A stretch of 63,838 bases of DNA, counting the filler, from Reticulomyxa filosa (Eukaryota > Protista > Foraminifera), in the NCBI GenBank assembly GCA_000512085.1. It is 19 parts of 19 records of this genome, joined end to end, with 100 filler letters (N's around TTAATTAATTAA, not from the genome) between each part and the next. Parts side by side here need not be neighbours in the genome. Positions count along the whole stretch, not along the records: positions 47,548 to 58,051 come from ASPP01020210.1; 18 more parts are not named here. The stretch is one strand, 5' to 3'. This document shows positions 1-63,838 of the stretch, piece after piece; within the stretch, counting starts at the first letter, position 1, and every line of letters starts with the position of its first letter. A program made the position numbers and the translations under genes. Under the pieces are notes generated by a model. That model made no database searches. It worked only from the letters and a program-made list of their open reading frames with translations, and was not told the DNA's origin.

Positions 1-58
1 CCCCCCCCCTTCAACACAAAGTTTGACAAAAAAAAAAATAATAATAATACATAAACAG

Positions 59-489
59 AAGAATTTTTAATATTTGAGCAAACAAAATATGGATATGACA
101 ACTTGTCATATGCGGTGGTTGGCGGACATTTGGAAGAAAATGAAGATCCGCTTGAATGTGCGAAGCGCGAGTTGAAAGAAGAAATGCAACGCAAAACTTT
201 GAGAGACTCTGATTGGGTTTATTTTGGTCCTTATCGCACTGATGTCAATCGTGGCATTGGCTTTTGTCACACCTATTTGGCCCGGTACACTGTCCCCATT
301 GTCGAAAGTTCGAATGCCAAAGACAGTGATCACTTCATTCAAGAAAGTAGTGATGAAACTGAGAATTTGAAAGTTAAAAAGGTTAACTTAAATACACTTA
401 TTCAACATTATTTAAATGGAAAATTCAAAGAGGCAAAGTGGAGTAATACTGTTGGACTTTCACTGCTCCATCTTTTGTCACAACATTAA
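59..489 (+). CDS. Nudix hydrolase, last exon (5' partial)
   Basis: Nudix box GGHLEENEDPLECAKRELKEE; ACAG acceptor at about 55-58; stop TAA at 487-489. Confidence 0.85.
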
Positions 490-718
490 ATCCTAAAAAA
501 AAAAAAAAGCAGGTTTTCCCAAAAAGAAATTTATTTCGTTTTTTTTTCCCTTTGAGAAATAAAAACTTTTTTTCTAACTCTTTCGGTTTTTTAAACAAGG
601 AAAGGGAAACAATTGCAAACTATTAAAGAAAAAAAAACGTGATGAAAAATGTTAACTTAGCTGTTCACTGTAGAGGGGGCTTCTAAAAAAAAAATATATA
701 TATATAAAAAGTTGGATA

Positions 719-1256
719 ATGAAAGGCTGTGAGCATACTTTAGAACACTATCGCTCAGGTTGTCTCACTACGACTCTAGTGAATGATGCGGAAATCCCTT
801 TTATAAATCATGTGCCATTTACATTGCGCGGCCGAGACTTTGGCTGTAGTGTGCAGTCATTCTTGTACGTGTGGCAATGTTCGCCGGAAGTGTTTTGGAT
901 GGCGAATGTGGCGTTGGTGAAAAGGGATCCCCGCTGCGTAGGGTTAGTGGATCAATATTCATTTACAGGATCTCTGCACACAGAAATAGTGGAGCTGCAG
1001 ACGCCCAATATAATGTCATTAGCGGAAAGCGCAGTGCCACAAAAGAACGTGAAATGTCACTATCTGACCCAGGAGCCAAGTCGAGTGGGGCAGTCTTCGT
1101 TCACGATGACATATCAGTTGATGGAATTTAACAGTGAGACAGCATCATCCCGTCCGTTGGTAATCATCCACCAAGCCAACGTGAATATTGATCCAAAGAC
1201 ACATAAGCCCTTGTCACTGCGTCCAGAACGCCGAAAATATTTGGAAGGCAAAATGG
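719..1256 (+). CDS. Hotdog-fold acyl-CoA thioesterase-like protein (3' partial)
   Basis: SRVGQSSFTMTYQL...VNIDPKTHKPLSL matches the 4HBT/YbgC thioesterase C-terminal pattern; a GT donor and T-rich intron follow. Confidence 0.55.
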
Positions 1257-1352
1257 TTTGCATAAAAATATGTACATATATATTGTGTAATTATATGTTT
1301 GCATTTTAATATGATTTTTTTTTTTTTTTTTTTTTTTATTTACAAAAAAACT

Positions 1353-1452
1353 NNNNNNNNNNNNNNNNNNNNNNNNNNNNNNNNNNNNNNNNNNNNTTAA
1401 TTAATTAANNNNNNNNNNNNNNNNNNNNNNNNNNNNNNNNNNNNNNNNNNNN
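1353..1452. other. Artificial contig-joining spacer (first of 18 identical spacers)
   Basis: 44 N + TTAATTAATTAA (stops in all six frames) + 44 N. It recurs at 4777, 6640, 11053, 14197, 15419, 17939, 19971, 21218, 31220, 33323, 34823, 42669, 43818, 45171, 47448, 58052 and 61305. Confidence 0.98.
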
Positions 1453-1512
1453 AAAAAAAAAAAATAAATAATAATACAACATTTCTTTCACAAAAAGAAA
1501 TTAGACAAGAAC

Positions 1513-3401
1513 ATGGGAGATATACTAGAAGATGCAGAATTTATTAATGCTTTTGAGAGCTTCGTTTGTAGTTTTTCAGACATGTTTCATTGCCGAGGCA
1601 AAGCGAGTTAAAGAAAGTCTCGAGAAATAATAAACGTTAGAGTAAAAGAATATACGAATGACAAAAATATAGAATTCCCAATTGTGAAGATTCCCTCTCT
1701 GAGAAGCATTGCAAGACAATTGACATTCCCCATAAATGACAAATCTTTATCCAAGATCATAGAGATAAGCACGGAGAGTCCTTACGTGCATGGAACAGAA
1801 GCTAAGATTGACAAAGAGGTGCGCACGGGAGTCGAGCTGAGCAGTAAACAGTTTGTTCTGAAGAATTTTTTTCATAACCCACGCAATAACCCGATCTTAG
1901 AAAAAATCCGACTTGAGTTAGCTGGTCATATTGAATGCATTATCGCAGTGCCTTATAAATTTTTAGTATATGAAGCAGGTTGGCTGCTTTATATTTTTTT
2001 TAATAATTGTTATTTAAAAAAATTTTGTCTGATGTGAAGGCGGTTTTTTTAAGCCTCATGTGGAAACAAAGTGTCAAAAGGGACACTTTGCGACATTGCT
2101 GCTATCATTACCAACAGAAGAAGGATTCGAAGGTGGTAGTTTGATATTGTCATTTGAAGGCAAAAATGTTGAGTGGAATCCATCCCAAGAAGAAAAAAGT
2201 GACGGAGAACCTCTAATGGATTGGCTGGCATTTTACACCGACATTTCTTACGAAATTAAAACTGTCACCAAAGGACGACGCGTTATGATTGCTTTCAATT
2301 TGATTATTCCGACAGAGTTCCAAGATGATATCAAGTACTTTAATGCTAACGCAAAAAAATGAAACGTCATCGATGTCTTTGAACGACAAACGAGTTTTGA
2401 GGAATTTTTTTTTTACTTGTAAAGTTAAAAACAAATTGATAACACTCAATGAATTGAACAAAGATGGCTGAAACATTAGTACAAGGCGTACAAGGGCTGT
2501 TTAAACTAGACCTCAATCAAGTAATCGTAGATTTGATTATTACAATGGCAAATGACTATCGAGTCATTGAAGAAATTAAAAGACTACTATCCGGAAATGT
2601 GTATAGTAAGTGCGAAAAGTTTGGAAACATAGCAGTGTGCGTGGTGTTCTCTCATTGCTACACTGGACACAAGATTGAAGAAGGTGAATTCAATCGCGCA
2701 AATTTAAAAGGACGTGATGTCGCCATTTACACAATATTGAACCAAGTATTCCATTCTTTTGTAACATGTTGCAAAATTAACGCAGTGATTGGCGAATGGA
2801 GTAATGAATTTGATTCTGATCACGATAATGACGATCTTGAAGGCAGTTTTTTTTTTGTTTTTTTTTATTGGCTAAAGTTGTTTCCTTGTGTTTATGTCAA
2901 TGGATTGATGTATGTTTGGATTGACTAGGCAGGGTTACCGAAGAATGGACCGAAACGGATACACGTTGCAACTGGAATATTATTTTGGGACAAAGTTCTC
3001 TACAAATATTTTTTTTGTTTCTAATGTATACTTAAACTTTTTATTCTACCTCTCATCCCTCCAAATAATGTTGATTAGAAAATTATTGGACAACCCCAAA
3101 GTGGCTTGAGGAGACTGACATGAACCTTGATGACGACTGTCCAATCTATTTAGCATATGTAAACAAAAATCAAATATTACGCGATTCCAAACGTGTTAGC
3201 AAAGCGGAAATAAACTATGACAGCCGTGGCACGTACGACTTAAATAAACAGTACACTAGTACATGTTTAGTATTGGTAAAACCCAAAATGTCGATTTTAA
3301 AAAAGTATCGTAAAACTGTGAGAAAACCAGGAAAAAAAAGAAGATTGAGTGGAGCAAGCGAGAGTAGTTATGCATCCCCAACCAAAAAAGCAAAACAATA
3401 A
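1513..3401 (+). CDS. 2OG-Fe(II) oxygenase-fold protein, multi-exon, with altered metal ligands
   Basis: Splicing 1979-2039 gives YKFLVYEAG|GFFKPHVETK...FATLLLSLPT..FEGGSL...WLAFYTDISYEIKTVTKGRRVMIAFNL. Basic NLS-like C-terminus; downstream exon structure uncertain. Confidence 0.65.
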
Positions 3402-4459
3402 CATGTTAAAATAAGGTCAAGTGAATTCTTGGGGATAATACAGTTGTTAATGAAATTGAATTTGACTTAAATGTTGCAAAGTGCAATTTTTTTAATTTTT
3501 TGCCAAAAAATAATTATCATTTTGATTGGTCGTTTGATAGAGAAATGTCGTAAAAATTTAAACAAAGAATTTCAAAAAACACAAAATTAGAGAAAAATTT
3601 GATACGAAATGGTTAAAATTCTGTCTTACAATGTGAATCTACAAGAAATTCTTAACAAACACAAAAATATTGCCTGTTCTGCAAATTTCAATAAGTTAAA
3701 GTAAATTGATTACAAGAGTAAACAAAAAAATAATAAAAGAGGTTGACCGAAATAATCACCGAGTGACTTTTCATTTTATTAACATTATTAAGTTTTTTTT
3801 AGTCTTTAGTTAGCAAATAAGTTTTTGATACTTTGCTATTGGAGTTGAAAAATCTATTGTATCTAATATACTTTATAAAATCGTTTAACTGTCTGTCCTT
3901 GGCATAATGCACATAAAGTTTATCAATAATTATACGTAACGTTCGACTGTAAGTTGTTTTCAAGTGAGTTGTAGTAAGGCTCTTCACAAAAAAATGATGA
4001 TATTTGCACGAGCCCGATTACTTCCAAAAGCATTGACAAAATGCTTGCCCTCTAAGTGTTTGTTTGTTTGTAATGACATACACACTACATTATTTTTATG
4101 ATTTTTATAAAAATGATTGAATAGGTTACCAACATTGTTGCCAACAACAAAGGCACCAATAAGAAGGCAAACTCGTAGACCTACTCGTTGTTCTACCAGA
4201 GTCCCCCCCACCAAGTTTCATAATTACGACATAGGCACGATTGTAAACTTTTTCTAGAAAATTTTCAAAATTAATAAAATATTCAAATTTTTTAAACAAT
4301 TATGAAAGATTTAATAAAAAATTTAATTCAAAATGATATTTAAAAAATACACGATTTGTAGATATTTTTTTTAAATAAAAAAAAATTAAGTCTGAATTTT
4401 TTCATGTTAAAAATCAATAATCTCTATAAGGTACCGTTTTAGATGTAAAAAAGTATTGA

Positions 4460-4776
4460 TTATCTGATAATTTCAGAATCACAAATCATCAATATACCTA
4501 AAATATTATATGAATTACCAATATCCAGATGATTAGAATCCAATTTCTTCAATCTTGAATCTGATGCCTTCTTTCCAAATTCCATTGCCTTGTCATATTC
4601 TTGTTTATCATAATAAAATAATGCCAAATTTTTATATGAATCAGCAACATCAATGTGATCAGATTCCAATTTATCCAATTTAATTTTTAATGATTTATTA
4701 CAATATTCAATTGCTTTATCATATTCTCCTTTCTTTCCATAAACAAATGCCAAATTGTTGTATGAAGTAGCAACAT
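4460..4776 (-). CDS. TPR-repeat protein fragment (42-aa kinesin-light-chain-type TPRs), 5' partial, degenerate 3' end
   Basis: VATSYNNLAFVYGKKGEYDKAIEYCNKSLKIKLDKLESDHIDVADSY repeats running into the contig end. Confidence 0.85.
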
Positions 4777-4876
4777 NNNNNNNNNNNNNNNNNNNNNNNN
4801 NNNNNNNNNNNNNNNNNNNNTTAATTAATTAANNNNNNNNNNNNNNNNNNNNNNNNNNNNNNNNNNNNNNNNNNNN

Positions 4877-6639
4877 TCAATCCAGTCAATCCAGTCAATC
4901 CAGTCGAAAAGGTGCAGCAAAAGCCATTGGCACAAACAACGACATCGTCTTCGCAGACTACTCATTCGTCAGTATCATTGCGCATGTTGTCCAAAGATGC
5001 CAGTGCTCGAATCAAACAGACTGTCTCCCCTTTGCAGCCCAAGCGATGGTGGTCTTTCCATTCTGGACACAGAGACACGGACAAAGAGGAACATGCTGGA
5101 TACGATGGCAAGACGAATGTGAGTGGGAAGGATCAAGACAAGGATAGAGACAGAGACAAAGACAGGGACAAAGACAGGGACAAAGAGAAGGACAAGAATA
5201 ACGAAGATAAAGATAAAGATCATGTTCATGACAGCGATCATGTCAATAATAACGAAAGGGAAAAAGACGACAAACTTATACGCAGTTCGACGATCGACTT
5301 GCCGTCCACGTCGACCACCATTTCCGATCAGGACAGCCAAAGCGACGATCTTTTGACGCAGTCCATCGCGCTGACGTTTTTGGATAAGGAGGAGGACAAG
5401 GAGGTATACTTCAAGTACCTGATCAAGGAACAGGAAAAGAGCGGACTGATCGAAAAGTCCAATCGCATTACCAAGAAAGCCAGACTCATTATGTACTCGC
5501 GCAACGAAAAGGTAATCACCGTTCGCAAGAAATTGAACATTGTCGCCGCTGGCGATGTATTCGACGAGTCCATGCTGGAGCGCGAAGACAATGAGGACGA
5601 AGACGAGGACGAAAAAGCTTTGACCGATAAATATGGCGTGGATGAGGCCTTTGGTAATGTGAATAAAGGCGAAGAGAAAATTCAGTTTTCCATTCGCGTT
5701 AATGAAATACTATATCGCTGGCCTTATTTGATCTGCTACGAGCCACTATTCCCAAAGAACTTTAACTGCATTGAGCTGAATGCCGAACAATTGTCACAAC
5801 AAATCACCTTGATGAACTTTGAAATCTTTAAAAAGCTATCGCCGAGAGAGCTGTTCAAAAAGGCTTGGAAAAGGGAAGATCGCTGGCAAAAGGCCGCCCA
5901 TGTTTGTCATATGATCGATCAACACGAAGTGGAAGTCAAATGGGCACAAATGATTTTAATTGAGGCACCCAAAAAATCAAAGCGCATTCGTTGGCTAATG
6001 AAACTCATTGATATTGCTGAAGTTTTTCTTTTGTTCAAATAGTTTTCACATGCATATGTATTCTCTTTATTTGTTTATTGTGCACGCACGCACGCACGCA
6101 TGCATGCAAACAACTGTTGATTGCATGTTTAAAGTATTGCGAAAAGTATGGAAACTTTCAAACTCGCAGCGCGTTACATACGGCGTTGAATTCGTCGATG
6201 ATTATTAACATGCCTTGGGATTTCTTGTCGAAAAAACAAAAACAACGGTTTGAAGAGTTTCGCAATCGATTCGATTGGAAACAAACTAAGCTGTATGAAA
6301 TGCAAGAGGCCGCTGAGGCACCAGCCATCCCTTACATGGGATTATTTTGTAAAGTTTTTTTTAAAATTGAAGAGCACAGTGAATACATTAACGAAGATGG
6401 ATCCATCAATCGAAGAAAACTAATCAGTCTTATCAATCGAGCCGATCGTTTGGCCTGCTACAAAGATGTTTAGTAATTTTCAACATAAAAAAAAAAACAC
6501 ATATAATACTTAATTCTTTTACTGTTTGTTATGTGCAAATAAACAATACCTAATGCTGAAATATGGACTTGTTCAGATGAGCTATCAATTTCCTATCAAA
6601 TACGACTACCAATCGCAACTGTTGAAAGAGTGGAAAAAG
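4877..6639 (+). CDS. RasGEF (CDC25-domain) protein, partial, multi-exon
   Basis: AEQLSQQITLMNFEIFKKLSPREL..AW, KLIDIAE|YCEKYGNFQTRSALHTALNSS and PAIPYMGLF..INRRKL are CDC25 motifs; DK/DR low-complexity tract at about 5130-5230. Confidence 0.88.
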
Positions 6640-7910
6640 NNNNNNNNNNNNNNNNNNNNNNNNNNNNNNNNNNNNNNNNNNNNTTAATTAATTAANNNNN
6701 NNNNNNNNNNNNNNNNNNNNNNNNNNNNNNNNNNNNNNNAACGTGTGAAAGAAACTAATTTTTGATTTATTTGTATTTCAAGGGCAAAGTTTTATTTATA
6801 GATTTAATACATAGAAATTTTTAAAAATTTTTCCAATATTTTTTTTTTCTAAAAGAAAATTTTACATTACTATTTTTGGGTGTAACATGTCATATATTTA
6901 ACTTCATTCAGATGAAATGATAAATATGACATAATTTCATTTTTAGAAACAAATAGATTATCAAATATCTTAAATGAATTGTGCAAAGATCAATTTGCAT
7001 AGCTTTAAACATTTCATTTTTTTTAAAAAACTATGTTTTGATTTAAAAGAAGACGGAATCCTTACTTTTTTTATTTTCGGGCATAATCTTCGCATAAAGG
7101 CTTTTTTGAAGAAAATTTTGAATTTGCTATAGATTCTGAAAAAGGAATGATATTTGATATTACGTATTTTGGGAGACTTTTTTTAATTTGTCAGTCACAA
7201 ATTATATAAAAAATTGATTTTAAGGATTCAACGTTAGTTTTACCTGGATCCTTAGTTTTATTTTATAACAACAAATCTATTAAAAGAAAAGTGCTTTTAA
7301 GGATCTGTTTACAAATTGTTATGAAATTTATTATAATTCAATAATAATAAGCACTTATTGGCACATATGCTTTAATGCCGATACCTATAAGTAATGACAA
7401 AACCATTTGTTTTTAGTTTAAATATCAAAATCTTATAAAAACATTTCGTTATTGTTTCTTTTTTTTATTTTCTTTTTGTATTTGTGTATTTCTTCATCTT
7501 TTATTGATTTTTTGGATCACATTTTGTATTTCTTTGTTCAATTTATATTATGGAATTTTTTCAACTGAATTTTTGTTTCCAGATATGAAATGTCCAAGAG
7601 TACATATACATTTTTTAAAAAATGTAATAACAAAAAAGGTTCAGCGGAACCTGAAAAACAAAATTTCGTTTATAATAATAAATATTTTACTTTAAGAAAC
7701 TCACACAAAAAATAATAAAATCTTTTGTATTACTATGCTTTTTCTTCTGTGTTGTCTTGCATTTCAATCGGTAGGAAAAAAGTATTTAAATGCAACATAA
7801 AATTTTTTTTTTAAGTAGTTTATCACTACGTAAAATGGTTCTACTAGTTTTCATTGCAGGACGAATACGGACATTGACAAGGCACCGATACAAAAAAGTT
7901 CCCAAACAAG

Positions 7911-8597
7911 ATGACGATCATAAACGATAATGTGAATACGAACAGAAATACCAGCATGTACAAAGACACGAACGAGAATGCGAATGCGAATACAAACATC
8001 AACGAGAATACGAATATGAAAAAGAAAAATACCAAACGCAAATTGAAAGAAATTGCTGACGATAAAGATATCGAAGATAAAATTTTATGCTATTACATGT
8101 CCAGTAATCGGGTATGCATTATATATTTAAGTGTTTAGTATATCGTCTTTAAGCTATTTGTGTATGTCAGCTTATATTCTTACACATATACATACTACGC
8201 AAACAATATTTACGTAACAGTTTTATACACACAGTATGCAAAAAGATTATATAGAAACGTAGATGATTTTACGAAAGAATTATTGCACAACCTTCAACAT
8301 ACTATTGAAGACAATATAGTAAATATACAAAAATTATATCAAAAATTAAAAAAGAAAGAAAATAAAATATTTGCATGCAACAACGAATTACTTAAACTTA
8401 AAAACATATTTGGTTTAGACAAAGATGACGATATCTTGCAATCGATTGGACATTATAAATCGCCTGCTATCACATTTACACAAAAAGACAACTGGAGTTG
8501 CAGACATATACAATCATCAAATGATTTACAAACTTTTAGATATTGTTGCGACTGTGGAAAAGAAAGTAATAAAATTATTCTAGTTTATTGTACCTAG
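7911..8597 (+). CDS. Hypothetical two-exon protein or pseudogene inside the inverted-repeat element
   Basis: ORFs 7911-8138 and 8160-8597 joinable by a GT..AG intron; N-rich start, coiled coil, C-terminal CRH..CCDC motif. Confidence 0.35.
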
Positions 8598-8869
8598 CGT
8601 TTATTAGCGAATGCAATGAAAGAATTTTATTACAAGAAAAAGATAAACATATTAAAGATAAAAGAAAACCAATCAGCACGTTTGCAAAATGATGAATTTA
8701 ATTATTTTTTGATATTTTTCATTTTGAAATTTATAGTATCATTTGTCATTTTGAAATGGCGAAGCATATTAGCCTTTTTATGAAAGGAGTTGTGTTGACC
8801 AAGTTGCCAAACTTAAGTTGATTTTATTTTATTTTTTAATAAAATACAAATAAACACACGAAGAATAGG

Positions 8870-8935
8870 GCAATCTATGCTCATGGTGAGATATTCAGTT
8901 AGGAAGAGTACTAGGTTTGAATCCTGGAGATTGTA
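8870..8935 (+). tRNA. Degenerate tRNA-like sequence (tRNA pseudogene or SINE head); isotype not assignable
   Basis: 7-bp acceptor-like stem GCAATCT/AGATTGT; T-arm CTAGG-TTTGAAT-CCTGG (B-box-like); A-box-like TGCTCATGG; anticodon arm irregular. Confidence 0.3.
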
Positions 8936-11152
8936 TTAATATGATCAAATATTTATTAGAAAGAATCTTAAAAATGCTTGATAATAATGAATAAGAAAAA
9001 CTTAGTTGAAAATAAATAAAAATTAAAAATATAATTTTAAATAATGTTATAAAGCACAAAGAAAAAAAAAATAAATTCAATAAAAAACAGATTCTAAAAA
9101 AAACAAACAAATAAACAACAATCACCACAAATACACACGTTCTCACAACATGATGGTGTCCGTTTTAAACAACAAACTGGCGACATTCTCGTTACAATGT
9201 GTGTCTGCTCCAACAAACATTTGCACTGAATGTTTTTGTGAACAGTTTTTTACTGTTTTCATAAGATTAGTATAGAACAATATTTTTTTTCACCAAAATA
9301 ATAACGACAGTAAGAACGTCTAAAAAATTATTTTACTTTTTTGATATGGAAAATGTACGTTGTGCATATTACTGTGTTTATGGTTTGAATGTGAGTTGTA
9401 GTGTGCAAAATACGAATTTAACACCCAAATCAATAGAATCCAGCATGAATTTCTTGGTCATCTTCTATGCGAGTTGTTATTCAAGGGTAATTAAGTGTTT
9501 GTATTTATCATAAATGAGATGAACAACATAAAGTTTTAGCATACGTGTACAATGCCTAAAATCAAACTGGGACATGTTGCCGTTTTGAACAATGTTTGTA
9601 TGTCTCTTTCCGCTACCTTGAATTTAGAAAATTTTAGAAAGCATATAACATTTTTTTGTTTCAAAGATTTTTTGCAACGCACAATCATCAACAGTGTTAA
9701 TGTGTTATGAAAACTAACAAACGTTTATCTGCAAACATACAATAACAAAAGTTGTGAATAAACTCTTGAAGTAATAATTACAGTTCCTTAAAATTACAAC
9801 GTTTCAAACTTCAAGGAAAAATTAACGTTTGCTTTTCAAATAAATTCCTTAATAGAAAGAGTAATTATAATTTGAAATAATATCGCGAAGATGGATCAAT
9901 TTTCTTTTTGAACAAATTTTGGAAAACTTGTTCTCATGCGAAAGGAGTTGGAATTGATATTGTGTGCATGAGGCTCATAAAAAAATGTAAGTCTTATGCG
10001 TTTCTGTATGAACTAATCAATTCAAAGAAAAAAACATTTACTAATGCAATGTGGAGATTAATACCCTTTTTGAAATGTTATTTTGTTTTCTCGTGCATGA
10101 AAAAGTGTTTTCTTCAAAACTACTTTACGAAAAGATAAACTTTGGTTCAAATATTTGTACATTTGCATAATTTTTTTAAAAGACCAGCTGACAAGGAAAA
10201 GATATTTCTGTGTTTAGAATAATGTATTATTTACTATTTGTTTAAAATTACAGTTGACCCACTATCGTTTTTTGTTTGTATTTTAACATTAAATAATGCG
10301 AATAAAACATATTCAAATTAAATCATGTATGACAAAGTGAGTCTTATCACATTATATTACACTTTATTACACATTTTCCACATAGTAGTAAACAGTTTTT
10401 TTGAAAAATTAAAATGTCTAAAGCTATTTCTAAACAAAATTAGATAAAAGGCTTATCAATAAAATTGATCATATCTAAATCAATTAAGACTATACTAGTT
10501 GCAGCAACAACAATTTGTACAAAGATCCTTAAAGCATTTTTCTTTTAAATAGATTTATTGAGAAAATAAAATTCAGGATCCAGGTAAAACTAATTTTGTC
10601 GGATCCTTAAAATCAATTTAGTGAAATAATAATTATCGTGATTATAGAAAAGCAAAATTAAAGATACATAATGTTAAATTTTAAAAAAAGGAAAATTGAA
10701 AATAAAAAATGAATAATACATTGATTTGTTTTGTTTATTATTGTAAACAGTACTTAAGCATAAGTTATGAAAAAAAAGTCAAATGCTTTTTAGTTTTGCA
10801 AAGTAATCTGATAGAATATATCAAAAAATGTATAATGACTTTAATATATTTAAATATCTAGTGCAACCGACTTATGAACAAACAAAATTGAGTCAAGCAT
10901 GACTTATTTTTGTTTTAGCAAATTGTATTTTATGTATCAAATGAGTTTTTTCTGATCACTGTTTAGTGCAAAATTATGCACCAAAAACACACTTTTGTAG
11001 AACTTGGAAAGTACCACCAGGTCCGCGCTATCGCGACTCAATAACTCTTTTCNNNNNNNNNNNNNNNNNNNNNNNNNNNNNNNNNNNNNNNNNNNNTTAA
11101 TTAATTAANNNNNNNNNNNNNNNNNNNNNNNNNNNNNNNNNNNNNNNNNNNN

Positions 11153-11461
11153 TTTAAAGGACACACAAGCGTGGTATGGGCCGTTAACTATTTACCAGTG
11201 ACAATCGGTAGCAAAAATGGAAATGAAAATATAATATATTCTGGATCATGGGACAATACAATTCTTTTTTGGGATATTCGATCAGCGAAACAATTACATA
11301 CAGTTAAAGGAAACTCTAGTGAAGATGGTGGAATAACTTCTCTTCTTTTTTATCCTGTGAAAGATAACGAAAAGAAAAACTATAGTAATGATAGCCTTGG
11401 TTGTGGTATTAATCTGTGTTATGGCTCGAGCAATGGTCCCATTCGTATTTGGGGATATTAG
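11153..11461 (+). CDS. WD40-repeat protein C-terminus (expanded family), 5' partial
   Basis: FKGHTSVVWAV...SGSWDNTILFWDIRS...LCYGSSNGPIRIWG. Confidence 0.85.
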   Translation, partial: FKGHTSVVWAVNYLPVTIGSKNGNENIIYSGSWDNTILFWDIRSAKQLHTVKGNSSEDGGITSLLFYPVKDNEKKNYSNDSLGCGINLCYGSSNGPIRIWGY

Positions 11462-12194
11462 CATTTTTCCAATTTTCCATTTCGTGTGCAGTTTCATCTT
11501 TAGATTATTTGATCTCTTCTTAAGTATTCTGTTCATGTAATACAACAAAATTGTCAGTACTATTTCACAAAGTTGAATGCAAAACTATTTCTGTAAACAT
11601 GAAGTACCAGTCGCTACAATTGACTAGAGGATCTTTATCAGCACTTTTTAAGACTTTGTAGTGGTGCCAGGTCCTTTGAAAATCGATATTCAAGCCATCT
11701 TTGCTTCGAAATTGGACGTTGATGAAACTATATAGAATAAATGTCAATCTATGTATTGATTTCAGCAAAGGAGTTTAAACTGACTATTTTTAACAAAGAT
11801 AAATTGAATACGAATATAAGCATTGTATATTTGTAAAAACGTAAAACAGTACTTACCAACATCACTCAAGCAAAATTTGGTACATCAATTTATCAAAAAT
11901 TGTACTGTCTTGTCACAAAATGCTCTTTCTTGCCCTTTTTGTCTCATTCTTGTTTTTTTGCATGTCTTACATCCCGCCCTATCTGATATCCAATTTCATC
12001 AGACGAAAGCCGTGTTTGAACGCTTAATACTAGATATATTCCTTCAAAAAATACAAGTAAATAAAAATTTGGACAACAATATATTACAAAACATGACTAG
12101 ATCTGTTTTGAGTTTGGTTTTGGGGTCCGTGGTTCAAATCAAGTTTAAAGTATTCAATTGATGATAAAAATGATTGTTGTATTTTTTTAGGAGG

Positions 12195-13408
12195 ATGAAT
12201 GACAGTGATAAAATTCCAAAAAAATCAGCTGAAGAGAATAATTCTGTACCAAAAGAAATATATCTGGTAAAAATCTGTTCAGTAGTTTGCGTACAACATT
12301 AAAGCTATGTTATGTACAAAATAAAAAGCGAAATTTCCAAATATGGGACCAAACAGACAGAAAAAGAAGCTGGACTGATTACAGAAAACTGGATTCGGAA
12401 TGTAGGTATTTATTGGGGATGGATTGCCGACTTCGATCAGATTATTGCGAAATATGTTGCGTTTATTTTTTTATTTGCAATTAATATCAGTTGCAATGTT
12501 TTTTTTTTTTTTTTTTTTTGGACAGGTCAAATATTTTAGAGAATTCAAAACATTTAGTGGTCATCCTCACATTGCAGCATGTGCTCAATTTTCTCCTGAT
12601 GGTCGCACAATTTTATCTCCTACAAACGATGGCAAAATTCGTTTGCTGAATGCGATATCTGGAGAAAAAATTCAAATTTTGAAGGACATTCACGATGCGT
12701 GAATGCAGCACAATTTTCAATGAATGGTGTTTCAATTGTTTCGTGTTCGGATGATCGATCTGTTCGAATATGGGATGTAAAATCAGGACAACAAGTGAAA
12801 AAATTAGAAGGGCATTTACATTATGTATTGGATTCCCAATTTTCACCAAATGGAGAGACAATTGTTTCATGTTCGTGGGACCAAACAATTCGACTTTGGG
12901 ATGTTGCGTCAGGAAAAGAGATGCAAACTTTAAATGGACATTTAGGATATGTAACTGGGGTGCAATTTTCACCAAATTCTCTGCTTGTTGTATCGTGCTC
13001 TTATGACAAAACTATTCGAATATGGAATGTGGCAGCACGAAAAGAAATTCAAACACTGAATGGCCATTCAAGTTGGGTAAGAAAGGTCCAGTTTTCACCA
13101 GACGGTTCTATGATTGTATCATGTTCTAATGATAGCACTGTTGCATTTGGGATGTCAACTCCGGCAAACAAATACAAATTTTTCAAAAACATTCTGGATT
13201 TGTAACTGGAGCCCAATTTTCACCTGATTGTCAAACTATTGTGTCATGTTCTTTTGATAAAACTATTCGATTATGGGATATAAAATCAGGAGATGAAACA
13301 CAACTATTGAAAGGACATTCCAATTATGTGACAGGGGTATATTTTTCACCAGATGGCGCAACCATTCTATCATCTTCTTCGGATGGGACCATCCGGCTGT
13401 GGAGATGA
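12195..13408 (+). pseudogene. WD40-repeat gene with two 1-nt frameshifts (pseudogene or sequencing errors)
   Basis: GH..V..VQFSPDG..IVSCS.D.TIR.WD repeats; reading-frame shifts at about 12680 (T run) and about 13142; stop TGA at 13406-13408; N-terminal NWIR..GWI.DFD.IIAKY domain. Confidence 0.75.
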
Positions 13409-13761
13409 CTCCATCACAATAAACTTTAGTTTATTGTTTAGTTGTTTATATGGTGTTCTTTTATTCCACAACTTTTTTTAAAAAAATAAGGCATAGCACT
13501 GAATAAGTTGCTCACATTTGTAATTGAAAAAAGTAGCTTTGTTCATGTGCTTTATTTAAAAGTTATATGCTACGGGCTACTGATAAGTTTGCAAGAAAAT
13601 TTTTTTTTGTAATACGTAAATATGGTGTGTGAAACAAAAATAAGAAAAGAACATATCAGTTAAATAATGAGAACCAAAAAAAAACAATTCCAAGAAACCT
13701 TTAAATTGTTAACACTTAATATTTTTTTATTAATATTATTCCATTAATTGCATGATGTTTT

Positions 13762-14131
13762 TCACAATGCCATTGCCGATTTTCCAGGCTTGTTGTTTGC
13801 ACCATTGCTATTTTCATTAGCAAGCGAGGAGCTCTCTTTTTGTGAAATTTGAGTTTGCTGTTGCTTCATGCCCCAGTTGATATAATCCGAGGTTTGGATC
13901 GCTTTGTATTCCTCAATTAAGTTTGTTATAGTTTCTCTGAGTAAGTTATTTGTCAAGCAAGCAAACGACAACTTCTGTCAAAAGTATCTGAATTTTTTGC
14001 AAAAAAAAACAAAACTTGGCATCTTCAAACTCATCCAAATTTTCGGAAAACACCGGTGTTTCTTTGTAGACATTTAAGAAAGCGTTTCTTTTTCTTAAAA
14101 TGTCATATGTCCGAATGATGCGAGCAAAGAG
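13762..14131 (-). CDS. TUBG1: Gamma-tubulin, last two exons (5' partial)
   Basis: Exons 14131-14016 and 13936-13762 translate LFARIIRTYDILRKRNAFLNVYKETPVFSENLDEFEDAKETITNLIEEYKAIQTSDYINWG, the gamma-tubulin C-terminal signature. Confidence 0.88.
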
Positions 14132-14296
14132 CTGTAAGTGTGTATTTTATAAAAATTTTGCAAGTAAATTAGTAAAGGAAAAGAGTAATATAAAAANNNN
14201 NNNNNNNNNNNNNNNNNNNNNNNNNNNNNNNNNNNNNNNNTTAATTAATTAANNNNNNNNNNNNNNNNNNNNNNNNNNNNNNNNNNNNNNNNNNNN

Positions 14297-14624
14297 TGAT
14301 TTTACTGTTCGTTTGTGGGATATTCGATCTGGTAAACAAATTCAAGTGTTCAATGGGCATGAAGATTATATTCGTGCTGTTGACTATTCACCATTTGTAC
14401 TAGAGAATAATATTGGTAATTCAAATGTGATATGTTCCGGATCATTGGATAATACAGTTCGATTTTGGGATATTCGATCAAATAAAAGAGAATTATATAT
14501 GATCAAAGGAAACGAACGTGAAGATGATGGAGTGCTTTGCATGAAGTTTGTGCAATTGAAAAATACAGATGTTGTTCGTTTATACTATGGTTTAAGAAAA
14601 GGGACAATTTGTATTTGGGAATAA
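14297..14624 (+). CDS. WD40-repeat protein C-terminus (expanded family), 5' partial
   Basis: WDIRSGKQIQVFNGHEDYIRAVDYSPF...ICSGSLDNTVRFWDIRSNKRELYMIKG. Confidence 0.88.
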
Positions 14625-16859
14625 ATTTGTTATAATTTTTGAAATTATTTTTTTTAAAATTTGTTGTTGGTTCAAATGAGGCTAAGAGTAAGAGACGATA
14701 CCATTGCCAAAAAAAAACAAAGACAACTATTCAAAAAATTTTCATTCCCCGAATTTTAAGAAAAAGAAAAGACAAACTTGTACTGTACTTTTTTTTTTTT
14801 AGTACTGATGTTTGTACCATTAACTATTATTTATGTTCTATTTTTTTTTTTAACTGAAGGCGATATAACATTACCTTCTCTTCGTCGCAAAAGAAAGAGA
14901 AAGAGAATGTGTAGAAAAAAAAAAAAAAAATTTGATATGATTTTTACGTCTTAATTTTGACTTCGAAGTCCTCTTTTTTTTGCAAGAGAATGTTGTTTTT
15001 CATTATTGATAGTCATGTCATCAATGTCAGTGTTATGAAGATGACGAGATGAATCGCGATCCACACTTTTCGAGTCATCCAATAGATGCATCTTTCTTGA
15101 TGAAACCTTGTGTTTACTTCCACTATCAACCACAATGGGCTTCATTTCTTGACGAATACACAAATACTCGAATAACACAGCGGATATCAAAAATGAACAA
15201 TCCTAATTTCTTGGAAAGTGATACACTATCCAACACAATATCAAGTGTAATAAATATATCGTCTTTGCTCTTTTCACTACCAAACATATGCAAAATGAAC
15301 TATTTTTAATTGCAAAAATTATTGTTATTATTTTTTTTTTTATAAAGAAGAGAAAAAAATACGCTGTATCTACTCACCTAGGAATTGCCTCTATGGTGAA
15401 GGCCATTATTGGAATATANNNNNNNNNNNNNNNNNNNNNNNNNNNNNNNNNNNNNNNNNNNNTTAATTAATTAANNNNNNNNNNNNNNNNNNNNNNNNNN
15501 NNNNNNNNNNNNNNNNNNTTTTTTGCAATATACTGTAATATAAAAGAATTAAATAAACAAGTATTTACATATAGACACACATTTTAAATTAAATACAAAA
15601 ACGAATATCACTTTCATTATTTAGATGAAGAATAATAAAATATAGATAATACTTATAGATGTTCTATGAAAATAAAAGCGATGATAATACAATAGTTCAT
15701 GTTGGAGTAGATCTAATGACAACACGAAAGTACATTTTAGTACAAATTTAGATAATCTATTTGAAAAGTAAAGAAGTTAAAATGCATGATATAGAAGTAT
15801 TTGAAAAAAAATTGGAAGAATTTGACAAATAAAAAGAATAAAATTGAAAACGTTGATTTGATATTTGTAATTATGATAACGAGTTTAAAGATATAAAAGA
15901 AAAAGTATCGTGTTTATGTAGCATACATTGAGATCCATAAAGTAGATTGGATAACTACTTCAAAGTTTGAAAGTGGGTTGTATTTGGATTACCTATGTTG
16001 TTAATATTGTTGAATTTTTTAAAGTAGTTTTAACTTTTTTAAGAAAAAACAAAATTTAATAAATAAAAACAAATTCAAGGTTGAACTGATGTCTTTTTTG
16101 TTTTTTGTAAGGAGTCAAAGATTTGAAACATACTTGTCTAAAAGGCAGTAAATTTTCATATAAGTATAAGCAAACACTTAATCTGACAATATTGTTATTT
16201 TGAATAACATCATTATATGTTAACATAAAAAAAAAGAGACAATAAATTAAACTAAAACAAATAAAACCGCTTTAGGGTATATGTATGCATGAGAAACTTT
16301 TAGGGAAATTGAAAGTAAGTTTAGACAATGTAAAGATCTCTTTTACGTATTTTTGATTGTTTTTGTGTAAAAAAAACTTTGGAAAAGCATTATTATTGCA
16401 TGCTGCACGTCAATACACTTGTTGTAAAAATATACATGATCAAACAAAACTAATCGACACTATTACTCTGTGGTATTGAAAAGTTCAGTGCATCCTAATT
16501 AAAAAATTTTATTTTTTGTATCAGCAAGCAATACTTAATTTACACTCTCCTGGGTGAAATTTAATTTACAAGAAGAAACAAAACAAACTTATTTTTTTCT
16601 AAACTTTTTTATTCTCGGACATGATTACTTGATGTGTCACAGATATCCAGCACATTTGTTTGCTGTACTTTTAGTCGCTCTAAGATCCAACCCACTGATA
16701 TTTGTCGTAGAGGTAACATTGCTTTTATAGTCACATATTGGAAGAGAACCCAAAGTGCTATATCACTAACAAACGAAAGCTCTTTCGTTTGTCGGTTTAT
16801 TTTATCCTGCCTACAAAAATAATGCTATATCAAAATAGACGTTTCTTTCTCCATTTGAT

Positions 16860-16975
16860 ATAAAAAAAAACAACCTACTCAATGCTTCATCCATGTCCTC
16901 GTGCTGAGAACAATTAATTTCAGCTGGATTGCTTGCAACTTGTTTACAAATCAAACAAATAAAATGATTGATTTA
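16860..16975 (-). pseudogene. Remnant of a RING/TRAF-type zinc-finger gene
   Basis: Minus strand reads ICLICKQVASNPAEINCSQHEDMDEAL, then degenerates. Confidence 0.45.
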
Positions 16976-17417
16976 TTCTTGTGCGTTTAATTGCAGATCT
17001 AATTTCTGTCAAAGCATTGTTAACATTTTTTTTTGAAGCAAAATACATAAAACAGAAAAAAAGAGAAAAATTACATCGATGATGCATCTTAAGAAAGTAA
17101 CTTCCACATTTTCAAACGAACAAAAAAAGTCTTTATTTTATAAGAAATTTAATAATTTAAATAACGTAGATATCAATTAAAGTTATGTTTTTATTGACAA
17201 AAATAACATCAAATCAAAGTTGATTAAATTTGTTTATGATCAGCTTTGTAAATTTAAAGAAAAAGTTATTTATGTAATTTTAAACAACAAAGTAAGATAA
17301 AATACATCTTTCAATTTTTGCATTCGATCAAATCAAACAAGTTTAATATCATCTTACTTTTCTTTTGATCAAATTTTTTCAAAAAAAACTTTCATTTCTT
17401 ATTTAACAAAAAGTAAA

Positions 17418-17938
17418 TTATCCCCAAACACGAGTGGTACCTTTGCTTGAACCATAACATAAATTCAAATCATATTTAACATTCTTTTTCAATCCAATAA
17501 ATCTAAGACAAATTATTCCTTTATCTTCGTTCTGTCTCCTTTGATCATATACAATTCATTCTTATTTGATCGAATATCCCAAAAACGAATTGTATTATCA
17601 CCTGATCCAGAACATATCATATATGAATTACCACTACTGTTCTGTATTATAAATGGTGAATATTCAACAGCATACAGTACTTTCATGTCCATTGAACCTT
17701 GAATTTGCTGACCATATCGAATATCCCACAAACGAATACTTTCATCATTTAATCCAGATAATATTGTATTTAATAATTCATTTGATCCATATTTTACACC
17801 ATAAATCCAACGTGTATGCCCTTTGAATGCATTGAATTGTTTTGTTGTTTCAATATCCCATATTCAGATAGTTCTGTCAAATGATCCTGAATAAATTGTA
17901 TATCCATTTCCACCAATCACACCAATATTATCATTGTT
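17418..17938 (-). pseudogene. WD40-family pseudogene C-terminus
   Basis: Paralogous to 14297-14624 (WDIRSNKNELYMIKG...LCYGSSKGTTRVWG*) but with frameshifts, e.g. QIQGSMDMKV in place of QIQVFNGH. Confidence 0.75.
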
Positions 17939-18050
17939 NNNNNNNNNNNNNNNNNNNNNNNNNNNNNNNNNNNNNNNNNNNNTTAATTAATTAANNNNNN
18001 NNNNNNNNNNNNNNNNNNNNNNNNNNNNNNNNNNNNNNAGTTTTTTATCA

Positions 18051-18126
18051 ATTTTGCAAGTTCCTGCACATTTTGCACGTTCCTGCATATTTTGCACGTT
18101 CCTGCACATTTTGCACGTTCTTGCAT
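18051..18126. repeat. 19-bp tandem repeat x4
   Basis: Unit attttgcacgttcctgcac with 0-2 mismatches per copy, no spacers. Confidence 0.9.
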
Positions 18127-18391
18127 TCTTGCAAAAAACTTGAAAAAATCTTGCAAAAAAAGCAGTTTGTATAAAAAATGAACAATCTCATACTGCTTAG
18201 TCTTGCTACATTCTTTAATATCTTTGGTTTGGTGTCACACATTCGATTATGTTGATGTGGTCAAATTAACTACTGATATATCATTTAAAGAAATTTGAAA
18301 AAAGAATTAATTTTCAAATCAGTAATTTGTTATAAAAGTATGAAAAACTTTTATTTTTTAATAAATCAAAAACAATTTCAGACAAACAAAT

Positions 18392-19560
18392 TTATTTGTT
18401 TTTTTTCATCATTTTGTTTTTTGTTTTTTGTTTCTTTTCTGTTTTGTCAATTTCTTTTTCTTCTGATTGAAATTCTGAAAATGTTCTTTTTTGTTTTTTT
18501 ATTTTTTTTTTTTCCACTTTATCTTCTTTTTTTTCTTCATCTTCATCTACTTTTCCTCTAAACATCTTTTTATTTGGCTCAAGTTTGCTTGCATACTTTA
18601 GTATGCGCACAATCTCGACCATTCCCTCCTCAAACGAATTCATTTCCAACAAAGGGTACACTTTTATGTTGAAAACATCTTTGTTTTCATTATTTTCAAT
18701 CTCAAACCACACTACACTTGGATATGCAAGTAACATTCCAACTCTTGCTCCACTCCATATCATATATCCAGCAATTTGAAGGACTGGATTCATTAATTTA
18801 AATCTATTATTAATCTTTTTATATTTCATAAGTCCTTCTTCTTTTTATTTTGTGCATTAAAAAACAATACATTTCGCAAAAAAACAAAATTATATCGTGC
18901 AAAAAACAAAATTATATCGTGCAAAAAAAAATAATTATTAACTTTGTTGCGTAACAACATATGTACGGTACTTTTCCATATTTTAGAAAGATTTTCCTTT
19001 TCATTTCAAAATTAATAACTTGCCGGTGATTTTATAATCAACAGCAACAAAAGGTGTCTTTAATTCCGCTTTCCGACAAGTTTTGTCATTAAGTGACATA
19101 AGTATGTCTGGAAATGCAGTAAAAGTGTCATTTTGTTTGCTATCTGATTTCACACTAGATAGTGTGCAATTAGATGCAATATACGTTTTTTGACGTAGTA
19201 TAGCATCCAAAATAGCCTTCGCTGCATTTAAAATATGCGCATTTTTTACTTCTTTTTCAATGTCAGAAGATACTTTTTCCCAAAGATATTTCAATATCAC
19301 AGGTAATTCATTTAAATGTGCACCTGTAATTTCATCATTAATACAATCATCACAGTGCTCCCATTTTTTTTCATCTGTAAATGTTATATTTACGGATTCT
19401 CGATATATTCTGGCCTTTATTCTTTTCTTTGCTGAGCCAGATGCGTTCATTTTATACGCCGTTTTGTTAATTTTTTTATTAAATATATCACCATATCTTG
19501 CTACTGTTTCTTTCAGTAGGTCTGATAATGCTAAATGTTTTTTTAATTTGTGTGTTGCAT
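18392..19560 (-). CDS. Putative PD-(D/E)xK restriction-endonuclease-fold protein, multi-exon
   Basis: FPDILMSL...PFVAVDYK (19001-19450) followed by LQIAGYMIWSGARVGMLLAYP (18392-18829); basic/acidic tail. Confidence 0.5.
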
Positions 19561-21317
19561 TTCAGTAAAAAGACAAATTGAAAAGTTAGTAAATAACTCA
19601 TTGTTTGTTGTTCTTGTGCCATTGTAATCTTTTTTTGAAATTGCAGCGTTAATATTGCGAAACAAGTGTGAAATTTGTTGTAAAAAAAAAGGAAATTTTA
19701 TTCGTTGAACGTGCTTTGATTGTGAAATAATAAATATCAGATTGATTTGCATAATGAGATTAATTTATGTATTCGTTGCAAAAAAAGAAAGTATGCTTAC
19801 ATTAAGAATGTCCATTCTTGAAAAAGAGCTTATTGAAATACCCACATGCTTTTCAATCAAAAAAAAATTATGATCAACCTTTTATTTCACATTAAATTTT
19901 CAACCAAATGATAAATTATATTTGATATTAGTACATAGGAACCCCTCCTCTCAATGTCCCTCTGGAACATNNNNNNNNNNNNNNNNNNNNNNNNNNNNNN
20001 NNNNNNNNNNNNNNTTAATTAATTAANNNNNNNNNNNNNNNNNNNNNNNNNNNNNNNNNNNNNNNNNNNNCCGCCCATCGAACGGTCTTTGTTTTCATCT
20101 TCAGTGTTACCAAACCCACTGAAATCATTTTGATTCATTTTTTTTGTTAATTGTCTTAATTTTTTTGAGCTGGATTACTTTCTATGAAAAGAGAAAAATA
20201 ACCTCACTGAATGTTAAAAAGGACAGTTGCTAGCGAGACGAAAAACTGTTTTTAATTTTAAAGTAAAATTGCTGCACTTTTTGAAAAAGTACTCAAATTG
20301 TAATTACAAACTTTAAATGGACTGATGGCATGTTGTGTACGGAAATGAAGTCTTTTACTTGAGTGTGGGAAAAATCCCGCTCGTGACATGTCAGAAATTT
20401 GTTTGACTGACGACAATAGCAAAACCAAACGAAATGGAAACTCTGTAGGGCTTGTTTTGAAGAAGAGAAACTGCCAACACATTGCAAGCTCTAGCCCCTT
20501 AGAAGCTTGTACGACCTACTTTACGGAAATACAATGTAATGATTGCAAATAATGGCGCTTAAGTAATGTTTATGCTGCTTTTTTTAGAACAACGGTACAC
20601 TATTACTGACTGTGTAAATGTCTGGAAAAACAGTGGTGTAGAGATAATGAGTGTATTAGAGTAGCCAAGTCAATCAAGTGTTTTATTTTGTCCTCTGGGA
20701 TTATTGTATCACAATTGATCATTTACTAAAAGCCAAACCATTTTCAGTAGATTGCATATAAGTTAGAGGATACCAATAAACGACTACAATTTCAGAAATA
20801 AATTGGAGCATACATGTGCAAATGTGAAGACTTATTATGAAAAAATTGATTCGCACGTAGCTTTTGCAAGCCTTTCGTGTTGCTATAAAAATTATGAAAT
20901 AGAAAAATTATGATAATTGTATTGTCCGTCTCATTTTGTTGTTATATGATATTTTTTATTGGTGGGTTTGTTTTATGGTAACTTTTTCTTTTTTTTGAGA
21001 AGGAAAACACAAAAAGAGTTTGTGCTAAAGCACGGAGTGTGTCTTTACATCTGAAAACTAAACATCTAATTTTGAAAAGGGGAACAGTCTAAAATTGTCA
21101 AGCGATTTTTTTGTTGTCGTGTGAAAAACGTTGGAAAATATATTTTTTGTTTTTAAATAAAGTAATCTTTGTACAACATACGGAATTGGTAATTAAGCTT
21201 TAATGTAACGCGAGTCTNNNNNNNNNNNNNNNNNNNNNNNNNNNNNNNNNNNNNNNNNNNNTTAATTAATTAANNNNNNNNNNNNNNNNNNNNNNNNNNN
21301 NNNNNNNNNNNNNNNNN

Positions 21318-21589
21318 CTTATAAATAATTTTGTAAAAAGCAAATACATTCTGATACTTACCTCAAGGTGATGCGGAGATTTTGCATCAATTACAATCAT
21401 TTTTGAAAATTTTTTTCTTACAACAACTTTTCTAAATTTTTGTTTATTGTTTTTACAAACTACTTATAAAAGTGTAAACGTATATCCAGTAAACCAGAAA
21501 AAATAATCACAATTTGCTACTAAAATTTTTGTTAGAAACACAAAAAGTTCATATTTTAGAGTTGTCTAATTTTTTTTTTGTCGCAACTG
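21318..21589 (-). mobile_element. Tc1/mariner-like element end (family A)
   Basis: Minus strand begins TA|CAGTTGCGACAAAAAAAAAATTAGACAA; about 105 bp matches 32989-33094 on another contig. Confidence 0.65.
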
Positions 21590-22439
21590 TATAACGCCGA
21601 AACATTGTCTTGTTGCAATAAACACTTTTTTAATTATTTATTTAAACAAAATACGTATTATCAGGTTGCTGCACACATTTATTGATGATAAAGTAAAAAA
21701 CCCAGTTATTGCTTTGGATACTATCAGTGCAAGAGGAATATCTGCATTACTGTATCAACAGAGGGTTCGATGTTTGCAAGTTACTTACATAATTCAATTA
21801 ATACACTTATTACGAACTGCATTTTTTTGTCAAAAATTACATTGAACCATTTGCGATTGTCCAATCTTATAAGACGAACAACTTGAACAAAATTATTTAC
21901 AATTATTAATCTTACAACAAATTGTTTTCCACAAAAACATTTTACGTTCTCATAGACTTGTTAGAGATTGGTGGAAATGAACAAAAGTTGAATATTCAAT
22001 AGTACAACATAATTTGTGGGTCTATCGAATACTTTTGTCATATGATCCAAATATCTAATCATCATGAAATGATGAATTCAATTCCATAAAACTATTAAAT
22101 AATTCTTAAAGGAGTCCTTTTCCGGACAATTTGACTAAAAGAATCAGTTTTTTGTTCATTATTCTTTTATCACTGACAGATATTATGTAAAGAAAATTGC
22201 TATAATTATTTCAAATAAAAAGTATTTCAATTTCCTCACATGCTTGGTTGTGCGATAGTGAATTTGTAATTCTGCTGTTGATATTACGTTCACATTTTTT
22301 TTTTTCAAGTCCGAAAAAAATACCAATCACAAATATACATCAACATATTGTTGATCCCAATTCAGCAAAGATTATTTGCAGAAAAGGTTACTCCAATAAA
22401 AAAAAAATTCTAACTACGTTCTTTTTTTTATTATTAAAA

Positions 22440-25407
22440 TCATAAAATACGTTCATTTTCTACCAGTTTCTTATTCAACTCTGCCACTTCTTCTTTTGCT
22501 CTTACTGCTGTTTCATTCCATTCTCCGTGCAATCTACTGTAGCCTTTCCATGCTCCTTCATAATATTTACATGCAATTTTTGTGTCTCCTTTTGCTTCAT
22601 AGGAAAGCCCTAAAAGTTCATACAAATCGTAAACATCTTCATCTACAACACTAGTAATTTTTTCCTTTATCTCCAATGCTGTTTCATGACATACAATGGC
22701 TTTATCATATTTTCCAGCACGTATATACGCAAAGCCTAGATATGTGTAGGAGTCAAAAACATCAATGTGATAAGTTCCAAAAAGAGATTGCCTTATTTTT
22801 AATGCTTTGTCATAAACATCAATAGCTTGATCATATTTATCTAATTTCTCATAAGAAATTCCCAAATTGTCATAAGACTGAGCAACGTCAACATGATTGT
22901 TTCCAAAAATTGTCAATCTAATATGTAATGCCTTTTCTTGATATTCAATTGTTTTATCATATTGGCTCTTTTCTTGACAAACACATCCTAAATTGTTATA
23001 CAAGTCGGCAACAGTTTCATGATTAGTGCCAAAAATATCCAAGCTAATATGCAATGCTTTTTCATAGCACTCAAGCGCTTTGTCATATTGATTCATAGCA
23101 TCATAAGAAAATCCTAAGCCATGATAAGAATCGACAACATTACTATGTTTTTCCCCAAAGATTTCCAAACTGATTTTCAATGATTTTTCATAATATTCAA
23201 TTGCTCTCTCGTGTTCTTGTTTACTTTGATAAGTACGTGCTAAATTGGTGTATGAATTAACTACATCATTACTGTTCATATCGAAAATGTCCAATCTGAT
23301 TTGTAGTGTCTTTTCGTAGCATTCAATTGCTTTATCATATTGATTTTTATTTTGATAAATACATCCTAAACTTTCATATGCTGCAGCAACGTCCACATGA
23401 CAGGTTCCGAAAAGTTCTAATTTGATCTTTAGCGATTTTTCAAAGCATGCAATTGCTTCCTCGTACTTTTCTTTCTTATTATAAACATTTCCTAAGTTTC
23501 CATGCAACTGTGCAACAAACTTATAATTAATTCCAAAAATATCGGATATAATTTGTAATGCCTTTTCAAACAATTCTATTGCTTTGTCATATTGTCCTTT
23601 ATCACGATGTCGAAGTCCGATCGTGTTGTATGCAACAACAATGTAAGGGTGATTTACACCAAAATTATCGATTACAATTTGCAAATAATTTTGAAAATGG
23701 AGAATTGATTCATCGAACAATCTTTTGTTTGTGCATTCTTCTTCTTTGTATTCGAGATCTTGTAATTGTACTGCAATATCACGATGTATTTTTGTGTTCC
23801 ATCGAATGAATGGAAAAGATTGTTTTAACTGTTGATCAATCATGGCGTGTTTTGTTGCAAATATCTGTGTTGTAATGTTTACATGTCCTTTACAGTGAAT
23901 TTCACAATCAACAGCATATATATTGCCATCAATATTTATTTCCTCTAACATGATTAATTTTCTTTTTACCACATACATAATATATTCTCCAAACTCTTTT
24001 ATGTCATCTTTATCATTATTTACCAAAGCAGCAATTGAAGAGAGATTATCATTTCTGGTCTTCCATTTCAATGTGTTATAGGCAATAACAATCAATCCTT
24101 GTTCATTATCATGTAACATTATCTCGACTATTTTTGCTGCTTCTGTATTTGATTTTCTCCAATTCCTGTTCCAATGTTTTTTAAAATCTAATGTTTCTGG
24201 AACATTCCCATCCTCAATTATTGATTGTTCATATTTGGTATCTTCACCACTGTCACCACTTTGAATTGACTGTTCTGACAATCTCGGGATTAAATAGATA
24301 TCAGAATAAATGATGGAAACAGCTTGTACCATTTCTCTTTCCAAAATTTGGTCAAAAAGTACAATATTAATGACTTGTTTGGTAATAAACTCCAAACTTT
24401 TGTTCATATTCTTTTCCATCACTTGATAAAATATTTCAATGAAAGAATCTTTTGAGCTTTCGATTATTGTTTTGTCTGAGGTATTTACATAAATTGTAAA
24501 CATATCTGTGTCATGGTCATACCATATTTTCTTTTGAGCTGTTGCACTCACTTTACTTGTCCTACATTCTTCTTGTCCTTTGTATGTTATCTTTATGAAG
24601 ATCTTTGGTCTTCCAATGAAATATTCTGTTTTGGTTGCAAAGGCACTTTGGATCTCTTTGAAATCTTTCGCTTTATTGTCACTTGTGATCAACGCATCTC
24701 CACTCTCCCCAAATTCTCCATTTCCACACCATACAAAAATTAATCCGTCATAATCGGTATTATTGCTTGCGTGGTTGTTGGTACCATCGGTTAAATTCGA
24801 ACAATGTCTCACAATGAAACTGTTCAACTCATTCAAAGTAAGCTGTTCTGTATCTAGATTTTGCGGATTGTAAGTACTAAATACTTCATAACCAAATTTC
24901 GTTTGGAATAACGTTTGCAACAAATGAAGGTCATATTTCACGCCTTCTAAATACGGTTGTCTTTCATATTTAATTGCCCCGGCCAATAACACCAATGGAT
25001 ACTTTACCTCACATCGTGGTGGTGATGATGCTACTTGTTCCTCAAACCCTTTTTTTACTACAATTTCATTCAGGTTTGGGATATTTTCTATTCGTTGTGG
25101 AATTGTTTGTGTGCTTTCTTTTTGTTTTATATTGGAATTCAAAGGAAAAGACATTTTGGATAATTAAAAAACTTGATTGAAATTGCACAGTAAAATATAC
25201 AGTATTCCTTTTGAATGCCTGAATTACGTTTTTGTCAGTTCTAATGGGACCACCATTTTCATCAAAGATTGTCACCAGTACCTCGTTCGTGTGTATTGGT
25301 TGAGTGATTTGAACAATTTCTTGCTTCAAGTGTTCCATTGTCAGCTCTGACAACGTTATCGTATGCACTATTGGTCCATCATTCACATATGCTTTAAATG
25401 ACGACAT
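22440..25407 (-). CDS. PB1/ubiquitin-like + caspase-like (inactive) + ~9-10 TPR protein
   Basis: Exon 1 (25407-25173) splices in frame through a GT..AG intron (25172-25118) to ORF 25117-22440. Caspase-fold motifs YDGLIFVWCGNG and GRPKIFIKITYKG; 42-aa TPRs in the C-terminal half. Confidence 0.8.
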
Positions 25408-26535
25408 TGTAAAAAATAGCAATTAATGACGGGGAGCTCAATCTTGATCCAAAAAAAAAGTACAAAAACGAGACTCAACAAGTTCAACGTTTGCTCTTTA
25501 GAAATATATAATGCATTGCTTTCTTTAATCATAATGAAGGTCATTTTCAACAAAGAGCTGCACGCCACAGACATAAACTTAAAAATGAAAAAGTTGTACA
25601 TTTAAAGGAAAAACATTCAGAGAAAAAATACTCATTGAAACTTTTTAAATTGTAAATTTAAAGAATATGGATGTGGCGATATCTTAGTCGAGAAAAATGT
25701 TGGATGATATATGAAATTGGTAATGGCAAATACTTGCGATTATTGTTGACCACGTATATTGAGTCTCCAACAAATGAAACATATACACACAAAATAGAAT
25801 GAAAAACTGTTGAAGGATCAAACTTGAATTTGAAAAAGTTAGCCAAGACTTGAAAAAGTGAAAGTTTAGTCACTGAAGATGAAACCAACATTATCTTTTT
25901 CTCTTTTTGCTCTCATTGTTTGTGTATTGAATGACTTATCTTTTTATGTTTAATACAGCGACAAAAGTGCAAGATTCCAAGAGCGTACACTGGCTCTGTC
26001 AAATTTCGCTTTTTGAATTTATCCAAGATCGTTTAAATCCTTTTAATGGCTTACATTCTCGATGTCATTTTCAAAATTAAATTGTTTTAACACGTAATTT
26101 TACGACAAAAAAGTTAGTCAATAGTAAAACATTGAGGACCTTTGTTGAACACACAATTACAGAAAATGAATATGAATGGAGTACAGCAGTAAGTGATAAA
26201 TATTTAAACTGCTGATAAATATGTTGTATACAACGCTGATGATAGCTTTAGACATAACTTTTTTTTAATGAGACAGCAACTCAGATCTACAGGTACAGAA
26301 CTGTCATAATAAGAATACTAATTTATTTAACTTGAAAATTTACTTTCTTCTTTGAAGCATCATTATTTGAGAAACGTAACAATAAAATTGCCTGGCGTAG
26401 GAGAAAACCCCAAAAAAAACACAAAGACTTCTTTTTTGTTTTCCGACGTGCTCCCACGTCAGAACTCTTGGCAAAATTCTCATTTTTTTTTTTCCCAAAA
26501 CCGCACTCCCCTAAAATAATAATTGCCATAATACC

Positions 26536-29500
26536 ATGGCCAAAACTGGCACTGCGCCAGGAGGCGAAACTTCTCAAAATGAGGGACTAACGTTAACGAC
26601 GTTTATCCAAAAGTCTTTGGGAGCAAAAGTTACGTTCCCAGCCAAAACTGGGAACTAGTAAAAAAAAAATAAAGCAAGTCCCCTCAACGTATATTCTTAT
26701 TCAAACTAAAAAAAGCACTAACATAAAACGACAGAATGCAGCTCCCAATCAGAAAAGCTATCAGTTTTTGGTATCAAGCTTAAATTGCCATACTCAGTAC
26801 AAACCGGAATCTGTGAAACTGTTTAGTTTGCCTTTTTTTTTTGTGGCATTCGCTCTATTTTAATCAAATTGACAATTTCAAAAAAAATAGTTGGTACGCT
26901 GCACTTTGCGATAACGTACAATTGCTGTCGTTGGATAAATACCACGAGCTGTGGACCGTGATATTTGATAAATTCCGCTGGGACTTCCCACAGAATGCTT
27001 TGGAAGAGTACAGCCGCTTTTGTTTGCTGTTACTGTCTCACGAACCCATGGCACTGAAAGTGGTGTTGACCTCGTGCGTGTCCGAATTCTGCCCCAATCT
27101 TCGCACATCAAAAGTGCTCCCGCCTGACAGTTCTTTTTTTCCCCTTTTTTTTTAAATTTGCGAAAGTGCGAGAGTAAAAAATTTTTTTAATAATATTTAT
27201 TTGTAATGAAACAAAAACTCATAAACATTTAAAAATTAAAAATGAATCTGTAGAAAAACTCCAAACAAATTATGGTGCAATTCACATGATGATACAGCGT
27301 ATATACGCGGTGAGACCGACATTGCCGGCAACATTGTTCCAAGTGCTAGTGGACAATTTTCCCAACAACTTTGACCCGACGTATAACATAATCACGTATG
27401 TGCAGCAATTGCTAGTTGTGATGCAGTATGTTCCTGAACTAAGGTTTGTGGAAATTTTTTCGTTTTTGTTAATTTGAATGTTTTTTTATTGCTTTTTTTT
27501 TTTTTTTTGAAGAATTACATCAGGAAAGTGCTACGGGTGATTGAATAAAAGTTTTTAAAAAATGAATCAAAACCATGTATGGCCCAAAGGCAATAGGGTG
27601 TTTTTTTTTGCAAATAAAAGTTGAATGATATGATATGTGATGCGTATTGTAAAATTTGTTTGTATATGTTGGCTATTGTGATAGGGATGAAATATTAAAG
27701 TTGATAATGGAACGAATGGTAATGATTGACAAATGTGCACACAAGGAAATGTCCGAGGGAACATTTGAGCTTGGCAATGGTACTGCAGACAGCAAGGAAG
27801 AAACAAAAAAGAACAGCGAGCAAATGAGTTTGGACAACAGTGATGACAATGATAAGAAGGGCGACAACTTTGCCGATAAACTGGATAGACTAATGTGTTT
27901 GATGTTTGAATACGTTAACCTAATTTCCAAAACGCCCAAATTGCTTAGAGAATTGTTTATCACGTTGTGTCGCATTTTTGAAAAAACCGTACTGACTACT
28001 ATCGAAGTTGAGTTTTCTGAACCCATACGTACACCCATAAAACACTCTCTATTTCTTTTTTTTTTAAAACAATGTGACAGTGGATGTTGTGTTGTCATTG
28101 ATGTATTTGTTGTGTTGCAGCTGCCGACCGTTCCTTTTTTGATGTTCTATCTGTGCCATCTGCGCCCGCAATTTGCGGAAGAGTTTACAAGCAGATTGCT
28201 GCGGTTGTGCACCGACACAGGCAAGCCGACTCACGAACGATGCTTTGCGGCGACCTATGTTGGAGGATTCATTTCGAAAGCCAAATATTTACGGCAGGCA
28301 TCGTGTTTGGTAGCTTTGGACATACTGTTGCAATGGCTCAGTGGCTACGTGACAACGTATTGCAAATCGAATTTGTTCAACATGACTATGCCTGCCAAAG
28401 AGGTGGTAAATCATCAATTGTTTTATGCAGTTTGCCACGCTGCATTTCGTATTTATTGCAGAGAATCAGAGTGCTTGGAAAGTGCGATTGAGTCTCATCC
28501 CCAAGTATGTGCTTAATTGGAAAAAAACAGTGTAGTTTGGATAAACAAATGAATGGAGTAAGTTGATTTGAAAGGTGTCCTTTTGAGGATTGGGCAATAA
28601 TAACAATACCAGTTTAATGCAATTGTGGGATTTGTTGCAAACATACACTTGACACTCTATTCTTTTTTTTGTCAATATTTGTCCGAATACAGGTACCTGA
28701 TTGTTTGCAAATCGTTCTCAATTCATCTTTACAGCCACTCAAAGTTAAATTCTTTTGGTTTACAAAACACTATTTCATGTTTGGTTGTTTGTTTTGCTTT
28801 GGCATTGTTTCGTGCAAAATTTATTGTTTCGTCAGGCTGATTTGTATTACTTTTTAAACATCTTTTTCTCGTATTCACACTCAACAGTATTGTCGTAATG
28901 AATTAGTTGAAGAATTTGTAACAGCACTGTCTCAATCCTCCTTTGGTGAAAAGTGCTTGCCTTCAACTAGGACTTTGAGTTCTCATTTTGCTTGGCTGGC
29001 CAAAGCTTCATTTGTCGATTTGCAAGTTCTTCCATTTGACGAATACCTTTTACCAAAATCAAAAAGTTATTTGGACGGGCTTATTCGAGCAAATGAACCC
29101 AAAGTTGTGTATTCGAGTTTTGGTGTTTGGTTATTATCTGTTTGATGATATTGTGTTAGCCACTGAACAATTGTTGTGATTAAAAACTTTCAATTTTCCC
29201 AAAAAAACGAACTGATCCATATGTACATTGGTTCATATTATCCACTCTATCGTGAATGAGAGTTTTACAAAGGATACACTTTGTTAAATAGAGTCCATTG
29301 CGCGAAGAAGAACACCAAGATCAAGAAATGATGGACAACGATCCCTTAAATTATTTACAACACACTGTTGACCCCGAGGCAGCATTAACACCTTCGAAAA
29401 AAGGTTTACAAGAAGAAGATATCCCAAGGGAGAATGAAGATGACGACATGCCAATGTTGAATTTGAATGAAAATGTATGGGATGCAGTCAGAAACAGAAA

Positions 29501-29546
29501 AATAACTTTGGATGTGGACACTGAAGACGACTGCTTTATGGAGTAA
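26536..29546 (+). CDS. RRN3: RNA polymerase I transcription initiation factor RRN3/TIF-IA, multi-exon
   Basis: LVDNFP..YVQQLL..YVPELR|DEILKLIMERMVMID, ADKLDRLMCLMFEY, VPFLMFYLC, AATYVGGFISKAKYL, HQLFYAVCHA, LQPLK|YC, PFDEYLLPKS. Confidence 0.85.
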
Positions 29547-30155
29547 ATTAATATGAACATATACATTGTTTTGATTGTTGGTGTTTTATCTGATTTTATC
29601 GAATCGTGTTGGCTAATGAGCAATTTCAAAAACAACACGTTTTTAGAAATTTGCTGTGGCAAATTGAAGTTTCTTTGAGACTTCACATTTTCACACATAC
29701 CAACAAGGAAAAAAATGCCTTGTCAAACATCATTACACAGTGTTTTTTTTCTTCAGGCCGTTTGATGTATTCAAAAAAAAAAATTTTTAAACTTGTTAAA
29801 GATTAATCTAAGATCTCCACTTCATTATCTTTTAAGGGATCGTTTTTGAATTAACAAAAAAATTTTGTCAATTTTAATTTGAAGTAAACAATTTGATATT
29901 ATTGCTTTTTTGTTCTGCTTGTTTATGCTTTATGCATATTTGTTTCAAGGCTTGTCTCAACAACGTCTATTGTTCAGCATTAATCAGGAACTCAAGTCTG
30001 TAAATAAGGAAAGATTGATCAATGTGGCAAACGCTTAAAACGAATTTTTTACTAGAAGGAATAGTAGCAAACAAGAATACAACGTTTGACAGGTTACTTT
30101 TGTACCGCTGAAAAGTATTTTTTTTTGGCAAGGGTATGCTAATAGTCCGTGTGGA

Positions 30156-31219
30156 ATGACAAGGAGTATGTTTTGGCTGTGTCACCATGTTTTGTTACTT
30201 TGTTGTATCGTGTCGCATTTGCTTCCTGTGAGTGAGAGCTATGTCCTCGGCACACGAATCAACGTTACCTATAATTCTTCAACTTTTAACGTTACTACCG
30301 TCGTGTTGAGTTTGGTGTATAACAATGGGACTGACGACAATGTAGTATTGCCAATTGGCGAGGTTTGTTTTTTTCTATAAATATATTATCGTGTCCAAAA
30401 CTTTTTTGTTAAATTTTGAGTATGCCATAATTTTTTTCTCCCTTTTTCTCTTAAAAAAAAGTACGTGAACACAGGAAAAATAAGCACGATTCCCAATTTT
30501 GAAAACGGAACAGAGCAACTGTTAGTTCCAAACGGGACAACAGGAAGCTTTGTGGTGACAGGAGGCGACCAGAAAGAAACAGCCGAGTCAGGCTTATTCA
30601 TCTACCAACCGTTGACCATCACCAGCACGCAAAGCTATACAGCCGCACTTGGGAGTACATATTCTATGGAGGTGCAAATCCAACCGACTATCGCTTCAAG
30701 CTTTGTCGACCTTAAGTGGAACGTCGACATCGTCACGTTTTGATAACTTTCTTTGACCGACACCCAAGCCTTATACTTTTATACAATCTTTTTTGGTACA
30801 AATTTAAAAAAAGGGGTTGTTTTTTTTTTGTCCTTGCCAACTTTTTTTGGATCTTTTGGATGAATCGTAAAATATGTTGTAACAAAGTGTAAACGGGAAA
30901 AGTTTGATCACCAACGCAAAGGGCAGCATCATGACCTCTTCACCCACCAAAAGTTTTGTATACGTTTAAGTTTCTCCTTTTTCTTCTCTTTTTCCAAAAA
31001 AAAAAAAAAAAAAGGCCCGACCAATATCCCTACATTTGCGCCATCACCTTCACCCACGACAACGGGAGTACCAACGGGGGCACCGATACACGTGCCAACA
31101 CTGAGCCCCACAACGTCTCCGACGTTAATGCCAACAGTGCCGACGACGGAACCGACACGTAAACCAACAAGTAATCCAACAAGTAATCCAACAAGTAATC
31201 CAACGAGTAAACCAACAAG
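30156..31219 (+). CDS. Secreted/surface protein with Pro-Thr-Ser-rich stalk (3' partial)
   Basis: Signal-peptide-like start; beta-rich exons; PTxxPT repeats encoded by a (ccaacaagtaat)n repeat at 31164-31219. Confidence 0.6.
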
Positions 31220-31599
31220 NNNNNNNNNNNNNNNNNNNNNNNNNNNNNNNNNNNNNNNNNNNNTTAATTAATTAANNNNNNNNNNNNNNNNNNNNNNNNN
31301 NNNNNNNNNNNNNNNNNNNTCATATACCTTTTGGTGGTATCAAACAGTATACAATCACTGACAATCAAGGGCGTGACAACTAAAACTCCAAAACTTTGGG
31401 GACAACTTAAAAATAAAAAACGAACAGACAATTTTGATTGTTTTCCATTTCAATTGGCAAAATTAATGTGCTGCAAATATATACGATATGAATATTATCA
31501 GATAAAGTTTTTCCAAAACTGTAAATAACAAAAAAAAAAGACAAAAGCGTTGTTGGAATGCTGGTTTCGATTGTTATTTATCACCCGATGATAGATTGA

Positions 31600-32900
31600 A
31601 GAGCTGTCTCTGGCACTATTGAATGAATTATTGAACAGATGGACTGATGACGATGAATTGCGCCACTCGCGTAATGTAGCCGCCATCCCGTCTTTATCGA
31701 ATTACATGATCGAAGTGGACCACAACGACTCCACAGACACAAAACACACCACTCATTTCAAAACAAATCTTCGCTTTCCTTTCAAACCGCTCACGTGGCA
31801 GTGTGAATCTTATGTTCGGTCTTATTCACAATAAAGACATCACCGCTACTGCTTGCTCCATTTAATCAACAAGGAATGATACGTTTCGCTATGGCAAAAA
31901 AAAAAAATAATAATGTAAATTATTTAAATGCGCTTGATGATACCAAAGCAAACATAATAAAAAATGAAACTGTAACGTCCAATGGACACTTTGGCAAACA
32001 TATTTTAATAATAACATTGCAGATAGAACAAAATACCTTGTCCATTGCCAATTTGTTTACTATCAGATTCTCTTTTACCGAAATTGGAAATTCTTTTAAT
32101 GTTTTACTTTTCGCCAATACAATCGCCTTTGACAACAATAGCAATGACACAACTAATAATAACAAGAAGAAAAAGAAAAATATGAACAATAATTGTGATT
32201 AGAACATAAATAAAAGTGATAAAACAATTGTCGACTCTGTTTCGATACTTCCAAGACAACATGTAAACGTGAATGTATCCATCGCAAATGAAAACGATAA
32301 TAATAATAATGACAATATTAATAATAATGAGAATGAAATACATTATGTTGCAAAGAAAACTGAACGCCTAAAACAAAAATTAGAACACAGTCCCGATATG
32401 TTCGTGAATAGCTCCTTCAAAAGTGCGACTGAAAGTCCGAACACAGACTCCATACAAATGATGCGATCCAAGCGATTGCGATTGCAAAGTGGCACATGAA
32501 CTCGGATTTTGGCCAATCATAGACAAATACATGTCATCTACTTTGGTTGCACACATTGTAGCAAGCAATATACCAGCAAAGTGGCATTTCGTGAGCATGT
32601 GCAAACAATGCACCGCTACTTTGTCCCGTTTGTATGTAAATTTTATGTGAAAAAATTCGGTCGCAAGAATTACTTTAACCATTAATTGTATGCATATTTA
32701 TATTTTTGTTTCTTTTTTTATTTTTTTGACTGTTCCATTTGTTATTACTTATCCAAAAAAAAATTCTTCTTTGTTTGTTTTAACAGACGAATCAACACTG
32801 TAAAGATGCCCTATCTTTGTTATGTTTGAAATAAATCTTTTAAGCAAAAAGGAGCATTGAAAAGACATTCACATTTGCATAAAGTGGAAAAAATCATTCT
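31600..32900 (+). pseudogene. C2H2 zinc-finger gene, disrupted
   Basis: Intact finger CTHCSKQYTSKVAFREHVQTMH (about 32547-32613); finger PYLCYV*NKSFKQKGALKRHSHLH with TGA at 32827; further stops and frameshifts upstream. Confidence 0.7.
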
Positions 32901-32988
32901 AATATTCATTTTCTGGATGCTATCATGCGTTTAATGATTCACCAAAACTCATCAAAATGAATTTCTTTTATCATAAAAATTTTATTTA

Positions 32989-33094
32989 CAGTTTCGACAA
33001 AAAAATTAGACAATCCTAAAATATTAACTTTTTGTATTTCTAAACAAAATTTTAGTAGCAAATTGTTATAATTTTTTCTGGTTTACTGTATATA
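32989..33094 (+). mobile_element. Tc1/mariner-like element end (family A), interrupted by family B
   Basis: TA|CAGTTTCGACAAAAAAATTAGACAA...; homologous to 21589-21481 (minus strand). Confidence 0.65.
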
Positions 33095-33322
33095 CAGTAG
33101 ATTGAAAAAAAAACTACATACCTAAATGGCACTATATGAAGAGAATCGATTTTCTCAATGAAAAATAAAGATTTAAACATAATTTTTAAAAATTATACTA
33201 ATATTGTAGTTTTTAAATATTAAATTAGTTTTATGATAAGTTTTTTCTGCGTTGATTAAAAATATGATTTTTTCAAACGATTTTTAAAAATTTCGAAGTA
33301 GTTCATATAAATTGAACATGTA
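33095..33322 (+). mobile_element. Tc1/mariner-like element end (family B)
   Basis: TA|CAGTAGATTGAAAAAAAAAC..ATACCTAA.TGGCACTATATGAAGAGAATCGATTTT; a near-identical copy at 45028-45170 has an unrelated 5' flank. Confidence 0.75.
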
Positions 33323-33422
33323 NNNNNNNNNNNNNNNNNNNNNNNNNNNNNNNNNNNNNNNNNNNNTTAATTAATTAANNNNNNNNNNNNNNNNNNNNNN
33401 NNNNNNNNNNNNNNNNNNNNNN

Positions 33423-34500
33423 TCCAAATGGTTTTTGCAAATATTGTAATTTATTTTCCCAATACCAATTTACAAATTCATAAGATAACAATAATACTGA
33501 GAATGATACACAATGTGAAAATCTTGCCAAGAATGACATTGCATAAGTTTCTTTAATCGTTTCATTATTTTTTAATTGTGTCATGATCTCACTTGTTAAA
33601 TTTACTCGATAATTATCACTTATTTCTTCATAAGTTGTCGCAATCTTATTCATTGATGGAAATTCACTTTCAATTCCGATTCCGACTGCCAAAACGCAAA
33701 TTCTTTCTCTCAGTCCATTCATTTCACTGGACAATTGTGCATTTGTTCTATTATTTGTATTCACACAACAATATAATATTTATTTTTTTGGCATAAGTGT
33801 TTTGCTTTGTTGGGACAATTGCTCAAATTTGCTTGCTTGAACAAGTAACAAGCAAAGATGATGTTTTAATGCACATGTGTTATCTATTTTTTTTTTAATT
33901 TTGGAGATTAATGAAATTAAGAAACTTGTTGGCCTCGTTCAGTTTTTGTGTATAGTCTTTGACTTGAATCTCCAACTTTGAAATATTTCCCTCACGTTCC
34001 CGAATGGTATTACGTAAAGCATTTAAAGTTCTAATTTTTTTATTTATTTTTGATTGATACACAGATAGTGGTTTCATTTTCTTGATTACAGAATTAACTC
34101 GCTTTCTTCCGCTTTTGTCTGTGACAAAAAAAATTCAATCGATATTATTTTGTTATTGTACTCGTTATGAATGAAATAGAGTATGTTGAATAACTTGAGG
34201 AATTAGAGTGGCCAAATGTTCTGGAATTACCTACCAAGTTTATTGCTTGTATTTTATATTAAAACAAAAAATCAAAAAAGTATAAACAAAACTCTGAAAG
34301 CAGTCCATATACCCTTATAACCGTTGCTTAGTTCTAGCAGAAGATCTTCTCTATTTACGAAACATTTCTCCACACGAGCATATCTTGTATATTTTGATGC
34401 CGAAAGCCATCCACTTTCTTCAATTTCGTAAGACACCAAAGCCCCAATTGACAACTTTTTTTTTGGATATCATTTTAACAAAATAGTCTTTTTTTTTTTG
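33423..34500 (-). CDS. Hypothetical coiled-coil protein fragments (possibly pseudogene)
   Basis: Co-oriented ORFs 34272-34454, 33895-34077 and 33423-33764 separated by AT-rich intron-like gaps. Confidence 0.35.
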
Positions 34501-37500
34501 TAAAGGGACAAAAGAAGCTAAACACTTTGAGAGGACATAGATTCGGCACAATACGACATCAAGGATTGAATAATCTCTTTCAACACTTTGGGAGAGTTAT
34601 TTGCCTAAATATTTGAATAGCAAACGGAGCGAGTAGATGCTTTTCAAAAAAGATAAATTACCTCAGCATCCACAAATTGTTTAGACAAATCAGAATTCAA
34701 AACATGAAAACATCTTTGGGGTGTTTGGAAAGCTTGTGCATCATTGAGATTTGCAATAACAAGAGCCGGTTCTATTATACCCAATTTGTCGTTTTTCATC
34801 CACCGAATCTATTTCATTTTTTNNNNNNNNNNNNNNNNNNNNNNNNNNNNNNNNNNNNNNNNNNNNTTAATTAATTAANNNNNNNNNNNNNNNNNNNNNN
34901 NNNNNNNNNNNNNNNNNNNNNNCAAAAAATTTTTCATAATTATTCTGAATATCTGCGAATTTAACTTTAAATTGATTATATTTGTGTTATTAATATCACT
35001 TTGTTCGCTCAGGAAAAAAAAATTTACTTCGCTTGGTTCTTGCATAAAAAAACTTTCTTTAAGCGAAAGGGTGAAAGGAAATTCATGATCAATAATCAAA
35101 AAAGAAGGACATAACGCGCGAATACAATATACCACGTGAAAATCACTTACAAAATGATCATTTCTTTTGAAAACTATCGATAAGGTTATGATATTTGTAT
35201 TTGGTAAAGATATTTAAACGTGAAATTTTATAATTTTACAGCAGTATGTACCGAAATATCTTTGTTCTTCATCCCATTGAGACCCTTTTCTCACTTTTAG
35301 TCTAAACTTCGGAATTACTGGCACTTGTGTTTAAAAAATTAGAATTATAGTATATTCTTTTTTTTAGCTCTGTATTTTTGGATAAACAGTCTTCATTAAG
35401 GGATAATTGGATACTTTTTCAGGTTCAAAGAACGTTGACGTTGGACGATATGATAATTTGAATTCGAAGTAGGTGTACCTCAATGATCATCTATTATTTT
35501 TATTATATATAAACAATATTGTGGAAATGGTAAAAAAAATTGTTAAGACAAAGTTTGGAGTCAAACAATATATATTTTTTATTAAGATTAAAGGCATCCT
35601 GCGTGTTTCGACACGTTACCTTCAAATTGTTAAAAAAGAAAAATAGCAACAATATTTAACACATTTCCACATGCCCAATTGTCAAAGAAATTTTTAAGTT
35701 TTGTTTTTCGTGTTGATCTGTGTAAGTCTTTCAAAATATCAAAAATTGTGAAATATTGTTTTTAGTTATGTTAGAGGGAGGCAGTACCTCAATAACTATG
35801 CAATGTTTATTACTAGTTTTTCTTAACTTTTTTTGTTTTATCTTCTGTTTGCTTTGTTTATTTTTGTAGTTACGCTTCCTTTTCTTTATCTGCATCAAAA
35901 TAACTACAATTTTAAATCTTTCTGTTGTTGAAAAGAGAAATGTAGTGAATTTTGTCAAGCATTGAAGTAATTCATAAAAGTTTAGAGTTGGGATATAAAA
36001 ATAATTTTTTTAATTATTATTAAATTAACATTATGTGCAACAAATATCCAATTACAAGTTAATACGAACAATTTTGTTATGTTTTTAAAAAATTATATTG
36101 CAGAAACAAAGCATCCGTTTGTTTTCCTGACATTTTTAATTACATTGCACAATGGTTACCAATTCTTGCACATCTATGATAGAGTCGCTGGTCAGTTGCT
36201 CTTTCAATGTCGAATTGATTTTTTATATTTTGTCTGATCGAAATTTGAGTTTCTGTTTGGCAATTGTTTTCTTGCGTTCCACAAGAAAGTATTATACTGA
36301 TTTGGAGATTGTTTTTGAGGCTTGTGCAGTCTTTTTCACCTCAACTCTGATCATTTTACTAGAATCTCGTTGTCTGGTTTTTTTGGTGTTAATTTTGAAA
36401 TGACTAATTTGTCGAATATTATGATCTTTTATTCAGGAAGTTTTGTGAAAAAAGTAGATAGCTAAAGTGACACATTTACAAAGATTATCAAGTTTCTACA
36501 CGAGAAGCAAAGGCTCCAAAATAAAGTCAATAACATAAATGTATTATTATTATTGACAGTCCGTTTTTAGGCCTTTGTTTTCGTGTAGGAACCGAATAAC
36601 CCTCGTAAATATGTTACTTTGGCTATCTATTTTTCTCCCAAAACTTCCCAACCTGACAACGACAATCATCGATTGATGCGAAATACTCGATATCACAAAT
36701 CACAAACAACATCGCGGCGACTCCCGTTCAGTTGGTATGCACGATCAAATTTTTGTGCCAAGTTTTTTTTTTACATCGTTCATAGATTTTTTTTTTACAC
36801 GTATGTATTTTTTCCCACTAGCATCCCTTTTTTTTAATTTTCGTGCTCGCTTCGAAGTTCAACTTTCCTGCCCACAATGAGCCAGTTACAACACTCGCTT
36901 GAATGTCTCCACAAGATATTCATTTTCCATCTCAGGCATAGCATTAATCGTTTTTTCATGTTCAATTTTGGTTTTAACTCCGAATGTGGTTTTTTTTTTT
37001 TTGAGCGTAAGCGTGTGCTCCTTCGCAGCCATGGATGCATGATTTTTTTGGAGTGCATAGTTATTTTTCCATTAATTGGGCACTGATAGCTATCAAAAAT
37101 GGAGCATGTGTCGCTATTAAAGGTTTGTATTTTCAGACATTACATATCAACAAAAATATTTTCTTATTGTCTCCCGCTCTTCTCTCACGCAAACGACGGG
37201 TAAACTCCTTTTCAGTTCTCATAAAACGCAAAATTACCTGAAAACAAAATCAGGCTCCACTTTCATAATTTACAATTGCTCGTCTTAACGTAACAACGAG
37301 AATAACACAACTTAAAGACAAGAATAACAACTTAAACAACAAAGATTTTTTGTTCAAGGAGCTTTTTTTTTTTTTTTCAAGCACCAATTTTTTTCTGCAG
37401 TTGAGTACTCTAAAAACAGTTAAATAATTCTGCAAACATTAAAAATAAAAATAGTTGAAGAACTGTCAAGTTTCTCTAAGTTTTACATGCGTAATTTTTA

Positions 37501-37892
37501 TTAAATAAGGCTATGGACAGCAACTGACTATAGTTAGAGCAAAAAATTCAAATAGTTAAAGATGTCATAATGAAGCACTGAAACCTTTTCGTACATGTGA
37601 AACATTTTTGGAAAATTTTTTTGTAGTTTTTGAGGAGCAAAACCTGATTAAGAACACTTTTTGTTGCTAGTGCTTGCAATATTTGAAAAAGAAAAATGTT
37701 GGGGTGAAAGAAATTCAGCCCGAAATTTGTTTTAAAAAGGAAAACAAACAAGAGCGTTTGTTATTCCCAAATCAATTATCCACAACAAAAAAGTAAAATA
37801 TTCCAATGTAACACATGTTTCACGAAAAAGTTTGAAACATTTTCACGTTCTACGGAGCAAAACAACTTTGACGAATTTTGTTACGTGTTGTA

Positions 37893-40800
37893 TTAAAGAG
37901 CGCGCAGGATTAAGCTGGAGAGGAAATTAATGAAGAATTGGGGACCAATGAAAACGATGATTGCAATACATGCGAGACAATAGAATATGCAATATAATTT
38001 GAAACACAATTTGTTCCCCAAGAGTTGACGTAACAACTCCAACGGGTTCCAGCTCTGTTTTGGAACAAAGACATGTGTATGTTTATTATTTAAGTTCTGT
38101 ATCTTTCTGACAAAACTCAAATATATGTACATATATAAAAAGGAATGCTACATACCCAATACAAACGTCCTTCAGGTGGTGGCAAGAATGGATTGTTGTT
38201 GGGATCTGATCGACCAATTCCGGCAGGATATTTTGCTGCTTCTTCGGCGCTCATCAATTCCATAGAAATCTGGCATTTTGCTTGAACACCGGTAAAGTTG
38301 GAGTGAGTAAAGTCCAGCCAAAATCTCTTAGTTTGATCTTTTCTCAATATCAAACGAGGTTTGTCAACTCTTTGCAGATAAGCTTGCTTCAATAACAGAT
38401 CCAAGGCAACGTTTACCTCTCCAATGCTGTCACTTGCAGTAAATATATCCTGATCCCACATGCTCAAGGACAGTTGGGTTCGAACATCGATAGGCAATTC
38501 CACAGGATAGAGACAGCGCCAGTTCCATGAACCTTTTCCAAACTTGGCTCTCCAATGGGTATCTGTTTCTTGCTCTTGCCACTCTTCTAATTTCAGTTTG
38601 CATGTGACTCGCAAATCGTTTTGGTCGGTCAATTCATCTTTAATAACAACGTCCTTTGCTTTCCAAACAATCAATCTCATTTCAAATTTCTCTTTCGGTG
38701 GTAAACTAATGTCGATCATTGGAATATTGCGTGCATCGTCTTGGTTCAATAAATCAACCCACAATCGTAACTTACCGAAACTTGCTTGTGAGCGAGGATT
38801 CCACAATGTTCTCTCTTCCAACGGCTTCACGCGCAATCTTCGCCAATCACGACTGAACCATCGATCTTCAATGTCAACCACGGTTACTCCGACTAAATCA
38901 TCACCAATGCCATCCCAGTCCCAAACCTCGATTGTCACTTGCGAAGGTCCAGGCAGACGAGTTCGGAATTCAAACTTCTCGTGGAATTTGGGTTCCAATG
39001 TGTTGGCCAGATAACGCGAGCGAGTGCTAAATGACTCTCGACCTAATTTCACAACTAAATACGGATCGGAAGAGTTATCGTTATCCGTTGAAACCAAGTG
39101 GATGCCATTCAATATGTACAATCGACATGCAACAACTCGGGTTTGCATCAAAGACTTTAATCCTTGTCCAAAAGGATTTTTTTCATTGATGCTGTGGTCT
39201 GTCAGTTTCCACAAACCTTTTAATTTACCAACTTCTCTGCGATGTTGTCCAAACAATTTCAAGCCTCCTGTTTGACCGGTCCACAAACTAATTCCCTCAA
39301 ATGGTTCCAAGTCCAAGTCCTTTGCGTCTTCCAATTCATGCTTCACTTTTCGTCTGCCTTTCAAATAATCAGGCTCAAAGTCTTCTGGATTGTAAGCAAC
39401 TTTGCTGTCGATATCGAAACAAAATTCCTCCGCATCCGTGTCCCATTCTTTCAATAATTTTTCCGCATTTTTTCGAATTTCGTCGTCCTTTTGTTTTTGG
39501 GATTTTTTCTTCTTCTTTTTCTTTTTTTTGTCTCCGTCGCCATCTTCGCCATCTTTGTTTTCCCCATCTTTTCCATCTTCGCTCTTGTTTTCGAGCAATT
39601 TCTCTTCTTCCGCCAATTTCTTTTCTTGTTCTTCTTGTGCTCGTTTCAATTCATCCTCTGGGTTTTCGTACTTTTTCTCTTCTTTCTTATTATCGTCTGC
39701 TTCGTCGCTTGATACCAAATCCACATCACTTGCGTCTTTGTCTTTCGTTTTATCGACAGTGTCCACATCCGTTCCGGCCGCAGTTGTGGTGTCACTCAGG
39801 GCATCTCCTTGCGACTCGTTGTCATCGCTTTCGCTTTCATCGGGAACGGCTTCCATTTCCGTGGGCTTTCCTCCACGGCCTTTTGGTCCCAACACTTTGG
39901 CCAATGCCGATGATTTTTTCTCTGCTTCTTCCAATTTGATCGTCTCAATTTGCTCCAATGTCAATATTTCGAGGTCCTTCTTTTCCAATTCGTCCAATTG
40001 TCGTTTCATTTCCAGTCATACGGAAGCAATGTGCATCTGGCCTCAATGATGCCTTTGGTCTTGCCCAATGCCAATTCACGAACTCGCTTCTCTGCTTGGA
40101 AGGCTCTCCATTCCGCTTCTTCTTCTGCTTTAATTTCCGTGTGAAGTTCATTTTCGTCCAAGATTTTTTTCGCTGTATCTTTAATAATCCAGTCCGTTCC
40201 GTCTTCGTCCTTTTGTAATGTGTTTGTCAACATCACAAATTTATATACATATATATATATATATACACATATATATGTAATACGAAACAATTTTCTCCAT
40301 AAATTTGTCAATTTTAAGAGGAGCGTTACCAATATCGTGTTTAATTAAACCACCAAATTTGTTATCTCGGATGACCAAACTCACAACAGGTGCCAATTCA
40401 AAGTTTTTGGGTAAATCCAAAGTCATCTTTTTGATGACTAACCAGTTGGCATCTTTTGGACTTGGGTCACTGGAAGGATCAGTTGCAACTTCTACCATAT
40501 CACCAGCGATCGGGACTGTTGACACCAGTTGCGGCTTGGACACTCCCAAGCTCGACTTTAATTCACGTACACCAATGACCAAAAAGTGCAAATCAATTGG
40601 GGTCGACTCGTAATCCATTGAAAACAGTGGCACATGGTTTCGTGCACTAGGATCAACTAATTCTACTGCCAAATACACACCTTTTGCTTCCAATTTGTTT
40701 CCCATTTTATCTTGCAATGGGAACCACTCAGCCTTCTTTGTTTTTTCCATTTTTCGAATGGTTTTGAATGGGATGAAAAATCTTGCCAACAAATCATTGC

Positions 40801-42593
40801 TGCCGAGTTGATCCCAGTCATAAACCGCACAACGCACTCGAGGTGCATACTCTGCGGGCTGAGGCACATCTACGTTCAGTGTCAACATTTGCATCCACTG
40901 AGGATTCAATGTCTTTTTCTTCACTACTGTCTCTTTTTTCTTACCGCAATACGATACTTCCAAAAATGGGTCTGACAAACCATTACCATCAGCAGCTGTC
41001 AAGTCTCGTGCACAATACACGTACACGTTCATTAAGTAGTTTTTGCGGTATGGACGACCCATAATTTGTACACCCCTTGCTTTTACTTGATCGCCTTTGT
41101 CGTCTTTTTGGAATAACTGTTTTGATTTTATTATTTAATATTTTAATATTTGTTTATTTGTTTATTTGTTTATTTTTTTAATATTGCACAACCTTGACAC
41201 ACAACAGATGATATATCATTATGGCGAAGATAAAAAGACTTGTCAATAATCGTTTGTTTTATTTTTTTTTTTATCGCTCTCAACTCCTATCTTGGCTTGT
41301 GGTTTGGCTTTTCTCTTTAGTTTTTGTCGTGGGTCAAAGTCCCATTGGAATGACACCGTGATTTTCGCTTTTTGCTCATACTTGTCTGAATCGATAACGT
41401 ATGATTTGACGGTGCTGAAATCTTGCGAGGCTCCTTTACCTGCTTCTTGAAGCAATCCGGTCAACAAGATATTGTCTTTTTTGCCAAGGAAAGTATCTTT
41501 CAAACGGTTCCAGTCCCATAACTCAAGCTGTTTCATTTTTTTAATTTTATTTATTAATTCCATTCTTTTGAAAAAGAAACAAATTATAAATAATAGCATT
41601 TTGTTTGAAACAAGCGCTTAACGGTAATGTCATCGTGGACGCTAACTCCTTCGAACACAAATTTATTACCACTACTCCATTGTGGATTGAGTGTGCCTTT
41701 TTGGGGTTCAGTTTTAAATTCCTCGTTATTGACAATAACCTTAACGTAAGGGTCAGCTTTGCCGTTCATATCGACAACGGGCACGTCACTTGCCTTCAGG
41801 ACGGTCACAGTCAATTTACCCATTGTTTCCAAATTGGTTGTAGGCAACAAGGACGCCGATTCGTTGTGTTCAGAAATCGAATCTTCGTGTGACAAAAGGG
41901 AATCTGTACGATCATGGACGCCTCCCGCCCCAAGGCTCAAGAAAGGTCTTGCTTTGGGATTGACCGCGCCAACATTCTCTGACTCCGTTCCGCAACGTAT
42001 GCCCAACAACACTGTACCAGGGAACTCATCATCTTTCAATACGTGCAACACATTTGAAGGGAAGAACTCGTACCATTGTGGCGGCGAAGCCAGGCCTAAT
42101 TTCACCAACTTTGTACAAGTTGATGAAGAGTTTATTTTGTTATTGTCACATGCTGTTAGCAAAACTTTAGGGGAAAAATATGACTTGTAAATTCAATACA
42201 TATCAAATATATGTGTGTATTATAAGAGAGAAAGAGAAGAAGAGTGTATTTTGATCGCTTGAACAAAACTTCAGTCCATTTGAAGCGTCGATACGAAATG
42301 TATTCCACATTTGAACCAATCGCTGATAATCCCTCTTTCTTTTTTGTCAAATAAAATATGACATCTGGACATTGAAGAGGATCTTTGGGCAGACTCAAAG
42401 CAATGCTTCCCGAATCATCACGAGGACCTCCCAGTTTAGGTCCTTCCAAGTCTAAGTTTAATACTTCACACCACTCTACCGTGCCCTTTTCGCACTGCAC
42501 AAACTCGGTTTTGTAACCAGTGTTTCGAATGCGCATTTCCACACCAAATTTACCCTCACCACCTAATACTTCCACTGCTTGATACACATCCAC
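37893..42593 (-). CDS. Ferlin-family multi-C2-domain tail-anchored membrane protein (5' partial, multi-exon)
   Basis: Several C2 domains (ARDLTAADGNGLSDPF, DMNGKADPYVKV, DNDNSSDPYLVVKLG); ferlin motifs IDIEDRWFS-like (VDIEDRWFS), QETDTHWRAK.GKGSWNWR, PAGIGRSDPNNNPFLPPPEGR; C-terminal TM exon 37893-38055. Confidence 0.92.
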
Positions 42594-42768
42594 CTTTCAT
42601 AAAACCCCCCCCAATCACCACAGTCACAAATTTATATGCATGTATACGATGCATGTGCTTTTTTTTTTNNNNNNNNNNNNNNNNNNNNNNNNNNNNNNNN
42701 NNNNNNNNNNNNTTAATTAATTAANNNNNNNNNNNNNNNNNNNNNNNNNNNNNNNNNNNNNNNNNNNN

Positions 42769-43465
42769 GGAAGCCGGCGGCAACAACTTCATGTTCGAGC
42801 TGATGGGCGTCGAGGCGATCACCGTCGTTCCCGGCGGCACCAACATGGGCGAAGCGATGTCGAGGGTTGCCCAGGAAGTGGCCTCGCTCGGCCGCAAGGC
42901 CTACGTGATTCCCGGCGGCGGCTCCAACGCCGTCGGCGGCCTGGGCTACGTCGCCTGCGTCCAGGAGATGCAGGTCCAGTGGCTCGACATGGGCCTCGCA
43001 CTCGACGCCGTGGTGGTTGGCTCGGGCAGCTCGGGCACGCATGGCGGCATGGTCGCGGGCTTCCTCGGCAACAATATCAAGATCCCGCTGATCGGCGTTG
43101 GCGTCAGCCGCGACCCCGCCGACCAGGAGCCGCTCGTCCTCAAGGAAGCGCAGGCAGTCGTCGACCTGCTCGGGCTCGGCATCAAGGTGCCGGCCTCGGC
43201 GGTGAAGAGCTTCGGCGGCTACTGGCAGCCGAAATACTCGGTGCCCAACAAGAAGATGGTCGAAGCGGTGCAGATGCTGGCGCGCACCGAGGGTATCCTG
43301 CTCGATCCGGTCTATACTGGAAAGATCATGGCGGGCCTGATCGGCCTGGCGCGCCAGGGCCATTTCAAGCCCAACGCCAAGGTGCTGTTCATCCATACCG
43401 GCGGTCTTCCCTCGCTGCACGTCTACGAGGACGTCGTGCTGGGCCGCACCCAGCTCGCGGACTGA
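42769..43465 (+). CDS. dcyD: Bacterial D-cysteine desulfhydrase / ACC deaminase family PLP enzyme (5' partial)
   Basis: YVIPGGGSNAVGGLGY, GSGSSGTHGG, EGILLDPVYTGK, VLFIHTGG; GC-rich and intronless. Confidence 0.88.
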
Positions 43466-43539
43466 CTGACGCGCCCGCCGATCGGCACTGTCTGCCCAGG
43501 CGGGGTGCAACCGGCAGGTGACGGGTCCGTTGCGTTCCC

Positions 43540-43817
43540 ATGAGACGCGCGGTGAAGATCCTGGGATGGACGGCCGGCGTCCTCGCCGGCCTCTTGGTCA
43601 TCGTCGCCGGCTCGGTCTATTTCGTGGCCACCTCCGACCATCTGCGCGGGCGGCTCGAAGATCGGGTCAGCGACATGACAGGTCGCAAGACCCGGATCAC
43701 CAGGGTCGCTGTTGATTGGGGATGGACCACCAACGTCAAGCTCGAGGGTATTGAAGTCGCCAACGCGAAGTGGGGCAAGGCGCCCTACATGCTCAAGGTG
43801 GATCAGGTCGATTTCGA
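43540..43817 (+). CDS. Bacterial AsmA-family protein N-terminus (3' partial)
   Basis: N-terminal TM anchor then LRGRLEDRVSDMTGR...IEVANAKWGKAPYML. Confidence 0.75.
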
Positions 43818-43917
43818 NNNNNNNNNNNNNNNNNNNNNNNNNNNNNNNNNNNNNNNNNNNNTTAATTAATTAANNNNNNNNNNNNNNNNNNNNNNNNNNN
43901 NNNNNNNNNNNNNNNNN

Positions 43918-44388
43918 TTGTTACAATATCCTTGCAAATTAATTCCCGGTTTTATTTCTCCTACATTCTCATTATCTTCATCTTTTTTTACTTTTTCTGT
44001 TTTTTTTTCAACTTCTTTACTGTGTTCCTTTTCTTCACTCTCTTTGGTCTATTATATATATTTCAATGTGCAATTCACAAAAAACAAAACATATACAATG
44101 TCTCTATAGTTGCTTGTTTGTATTAAGAATGTAAAAAAATATATATGTATATATATATATATATATGTGTACATATACCTCTCGATGCATCAATTTCGAG
44201 GTCAGTTGTTCAATCACCAGGACTACATTGCCATTATTCTCTTCGAGACGCTTTTTCAATTCACTTTCGTCAATTGCATCACCGAATAATGTCATTAGCG
44301 CCTTTATTTCTTTGGCATTCTTATTTGTTTCTGTGTTATGTTGCATTCCTCCCGAGAGATCTCCACTTTCCTTATATGCAAACCTCTC
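43918..44388 (-). CDS. 5' exons of a paralog of the RelA/SpoT-NACHT-WD40 gene (3' truncated by contig end)
   Basis: LSGGMQ..EIKALMTLFGDAIDESELKKRLEENNGNVVLVIEQL exon, then an exon ending VGEIKPGINLQGYCN; both match 55373-54740. Confidence 0.8.
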
Positions 44389-45027
44389 CTGTTTTGTGTC
44401 GTCGCGTGTGCAAATACACACAAATTTCTTCTTTGGTCTTATGTCAAACATAAACAACACTTATGTTTTTCAAAAAGATGACCAAGACAATTGGGGGGGG
44501 GGAGGAAAAGGGGGAAAAAAAAAATAATGTTAATATGGTTACATGAACAAATTGAGTCGATATTTTTTTCTGTATTCCAATGATATGTACGTCGAATGTG
44601 CTAAAATACGTTCGTTTCAAAATAATTGATTTTTCAATTACTATAGTTTTTATTTTGTTTTGTTTTTTTTTTAGCCCACAAACAAAAAAACGGAGAAACA
44701 ATTTTTCAAACCTGCTTTCATTACTGATACTGCAGCGAGAAGTGAGTAGGTTTTTGTAGCAGATTTTCTTGCAGGTAAGGTTCAATACGATTCAATCTTG
44801 TATGTACTAAAGAGAATGTTTTAAGGGACACAAGTTTTTCATTGGAGGATCCTATTCATATTTGGGGCAGTGTCATTTTTTCAATAACAAAAAATTTATT
44901 AACAGCTTGGATTCTTTTAAGTGAAGTAAATGTTTTTCTTCGATCAATAAAAAAAATGGCTCAAACATTTTTCTTTTCTCATTAAACATTCCGTTTGCAA
45001 ATTTTAAACTCATTTTGCTATCTTCTA

Positions 45028-45170
45028 CAGTAGATTGAAAAAAAAACCGCCATACCTAAGTGGCACTATATGAAGAGAATCGATTTTTTCCATGAAAAAT
45101 AAAGATTTAAACCTAATTTTTTTTTTAAAAAATATCTAATCTTGTAGTTTTTAAATATTAAAATTTTTTT
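45028..45170 (+). mobile_element. Tc1/mariner-like element end (family B), second copy
   Basis: TA|CAGTAGATTGAAAAAAAAACCGCATACCTAAGTGGCAC...; matches 33095 onward. Confidence 0.75.
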
Positions 45171-45270
45171 NNNNNNNNNNNNNNNNNNNNNNNNNNNNNN
45201 NNNNNNNNNNNNNNTTAATTAATTAANNNNNNNNNNNNNNNNNNNNNNNNNNNNNNNNNNNNNNNNNNNN

Positions 45271-45319
<49 letters not shown>

Positions 45320-45321
45320 TT

Positions 45322-45807
45322 TTATTGTTTTGCGCATACGTGTTTTTTTTTACCAAGCCATAGGTTTTGTATATATTTCAGCCATGTGTTGATGGCGTTG
45401 TCGAAGGAAGATTTGTCGCATACGTTGTACACAACAATGATCGCGTGGGTGTTACTACTGTGACGGTAGGATTGGATGATGTCTTTGTACTCCTCGTTCC
45501 CTGACAGATCGTTCACTTGCAGCTTCACAAACATGGATTCTTCCTTCTCTGTAATCTCTTCTTTTTTTTCCTGTATTTCGTCCTCGTATCCTTTGTCCAC
45601 TGGAAGTGACACGTGCAAGTACACCACGTCCAACTCCACCCCTTCCGTTGGGGTGTAAGTACCCGAAAACGTGTCTTCTGAAAATCTTTTCAACAAACTC
45701 GACTTTCCTGTATTCTCATCTCCTACTATTAGAAATTTAAAGTTATGCACTGGGATGTTGGGATCCAACAGTGGCAGATACTCTGATTTTGCATTAACCC
45801 CCTTACT
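45322..45807 (-). CDS. Divergent Rab-like small GTPase exon
   Basis: FKFLIVGDENTGKSSLL (G1), YTPTEGV (G2), NDLSGNEEY (G3 variant), AIIVVYNVCDKSSF. Confidence 0.8.
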   Translation of the reverse strand, partial: SKGVNAKSEYLPLLDPNIPVHNFKFLIVGDENTGKSSLLKRFSEDTFSGTYTPTEGVELDVVYLHVSLPVDKGYEDEIQEKKEEITEKEESMFVKLQVNDLSGNEEYKDIIQSYRHSSNTHAIIVVYNVCDKSSFDNAINTWLKYIQNLWLGKKKHVCAKQ

Positions 45808-46087
45808 GAACGAAAACAAACAGGGAGAAAGGGGAGGGCGTGAGGGGGGGAAAAAAGCTAAGTTGTTTTTCTTCGTGTAAATTGTATCTATTATGGGAAT
45901 AAAACAATAGATTTAAAAATAAGGTTAGTTTCATTTTTATTTGCTTGCAAAACTCGGAAACAGCAAGTTATTTTTATTTTATTTTATTTTTTGAACATTC
46001 GGCGGAAGCAAGCTTTATTAGACTCTTCTCCTCCCCCCTTTTTTTTAAAAAATATCTCTGTCTAATCTAGCCACAAAAAAAAAAGAA

Positions 46088-47447
46088 ATGAAACAAGCTT
46101 TAGGTCTTTTGCTGCTCTTTTGTGACAGCCTGTGGTTTGTGAGCCCCGTGCAAGGAGATTATTTTAACGTTTGTTCAGACAGAGAACGCTGCTATGAGGA
46201 ATGTACGTTCGAAGGGCCGTGCGACAAACTGCCGGCGATAGAAAGCGAATTGAACGGGAAAATAATGATGTACCGAACATCGGCTTACACAAGAGAGAAG
46301 TTTGCGACTTCGACGTTGAGTTGGACAGCGTTGGAGTCGAAAGAAATGGCAAGCAGCCAAATAACTCTGACGATAAACGCCGACGTGCACTACCAAACGA
46401 TTTACGGGTTCGGCGGAGCATTCACCGACGCTATGAATGCGAACTTGGCGAAGGTGCCGAGCGACATTAAAGACGACATTATCCATGGGTACTTTGCATT
46501 GGACGATGAAAGAGGAGGTGGCTCCGGTCCGTTTTTTTTTTTTTTTTTAATATTTTTTTAAATTTTTGGAATTTCAAAAAAAAAACGACCCAAATATTTA
46601 TATATATTTGGGCTCCAAACAAAGGCTATACGATCGGTCGAGTGCCAATGGCAAGTTGCGACTTTTCCGAATATTCGTATACGTATGCACCGGTGGCTGG
46701 CGACTTTGCTTTGGAGTCATTTAATTTGACAGAGGAGTGGGACACTGGTCATTTTTTGACACGCATACACATTATATGTTCTTTTGTTGTTATTGTTATC
46801 ATATATGTATATATGTATATATGTATATATGTATATATATGTATATATATGTACACACACACACATACATACATATATAAATGAAACAGGTCCAAATGGG
46901 AAAATCGCGAATATCCAAATTGCTCAGACTTATGTCGACTCCAACGCATGCGTTAACAACTCCAATCCTTATTTGTGTCACTTGAAATTGTATGCGACTC
47001 CATGGGTATGGACTCCATTTCTTCATATACATAAATGTGCATATACATATACATATATATATATATATATATATATGTATATGTATATGTTGTTGTTGTT
47101 GTTGAACGTACATATAAACAATCTCAACTGGAACATGTTTGACGACAACGACAAACAAAAAGACGGCCCCTCCTTGGATGAAGCTGTTCAAGGAAAGCGA
47201 CATAGTGGACAATGGGTTTGTCGGCGGCTATTTGAACCCCAATCGCACGTACTGGCAAACGTGGGCCAATTACTTTGTCCGCTTCTTCGAGTCGTACCGG
47301 ACGTACAGCAACGGGACAGTGGAGTTCTTTGCGGTCACAGTCCAAAACGAGCCCTTCATGGTCGTGCCGTGGGAGTCGACCCATTGGACCCCGGAAGAGC
47401 TGACGGAATTTGTGGCCGACTTTTTGGGTATACAAATATATAACATT
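46088..47447 (+). CDS. Glycoside hydrolase family 30 (glucosylceramidase-like), 3' partial, multi-exon
   Basis: Signal peptide; YQTIYGFGGAFTDA, GRVPMASCDFS, YATPW|TAPPWMK, WANYFVRF, VTVQNEP (acid/base Glu). Confidence 0.92.
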
Positions 47448-47720
47448 NNNNNNNNNNNNNNNNNNNNNNNNNNNNNNNNNNNNNNNNNNNNTTAATTAAT
47501 TAANNNNNNNNNNNNNNNNNNNNNNNNNNNNNNNNNNNNNNNNNNNNTTTTTTTTTTTTTTAAAAAAAAAAGGGGGAGGGGGGGAAAGAGTATTTAATGA
47601 TTAAACAATACTAACAAATAATAATAATAATAAAAGTCATGACCCCCCCTTTTTTTTTTTTTTTAAAAAAGTGTCCCCTTAAAAAAAAAAATTTGTACAT
47701 GATTTTTTTGTTTTGGTTAG

Positions 47721-49233
47721 ATATTCATAAGGTCTGCAAGGTGATGCACTTGGACTTGAAACCGAACAATATAATGATAAACACGTACAAGGTGGCAAAA
47801 GTGAATAGCAGTGACGGATACACGCTGATAAAGCTGGTGAACCCGCGGGTGACATTGATCGACTTTAGTGTGAGTGCGAAGATGGAAAGAGAGACGGATT
47901 TAGATGACCACGTGTGCCGTGGGTATTATGGGACGAGACGGTACCGAGCGCCGGAGATGATATTTGGTGGGACGTGGAATCGATCGATTGACACGTTCGC
48001 ATTGGCGCTGATTGTATTGGAATGCATCCAATTGTCGCCGTTGTTTGAAAACAAATACTACGATCAAGACGGAGGACGCTTTGAGCAGTTGAAGGATAGC
48101 AAAGGAAGGAAGTTGTATGAGCCGAGAGAGGTGATAGACTATTTGATGCGAATGACCAAAGCATGCTTGGGAAAACCCTCGCATCAGTTTGTCACTTGTG
48201 TCGAAAAACAATTTCAATCGCTTCTGAAAGATACCGCCACAATACCCGAGTTTTCGGAATACCAAACTAAAAAAAAATCTCTCTTTCACAAACATATGCG
48301 TAATCTGTCATCATCTTGGTCATCCTCTTCGCTTGTTTTTAAGGATGAAACCAACAAGTTTGGCCAAGACTTGATTGGAAACCCTTATTACACTCCTACG
48401 CTCTATGGCTATGGGTACGGACATATGCGTATGTTCAGGCCTACGCTGTCGCAAATCCATCAGTCACATTTGTTTGTGTGGCCAAAAGACGTGGTCGTCG
48501 GCTCGTACTTTCACGTCTATCAGCCTTTTATTCACCACAAAATGATCTTTGATTCCGATATCACTCGGCTCGATCAAATCAAACTCGCTGTTCATCATAT
48601 GCTTCGGTGGAACCCTGCCGATCGATGGACTCCCGAACTGCTTCTTCAAACTTATTTCCAACATGACAAAGACTACTTGCTTTCGTGCTTATTTACTCAA
48701 CAACAATTCTCTGATCTACTTGCCAATGGCTTCACTGATCATTTCATTAATGACTGGCATGATCCCACTTCTTCTTCGCACAAATTTACTGCTGCTACCA
48801 CTACTACTGCTACTGCTGTTGGTGTGTAATACTTTTTGCTTCTTGTATTGTTGGACTGTTGGATTGCTTGGTTGTTAATTCGTTTGTTTTTTTTTTTTTT
48901 TTTTTGTCATACATAGACGGCAATAAAAAAGAACCTTCAATGATTTCGCTGAATACGTGCATTGGAAGGATTGAAAATAAGAAAAAAAAAACTGGAAGTC
49001 AAAATGAAAAAAACCAAACACTGATAACACATTCACCCTCAACAATTAAAGCGACAAAGAATGCTACTGTTACCACACAAACTCTAACTACTACTTCTGT
49101 GCTTGACAAAAGTCAAGCAGGTGCCCAACAAGTCACTCATTCTGGTTTATTTCATGTCACTCTTAACAAAATGACATTCAAACCAACGCCTGTTGCAATT
49201 ACTTCTCATACGACTGCTGGGCAATCCAAATAA
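47721..49233 (+). CDS. CMGC (CLK/LAMMER-like) protein kinase, 5' partial
   Basis: HLDLKPNNI, LIDFS, GTRRYRAPE, YLMRM..CLG (LAMMER-like position), MLRWNPADR; S/T-rich last exon. Confidence 0.8.
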
Positions 49234-49791
49234 ATTTTTTGTTTTAATGTTGTTTTTATTTGCTTTAGGAAACAAAGAACGCGTTCAATCACTTCAGGTT
49301 CTTTTTTCTGGGTCTTATGTTTAACTGTTTTCAATTTCCAAGATTTTTTCCCCCTTTTTTATTTATTTTATTTTATTATAATTTTCCAATGTTTATTTCC
49401 AAAAAAAGTAGGTGTGGGGAGGGGAGCAAATTGTTTACTTATTAAAACCTTCTTTCTCGTCTTTTGTTCTTTTTTTTCTTTTTTGTTTAACTTGCACAAA
49501 AAAAACCAAAAAATTTGTTGATTGTAATCTTTCCATTTTTCAAAAACAAGTTGTGCAATTCTTTTTTTCATTTTTCTCTCAAATTTGAAAGTGATCTCCA
49601 AAAAAAAAATGTAATCACTATTTTTGCTGTTTCAAAAAATTGACACTTTACAAAACGATTGAACTGCTTATCCAAACGAAATTTTCAGTTATCTTTTTTT
49701 TTATTTCACAACAAAATACAGCAAAAAAATTTACTCAAAATTCAATTGCTCCAAATTTCACCAATCAACAAACAAACAAAACAAAAGAAAA

Positions 49792-52700
49792 TCAAAATTT
49801 TCCACCACGTTGCTCTACCAGCAATTTCTGCGAAGACGTCAAACCACTGACATTTGTCCAAGCACTGCCATTCATTGATAAACCGCAGCCTTGAACACCT
49901 GCTTGCCAAATACATCTCAGCGGGCCAATATCGACCTTGACTACAGAATTATCTAAAACATCTAATTTACTGTCACTCACTTCAGAACTACTGCCCCACA
50001 ACCGAATTGTTTTATCTAGTGACCAAGACACGAGTTTTGTACCATCTGGTGAAAATAATATTCCAGTTATATTATTCGAATGTCCATCCAACAACTGCAA
50101 TTTGTTCCCAGAAGATACATCCCAAACACAAATAGTGTTATCCTTCGAACAAGAAATAACTTGAGTGCCACTTGGAGAGAATGTTACTCGGTTTATTATC
50201 GTTGAATGTCCTGTAATTATTTGGGACTGTTGTCCTGATGATACATCCCATATTCGAATGGAACAATCCCACGAGCAAGACACAATTTTTGAACCATCCG
50301 AAGAAAATTGCACATCTGTCACCGCATCTGAGTGTCCCTTTAATAACTGAAGTTGTTGCCCAGATGCAACATCCCATATTCGAGCAGTTGAATCTTTCGA
50401 GCATGATACAATCTTAGTACCATCTGGAGAATACAGTGCGCGACTCACTTGCATTGAATGACCGGTCATTACTTGAAGTTTTCGTCCGGAGGACACACTC
50501 CATATTCGAATTGAATTATCCCACGAAGAAGATAAAATTTTGGTTCCATTGGATGAAAAGTGAGCCCCACTTATGACATCAGAGTGTCCTTTCAATGCTT
50601 GAAGTTGTCGTCCGGATGCCACATCCCAAATTCGAATTGTTTTATCCCATGAATAAGACAAAAGTTTAGTACCATCTGGTGAAAATTGTACTCCATTTAT
50701 CTGATTTGAATGTCCCTCCAATAATTGGATCTCTCGCCCGGATGGCACATCCCATATTCGAGCAGTAAAATCTTCTGAGCCTGAGGCGATTTTAGAACCA
50801 TCAGGTGAAAATTGAGCTCCTGTTATTTGGCCTGAATGTCCTTCCATCAATTGGACTTGCCGTCCTGACGCTACGTCCCATATTCTGATTGTATCGTCTC
50901 CTCCATATGATACAATTTCACTACCATTAGACGAAAATTGTGCACCATTCACCCATTCTGAATGCCCTTCAATTGGCTGGAGTCGTCGTGCTAACGACAC
51001 ATCCCATATTCGGATTGTCCGATCAAATGAGCAGGATACGATGTCAAAAGAATCTGGGGAAAATTGCGTCATACTTATTCGAAATGTATGACCTTCCATC
51101 AATTGAAGTTGCCGTCCGGAAGACAAATCCCATATGCGAATTGTGTAATCCTCTGAACAAGACAAAATTTTCGAACCATCTGGAGAAAATTGTACGAATG
51201 TCACAAAACTCGTGTGTCCTTCCAACAATTGGATTTGTTGCCCTGATGCTACATCCCATATTATTATTATTTTTTCCCATGAACAAGATACAATCTTAGT
51301 GCCATCTGGAGAAAATCGGGCTCCATTCACTCTTTGTGAATGTCCACGCAACACTTGGATTTGTCTTCCGGAAGATAGATCCCATATTCGAATTGTGGTA
51401 TCACTTGAGCTTGATACAATTTTGGTACTATCTGGAGAGAACTGCACAGCGGTTACGCCATCGGTGTGCCCTTCTATTGATTGTATTTGTTTCCCAGATG
51501 ATACCTCCCACAGACGAATCGTTCTGTCCTCCGAACATGAAACAATTTTGGCACCATCTGGGGAAAATTGTGCTTCATTCACAATATCTGAATGCCCAGT
51601 CAATAATTGAAGTTGCTGTCCCGACAGTATGTCCCAAATTCGAATTGTCTTATCTGCTGAACACGAAACAAATTTGGTGCCATCCCGAGAATATTGAACT
51701 GTACTTACAGAATCCGAGTGTCCTTCTAACAATTGAAGCTGTTGTCCCGATGCCACATCCCACACACGAATTGTTTTATCTTTCGAACATGAGACAATTT
51801 TAGAACCATCTGGAGAATATTGCACCGCATTTATGATGTCTGTATGTCCCTTAAAGTATGCATATTCACCAAAGTAAATTTCATTCATTGACGCATTCGT
51901 AAAGTTGCCTTTATTCAAGAATGCTTGGAACAAGCTAACTCGATCTAAATTGGCATTTTTGAAACTAGTCCCTTCAAGGAATGCACGATCTAAAATCGCA
52001 TGAGGAATTTTAACATTGTCCCAATTCTGATAGTGCAAATTAACATTTGCAGCATTAAGTATAGTCACTGCATTTGCCGCCGCAATGCTAACATCTTCTT
52101 TTGTCTTTGATGCTTCGACAATTCGAAACAATCTTGATTTTAAATTTGCAAATATTGGTTGTGTATCATAAATGCGTTCACCAATAAAATTGATAATTCC
52201 CGGCTCTTCATTTAATAATTTACGATTGATAAGTAATTTATGGGCATGCATTTCAAATTGCTTTTGGTATTCTTCGTTGTTTAGATCAGTATCTGTATTG
52301 GGCTTCCATGAAACTATATCAAGTACGATTTGATGTGCTGCATAATATTCTTGACAAGATCTATGTAAAAACTGGTATTTGTTTTCACCAATTCTCCTTA
52401 ATATGTACTTGGCAACACTGTCGCCCTTGAAATACTTTTTCCAAACATCTGTTGCCTTAGAAGCTAATTTATCCACTTTTTTCGCTTTTGTTTCAATTTT
52501 TTCATCCACATGTTTATTTTCATTTGCTAATTCTGTTTTGATCACGTCCCAAGTTTCTTGCCTTACTTGCTCAATATCTCTTTCAGTTGCAATTGGATTT
52601 CCCTGAAAAAACATCTCAAAGCCTAAGTCTTGACAATACTTTTGAAATGTAAATTTGATTTTTCTGATATTAATTTGTATTCGTAATTCTGCCAGCTTGG

Positions 52701-55479
52701 CAGCAAGGTTGTGAATATGAATATCAATCCACTGTTCATTGAACGCTTCATACACCTGGGCTCTCGAAATTTTGGTCCCTGATGGATGTCGTTTCAGTAA
52801 TGACGGTAATACTGTCAATATCAGTTGCAGTAAGAATGGTTCTTCCACCATTTTCTGCAAATTTGGATAATATTTCAATGTTTCTTCATATTTTTGCGTT
52901 GTCCAATTCAAATCCGTATTCAATTTGTTCTTTTTATTCATTTTCACAAATTTGTCAATATAACCATACATTTGTTCTTTTGAAAAAGGCCACAGATATG
53001 CCATTGAGGTTGTTATTGAGCTATTTTCTTGACTGGAGCCCACTAAGACTTGCTTGATGTCATCTTCGTTTATCACATGACTTCGGCAAGTGACAATGAC
53101 TTTTGCATTCCATTGAGCTAAATTAAAACGATTATAGAAATAATATCCATTACTTTGATTCTTACTGTAAGCATCAAATATTTCATCAAATCCATCCAAA
53201 ATAAATACAAATGAAATGTTTTCACGGACAATATCTAGTATTTCTTTGCTGATGTGTTTCATTTGCAAAGCTTGACCAATCATTTCTTTTTCATTGGCCA
53301 CATTGTAAAATTTTGGTAATGAAATGTAAACAGGAACAAATTTAGTTGAGTCATTGACATAATTTTTCCACCAAGACTCTTCTAAATGACGACAAAATAA
53401 GCTTTTTCCTGAGCCAGATTTTCCTTGTAATACCATCACTACCTTTTGCTCAGCATCTTTTTTTTCTTCTAAAAAATCAATCACATGTTGATGGCAGTCA
53501 TACCCATTGTTTTTCTTGTTATCGTCACTATCAATGTATGGAAAATTATTTGCTTGCAATGGGACGTATGTTTCAAGAGCTTGTAACATTGCTTCATCTT
53601 CTTCCAATTCCTGTTTTGCCGATTTTTGCAGTATAGATACAACATCGGCACAACTTGCTGGATTCGTTTCACCAATAATGTGTCGTTTGTAATACTCAAA
53701 TAAAATCACATAATTTGCTTTCCCTTTCAGTTTTTCCGGAGTAAACTTGCAAAGTTGATCATACACAAATTTAGCAAGTTTCAATGAAATATCTGCATTG
53801 ATTTGTTCCTCTGTCTTTCCTTTTAATTGAGGTGCTTGTAACACTCCAATGTCAGAGTGTGGTTTGTAGCGATTGGCAATTTTTTTGATTTCCCTTTCAT
53901 CAATCCACTCACAAACAATATCATTTATTCCAGTCAAAGTTTCTTCACTTGCTTGTTTAAATTCTTCTTCTTCCGAGTCATTTGGTTTCCATGCTCTGAT
54001 CAGTTCATACAGTAAATGACTTAATTTAGGATTTTCGATAGTCGTGTATCCTTCCAATGTTGTAAAATTTTTCAAAGTGGCTTGCATTTCCACATACACA
54101 TCGTGCTTTGGAACATACAGTTTGATGTTATGAAAACGATGATGAGTTTTCGATTGTCTGTCAAAGAAATCCTTGTCTTCTGACACAATCAAATTAAATT
54201 GCTCTGCTTTTTTTATGACCGCAACGGCAGTTTGCAATTTGATTGGATTATCACACAAAATAGTAAATCTTCCAATGTCAAATATTTGATTAAAATCACC
54301 ACCATAATCTGCTTGAATTTTTTCCAATAATCTCTCATTCCCTTTCAAACTGGGTGGCTTTACAACTGTAATTTCATATTTCTGCAACTCTGTTACCAAA
54401 TTGGTGATTTCAATGCTCTTCATTGCATGCTCACTTCTTTCTCTCAGATCTTCAAGACTTTGTGCATGTTGCCGAATTTTGTTCGCTTTTAACTCATATG
54501 AGAGTCCAGCTTTGATTGAATAAGAGCACTGATAATTGTTATCTTTTACAGGTTGCAAATCTCCACTTGCACAAATATAATGCTCAGAATTATAAAACAT
54601 TGCTTTCACAATATATCCAACAGTTGACTTTCTGCAATCAGGACAAGAAAAGGAAGTCGTGTCTGAAATAAATGATATATTGGTAAACCCAACATTCACC
54701 CACACAGGTAGCTTTCCTTTTGAAGCTAAGCAGGCTTCATTTACGCAATATCCCTGCAAATTAATTCCCGGCCTTGTCTCTCCAATTTCCGTTTTTTCGA
54801 TTTCTTTTTGTAAGCTTCTGCCCCTTTCCAATGGCCCTCTTTCAATTGCAATATCGATTACTTGTTCTTTCTATTTCATCAGCAGAACAAACAAACAAAC
54901 AAACAAACAAATAACAAAAACACATAACTAAAAGAAAAAAAAAGAAACTACATTCTTAAACGGATTACTTGCTCAATAATTTCCAGTTGATCGACTTTAT
55001 CCTCAGATGTCATTGTAGTCTTTGTTTCACACGCAACATATTTTTTTATACAACAACAACAACAAAAGAAAAAGATAAGATAACATGGAAGAAAAAAAGA
55101 TTAGCAAATAAAAATAAAAGCATTCAATATATATATCCTTACAATTTCTTCCATCGACTTTTGGACAATATTCTTAATAACCAGTTCAACGTTTCCATTA
55201 AACTGATTTATCCACTGTTGTGCCTCTTCTTTGCCAATCATGTCACCGAATAGTCTAATCAACGTTCGAATCTCTTTCTCATATTTTTTATTTTCTCCAT
55301 TGTCAACCTTATCGTCTGCTTTTACATTTGTATCTTGCATCCCTCCACAGCACTTCACATGACCTACAAACATATAGCAAGAAAAGATAATTGCCCTTTA
55401 TCAACAAAACACATAATTTATAGACACATTTGATACATAGCAAAGGCTTATAACTCTTAGTTTCAAAGTAAACAGACAT
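49792..55479 (-). CDS. NLR-like protein: UBA/CUE-like + Cys4 Zn domain + RelA/SpoT-like nucleotidyltransferase + NACHT + pentapeptide + 15 WD40
   Basis: Three short 5' exons (start ATG at 55479) splice onto the 1679-aa ORF. Walker A GKSGSGKS at 53401-53424; Walker B FILDGFDE at about 53181-53207; pentapeptide repeats at about 51865-52030; 15 GH..WD repeats at about 49990-51860. Confidence 0.9.
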
Positions 55480-56095
55480 GCTTCGCCAATCTTCATCACA
55501 AGTTTCCGTTGTAGTTTGCTACAGTGTTCACGTTATGTTGACCAATGTGCTGCTAACTTATTCTCTTTTCTTATTAGATAAATACAAAACAACTAACTTC
55601 TTTAAACCAAGCACTCGGCCTCTCTGTCGTTCCATAAGCTATTACACTCCCTAAAATATATCACAGCTTTTTTGTAGGTAGATTTGACAAGAGTTTGGTA
55701 GAAACGCGTTATTTCGAGTGAAAAAAAAATAATTTTGAACAAAGTACCATTTGTTGCCATAATGATGCCAAAATTCTGATTCTTGGCTTTGGAGGTCTGA
55801 TCAAAATATGTAAAACTTTTTTCTAATGATCGAGATTCACAAAAGCTCGAGGAACTTTTTTTTTTTACTTTTGGGAAAGCTAGAAACTATGGCAGAAGAG
55901 TCATGACAAGAAAGGCTTTTTTGATTAGTTGATTGAACACCAACAAACAAGATAAAACAAGATTGATTGGGATCAAGTTTTGTAAAGTCATTTGTGAAAT
56001 GATTGCAAAGACGAATTATTTATGTTTGCAAGAGTTGATGAACCTGCAAGAGGAAAAACAATTGTATTAAGGAAAAAAAAAAGGTATTTTCTATA

Positions 56096-57497
56096 TTACA
56101 CGTTTGGAGTAGCCCAATAGCAGTATTCTTCCATATTGAAGATATCGACACCACGTTGAGCATAAAAGAATCCTTCTTCTCCCCAAAGTCTATTATATGT
56201 GTAAATGTGTTAAGGCAAAGTGGGATTGTATTTGAAGCAAGGAGGGGAAAAAAAGGAGGGGAGGGACATACGTTCCAAAGCTGTTACGACCAATCCAATA
56301 CTCCAATTGAGACGATTCATCAAAGCCCCATCCCAGCAGCACCAAATCATGTGTAGTTCCTGTTGATGTGTGTGTGTGTTGGAAATAGTTGTTATAAGCT
56401 GCATGCAGACCAATCTCTCAAAGCAATGAGAAAAAAAAAGAGTAGAGAGAGAGAGAGCACACCATTGTATTTGGTGTTGTCAACGATGATGCCTCCAGTG
56501 TAGTTTTCAAAGGAATCAGCATGGGCATACATGGAGCAAACAATAGGTCCTCGTGACATGATTTCGGAGCGCATGGTTTCTTCCATCGTCATATTGCCTT
56601 TGGACAATGTTTCATAGTCGATGAGGCCATATTCGTCTACATACACACGTATCTCCGGAGGGGCCAGATAGCATGTTCCAAAGCGATTGCATGTGCGACA
56701 CATCATCTGGTCACAGCTCACTTCGCTGAAGTGTGAAGGGCTGGAGCCAATATAAGGGTCACATGACTCATCCGATATTCCTTACATTTTTTTGTTATTT
56801 GATTTAACCTGATTAAACCACATATATGCATATACATATATGTATATGTATACGTATATATGTATATATATATATATATACGTATATATACACAAAAATA
56901 CCTGTCTCTTTGATAAGAGCATAACCCAAAAGGGCGCTGCCACCATAACAGGAACCCGCGTTAATGTTCGAAGCTCCGTACATGCCGCAATCCAACAAAT
57001 ACTGAGGAGCCAAATTGATGTCCCACGGAACACCTCCATTTGTGTTGTAAGCGTTGATCTTAATGCGATCTGACAATGCCCCGGTTGCTGCGTGCGCCCA
57101 ACATGATCCGCAAGGCGATGGCACAAATTGATTGCGTGGTGGTGTCACTAAGCAATTCCCGTCGATATTTCGCCAATCAAAATTCGTTGGCAAATCCTCT
57201 GCTTTCATTGACACATAGGGCGGATCTTTCACTATGTGCCCCTTATGGATCGCTCCAGAGTTCGCATTGCTCGTATCTGGACGCCATGAACATCCTTTTT
57301 TTTATTGTCGTTGTTGTTCGACTATAAATGCTAGTTTAAACAAAACTGAGACAAAACAAGAGGAAAAAAAAACAAAAAAAAAAAGAAACATTACCGCCAA
57401 AAGAATGCCAGCCCTCTGGTGTATGACTACAAGTACGCCGGCCCTGAGGTACCAAAAACAAACTGAATACAAAAACCAAAATTTCCAATCTTATCAT
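56096..57497 (-). CDS. CTSZ: Cathepsin Z/X-like papain-family cysteine protease, multi-exon
   Basis: Signal peptide; LPTNFDWRNIDG..RNQ..CGSCWAH..LSDRIKI; THDLVLLGWG; YWIGRNSFG; WGEEGFF; CYWATP*. Confidence 0.88.
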
Positions 57498-58153
57498 TTT
57501 ATGCGGCACCCTTTCGTCAATTTTTTCTACTGCTTGTCTTCACCAACTGTGCTCTTGTTTTATTTTTATTTACAGTTGCAAAAGAGAAAAATGTTCGTAT
57601 CACACTTTCAGTATGTCTTTTAGTGATTACTTTGGATGTAAATATGAAGACAATTTTAATAACTCAAACCAACGAAAAGCTGCAAACTTTTCATTATTTT
57701 ATTTTTATTTAATAAATCAGGAAAAGTGTCTTGATTGGTTGATTTTCAAAAATTATTGTGTATTCACACGTTTATTATCTGTGATTTTTTTCTAGGTTTT
57801 CTTCTTCCTTGCAACTCATTGAATTATTTGAACTTCAAATGTGTAATTTTCAAGTCAAGCACTGAACATAGAATCAGAATACTATTACTTGGGAATGATA
57901 CTTACATTGATAAATATATACGACGTATTAAAGCATATTTCAGTCAGATTTGTGTAGCATTTGAAAAAATATATTACTGTCAACAAGGCCGATTTTCTAT
58001 TCAAATAGAATTCACTTGCTATCAAGATACTGTAGTGTAAGTGTAGTTCATNNNNNNNNNNNNNNNNNNNNNNNNNNNNNNNNNNNNNNNNNNNNTTAAT
58101 TAATTAANNNNNNNNNNNNNNNNNNNNNNNNNNNNNNNNNNNNNNNNNNNNCG

Positions 58154-58294
58154 GCGTTCGTGAAGCCGGTCGAGCCGGAGGTATCGACGTACCCAAGGCG
58201 CATCATCGCGACGCTGACGGTTTTGGGCGCCAGCCTGTTGCTGTGGACGATCAGCCTTCTGCTGGCCCGTTCCATCGGCGAGCACCTGACCTGA
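58154..58294 (+). CDS. Bacterial capsule export inner-membrane protein C-terminus (KpsE/CtrB-like), 5' partial
   Basis: AFVKPVEPEVSTYPRRIIATLTVLGASLLLWTISLLLARSIGEHLT* is the typical KpsE C-terminus; lies next to a KpsM-like gene. Confidence 0.8.
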   Translation, partial: AFVKPVEPEVSTYPRRIIATLTVLGASLLLWTISLLLARSIGEHLT

Positions 58295-58517
58295 TCGCAA
58301 CCCACTTCAGGATCGCTGGATCACATGTGATCGAGACGCAAGGTTATCGCCATCGTACCGACGACCACCCCCACAATCAGGACGCCCCAGATCCAGTTGT
58401 CTGTAAACCAGGTCGAGAACCAATCGAAGGCGCGAGCAGTCATGTACATGTGGAAGTCCTCGAGTTTGCCGCGTCACCAGTCGGAGGGAGCTTAGCTACC
58501 TTGGGAGTGACGTTCAA

Positions 58518-59330
58518 ATGACGGCATTGGTCGGCAGCTGGTTTCTGGGCCTGTCCAACTGGTTCATGGCGCTTTTCCATTGGCGGCGCGTGGTCTGGCT
58601 GGCGATGAATCAGAGGTTCCTGGCCCTCGGCCGGAGGAGGGGCCTGGGGTTGGTCCTGGCGCTGGCCGAGCCCCTGATCGCGGTATCGGTGATGTACTTC
58701 GTTCGAGGTCTGCTCAGGGCGAGAACGCCGGACTACGGCACGTCTCTCTTCCTTTTTTTTGCGACAGGCTTTCTGCCGTATTACCTGTTTCTCCGCCTTT
58801 CGACCCGGCTCCGGACGGCAGGCGCGAAGGGAAGGTTGCCAGGCCTGTCGACGCTGGATGTGTACCTTGCCGAGATGTCGGTGAATGCCATCATCTGGAT
58901 CTTCATGATCGTGCTGATCTTCTTCGGGATGTGGTGGTGGGGCGACATCAAGGAGATCGCCTTTGTCGATGTGGCCGTGTGCGCCGAGCCCATCTTCCTG
59001 CTGATCTTGCTTGCATTGGGCATCGGCATGCTCAACGGCGCTATCAGTCGATACGTTCCGTTCTGGATGCTCATCTACTCGCTGGGTACACGCGGACTTG
59101 TGTTCCTGTCCGGTGTCCTGCGGATCGTCGATCTCCAGGACCCGCAGATGCGGGCATATTCGATCATCAATCCCCTGTCGCACGCCATCGAGTGGTTTCG
59201 TCTCGGCGTTTGGGAACGCTACCCCCACAACTCATTGGACAAAGGCTATTTGATCAGCTGGGTCGTGGTTTGCCTTTTCCTGGGGCTCGTCGTCGACCGG
59301 GCGTCGATCAGGGCGCGTGGGCGAAGGTAA
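58518..59330 (+). CDS. kpsM: Bacterial ABC-2 capsular polysaccharide export permease (KpsM-like)
   Basis: LGLVLALAEP, FFATGFLPY, FLSGV, INPLSHAIEWFR; about 6 TM helices. Confidence 0.85.
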   Translation: MTALVGSWFLGLSNWFMALFHWRRVVWLAMNQRFLALGRRRGLGLVLALAEPLIAVSVMYFVRGLLRARTPDYGTSLFLFFATGFLPYYLFLRLSTRLRTAGAKGRLPGLSTLDVYLAEMSVNAIIWIFMIVLIFFGMWWWGDIKEIAFVDVAVCAEPIFLLILLALGIGMLNGAISRYVPFWMLIYSLGTRGLVFLSGVLRIVDLQDPQMRAYSIINPLSHAIEWFRLGVWERYPHNSLDKGYLISWVVVCLFLGLVVDRASIRARGRR

Positions 59331-59393
59331 TCGCTGGAGGGCCGGACGATGCCTCTTCCGGTAAGGCCATGACGACGGACGCCGGGTGCCAGC

Positions 59394-60476
59394 TCAATCA
59401 GGCGCCTTGCGGCTGAGGATTTCCCGCAGCAGCTCGACCAAGGCCGGTGCGCGTCTTGGCAAGTGACGCGCAGAATTCAAATCCTTCAAGATGCCGGCTT
59501 TCACCTCGTCGGGGACGTGCGAAATATCAGGCAAGAAGGGCCTCTCCGTGGGAGCCGGGAGATTTATGGGAAAAGACAGGCCCAAATGTCGCCCGAGGGC
59601 GGCCATGTCCGCCCGGTAAAGTTCGTCGACTTCGAGCCATTGATCCTTGTTGATATACTGCACCCGATGAGGCTCGACGCCTCCGGTGCGCCTGTCGAAG
59701 AGTTGGCGTGTCGCTCGTGTCGACATTCCATCGAACGGCACTGACCGGGATTTTGCTGCTATTGTCAGGGCGCGCTGCAATTCGAGGCTCATCCAGCTTG
59801 GCGACACGTTTTGTGTTTCCACGTCGGGCGCCAGAGCATTCACGCCGAGCGCATGCAGGACATCGGCAACGAGATCTCCGTCGACGAGGTTTTCGGGGAG
59901 GAGAGGGCGAATGTGCATCGCTTCCCATCCGAATACGTCGGCCCATCGCTCGAGGTCACCGAGCGCGGAAACCCTGCGCCCCACCCGCTTGTAGAAAGCG
60001 TCGAAGTCTTCGCTGCTCATCGCGCGCTTGGTGCGTTGGGCATAGATCGACTGAAGCCAGTTCGGATAGTCGCGGACATAGCCGATGAGACGAATCTCAC
60101 GATTGCCGCCGACATGACGCTTCAGCTTCTGCATTCCCTCCTTTTCCAGGGAGAACAGCGCCTCGGCAGAAATGAAGACCTTCCTGCGCTTGTTTCGCCG
60201 GACGTCCTTCCGAAATTTCTCGATCGTCTCGGGCTCGTCGTCCGTCCGGAGGGCGGCGGCGAGGCGCGAATGGTTCACAATGCCGTACACGGTCAACGGG
60301 CACGCGACTCCCATTGCCTTCATGAAGTCCACATAGTCGTAAGCAAGGCTCTGGATCGTCGAAGAACCGGACTTGCCGCGTCCAATATGGAGGAAGAGCG
60401 GGGGTAAACTCGATGACGCCGTCTCAGCGTCGCCGCGAGGTTCCCCTTCGCTGACTTGTCCCTGCTTCATCGCCAT
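59394..60476 (-). CDS. Bacterial sulfotransferase-like P-loop protein
   Basis: LFLHIGRGKSGSSTIQ, FISAE, IGYVRDYPNWLQSIY.Q and LERWADVFG motifs of capsule-locus sulfotransferase-like proteins. Confidence 0.7.
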   Translation of the reverse strand: MAMKQGQVSEGEPRGDAETASSSLPPLFLHIGRGKSGSSTIQSLAYDYVDFMKAMGVACPLTVYGIVNHSRLAAALRTDDEPETIEKFRKDVRRNKRRKVFISAEALFSLEKEGMQKLKRHVGGNREIRLIGYVRDYPNWLQSIYAQRTKRAMSSEDFDAFYKRVGRRVSALGDLERWADVFGWEAMHIRPLLPENLVDGDLVADVLHALGVNALAPDVETQNVSPSWMSLELQRALTIAAKSRSVPFDGMSTRATRQLFDRRTGGVEPHRVQYINKDQWLEVDELYRADMAALGRHLGLSFPINLPAPTERPFLPDISHVPDEVKAGILKDLNSARHLPRRAPALVELLREILSRKAPD

Positions 60477-60502
60477 TCCGTGCTGTAGCCTGAATTTGCC
60501 GT

Positions 60503-61304
60503 CTACGATCTCGACTCCGCGTCGAGCGCCCGGCGCACGAACGAGAGGAAGGATGACTTCTCGAGGATCAGGTCGGCATTGTTGGGGTTCTTTTTCGATT
60601 GCCTGTTCTCGACCTTCTGCCCGACCACGAAGTAGTAGTTGAAATTGAGCTGGCTCGCGATGCGTAGAAACGCCGAGCCGTGCACACCGCCCTCCGGGAA
60701 TATCTCGATCAGCGTGGTGTTGGGGCGGCAGAATATGATGTTGGTCAGGCCTGCCCCATGGGGAGACAGGACGACCCGGGCATTGCGAAACGCTTCGATC
60801 TGCTCGGGCAGCGAGAGCTTTCCCGGTGAAATTATGTGAAAGCCCATGTCCCTGAGACCCGGCAGCAGGTCGTTCTCGTTCAGGATCCGGCGCATCGAGG
60901 ATTCATTGCGCGAGACATAGAGCAGCTCCCCGGTCCGGTCGCGTGTGTTGCGCGCAGGTGGGCTGATCATCATGTCGAGGAAGGAACTCATTTCCCGGAC
61001 CAAACCCCCGATGCGCTGACCGCCGCCGAACGTCAGGCCCGATGAATTCACCGTTCGTCCACGCAGAATTCGATGCTTGTTGTCGGCAACGACCGGCTGC
61101 CAGGAAATGAGATCGACGACTTGCCGCTGAAAATCGGTGCCCAGCGGGGGAAGCACGACATCCAGGCTGCTGCCCCTGAGATTGTCACGGAGCACAGTCG
61201 ACCTTCCGCAAACGAACAGTTTCGCGACGCTGTCGAGCCACCAACGGCAATAGTTGCCCATGCGCTGAGAAGCGAGCGGCAGGACGATGCGGCCGTCCTC
61301 CACC
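60503..61304 (-). CDS. Bacterial glycosyltransferase family 61 / DUF563 protein (5' partial)
   Basis: LYVSR..RRILNE..LSLPEQIEAFRNARVVLSPHGAGLTNIIFC..LIEIFP. Confidence 0.85.
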
Positions 61305-61404
61305 NNNNNNNNNNNNNNNNNNNNNNNNNNNNNNNNNNNNNNNNNNNNTTAATTAATTAANNNNNNNNNNNNNNNNNNNNNNNNNNNNNNNNNNNNNNNN
61401 NNNN

Positions 61405-61446
<42 letters not shown>

Positions 61447-61529
61447 TACAATTTTTTTGTGCGATTTTTTTTTTGTCACTATTGTTTTGAATATCACCCT
61501 TTCCTCAAATGCCTCTCCACCTTTGGCAG

Positions 61530-62305
61530 GATTATTGTCAACCCCACTACTCAGACACCAGAGACCACTACTGCAGAACCAACAACAGAAATACCGGCAA
61601 CAACTGCAGAAACAACAGCAACAACAACAACAACAACTGCAGAAACAACTTCAGAAACAACAACGAAAACACCGGCAACGACCACAACATCAACAAGTGT
61701 GGCAACAACGACAACAGCACCAGTGGAAACCACTGTTGTGACAGAGCCAACTTCTCCAGAAACAACTCTTCCAGTTACTACTGCCATCTCAGACACCACT
61801 GAATCTTCGACCACTACAACTACATCAGTACCACCGACAACAGCGACAACGACAACGACAACAACAACAACACCGATAATAACAACAGTGATAAAAGAGA
61901 CCACAACCACAGCTACTACAACTACAGCAAAGATAATAGAGACCACAGCAACATCGCAACAAGAATCATCGTCGTTCCAAACACCAGAAACAACTCAAAG
62001 CAATTTCATGCAAGCATCGACCAAATCGGAGATGTGGAAAATTGTGGTTATCGTCGTATTGTCCATCATTGCCGGCGCTCTTGCTGCCTTTGCGGTCGGC
62101 TTTGCTTTCAGACAATGGAAAAAACAAACTCCTGCAAATGGACAATCTGACGATCCTGAAAGTCTTGATGGTCAGTATATTTACGCTCCACCTGGAAAAG
62201 TGATTACAATTGATGAGGAGTCTCTTCTTAATGGAACTGCCATCAATGTTTCTGCTAATAATGGAGAAACCAGTCACCAAAGAAATAACTCTTTAAATCC
62301 TTCAG
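61530..62305 (+). CDS. Mucin-like Thr-rich single-pass membrane protein exon
   Basis: About 160-aa T/P/E-rich stalk (ACA repeats), TM IVVIVVLSIIAGALAAFAVGFAF, basic stop-transfer RQWKKQ. Confidence 0.75.
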
Positions 62306-63734
62306 TTTGTTTTTTTTTATATTATTTATTTTTGTAAACATCTTTGATATTACAAAACACTTCTTTTTAAAAAAAATAAATAAATAAATTTGATTATAGG
62401 TCTTACTCACCCCATCAGAACCAACTTCAGTTGAAGGAAACTAGAACAGCCAATCCTCTCAAAAAGAGAATAGATTATAAAGACAAAAAAAAAAAAAAAA
62501 AAAACAATAAACAGCCGAACTCTTTATCTATTTATTACTTTTGTTTGTTTGTTTCGGGTTGTTTGTTCTTTTCATCCGGGACAATTAATTCTTTTTCTTT
62601 TTTCTTTTTTTCTTCCTTTTGTTATTCTTTATTTTGTGGTTCGGGAAGTGGAAATTAGATCTATTTTTTTCTTTTTTGGTGTTTTGGAAAAGTGGTCCAG
62701 TTGGCCCCTAGTGTTTATTTTATCTTTTTTTTTTTTTTTTACAACTTGTTTGGTTGAAAAGAGGGTAAATGGCTTTAGGATTCTTCTTTGGATTTTTGTT
62801 CAAATGTTTTGCGTTTGTCTTTTTTTCATTGAGACTCAATGAAACTGATTTTTCGTTGTCATTTTGTAATTTTTTGGCTTTCTTTTGTGTGTGTTTTCCT
62901 CTGCGGCAAATCCATAACAACCGCTTTCAACCATCTCTCAAAATTTTTTTATCGTTGCAAAACTAATCCCAAAAAATCCGAATGCAGCTTACAATACTAT
63001 TCAAACTCCGAGAAAGGTCATATTTCTGTACAAGAAGCTCCGCATATTCTTTTTCATCGAGTCAAAAAGTTATTAATGCTTTTAAAAATATGCCTTTTTA
63101 GTTTCAATGTTAGCTTCCTTCAAGTCTGTTCAAATACTTAAGTTGCTGCTGTGTCTCACTATTATTTGTTTATGATCAAATGAAAAATGAAAAATTCGAA
63201 TAATTTTATTTCTTACTCAAAAAATATGTTCTATTTTTTTGAAATTAAAAGGGATTAAAAAATATTTTTCTGAAATTTTTGTAGATTGTGCCATTTTTGT
63301 CCCGAAACACAACAATCTGTCTTGTACTAACGAAATGTTGCAATCCTTGAGAACTGCAGGTATTGTATTTGATCAAAACCTGCCTGTTTTTTGAAATTGT
63401 GCAAAGAAAGTCCGTTTAGGGATTACGGTAATAAAAAATAACAGCACAAAATATTCAAGTAACATTGGTGGATAATTATGACAATAGCATTAATTTTGAT
63501 TTCACCAATGAAATTGGCATGGAAAAAAAAGGAAAGAGCAATAGTTATGCTGTGAACAAAGAAAAACATTTGGGAGGAATGAATCAACACAACACTAGAA
63601 AGCACCAACAGCTCAAAATACGTCAAGTGCTAAAAGTTATGTTTTTTTCTCTACACATATGACAGAAAAATAGAAATGAATATAATTGTTCCACTTGTTT
63701 TGACAAAAATAAAAAAGACAGAACGAGAGAAATA

Positions 63735-63825
63735 CAATAACAATAGTTAGCAATTGGATTAGATCAGTATCTATTGATTTGGGATGGATTGATGACTTTA
63801 AGTGATTATTGCAAAATATGTTCAG
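63735..63825 (+). pseudogene. Degenerate N-terminal domain of the WD40 family
   Basis: IVSNWIRSVSIDLGWIDDF(frameshift)IIAKYV, homologous to ENWIRNVGIYWGWIADFDQIIAKYV at about 12380-12460. Confidence 0.6.
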
Positions 63826-63838
63826 TATTTGTGTAATT

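What the first reader, a model, noticed from the sequence alone, without database searches (positions are those of the whole stretch)
49792..55479. Eukaryotic NLR-like receptor with a RelA/SpoT (alarmone synthetase / toxSAS)-like effector domain
Seen: one uninterrupted ORF contains, in order, a Cys4 domain; a segment at about 54369-53986 reading PPSLKGNERLLEKIQADYGGDFNQIFDIGRFTILC...DKDFFDRQSKTHHRFHNIKL...VYVEMQATL...SHLLYELIR; NACHT Walker A and B; pentapeptide repeats; and 15 WD40 repeats. Established: RelA/SpoT synthetases have the ordered motifs xK..(S/R)..K, D..(G)R, D(Y/F)..GY...H and ExQ. NACHT-WD40 proteins (HET-E/NWD type) are ligand-gated oligomerising immune receptors whose N-terminal domain is the effector. 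Bacterial toxSAS enzymes (FaRel, CapRel) kill infected cells by making (pp)pApp or by pyrophosphorylating tRNA. Inference: this is a protist innate-immunity receptor in which WD40 sensing activates a nucleotide-messenger or toxic pyrophosphotransferase. The usual GY is replaced by THHRFH, hinting at altered substrate specificity. I know of no characterised NLR with this effector.
Basis: partly seen in the sequence, partly recalled or inferred. Interest (0 to 1): 0.92.

Follow-up and report, generated by a model that had tools for sequence, protein, structure and literature searches.

The report
Foraminiferan NLR with Tas1-like alarmone-synthetase domain
This is an intact gene of the foraminiferan Reticulomyxa filosa, one of at least 56 copies, for an NLR-type receptor. 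Its front end is a domain related to bacterial toxins that make the alarmone (p)ppApp; this layout is already catalogued in fungi and bacteria but has never been tested at the bench.

Summary
The piece is a Reticulomyxa filosa contig. The minus-strand gene (exon 1 54969-55013, 98-nt GT..AG intron, exon 2 49792-54870) is the deposited 1707-aa 'WD-40 repeat-containing protein'.

Domain order:
- Cys4 beta-sandwich
- RelA/SpoT-homologue (RSH) synthetase-like domain
- NACHT with Walker A and B
- about 8 pentapeptide repeats
- 15 WD40 repeats of exactly 42 aa

The RSH call is solid. Pfam E is 8e-5, though below the gathering score. The AlphaFold model (pLDDT 86.7) gives only RSH synthetases as its top 50 Foldseek matches, best Tas1 (E 2.7e-8). 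A profile of the R. filosa copies matches bacterial Tas1-like toxin domains at 99.7% probability. The RSH domain is the most conserved part of the family and the WD40 region the least conserved of the structured domains.

The acceptor-stacking Tyr is His in 35 copies and Tyr in 3.

The novelty claim is overstated. RelA_SpoT-NACHT-WD40 NLRs were catalogued in fungi in 2014, and alarmone synthetases are listed among bacterial NACHT effectors. New here are the rhizarian host, the Tas1-like clade, the Cys4 module and the large expansion. Enzyme activity, product, expression and immune role remain untested.

The parts
54969..55013 (-). Exon 1 of the deposited gene model (15 codons, begins MTSEDK)
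   Evidence: P0002 (1707 aa) is 100% identical to the window. Its first 15 residues map here and are followed by GT.
54871..54968 (-). Intron, 98 nt, GT..AG, T-rich
   Evidence: Read directly from the sequence. Joining exon 1 to 54870 reproduces P0002 exactly.
49792..54870 (-). Exon 2: the rest of the coding sequence through the stop codon (1692 codons). All domains lie in this single exon.
54475..54774 (-). Cys4 beta-sandwich domain (P0002 aa 48-147). Four Cys are invariant in the 39 paralog modules, so it is presumably Zn-binding. No Pfam family.
   Evidence: Alignment A1 invariants C10, C15, C44, C47. AlphaFold pLDDT 92.5. No Pfam hit. No clear PDB match: Foldseek best E 0.15, VIA best Z 5.5. 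ESM-Atlas matches at TM 0.72-0.75 to eukaryotic clusters fused to ubiquitin, RING or ART domains.
53905..54462 (-). RelA/SpoT-homologue synthetase-like domain of the Tas1/Apk1-like clade (P0002 aa 152-337). Motifs: LKGNERLLEK 54319-54348; FDIGRFT 54262-54282; DKDFFDRQSKTHHRFHN 54127-54177; VEMQATL 54073-54093; SHLLYELIR 53995-54021.
   Evidence: Pfam PF04607 E 8e-5. PDB sequence search: best hit Tas1. Foldseek: top 50 all RSH synthetases, Tas1 E 2.7e-8. VIA: Z 12.9-13.2. hhalign against bacterial Tas1-like domains: 99.7%, E 6.6e-26. Motif residues 39/39 invariant.
52960..53439 (-). NACHT NTPase core. Walker A GKSGSGKS 53401-53424; Walker B FVFILDGFDE 53182-53211.
   Evidence: PF05729 E 1.8e-9, 38.1 bits, above the 26.7 cut-off. 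Motif coordinates.
51880..51999 (-). About 8 pentapeptide repeats linking the NACHT-associated helical region to the WD40 region
   Evidence: PF00805 E 0.006, below cut-off. PF00805 is precomputed for many paralogs. The repeats can be read directly.
49960..51849 (-). 15 WD40 repeats with an exact 42-aa period, enough for two propellers. This is the presumed sensor.
   Evidence: PF00400, 15 stretches, 512 bits. Mean identity between repeats 55%, with variability concentrated at repeat positions 4, 5, 8, 23 and 25. It is the least conserved structured region among paralogs, at 0.52.

Best explanation
The gene encodes a STAND/NLR-type receptor of the syncytial foraminiferan Reticulomyxa filosa. 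It belongs to a family of at least 56 paralogs.

Shown by computation: the domain order is Cys4 beta-sandwich, Tas1/Apk1-like RSH pyrophosphokinase domain, NACHT ATPase, pentapeptide linker and 15 WD40 repeats. The RSH-like domain has the synthetase fold and an intact set of donor-ATP/Mg2+ residues (K191, R195, K199, D213, R216, E276, Q278 in P0002 numbering). It is the most conserved part of the family. The WD40 region is the most variable structured part, and its variation sits at a few positions in each repeat.

Inferred by analogy with other NLRs and with toxSAS enzymes: a ligand bound by the WD40 propellers releases the NACHT switch. Oligomerisation then activates or un-masks the N-terminal enzyme. 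The enzyme transfers pyrophosphate from ATP to the 3'-OH of a purine nucleotide, most likely an adenine nucleotide, giving (p)ppApp as Tas1 does. That would drain ATP and arrest or kill the affected part of the cell. This would suit defence or allorecognition in a fusing, multinucleate network.

The acceptor-stacking Tyr is His in most copies, so the acceptor may be unusual.
For: Identity:
- 100% match to the deposited R. filosa protein, and 56 paralogs share the N-terminal module.

RSH homology:
- Pfam PF04607 E 8.1e-5.
- Tas1 (6ox6) is the best PDB sequence hit for the single sequence (E 0.053) and for the R. filosa-only profile (E 0.011).
- The AlphaFold2 model has pLDDT 86.7 and pTM 0.79.
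- The top 50 Foldseek PDB matches are all RSH synthetases; Tas1 leads with E 2.7e-8.
- VIA gives Z 13.2 for RelQ, 12.9 for Tas1 (172 residues, 21% id) and 11 for CapRel. Other nucleotidyltransferases score 9 or less.
- hhalign of the R. filosa-only profile against 33 non-foraminiferan Tas1-like domains gives 99.7% and E 6.6e-26 over 171 columns.
- The joint profile hits Tas1 at E 2.2e-29 and SAS enzymes at 5e-12 to 1e-4.

Conservation:
- All seven predicted catalytic residues are invariant in 39/39 modules. The same positions are invariant or nearly so in distant relatives.
- Column identity among 30 full-length paralogs: RSH 0.76, NACHT 0.65, WD40 0.52.

NLR frame:
- NACHT scores above the Pfam cut-off and has Walker A and B.
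- WD40 variability is confined to 5 of 42 positions.

The fusion is older than the family:
- An environmental protein, P0151, is collinear with this one. Its RSH-like part is 28% identical (E 1e-8) and its NACHT 29% identical (E 2e-64).
Against: - There are no activity, product or expression data. No RNA run was listed.
- The Pfam score (23.3-24 bits) is below the gathering score of 27.
- The Tyr that contacts the acceptor base in alarmone synthetases is His here. It is His in 35 of 39 modules, Tyr in 3 and Asp in 1. In FaRel2 even Y128F impairs catalysis (PMC11782079). So this domain may be slow, may use another acceptor, or may be inactive.
- The Tas1-like clade also holds enzymes that make (p)ppGpp as well as (p)ppApp (SaEAS, PMC12691689). 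Clade membership therefore does not fix the product.
- How NACHT oligomerisation would switch on an RSH domain has no experimental precedent.
- The immune or allorecognition role is pure analogy.
Confidence: 0.5

Rival explanations
1. The effector is a tRNA 3'-CCA pyrophosphokinase like CapRel, FaRel2 or PhRel2. On activation it blocks translation rather than draining ATP.
For: CapRel structures are good fold matches: Foldseek E 1e-5 and VIA Z 11 with the longest aligned range, 183 residues. An altered acceptor site (HH in place of GY) could fit a non-nucleotide acceptor. toxSAS enzymes of this type act in abortive-infection defence (PMC11782079).
Against: Sequence relatives are Tas1-like, not CapRel- or FaRel2-like. 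Tas1 is the only PDB hit for the R. filosa-only profile, and Tas1 is far ahead for the joint profile. tRNA-targeting toxSAS keep the acceptor Tyr (FaRel2 Y128). I identified no N-terminal tRNA-recognition region; the preceding domain is a beta-sandwich with no clear known relative.
Confidence: 0.12
2. The effector makes a signalling nucleotide, (p)ppGpp or a related compound, that is not itself lethal. It could act as a second messenger for downstream host factors, or as a signal aimed at bacterial prey or symbionts, as Dyrka et al. proposed for the fungal RelA_SpoT NLRs.
For: The idea was put forward for the fungal counterparts (PMC4986451). Members of the Tas1-like clade can make (p)ppGpp (SaEAS). 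R. filosa is a bacterivore. The conserved enzyme core argues for a defined product.
Against: The guanine-stacking Tyr is not kept. No partner receptor or hydrolase gene is evident in this 10.5-kb piece: the neighbours are a kinase fragment and a papain-like peptidase. The nearest characterised relative is a toxin.
Confidence: 0.13
3. The RSH-like domain is a pseudoenzyme. It is a conserved structural or adaptor module, perhaps nucleotide-binding, that signals by protein-protein contacts after NACHT oligomerisation.
For: The acceptor Tyr is lost in 36 of 39 modules. The Pfam score is below threshold. Many NLR N-terminal domains are adaptors. High conservation alone does not prove catalysis.
Against: Every donor-site and Mg2+ residue is invariant in 39/39 copies and is shared with bacterial toxins at about 25% overall identity. 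That pattern is typical of retained catalysis. The first (N-terminal) of the two modules in P0001 shows several departures from otherwise nearly invariant residues, including Asp at the acceptor-Tyr position; this may be what relaxed constraint looks like.
Confidence: 0.15

Closest known systems
Fungal RelA_SpoT-NACHT-WD40 NLRs (Dyrka et al. 2014, e.g. Gaeumannomyces graminis; listed as a 'canonical' N-terminal domain in Sordariales, 2025)
   Same: The same tripartite order: an RSH-type N-terminal enzymatic 'class 1' effector, a NACHT and WD40 repeats. Both are known only from sequence analysis, with no biochemistry.
   Different: The host is a rhizarian (foraminiferan), not a fungus. In fungi the domain is rare (17 NLRs in Sordariales by their count). 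Here one effector type is carried by at least 56 paralogs. This protein also has a Cys4 beta-sandwich in front and a pentapeptide-repeat linker. Its RSH domain is Tas1-like and scores below the Pfam threshold. I could not test a direct sequence relationship to the fungal domains. The nearest fungal relatives of the NACHT-WD40 chassis, in Linnemannia, lack the RSH domain.
Tas1/Apk1, the Pseudomonas aeruginosa T6SS (p)ppApp synthetase toxin (PDB 6OX6), and its homologues on eCIS or polymorphic-toxin proteins
   Same: Tas1 is the closest solved structure and the closest sequence relative. The K..R..EK, D..R.T and E.Q motifs and the C-terminal H..YE..R helix are shared and collinear.
   Different: Tas1 is a secreted, constitutively active toxin held in check by an immunity protein. 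Here the domain is fused to an NLR switch inside a eukaryote. The GY acceptor motif is HH. Identity is about 20%. No immunity gene is evident.
CapRel(SJ46), a fused toxSAS-antitoxin phage sensor
   Same: A single polypeptide in which a toxSAS-fold enzyme is kept off by another domain until a foreign protein is sensed. The fold match is Z 11.
   Different: CapRel is a small bacterial protein, gated by a pseudo-Zn-finger domain that covers the ATP site, and it targets tRNA. Here the gating would come from a NACHT-WD40 module. The Cys4 domain is a roughly 100-aa beta-sandwich that did not return CapRel among its fold-search matches.
HET-E/NWD-type NACHT-WD40 proteins of fungi, and bacterial NACHT proteins with enzymatic effectors
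   Same: A NACHT with Walker A/B and a C-terminal WD40 sensor whose variation sits at a few positions per repeat. The N-terminal effector can be swapped on a conserved chassis: one chassis relative, P0178, carries a PARP domain. Kibby et al. list alarmone synthetases among bacterial NACHT effectors.
   Different: The repeats are not the near-identical, concertedly evolving repeats of fungal NWD genes. Here they show 68-74% matches at DNA level and 55% at protein level. No allorecognition or defence phenotype is known.

Membership tests
RSH (RelA/SpoT homologue) synthetase domain, Pfam PF04607 | Match to the family HMM at or above the curated gathering score | tested here: not met
   23.3-24.0 bits against a cut-off of 27, with E 5e-5 to 8e-5. 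Paralog P0001 carries a precomputed PF04607 hit. 25 of 42 members of the wider alignment match at E<0.01, best 5.5e-11.
RSH (RelA/SpoT homologue) synthetase domain, Pfam PF04607 | Synthetase fold: a central mixed beta-sheet framed by helices | tested here: met
   The top 50 Foldseek PDB matches are all RSH synthetases, E 2.7e-8 to 4e-4. VIA gives Z 9-13.2 for RSH enzymes and 9 or less for other nucleotidyltransferases.
RSH (RelA/SpoT homologue) synthetase domain, Pfam PF04607 | Donor-ATP/Mg2+ motifs: basic residues of Syn1, Asp of Syn2, E.Q of Syn4 | tested here: met
   K163, R167, K171, D185, R188, E248 and Q250 (ORF numbering) are invariant in 39/39 paralog modules. They align with invariant columns of distant relatives and of Tas1, RelP and RelQ.
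RSH (RelA/SpoT homologue) synthetase domain, Pfam PF04607 | G-Y acceptor motif, whose Tyr contacts the acceptor base | tested here: not met
   This protein has H-H at the aligned positions. Across 39 modules the second position is H 35, Y 3, D 1. The role of the Tyr is taken from PMC11782079.
RSH (RelA/SpoT homologue) synthetase domain, Pfam PF04607 | Pyrophosphate transfer from ATP to a 3'-OH acceptor | not testable with these tools
   Needs an enzyme assay.
Tas1/Apk1-like (p)ppApp synthetase toxin clade | Closer in sequence to Tas1 and its homologues than to housekeeping SAS or long RSH enzymes | tested here: met
   Tas1 is the only PDB hit of the R. filosa-only profile that falls in the RSH family (E 0.011). 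It has the highest identity among structure matches, 20-21%. hhalign to Tas1-like domains gives 99.7%. The joint profile scores Tas1 at E 2.2e-29 and SAS enzymes at 5e-12 or weaker.
Tas1/Apk1-like (p)ppApp synthetase toxin clade | Delivery context: a secretion-system or eCIS carrier domain and a cognate immunity protein | tested here: not met
   The context is a eukaryotic NLR. The bacterial relatives carry eCIS_core and similar domains. The neighbours here are a kinase fragment and a papain-like peptidase.
Tas1/Apk1-like (p)ppApp synthetase toxin clade | The product is (p)ppApp, with ATP depletion | not testable with these tools
   Needs LC-MS or ion-exchange analysis of reaction products.
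NACHT-WD40 STAND/NLR (HET-E/NWD type) | A NACHT domain above the Pfam cut-off, with Walker A and Walker B | tested here: met
   PF05729 scores 38.1 bits against 26.7. GKSGSGKS and FVFILDGFDE are present.
NACHT-WD40 STAND/NLR (HET-E/NWD type) | Tripartite layout: N-terminal effector, central NOD, C-terminal WD40 repeats | tested here: met
   The whole layout lies in one exon.
NACHT-WD40 STAND/NLR (HET-E/NWD type) | Highly similar internal repeats with hypervariable positions, as in fungal NWD genes | tested here: inconclusive
   Variability is concentrated at 5 of 42 positions. However, the repeats are only 55% identical at protein level and 68-74% at DNA level, well below my recollection of the near-identical repeats of fungal NWD genes.
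NACHT-WD40 STAND/NLR (HET-E/NWD type) | A role in non-self recognition or regulated cell death | not testable with these tools
   No genetics or phenotype is available for R. filosa.
Fungal RelA_SpoT-NACHT-WD40 NLRs (Dyrka 2014) | Same domain order | tested here: met
   One search compared.
Fungal RelA_SpoT-NACHT-WD40 NLRs (Dyrka 2014) | Common descent of the RSH or NACHT parts with the fungal genes | not tested
The fungal chassis relatives that were found (Linnemannia, 26-27% id) have no RSH domain.

The most novel reading that the evidence does not exclude
R. filosa may run a eukaryotic, NLR-gated alarmone suicide system. At least 56 receptors, each with its own WD40 specificity, would share a Tas1-like pyrophosphokinase. 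On activation the enzyme would flood the local cytoplasm with (p)ppApp or a new His-specified product and collapse ATP. That would seal off infected or incompatible parts of a fusing, multinucleate network. The preceding Cys4 beta-sandwich, an undescribed module also fused to ubiquitin-like and ADP-ribosyltransferase domains in other eukaryotes, would act as its regulatory or targeting partner. This would be the first (p)ppApp-type effector working inside a eukaryotic cell's own immunity.
Probability: 0.25. Interest if true: 0.8.

Novelty: new variant of a known kind. Interest (0 to 1): 0.55.

Why it matters
Outside plastid-related proteins, RSH synthetases have rarely been reported in eukaryotes. 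No NLR with such an effector has been characterised in any kingdom, in any paper I could find.

This family offers a clean test case:
- one conserved enzyme module on many receptors;
- a close structural template (Tas1);
- a clear set of catalytic residues to mutate;
- a natural Tyr/His polymorphism at the acceptor site among paralogs.

If the module is active, it would link bacterial toxSAS biochemistry to eukaryotic NLR signalling. It would extend NLR-type non-self recognition to Rhizaria, where the searchable literature describes none. If it is inactive, it would be an example of a toxin fold turned into an adaptor.

The gene itself is already in GenBank under a generic name. The gain is therefore annotation and a hypothesis, not a new sequence.

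Tried and rejected
- RNA evidence: the look-up of sequencing runs listed no run for 53300-55100. Expression and splicing remain untested.
- The R. filosa genome paper (Curr Biol 2014) is not held, so I could not check whether it mentions this family. Full-text searches for Reticulomyxa with NACHT or NLR found nothing relevant.
- NCBIfam gave nothing useful.
- The ESM-Atlas feature search for the RSH part gave only unnamed clusters at scores of 0.90 or less. These are leads only.
- The Cys4 domain has no Pfam family and no convincing PDB fold relative. Foldseek's best E is 0.15. VIA's best Z is 5.5, with cupin-like and jelly-roll sandwiches within the chance range. I leave it unclassified rather than call it a cupin or a new fold.
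- Extra N-terminal extensions of nine paralogs and the 155-aa pre-NACHT linker have no Pfam domains.
- Looking for the RSH-NACHT fusion elsewhere: a scan of bacterial and archaeal genomes found only a Nostoc NACHT match. A metagenome scan found 22 NACHT-chassis loci. Six-frame HMM searches found the RSH-like domain only in L001 and L002, which were already known. These scans are pattern-based, so a blank is weak evidence.
- A bacterial-contaminant origin of the contig is rejected. The contig has a spliceosomal intron, intron-split eukaryotic neighbours and 100% identity to R. filosa records.

Full report
**What is in the window.** The piece 47548-58051 has 28-43% G+C. Its long minus-strand ORF, 49792..54831, translates without a stop. 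A protein search found a 100% identical deposited protein, P0002, 1707 aa, named 'WD-40 repeat-containing protein [Reticulomyxa filosa]'. So the piece comes from the freshwater foraminiferan R. filosa (Rhizaria). P0002 begins with 15 residues that map to 55013-54969. They are followed by GT, a T-rich 98-nt intron ending in AG at 54871, and then the long exon. The finding's upper limit of 55479 is therefore too far upstream, because in-frame stops lie above 54870. Everything of interest lies in the single 5.1-kb exon. The neighbours are eukaryotic: a protein-kinase fragment on the plus strand (47639-48829) and a papain-family peptidase split by a TA-rich intron on the minus strand (56392-57232).

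**Checking the observation.** Pfam finds 15 WD40 repeats (512 bits) and a NACHT domain above its cut-off (38.1 against 26.7 bits, ORF aa 465-624). It also finds a weak pentapeptide-repeat match (aa 945-979, E 0.006) and a RelA_SpoT match at aa 163-250 (E 8.1e-5, 23.3 bits against a cut-off of 27). Walker A (GKSGSGKS) and Walker B (FVFILDGFDE) are present. The WD40 repeats have an exact 42-aa period and are 55% identical to one another on average. Their variability is concentrated at repeat positions 4, 5, 8, 23 and 25. At DNA level the repeats are only 68-74% alike, so this is not the near-identical repeat array of fungal NWD genes.

**Is the N-terminal segment really an RSH synthetase domain?** Five lines of evidence agree.

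1. Sequence against solved structures. The best hit of the single sequence is Tas1, the Pseudomonas T6SS (p)ppApp synthetase (E 0.053). A profile of 39 R. filosa modules (A1) raises this to E 0.011, with a second collinear stretch on the C-terminal H..YE..R helix.
2. Structure. AlphaFold2 with A1 gave a confident model (pLDDT 86.7, pTM 0.79). Its 50 best Foldseek matches in the PDB are all RSH synthetases: Tas1 first (E 2.7e-8, TM 0.60 by target), then RelP, RelQ, CapRel and Rel. Re-alignment gave Z 13.2 for RelQ, 12.9 for Tas1 (172 residues, 21% identity), about 12 for RelP and 11 for CapRel. Other Pol-beta-type nucleotidyltransferases such as Cid1 reach 9 at most.
3. An exhaustive profile search of 1.8 billion representatives. 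It found 63 close relatives, then a second tier (E 1e-10 to 1e-3) that matches only the RSH part. The named close relatives I looked up are R. filosa proteins, and the rest are unnamed environmental sequences. The second tier includes C-terminal domains of large proteins with eCIS_core domains, which are probable injected-toxin carriers. 25 of 42 aligned members match PF04607.
4. Profile against profile. The R. filosa-only alignment scores 99.7% probability and E 6.6e-26 over 171 columns against 33 of these outside domains (A4).
5. The joint profile hits Tas1 at E 2.2e-29 over its whole toxin domain, and SAS enzymes at 5e-12 to 1e-4.

The domain is thus a divergent RSH synthetase domain of the Tas1/Apk1-like branch. 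It fails Pfam's curated threshold, which is probably why this particular protein carries no RelA_SpoT annotation. The paralog P0001 does carry one.

**Catalytic residues.** All seven are invariant in 39 of 39 modules. Only 62 of 321 alignment columns are invariant. The same positions are invariant or nearly so across relatives that share about 25% identity. The D..R.T form of the second motif and the lack of an Arg after E.Q are features shared with Tas1 and its relatives, not defects.

The one real departure is the G-Y motif. At the position of the Tyr that contacts the acceptor base, this protein has His. Across modules the count is His 35, Tyr 3 (P0033, P0035, P0042) and Asp 1, the last in the first of the two modules of P0001. 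Published work on toxSAS enzymes describes this Tyr as the acceptor-base contact and uses Y128F in FaRel2 as a catalytically impaired variant (PMC11782079). So the donor half of the site looks intact, while the acceptor half is altered. This fits a different acceptor, lower activity or loss of activity, and sequence alone cannot decide between them.

**The family and its pattern of constraint.** At least 56 R. filosa proteins share the N-terminal module, and more appear as fragments in this fragmented assembly. In 30 full-length paralogs the mean pairwise column identity by region is:

| Region | Identity |
|---|---|
| RSH-like domain | 0.76 |
| Pentapeptide linker | 0.68 |
| NACHT core | 0.65 |
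| Cys4 domain | 0.63 |
| WD40 region | 0.52 |

A constant enzyme on a diversifying repeat domain is the pattern expected of an effector-sensor receptor family.

The NACHT-pentapeptide-WD40 chassis has more distant relatives (26-33% identity) in Mortierellomycota fungi (Linnemannia) and in metagenomes. One of these carries a PARP domain and none has the RSH-like domain. That fits effector swapping on a shared chassis.

One environmental protein, P0151 (1170 aa; locus L001), is collinear with the R. filosa proteins across both parts. Its RSH-like part is 28% identical (E 1e-8) with a T-H-Y motif, and its NACHT is 29% identical over 536 residues (E 2e-64). It has ankyrin repeats in place of the Cys4 domain and no WD40 repeats. 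The RSH-NACHT fusion is therefore older than the R. filosa expansion, and Tyr is probably the ancestral state. Pattern-based scans of bacterial genomes and metagenomes found no further examples of the fusion.

**The Cys4 domain.** Residues 48-147 of P0002 fold confidently (pLDDT 92.5) into a small beta-sandwich with four invariant cysteines, CxxxxC and CxxC. It has no Pfam family and no convincing solved relative. The same module occurs after ubiquitin-like domains in unrelated eukaryotic proteins. It also matches ESM-Atlas clusters from rotifers, sponges and Mucoromycota, where it is fused to ubiquitin, RING or ADP-ribosyltransferase domains (TM 0.68-0.75). Its role here is unknown. Some bacterial toxSAS enzymes are held off by small pseudo-Zn-finger domains, so a regulatory role is a reasonable guess, but nothing here tests it.

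**How it most likely works.** Computation shows the architecture, the fold, the intact donor site, the family and the conservation gradient. The rest is inferred from NLR biology and from Tas1-like enzymes. In that reading, the WD40 propellers bind a ligand and the NACHT exchanges nucleotide and oligomerises. The N-terminal enzyme then becomes active and transfers pyrophosphate from ATP to a purine nucleotide. The most likely product is (p)ppApp, with loss of ATP as described for Tas1. I put about 0.5 on an active pyrophosphokinase effector of this kind.

The rivals are tRNA 3'-pyrophosphorylation as in CapRel (0.12), a non-lethal signalling alarmone, possibly aimed at bacteria as Dyrka et al. 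suggested for fungi (0.13), and a pseudoenzyme or adaptor (0.15). R. filosa is a multinucleate network that fuses with itself. A role in allorecognition, as for fungal HET-E-type NLRs, is as plausible as pathogen defence. Neither role is tested.

**Comparison with what is known, and novelty.** But the architecture is not new. Dyrka et al. (2014) listed RelA_SpoT among fungal NLR N-terminal effector domains and give RELA_SPOT-NACHT-WD40 proteins of Gaeumannomyces graminis. A 2025 survey treats it as a canonical N-terminal domain in Sordariales. Kibby et al. name alarmone synthetases among the enzymatic effectors of bacterial NACHT proteins. A 2025 survey of 1,369 Apk1/Tas1 homologues concerns bacteria and does not use the word eukaryote at all.

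What is new here:
- the lineage: no paper in the searchable library links Reticulomyxa with NACHT or NLR proteins;
- the assignment of the effector to the Tas1-like branch;
- the His-for-Tyr acceptor site with natural Tyr variants;
- the extra Cys4 module and pentapeptide linker;
- the scale of the expansion around a single effector type.

I rate it a new variant of a known kind, of moderate interest. It is a good, testable system rather than a new category.

**Limits.** No expression data could be obtained. The taxonomic origin of P0151 is unknown; its gene has 50-53% G+C against 36-38% in the upstream flank.

Noticed in passing
window 54475-54774 (-); also P0143, P0152, P0156, P0129: The Cys4 beta-sandwich domain has no Pfam family and no clear solved relative. 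It recurs in unrelated eukaryotic proteins behind ubiquitin-like domains. In ESM-Atlas clusters from rotifers, sponges and Mucoromycota it is fused to ubiquitin, RING or ADP-ribosyltransferase domains. It looks like an undescribed mobile module.
   Followed up: partly
L001:2745-6257 (protein P0151, ENA metagenome contig): An environmental protein with ankyrin repeats, an RSH-like domain (T-H-Y motif) and a NACHT is collinear with the R. filosa proteins (NACHT 29% id, E 2e-64). The gene has 50-53% G+C against 36-38% in the upstream flank. Organism unknown.
   Followed up: partly
paralog P0001 (RFI_08856), aa 24-344 and 406-726: This paralog carries the Cys4-RSH module twice in tandem before its NACHT. 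The first copy departs from otherwise nearly invariant residues, including Asp at the acceptor-Tyr position.
   Followed up: partly
P0175-P0181: The NACHT-pentapeptide-WD40 chassis has relatives at 26-33% identity in Linnemannia (Mortierellomycota) and in metagenomes. They have other N-termini, one with a PARP catalytic domain (P0178), and none has the RSH-like domain.
   Followed up: partly
P0139 (Guillardia theta XP_005840511.1, aa 1152-1209) and P0153 (MMETSP transcript): Tas1-like RSH domains also turn up in other protists outside any NLR context: a cryptophyte hypothetical protein and a marine protist transcript.
   Followed up: no
P0116 (3127 aa), P0146, P0132: Outside foraminifera, several of the best-scoring relatives of the domain sit at or near the C-terminus of large proteins with an N-terminal eCIS_core domain. 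P0116 also carries a calpain-type peptidase domain after the RSH-like domain.
   Followed up: no
window 56392-57232 (-): A papain-family (C1) cysteine peptidase gene lies just upstream on the same strand. It is split into at least two exons by a TA-rich intron that reads as a Tyr/Ile-rich microsatellite when translated.
   Followed up: partly
window 47639-48829 (+): A 396-aa ORF holds the C-terminal half of a protein kinase domain (Pfam profile positions 114-248). It is probably an exon of a gene cut off by the edge of the piece.
   Followed up: no
L002:60-1475 (protein P0069), and P0061, P0083: Metagenome contigs encode close relatives of the Cys4-RSH module (E 8e-83 for P0069). P0069 appears to be a complete 471-aa gene without a NACHT. 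The module may therefore also exist on its own, or in relatives of R. filosa in the environment.
   Followed up: partly
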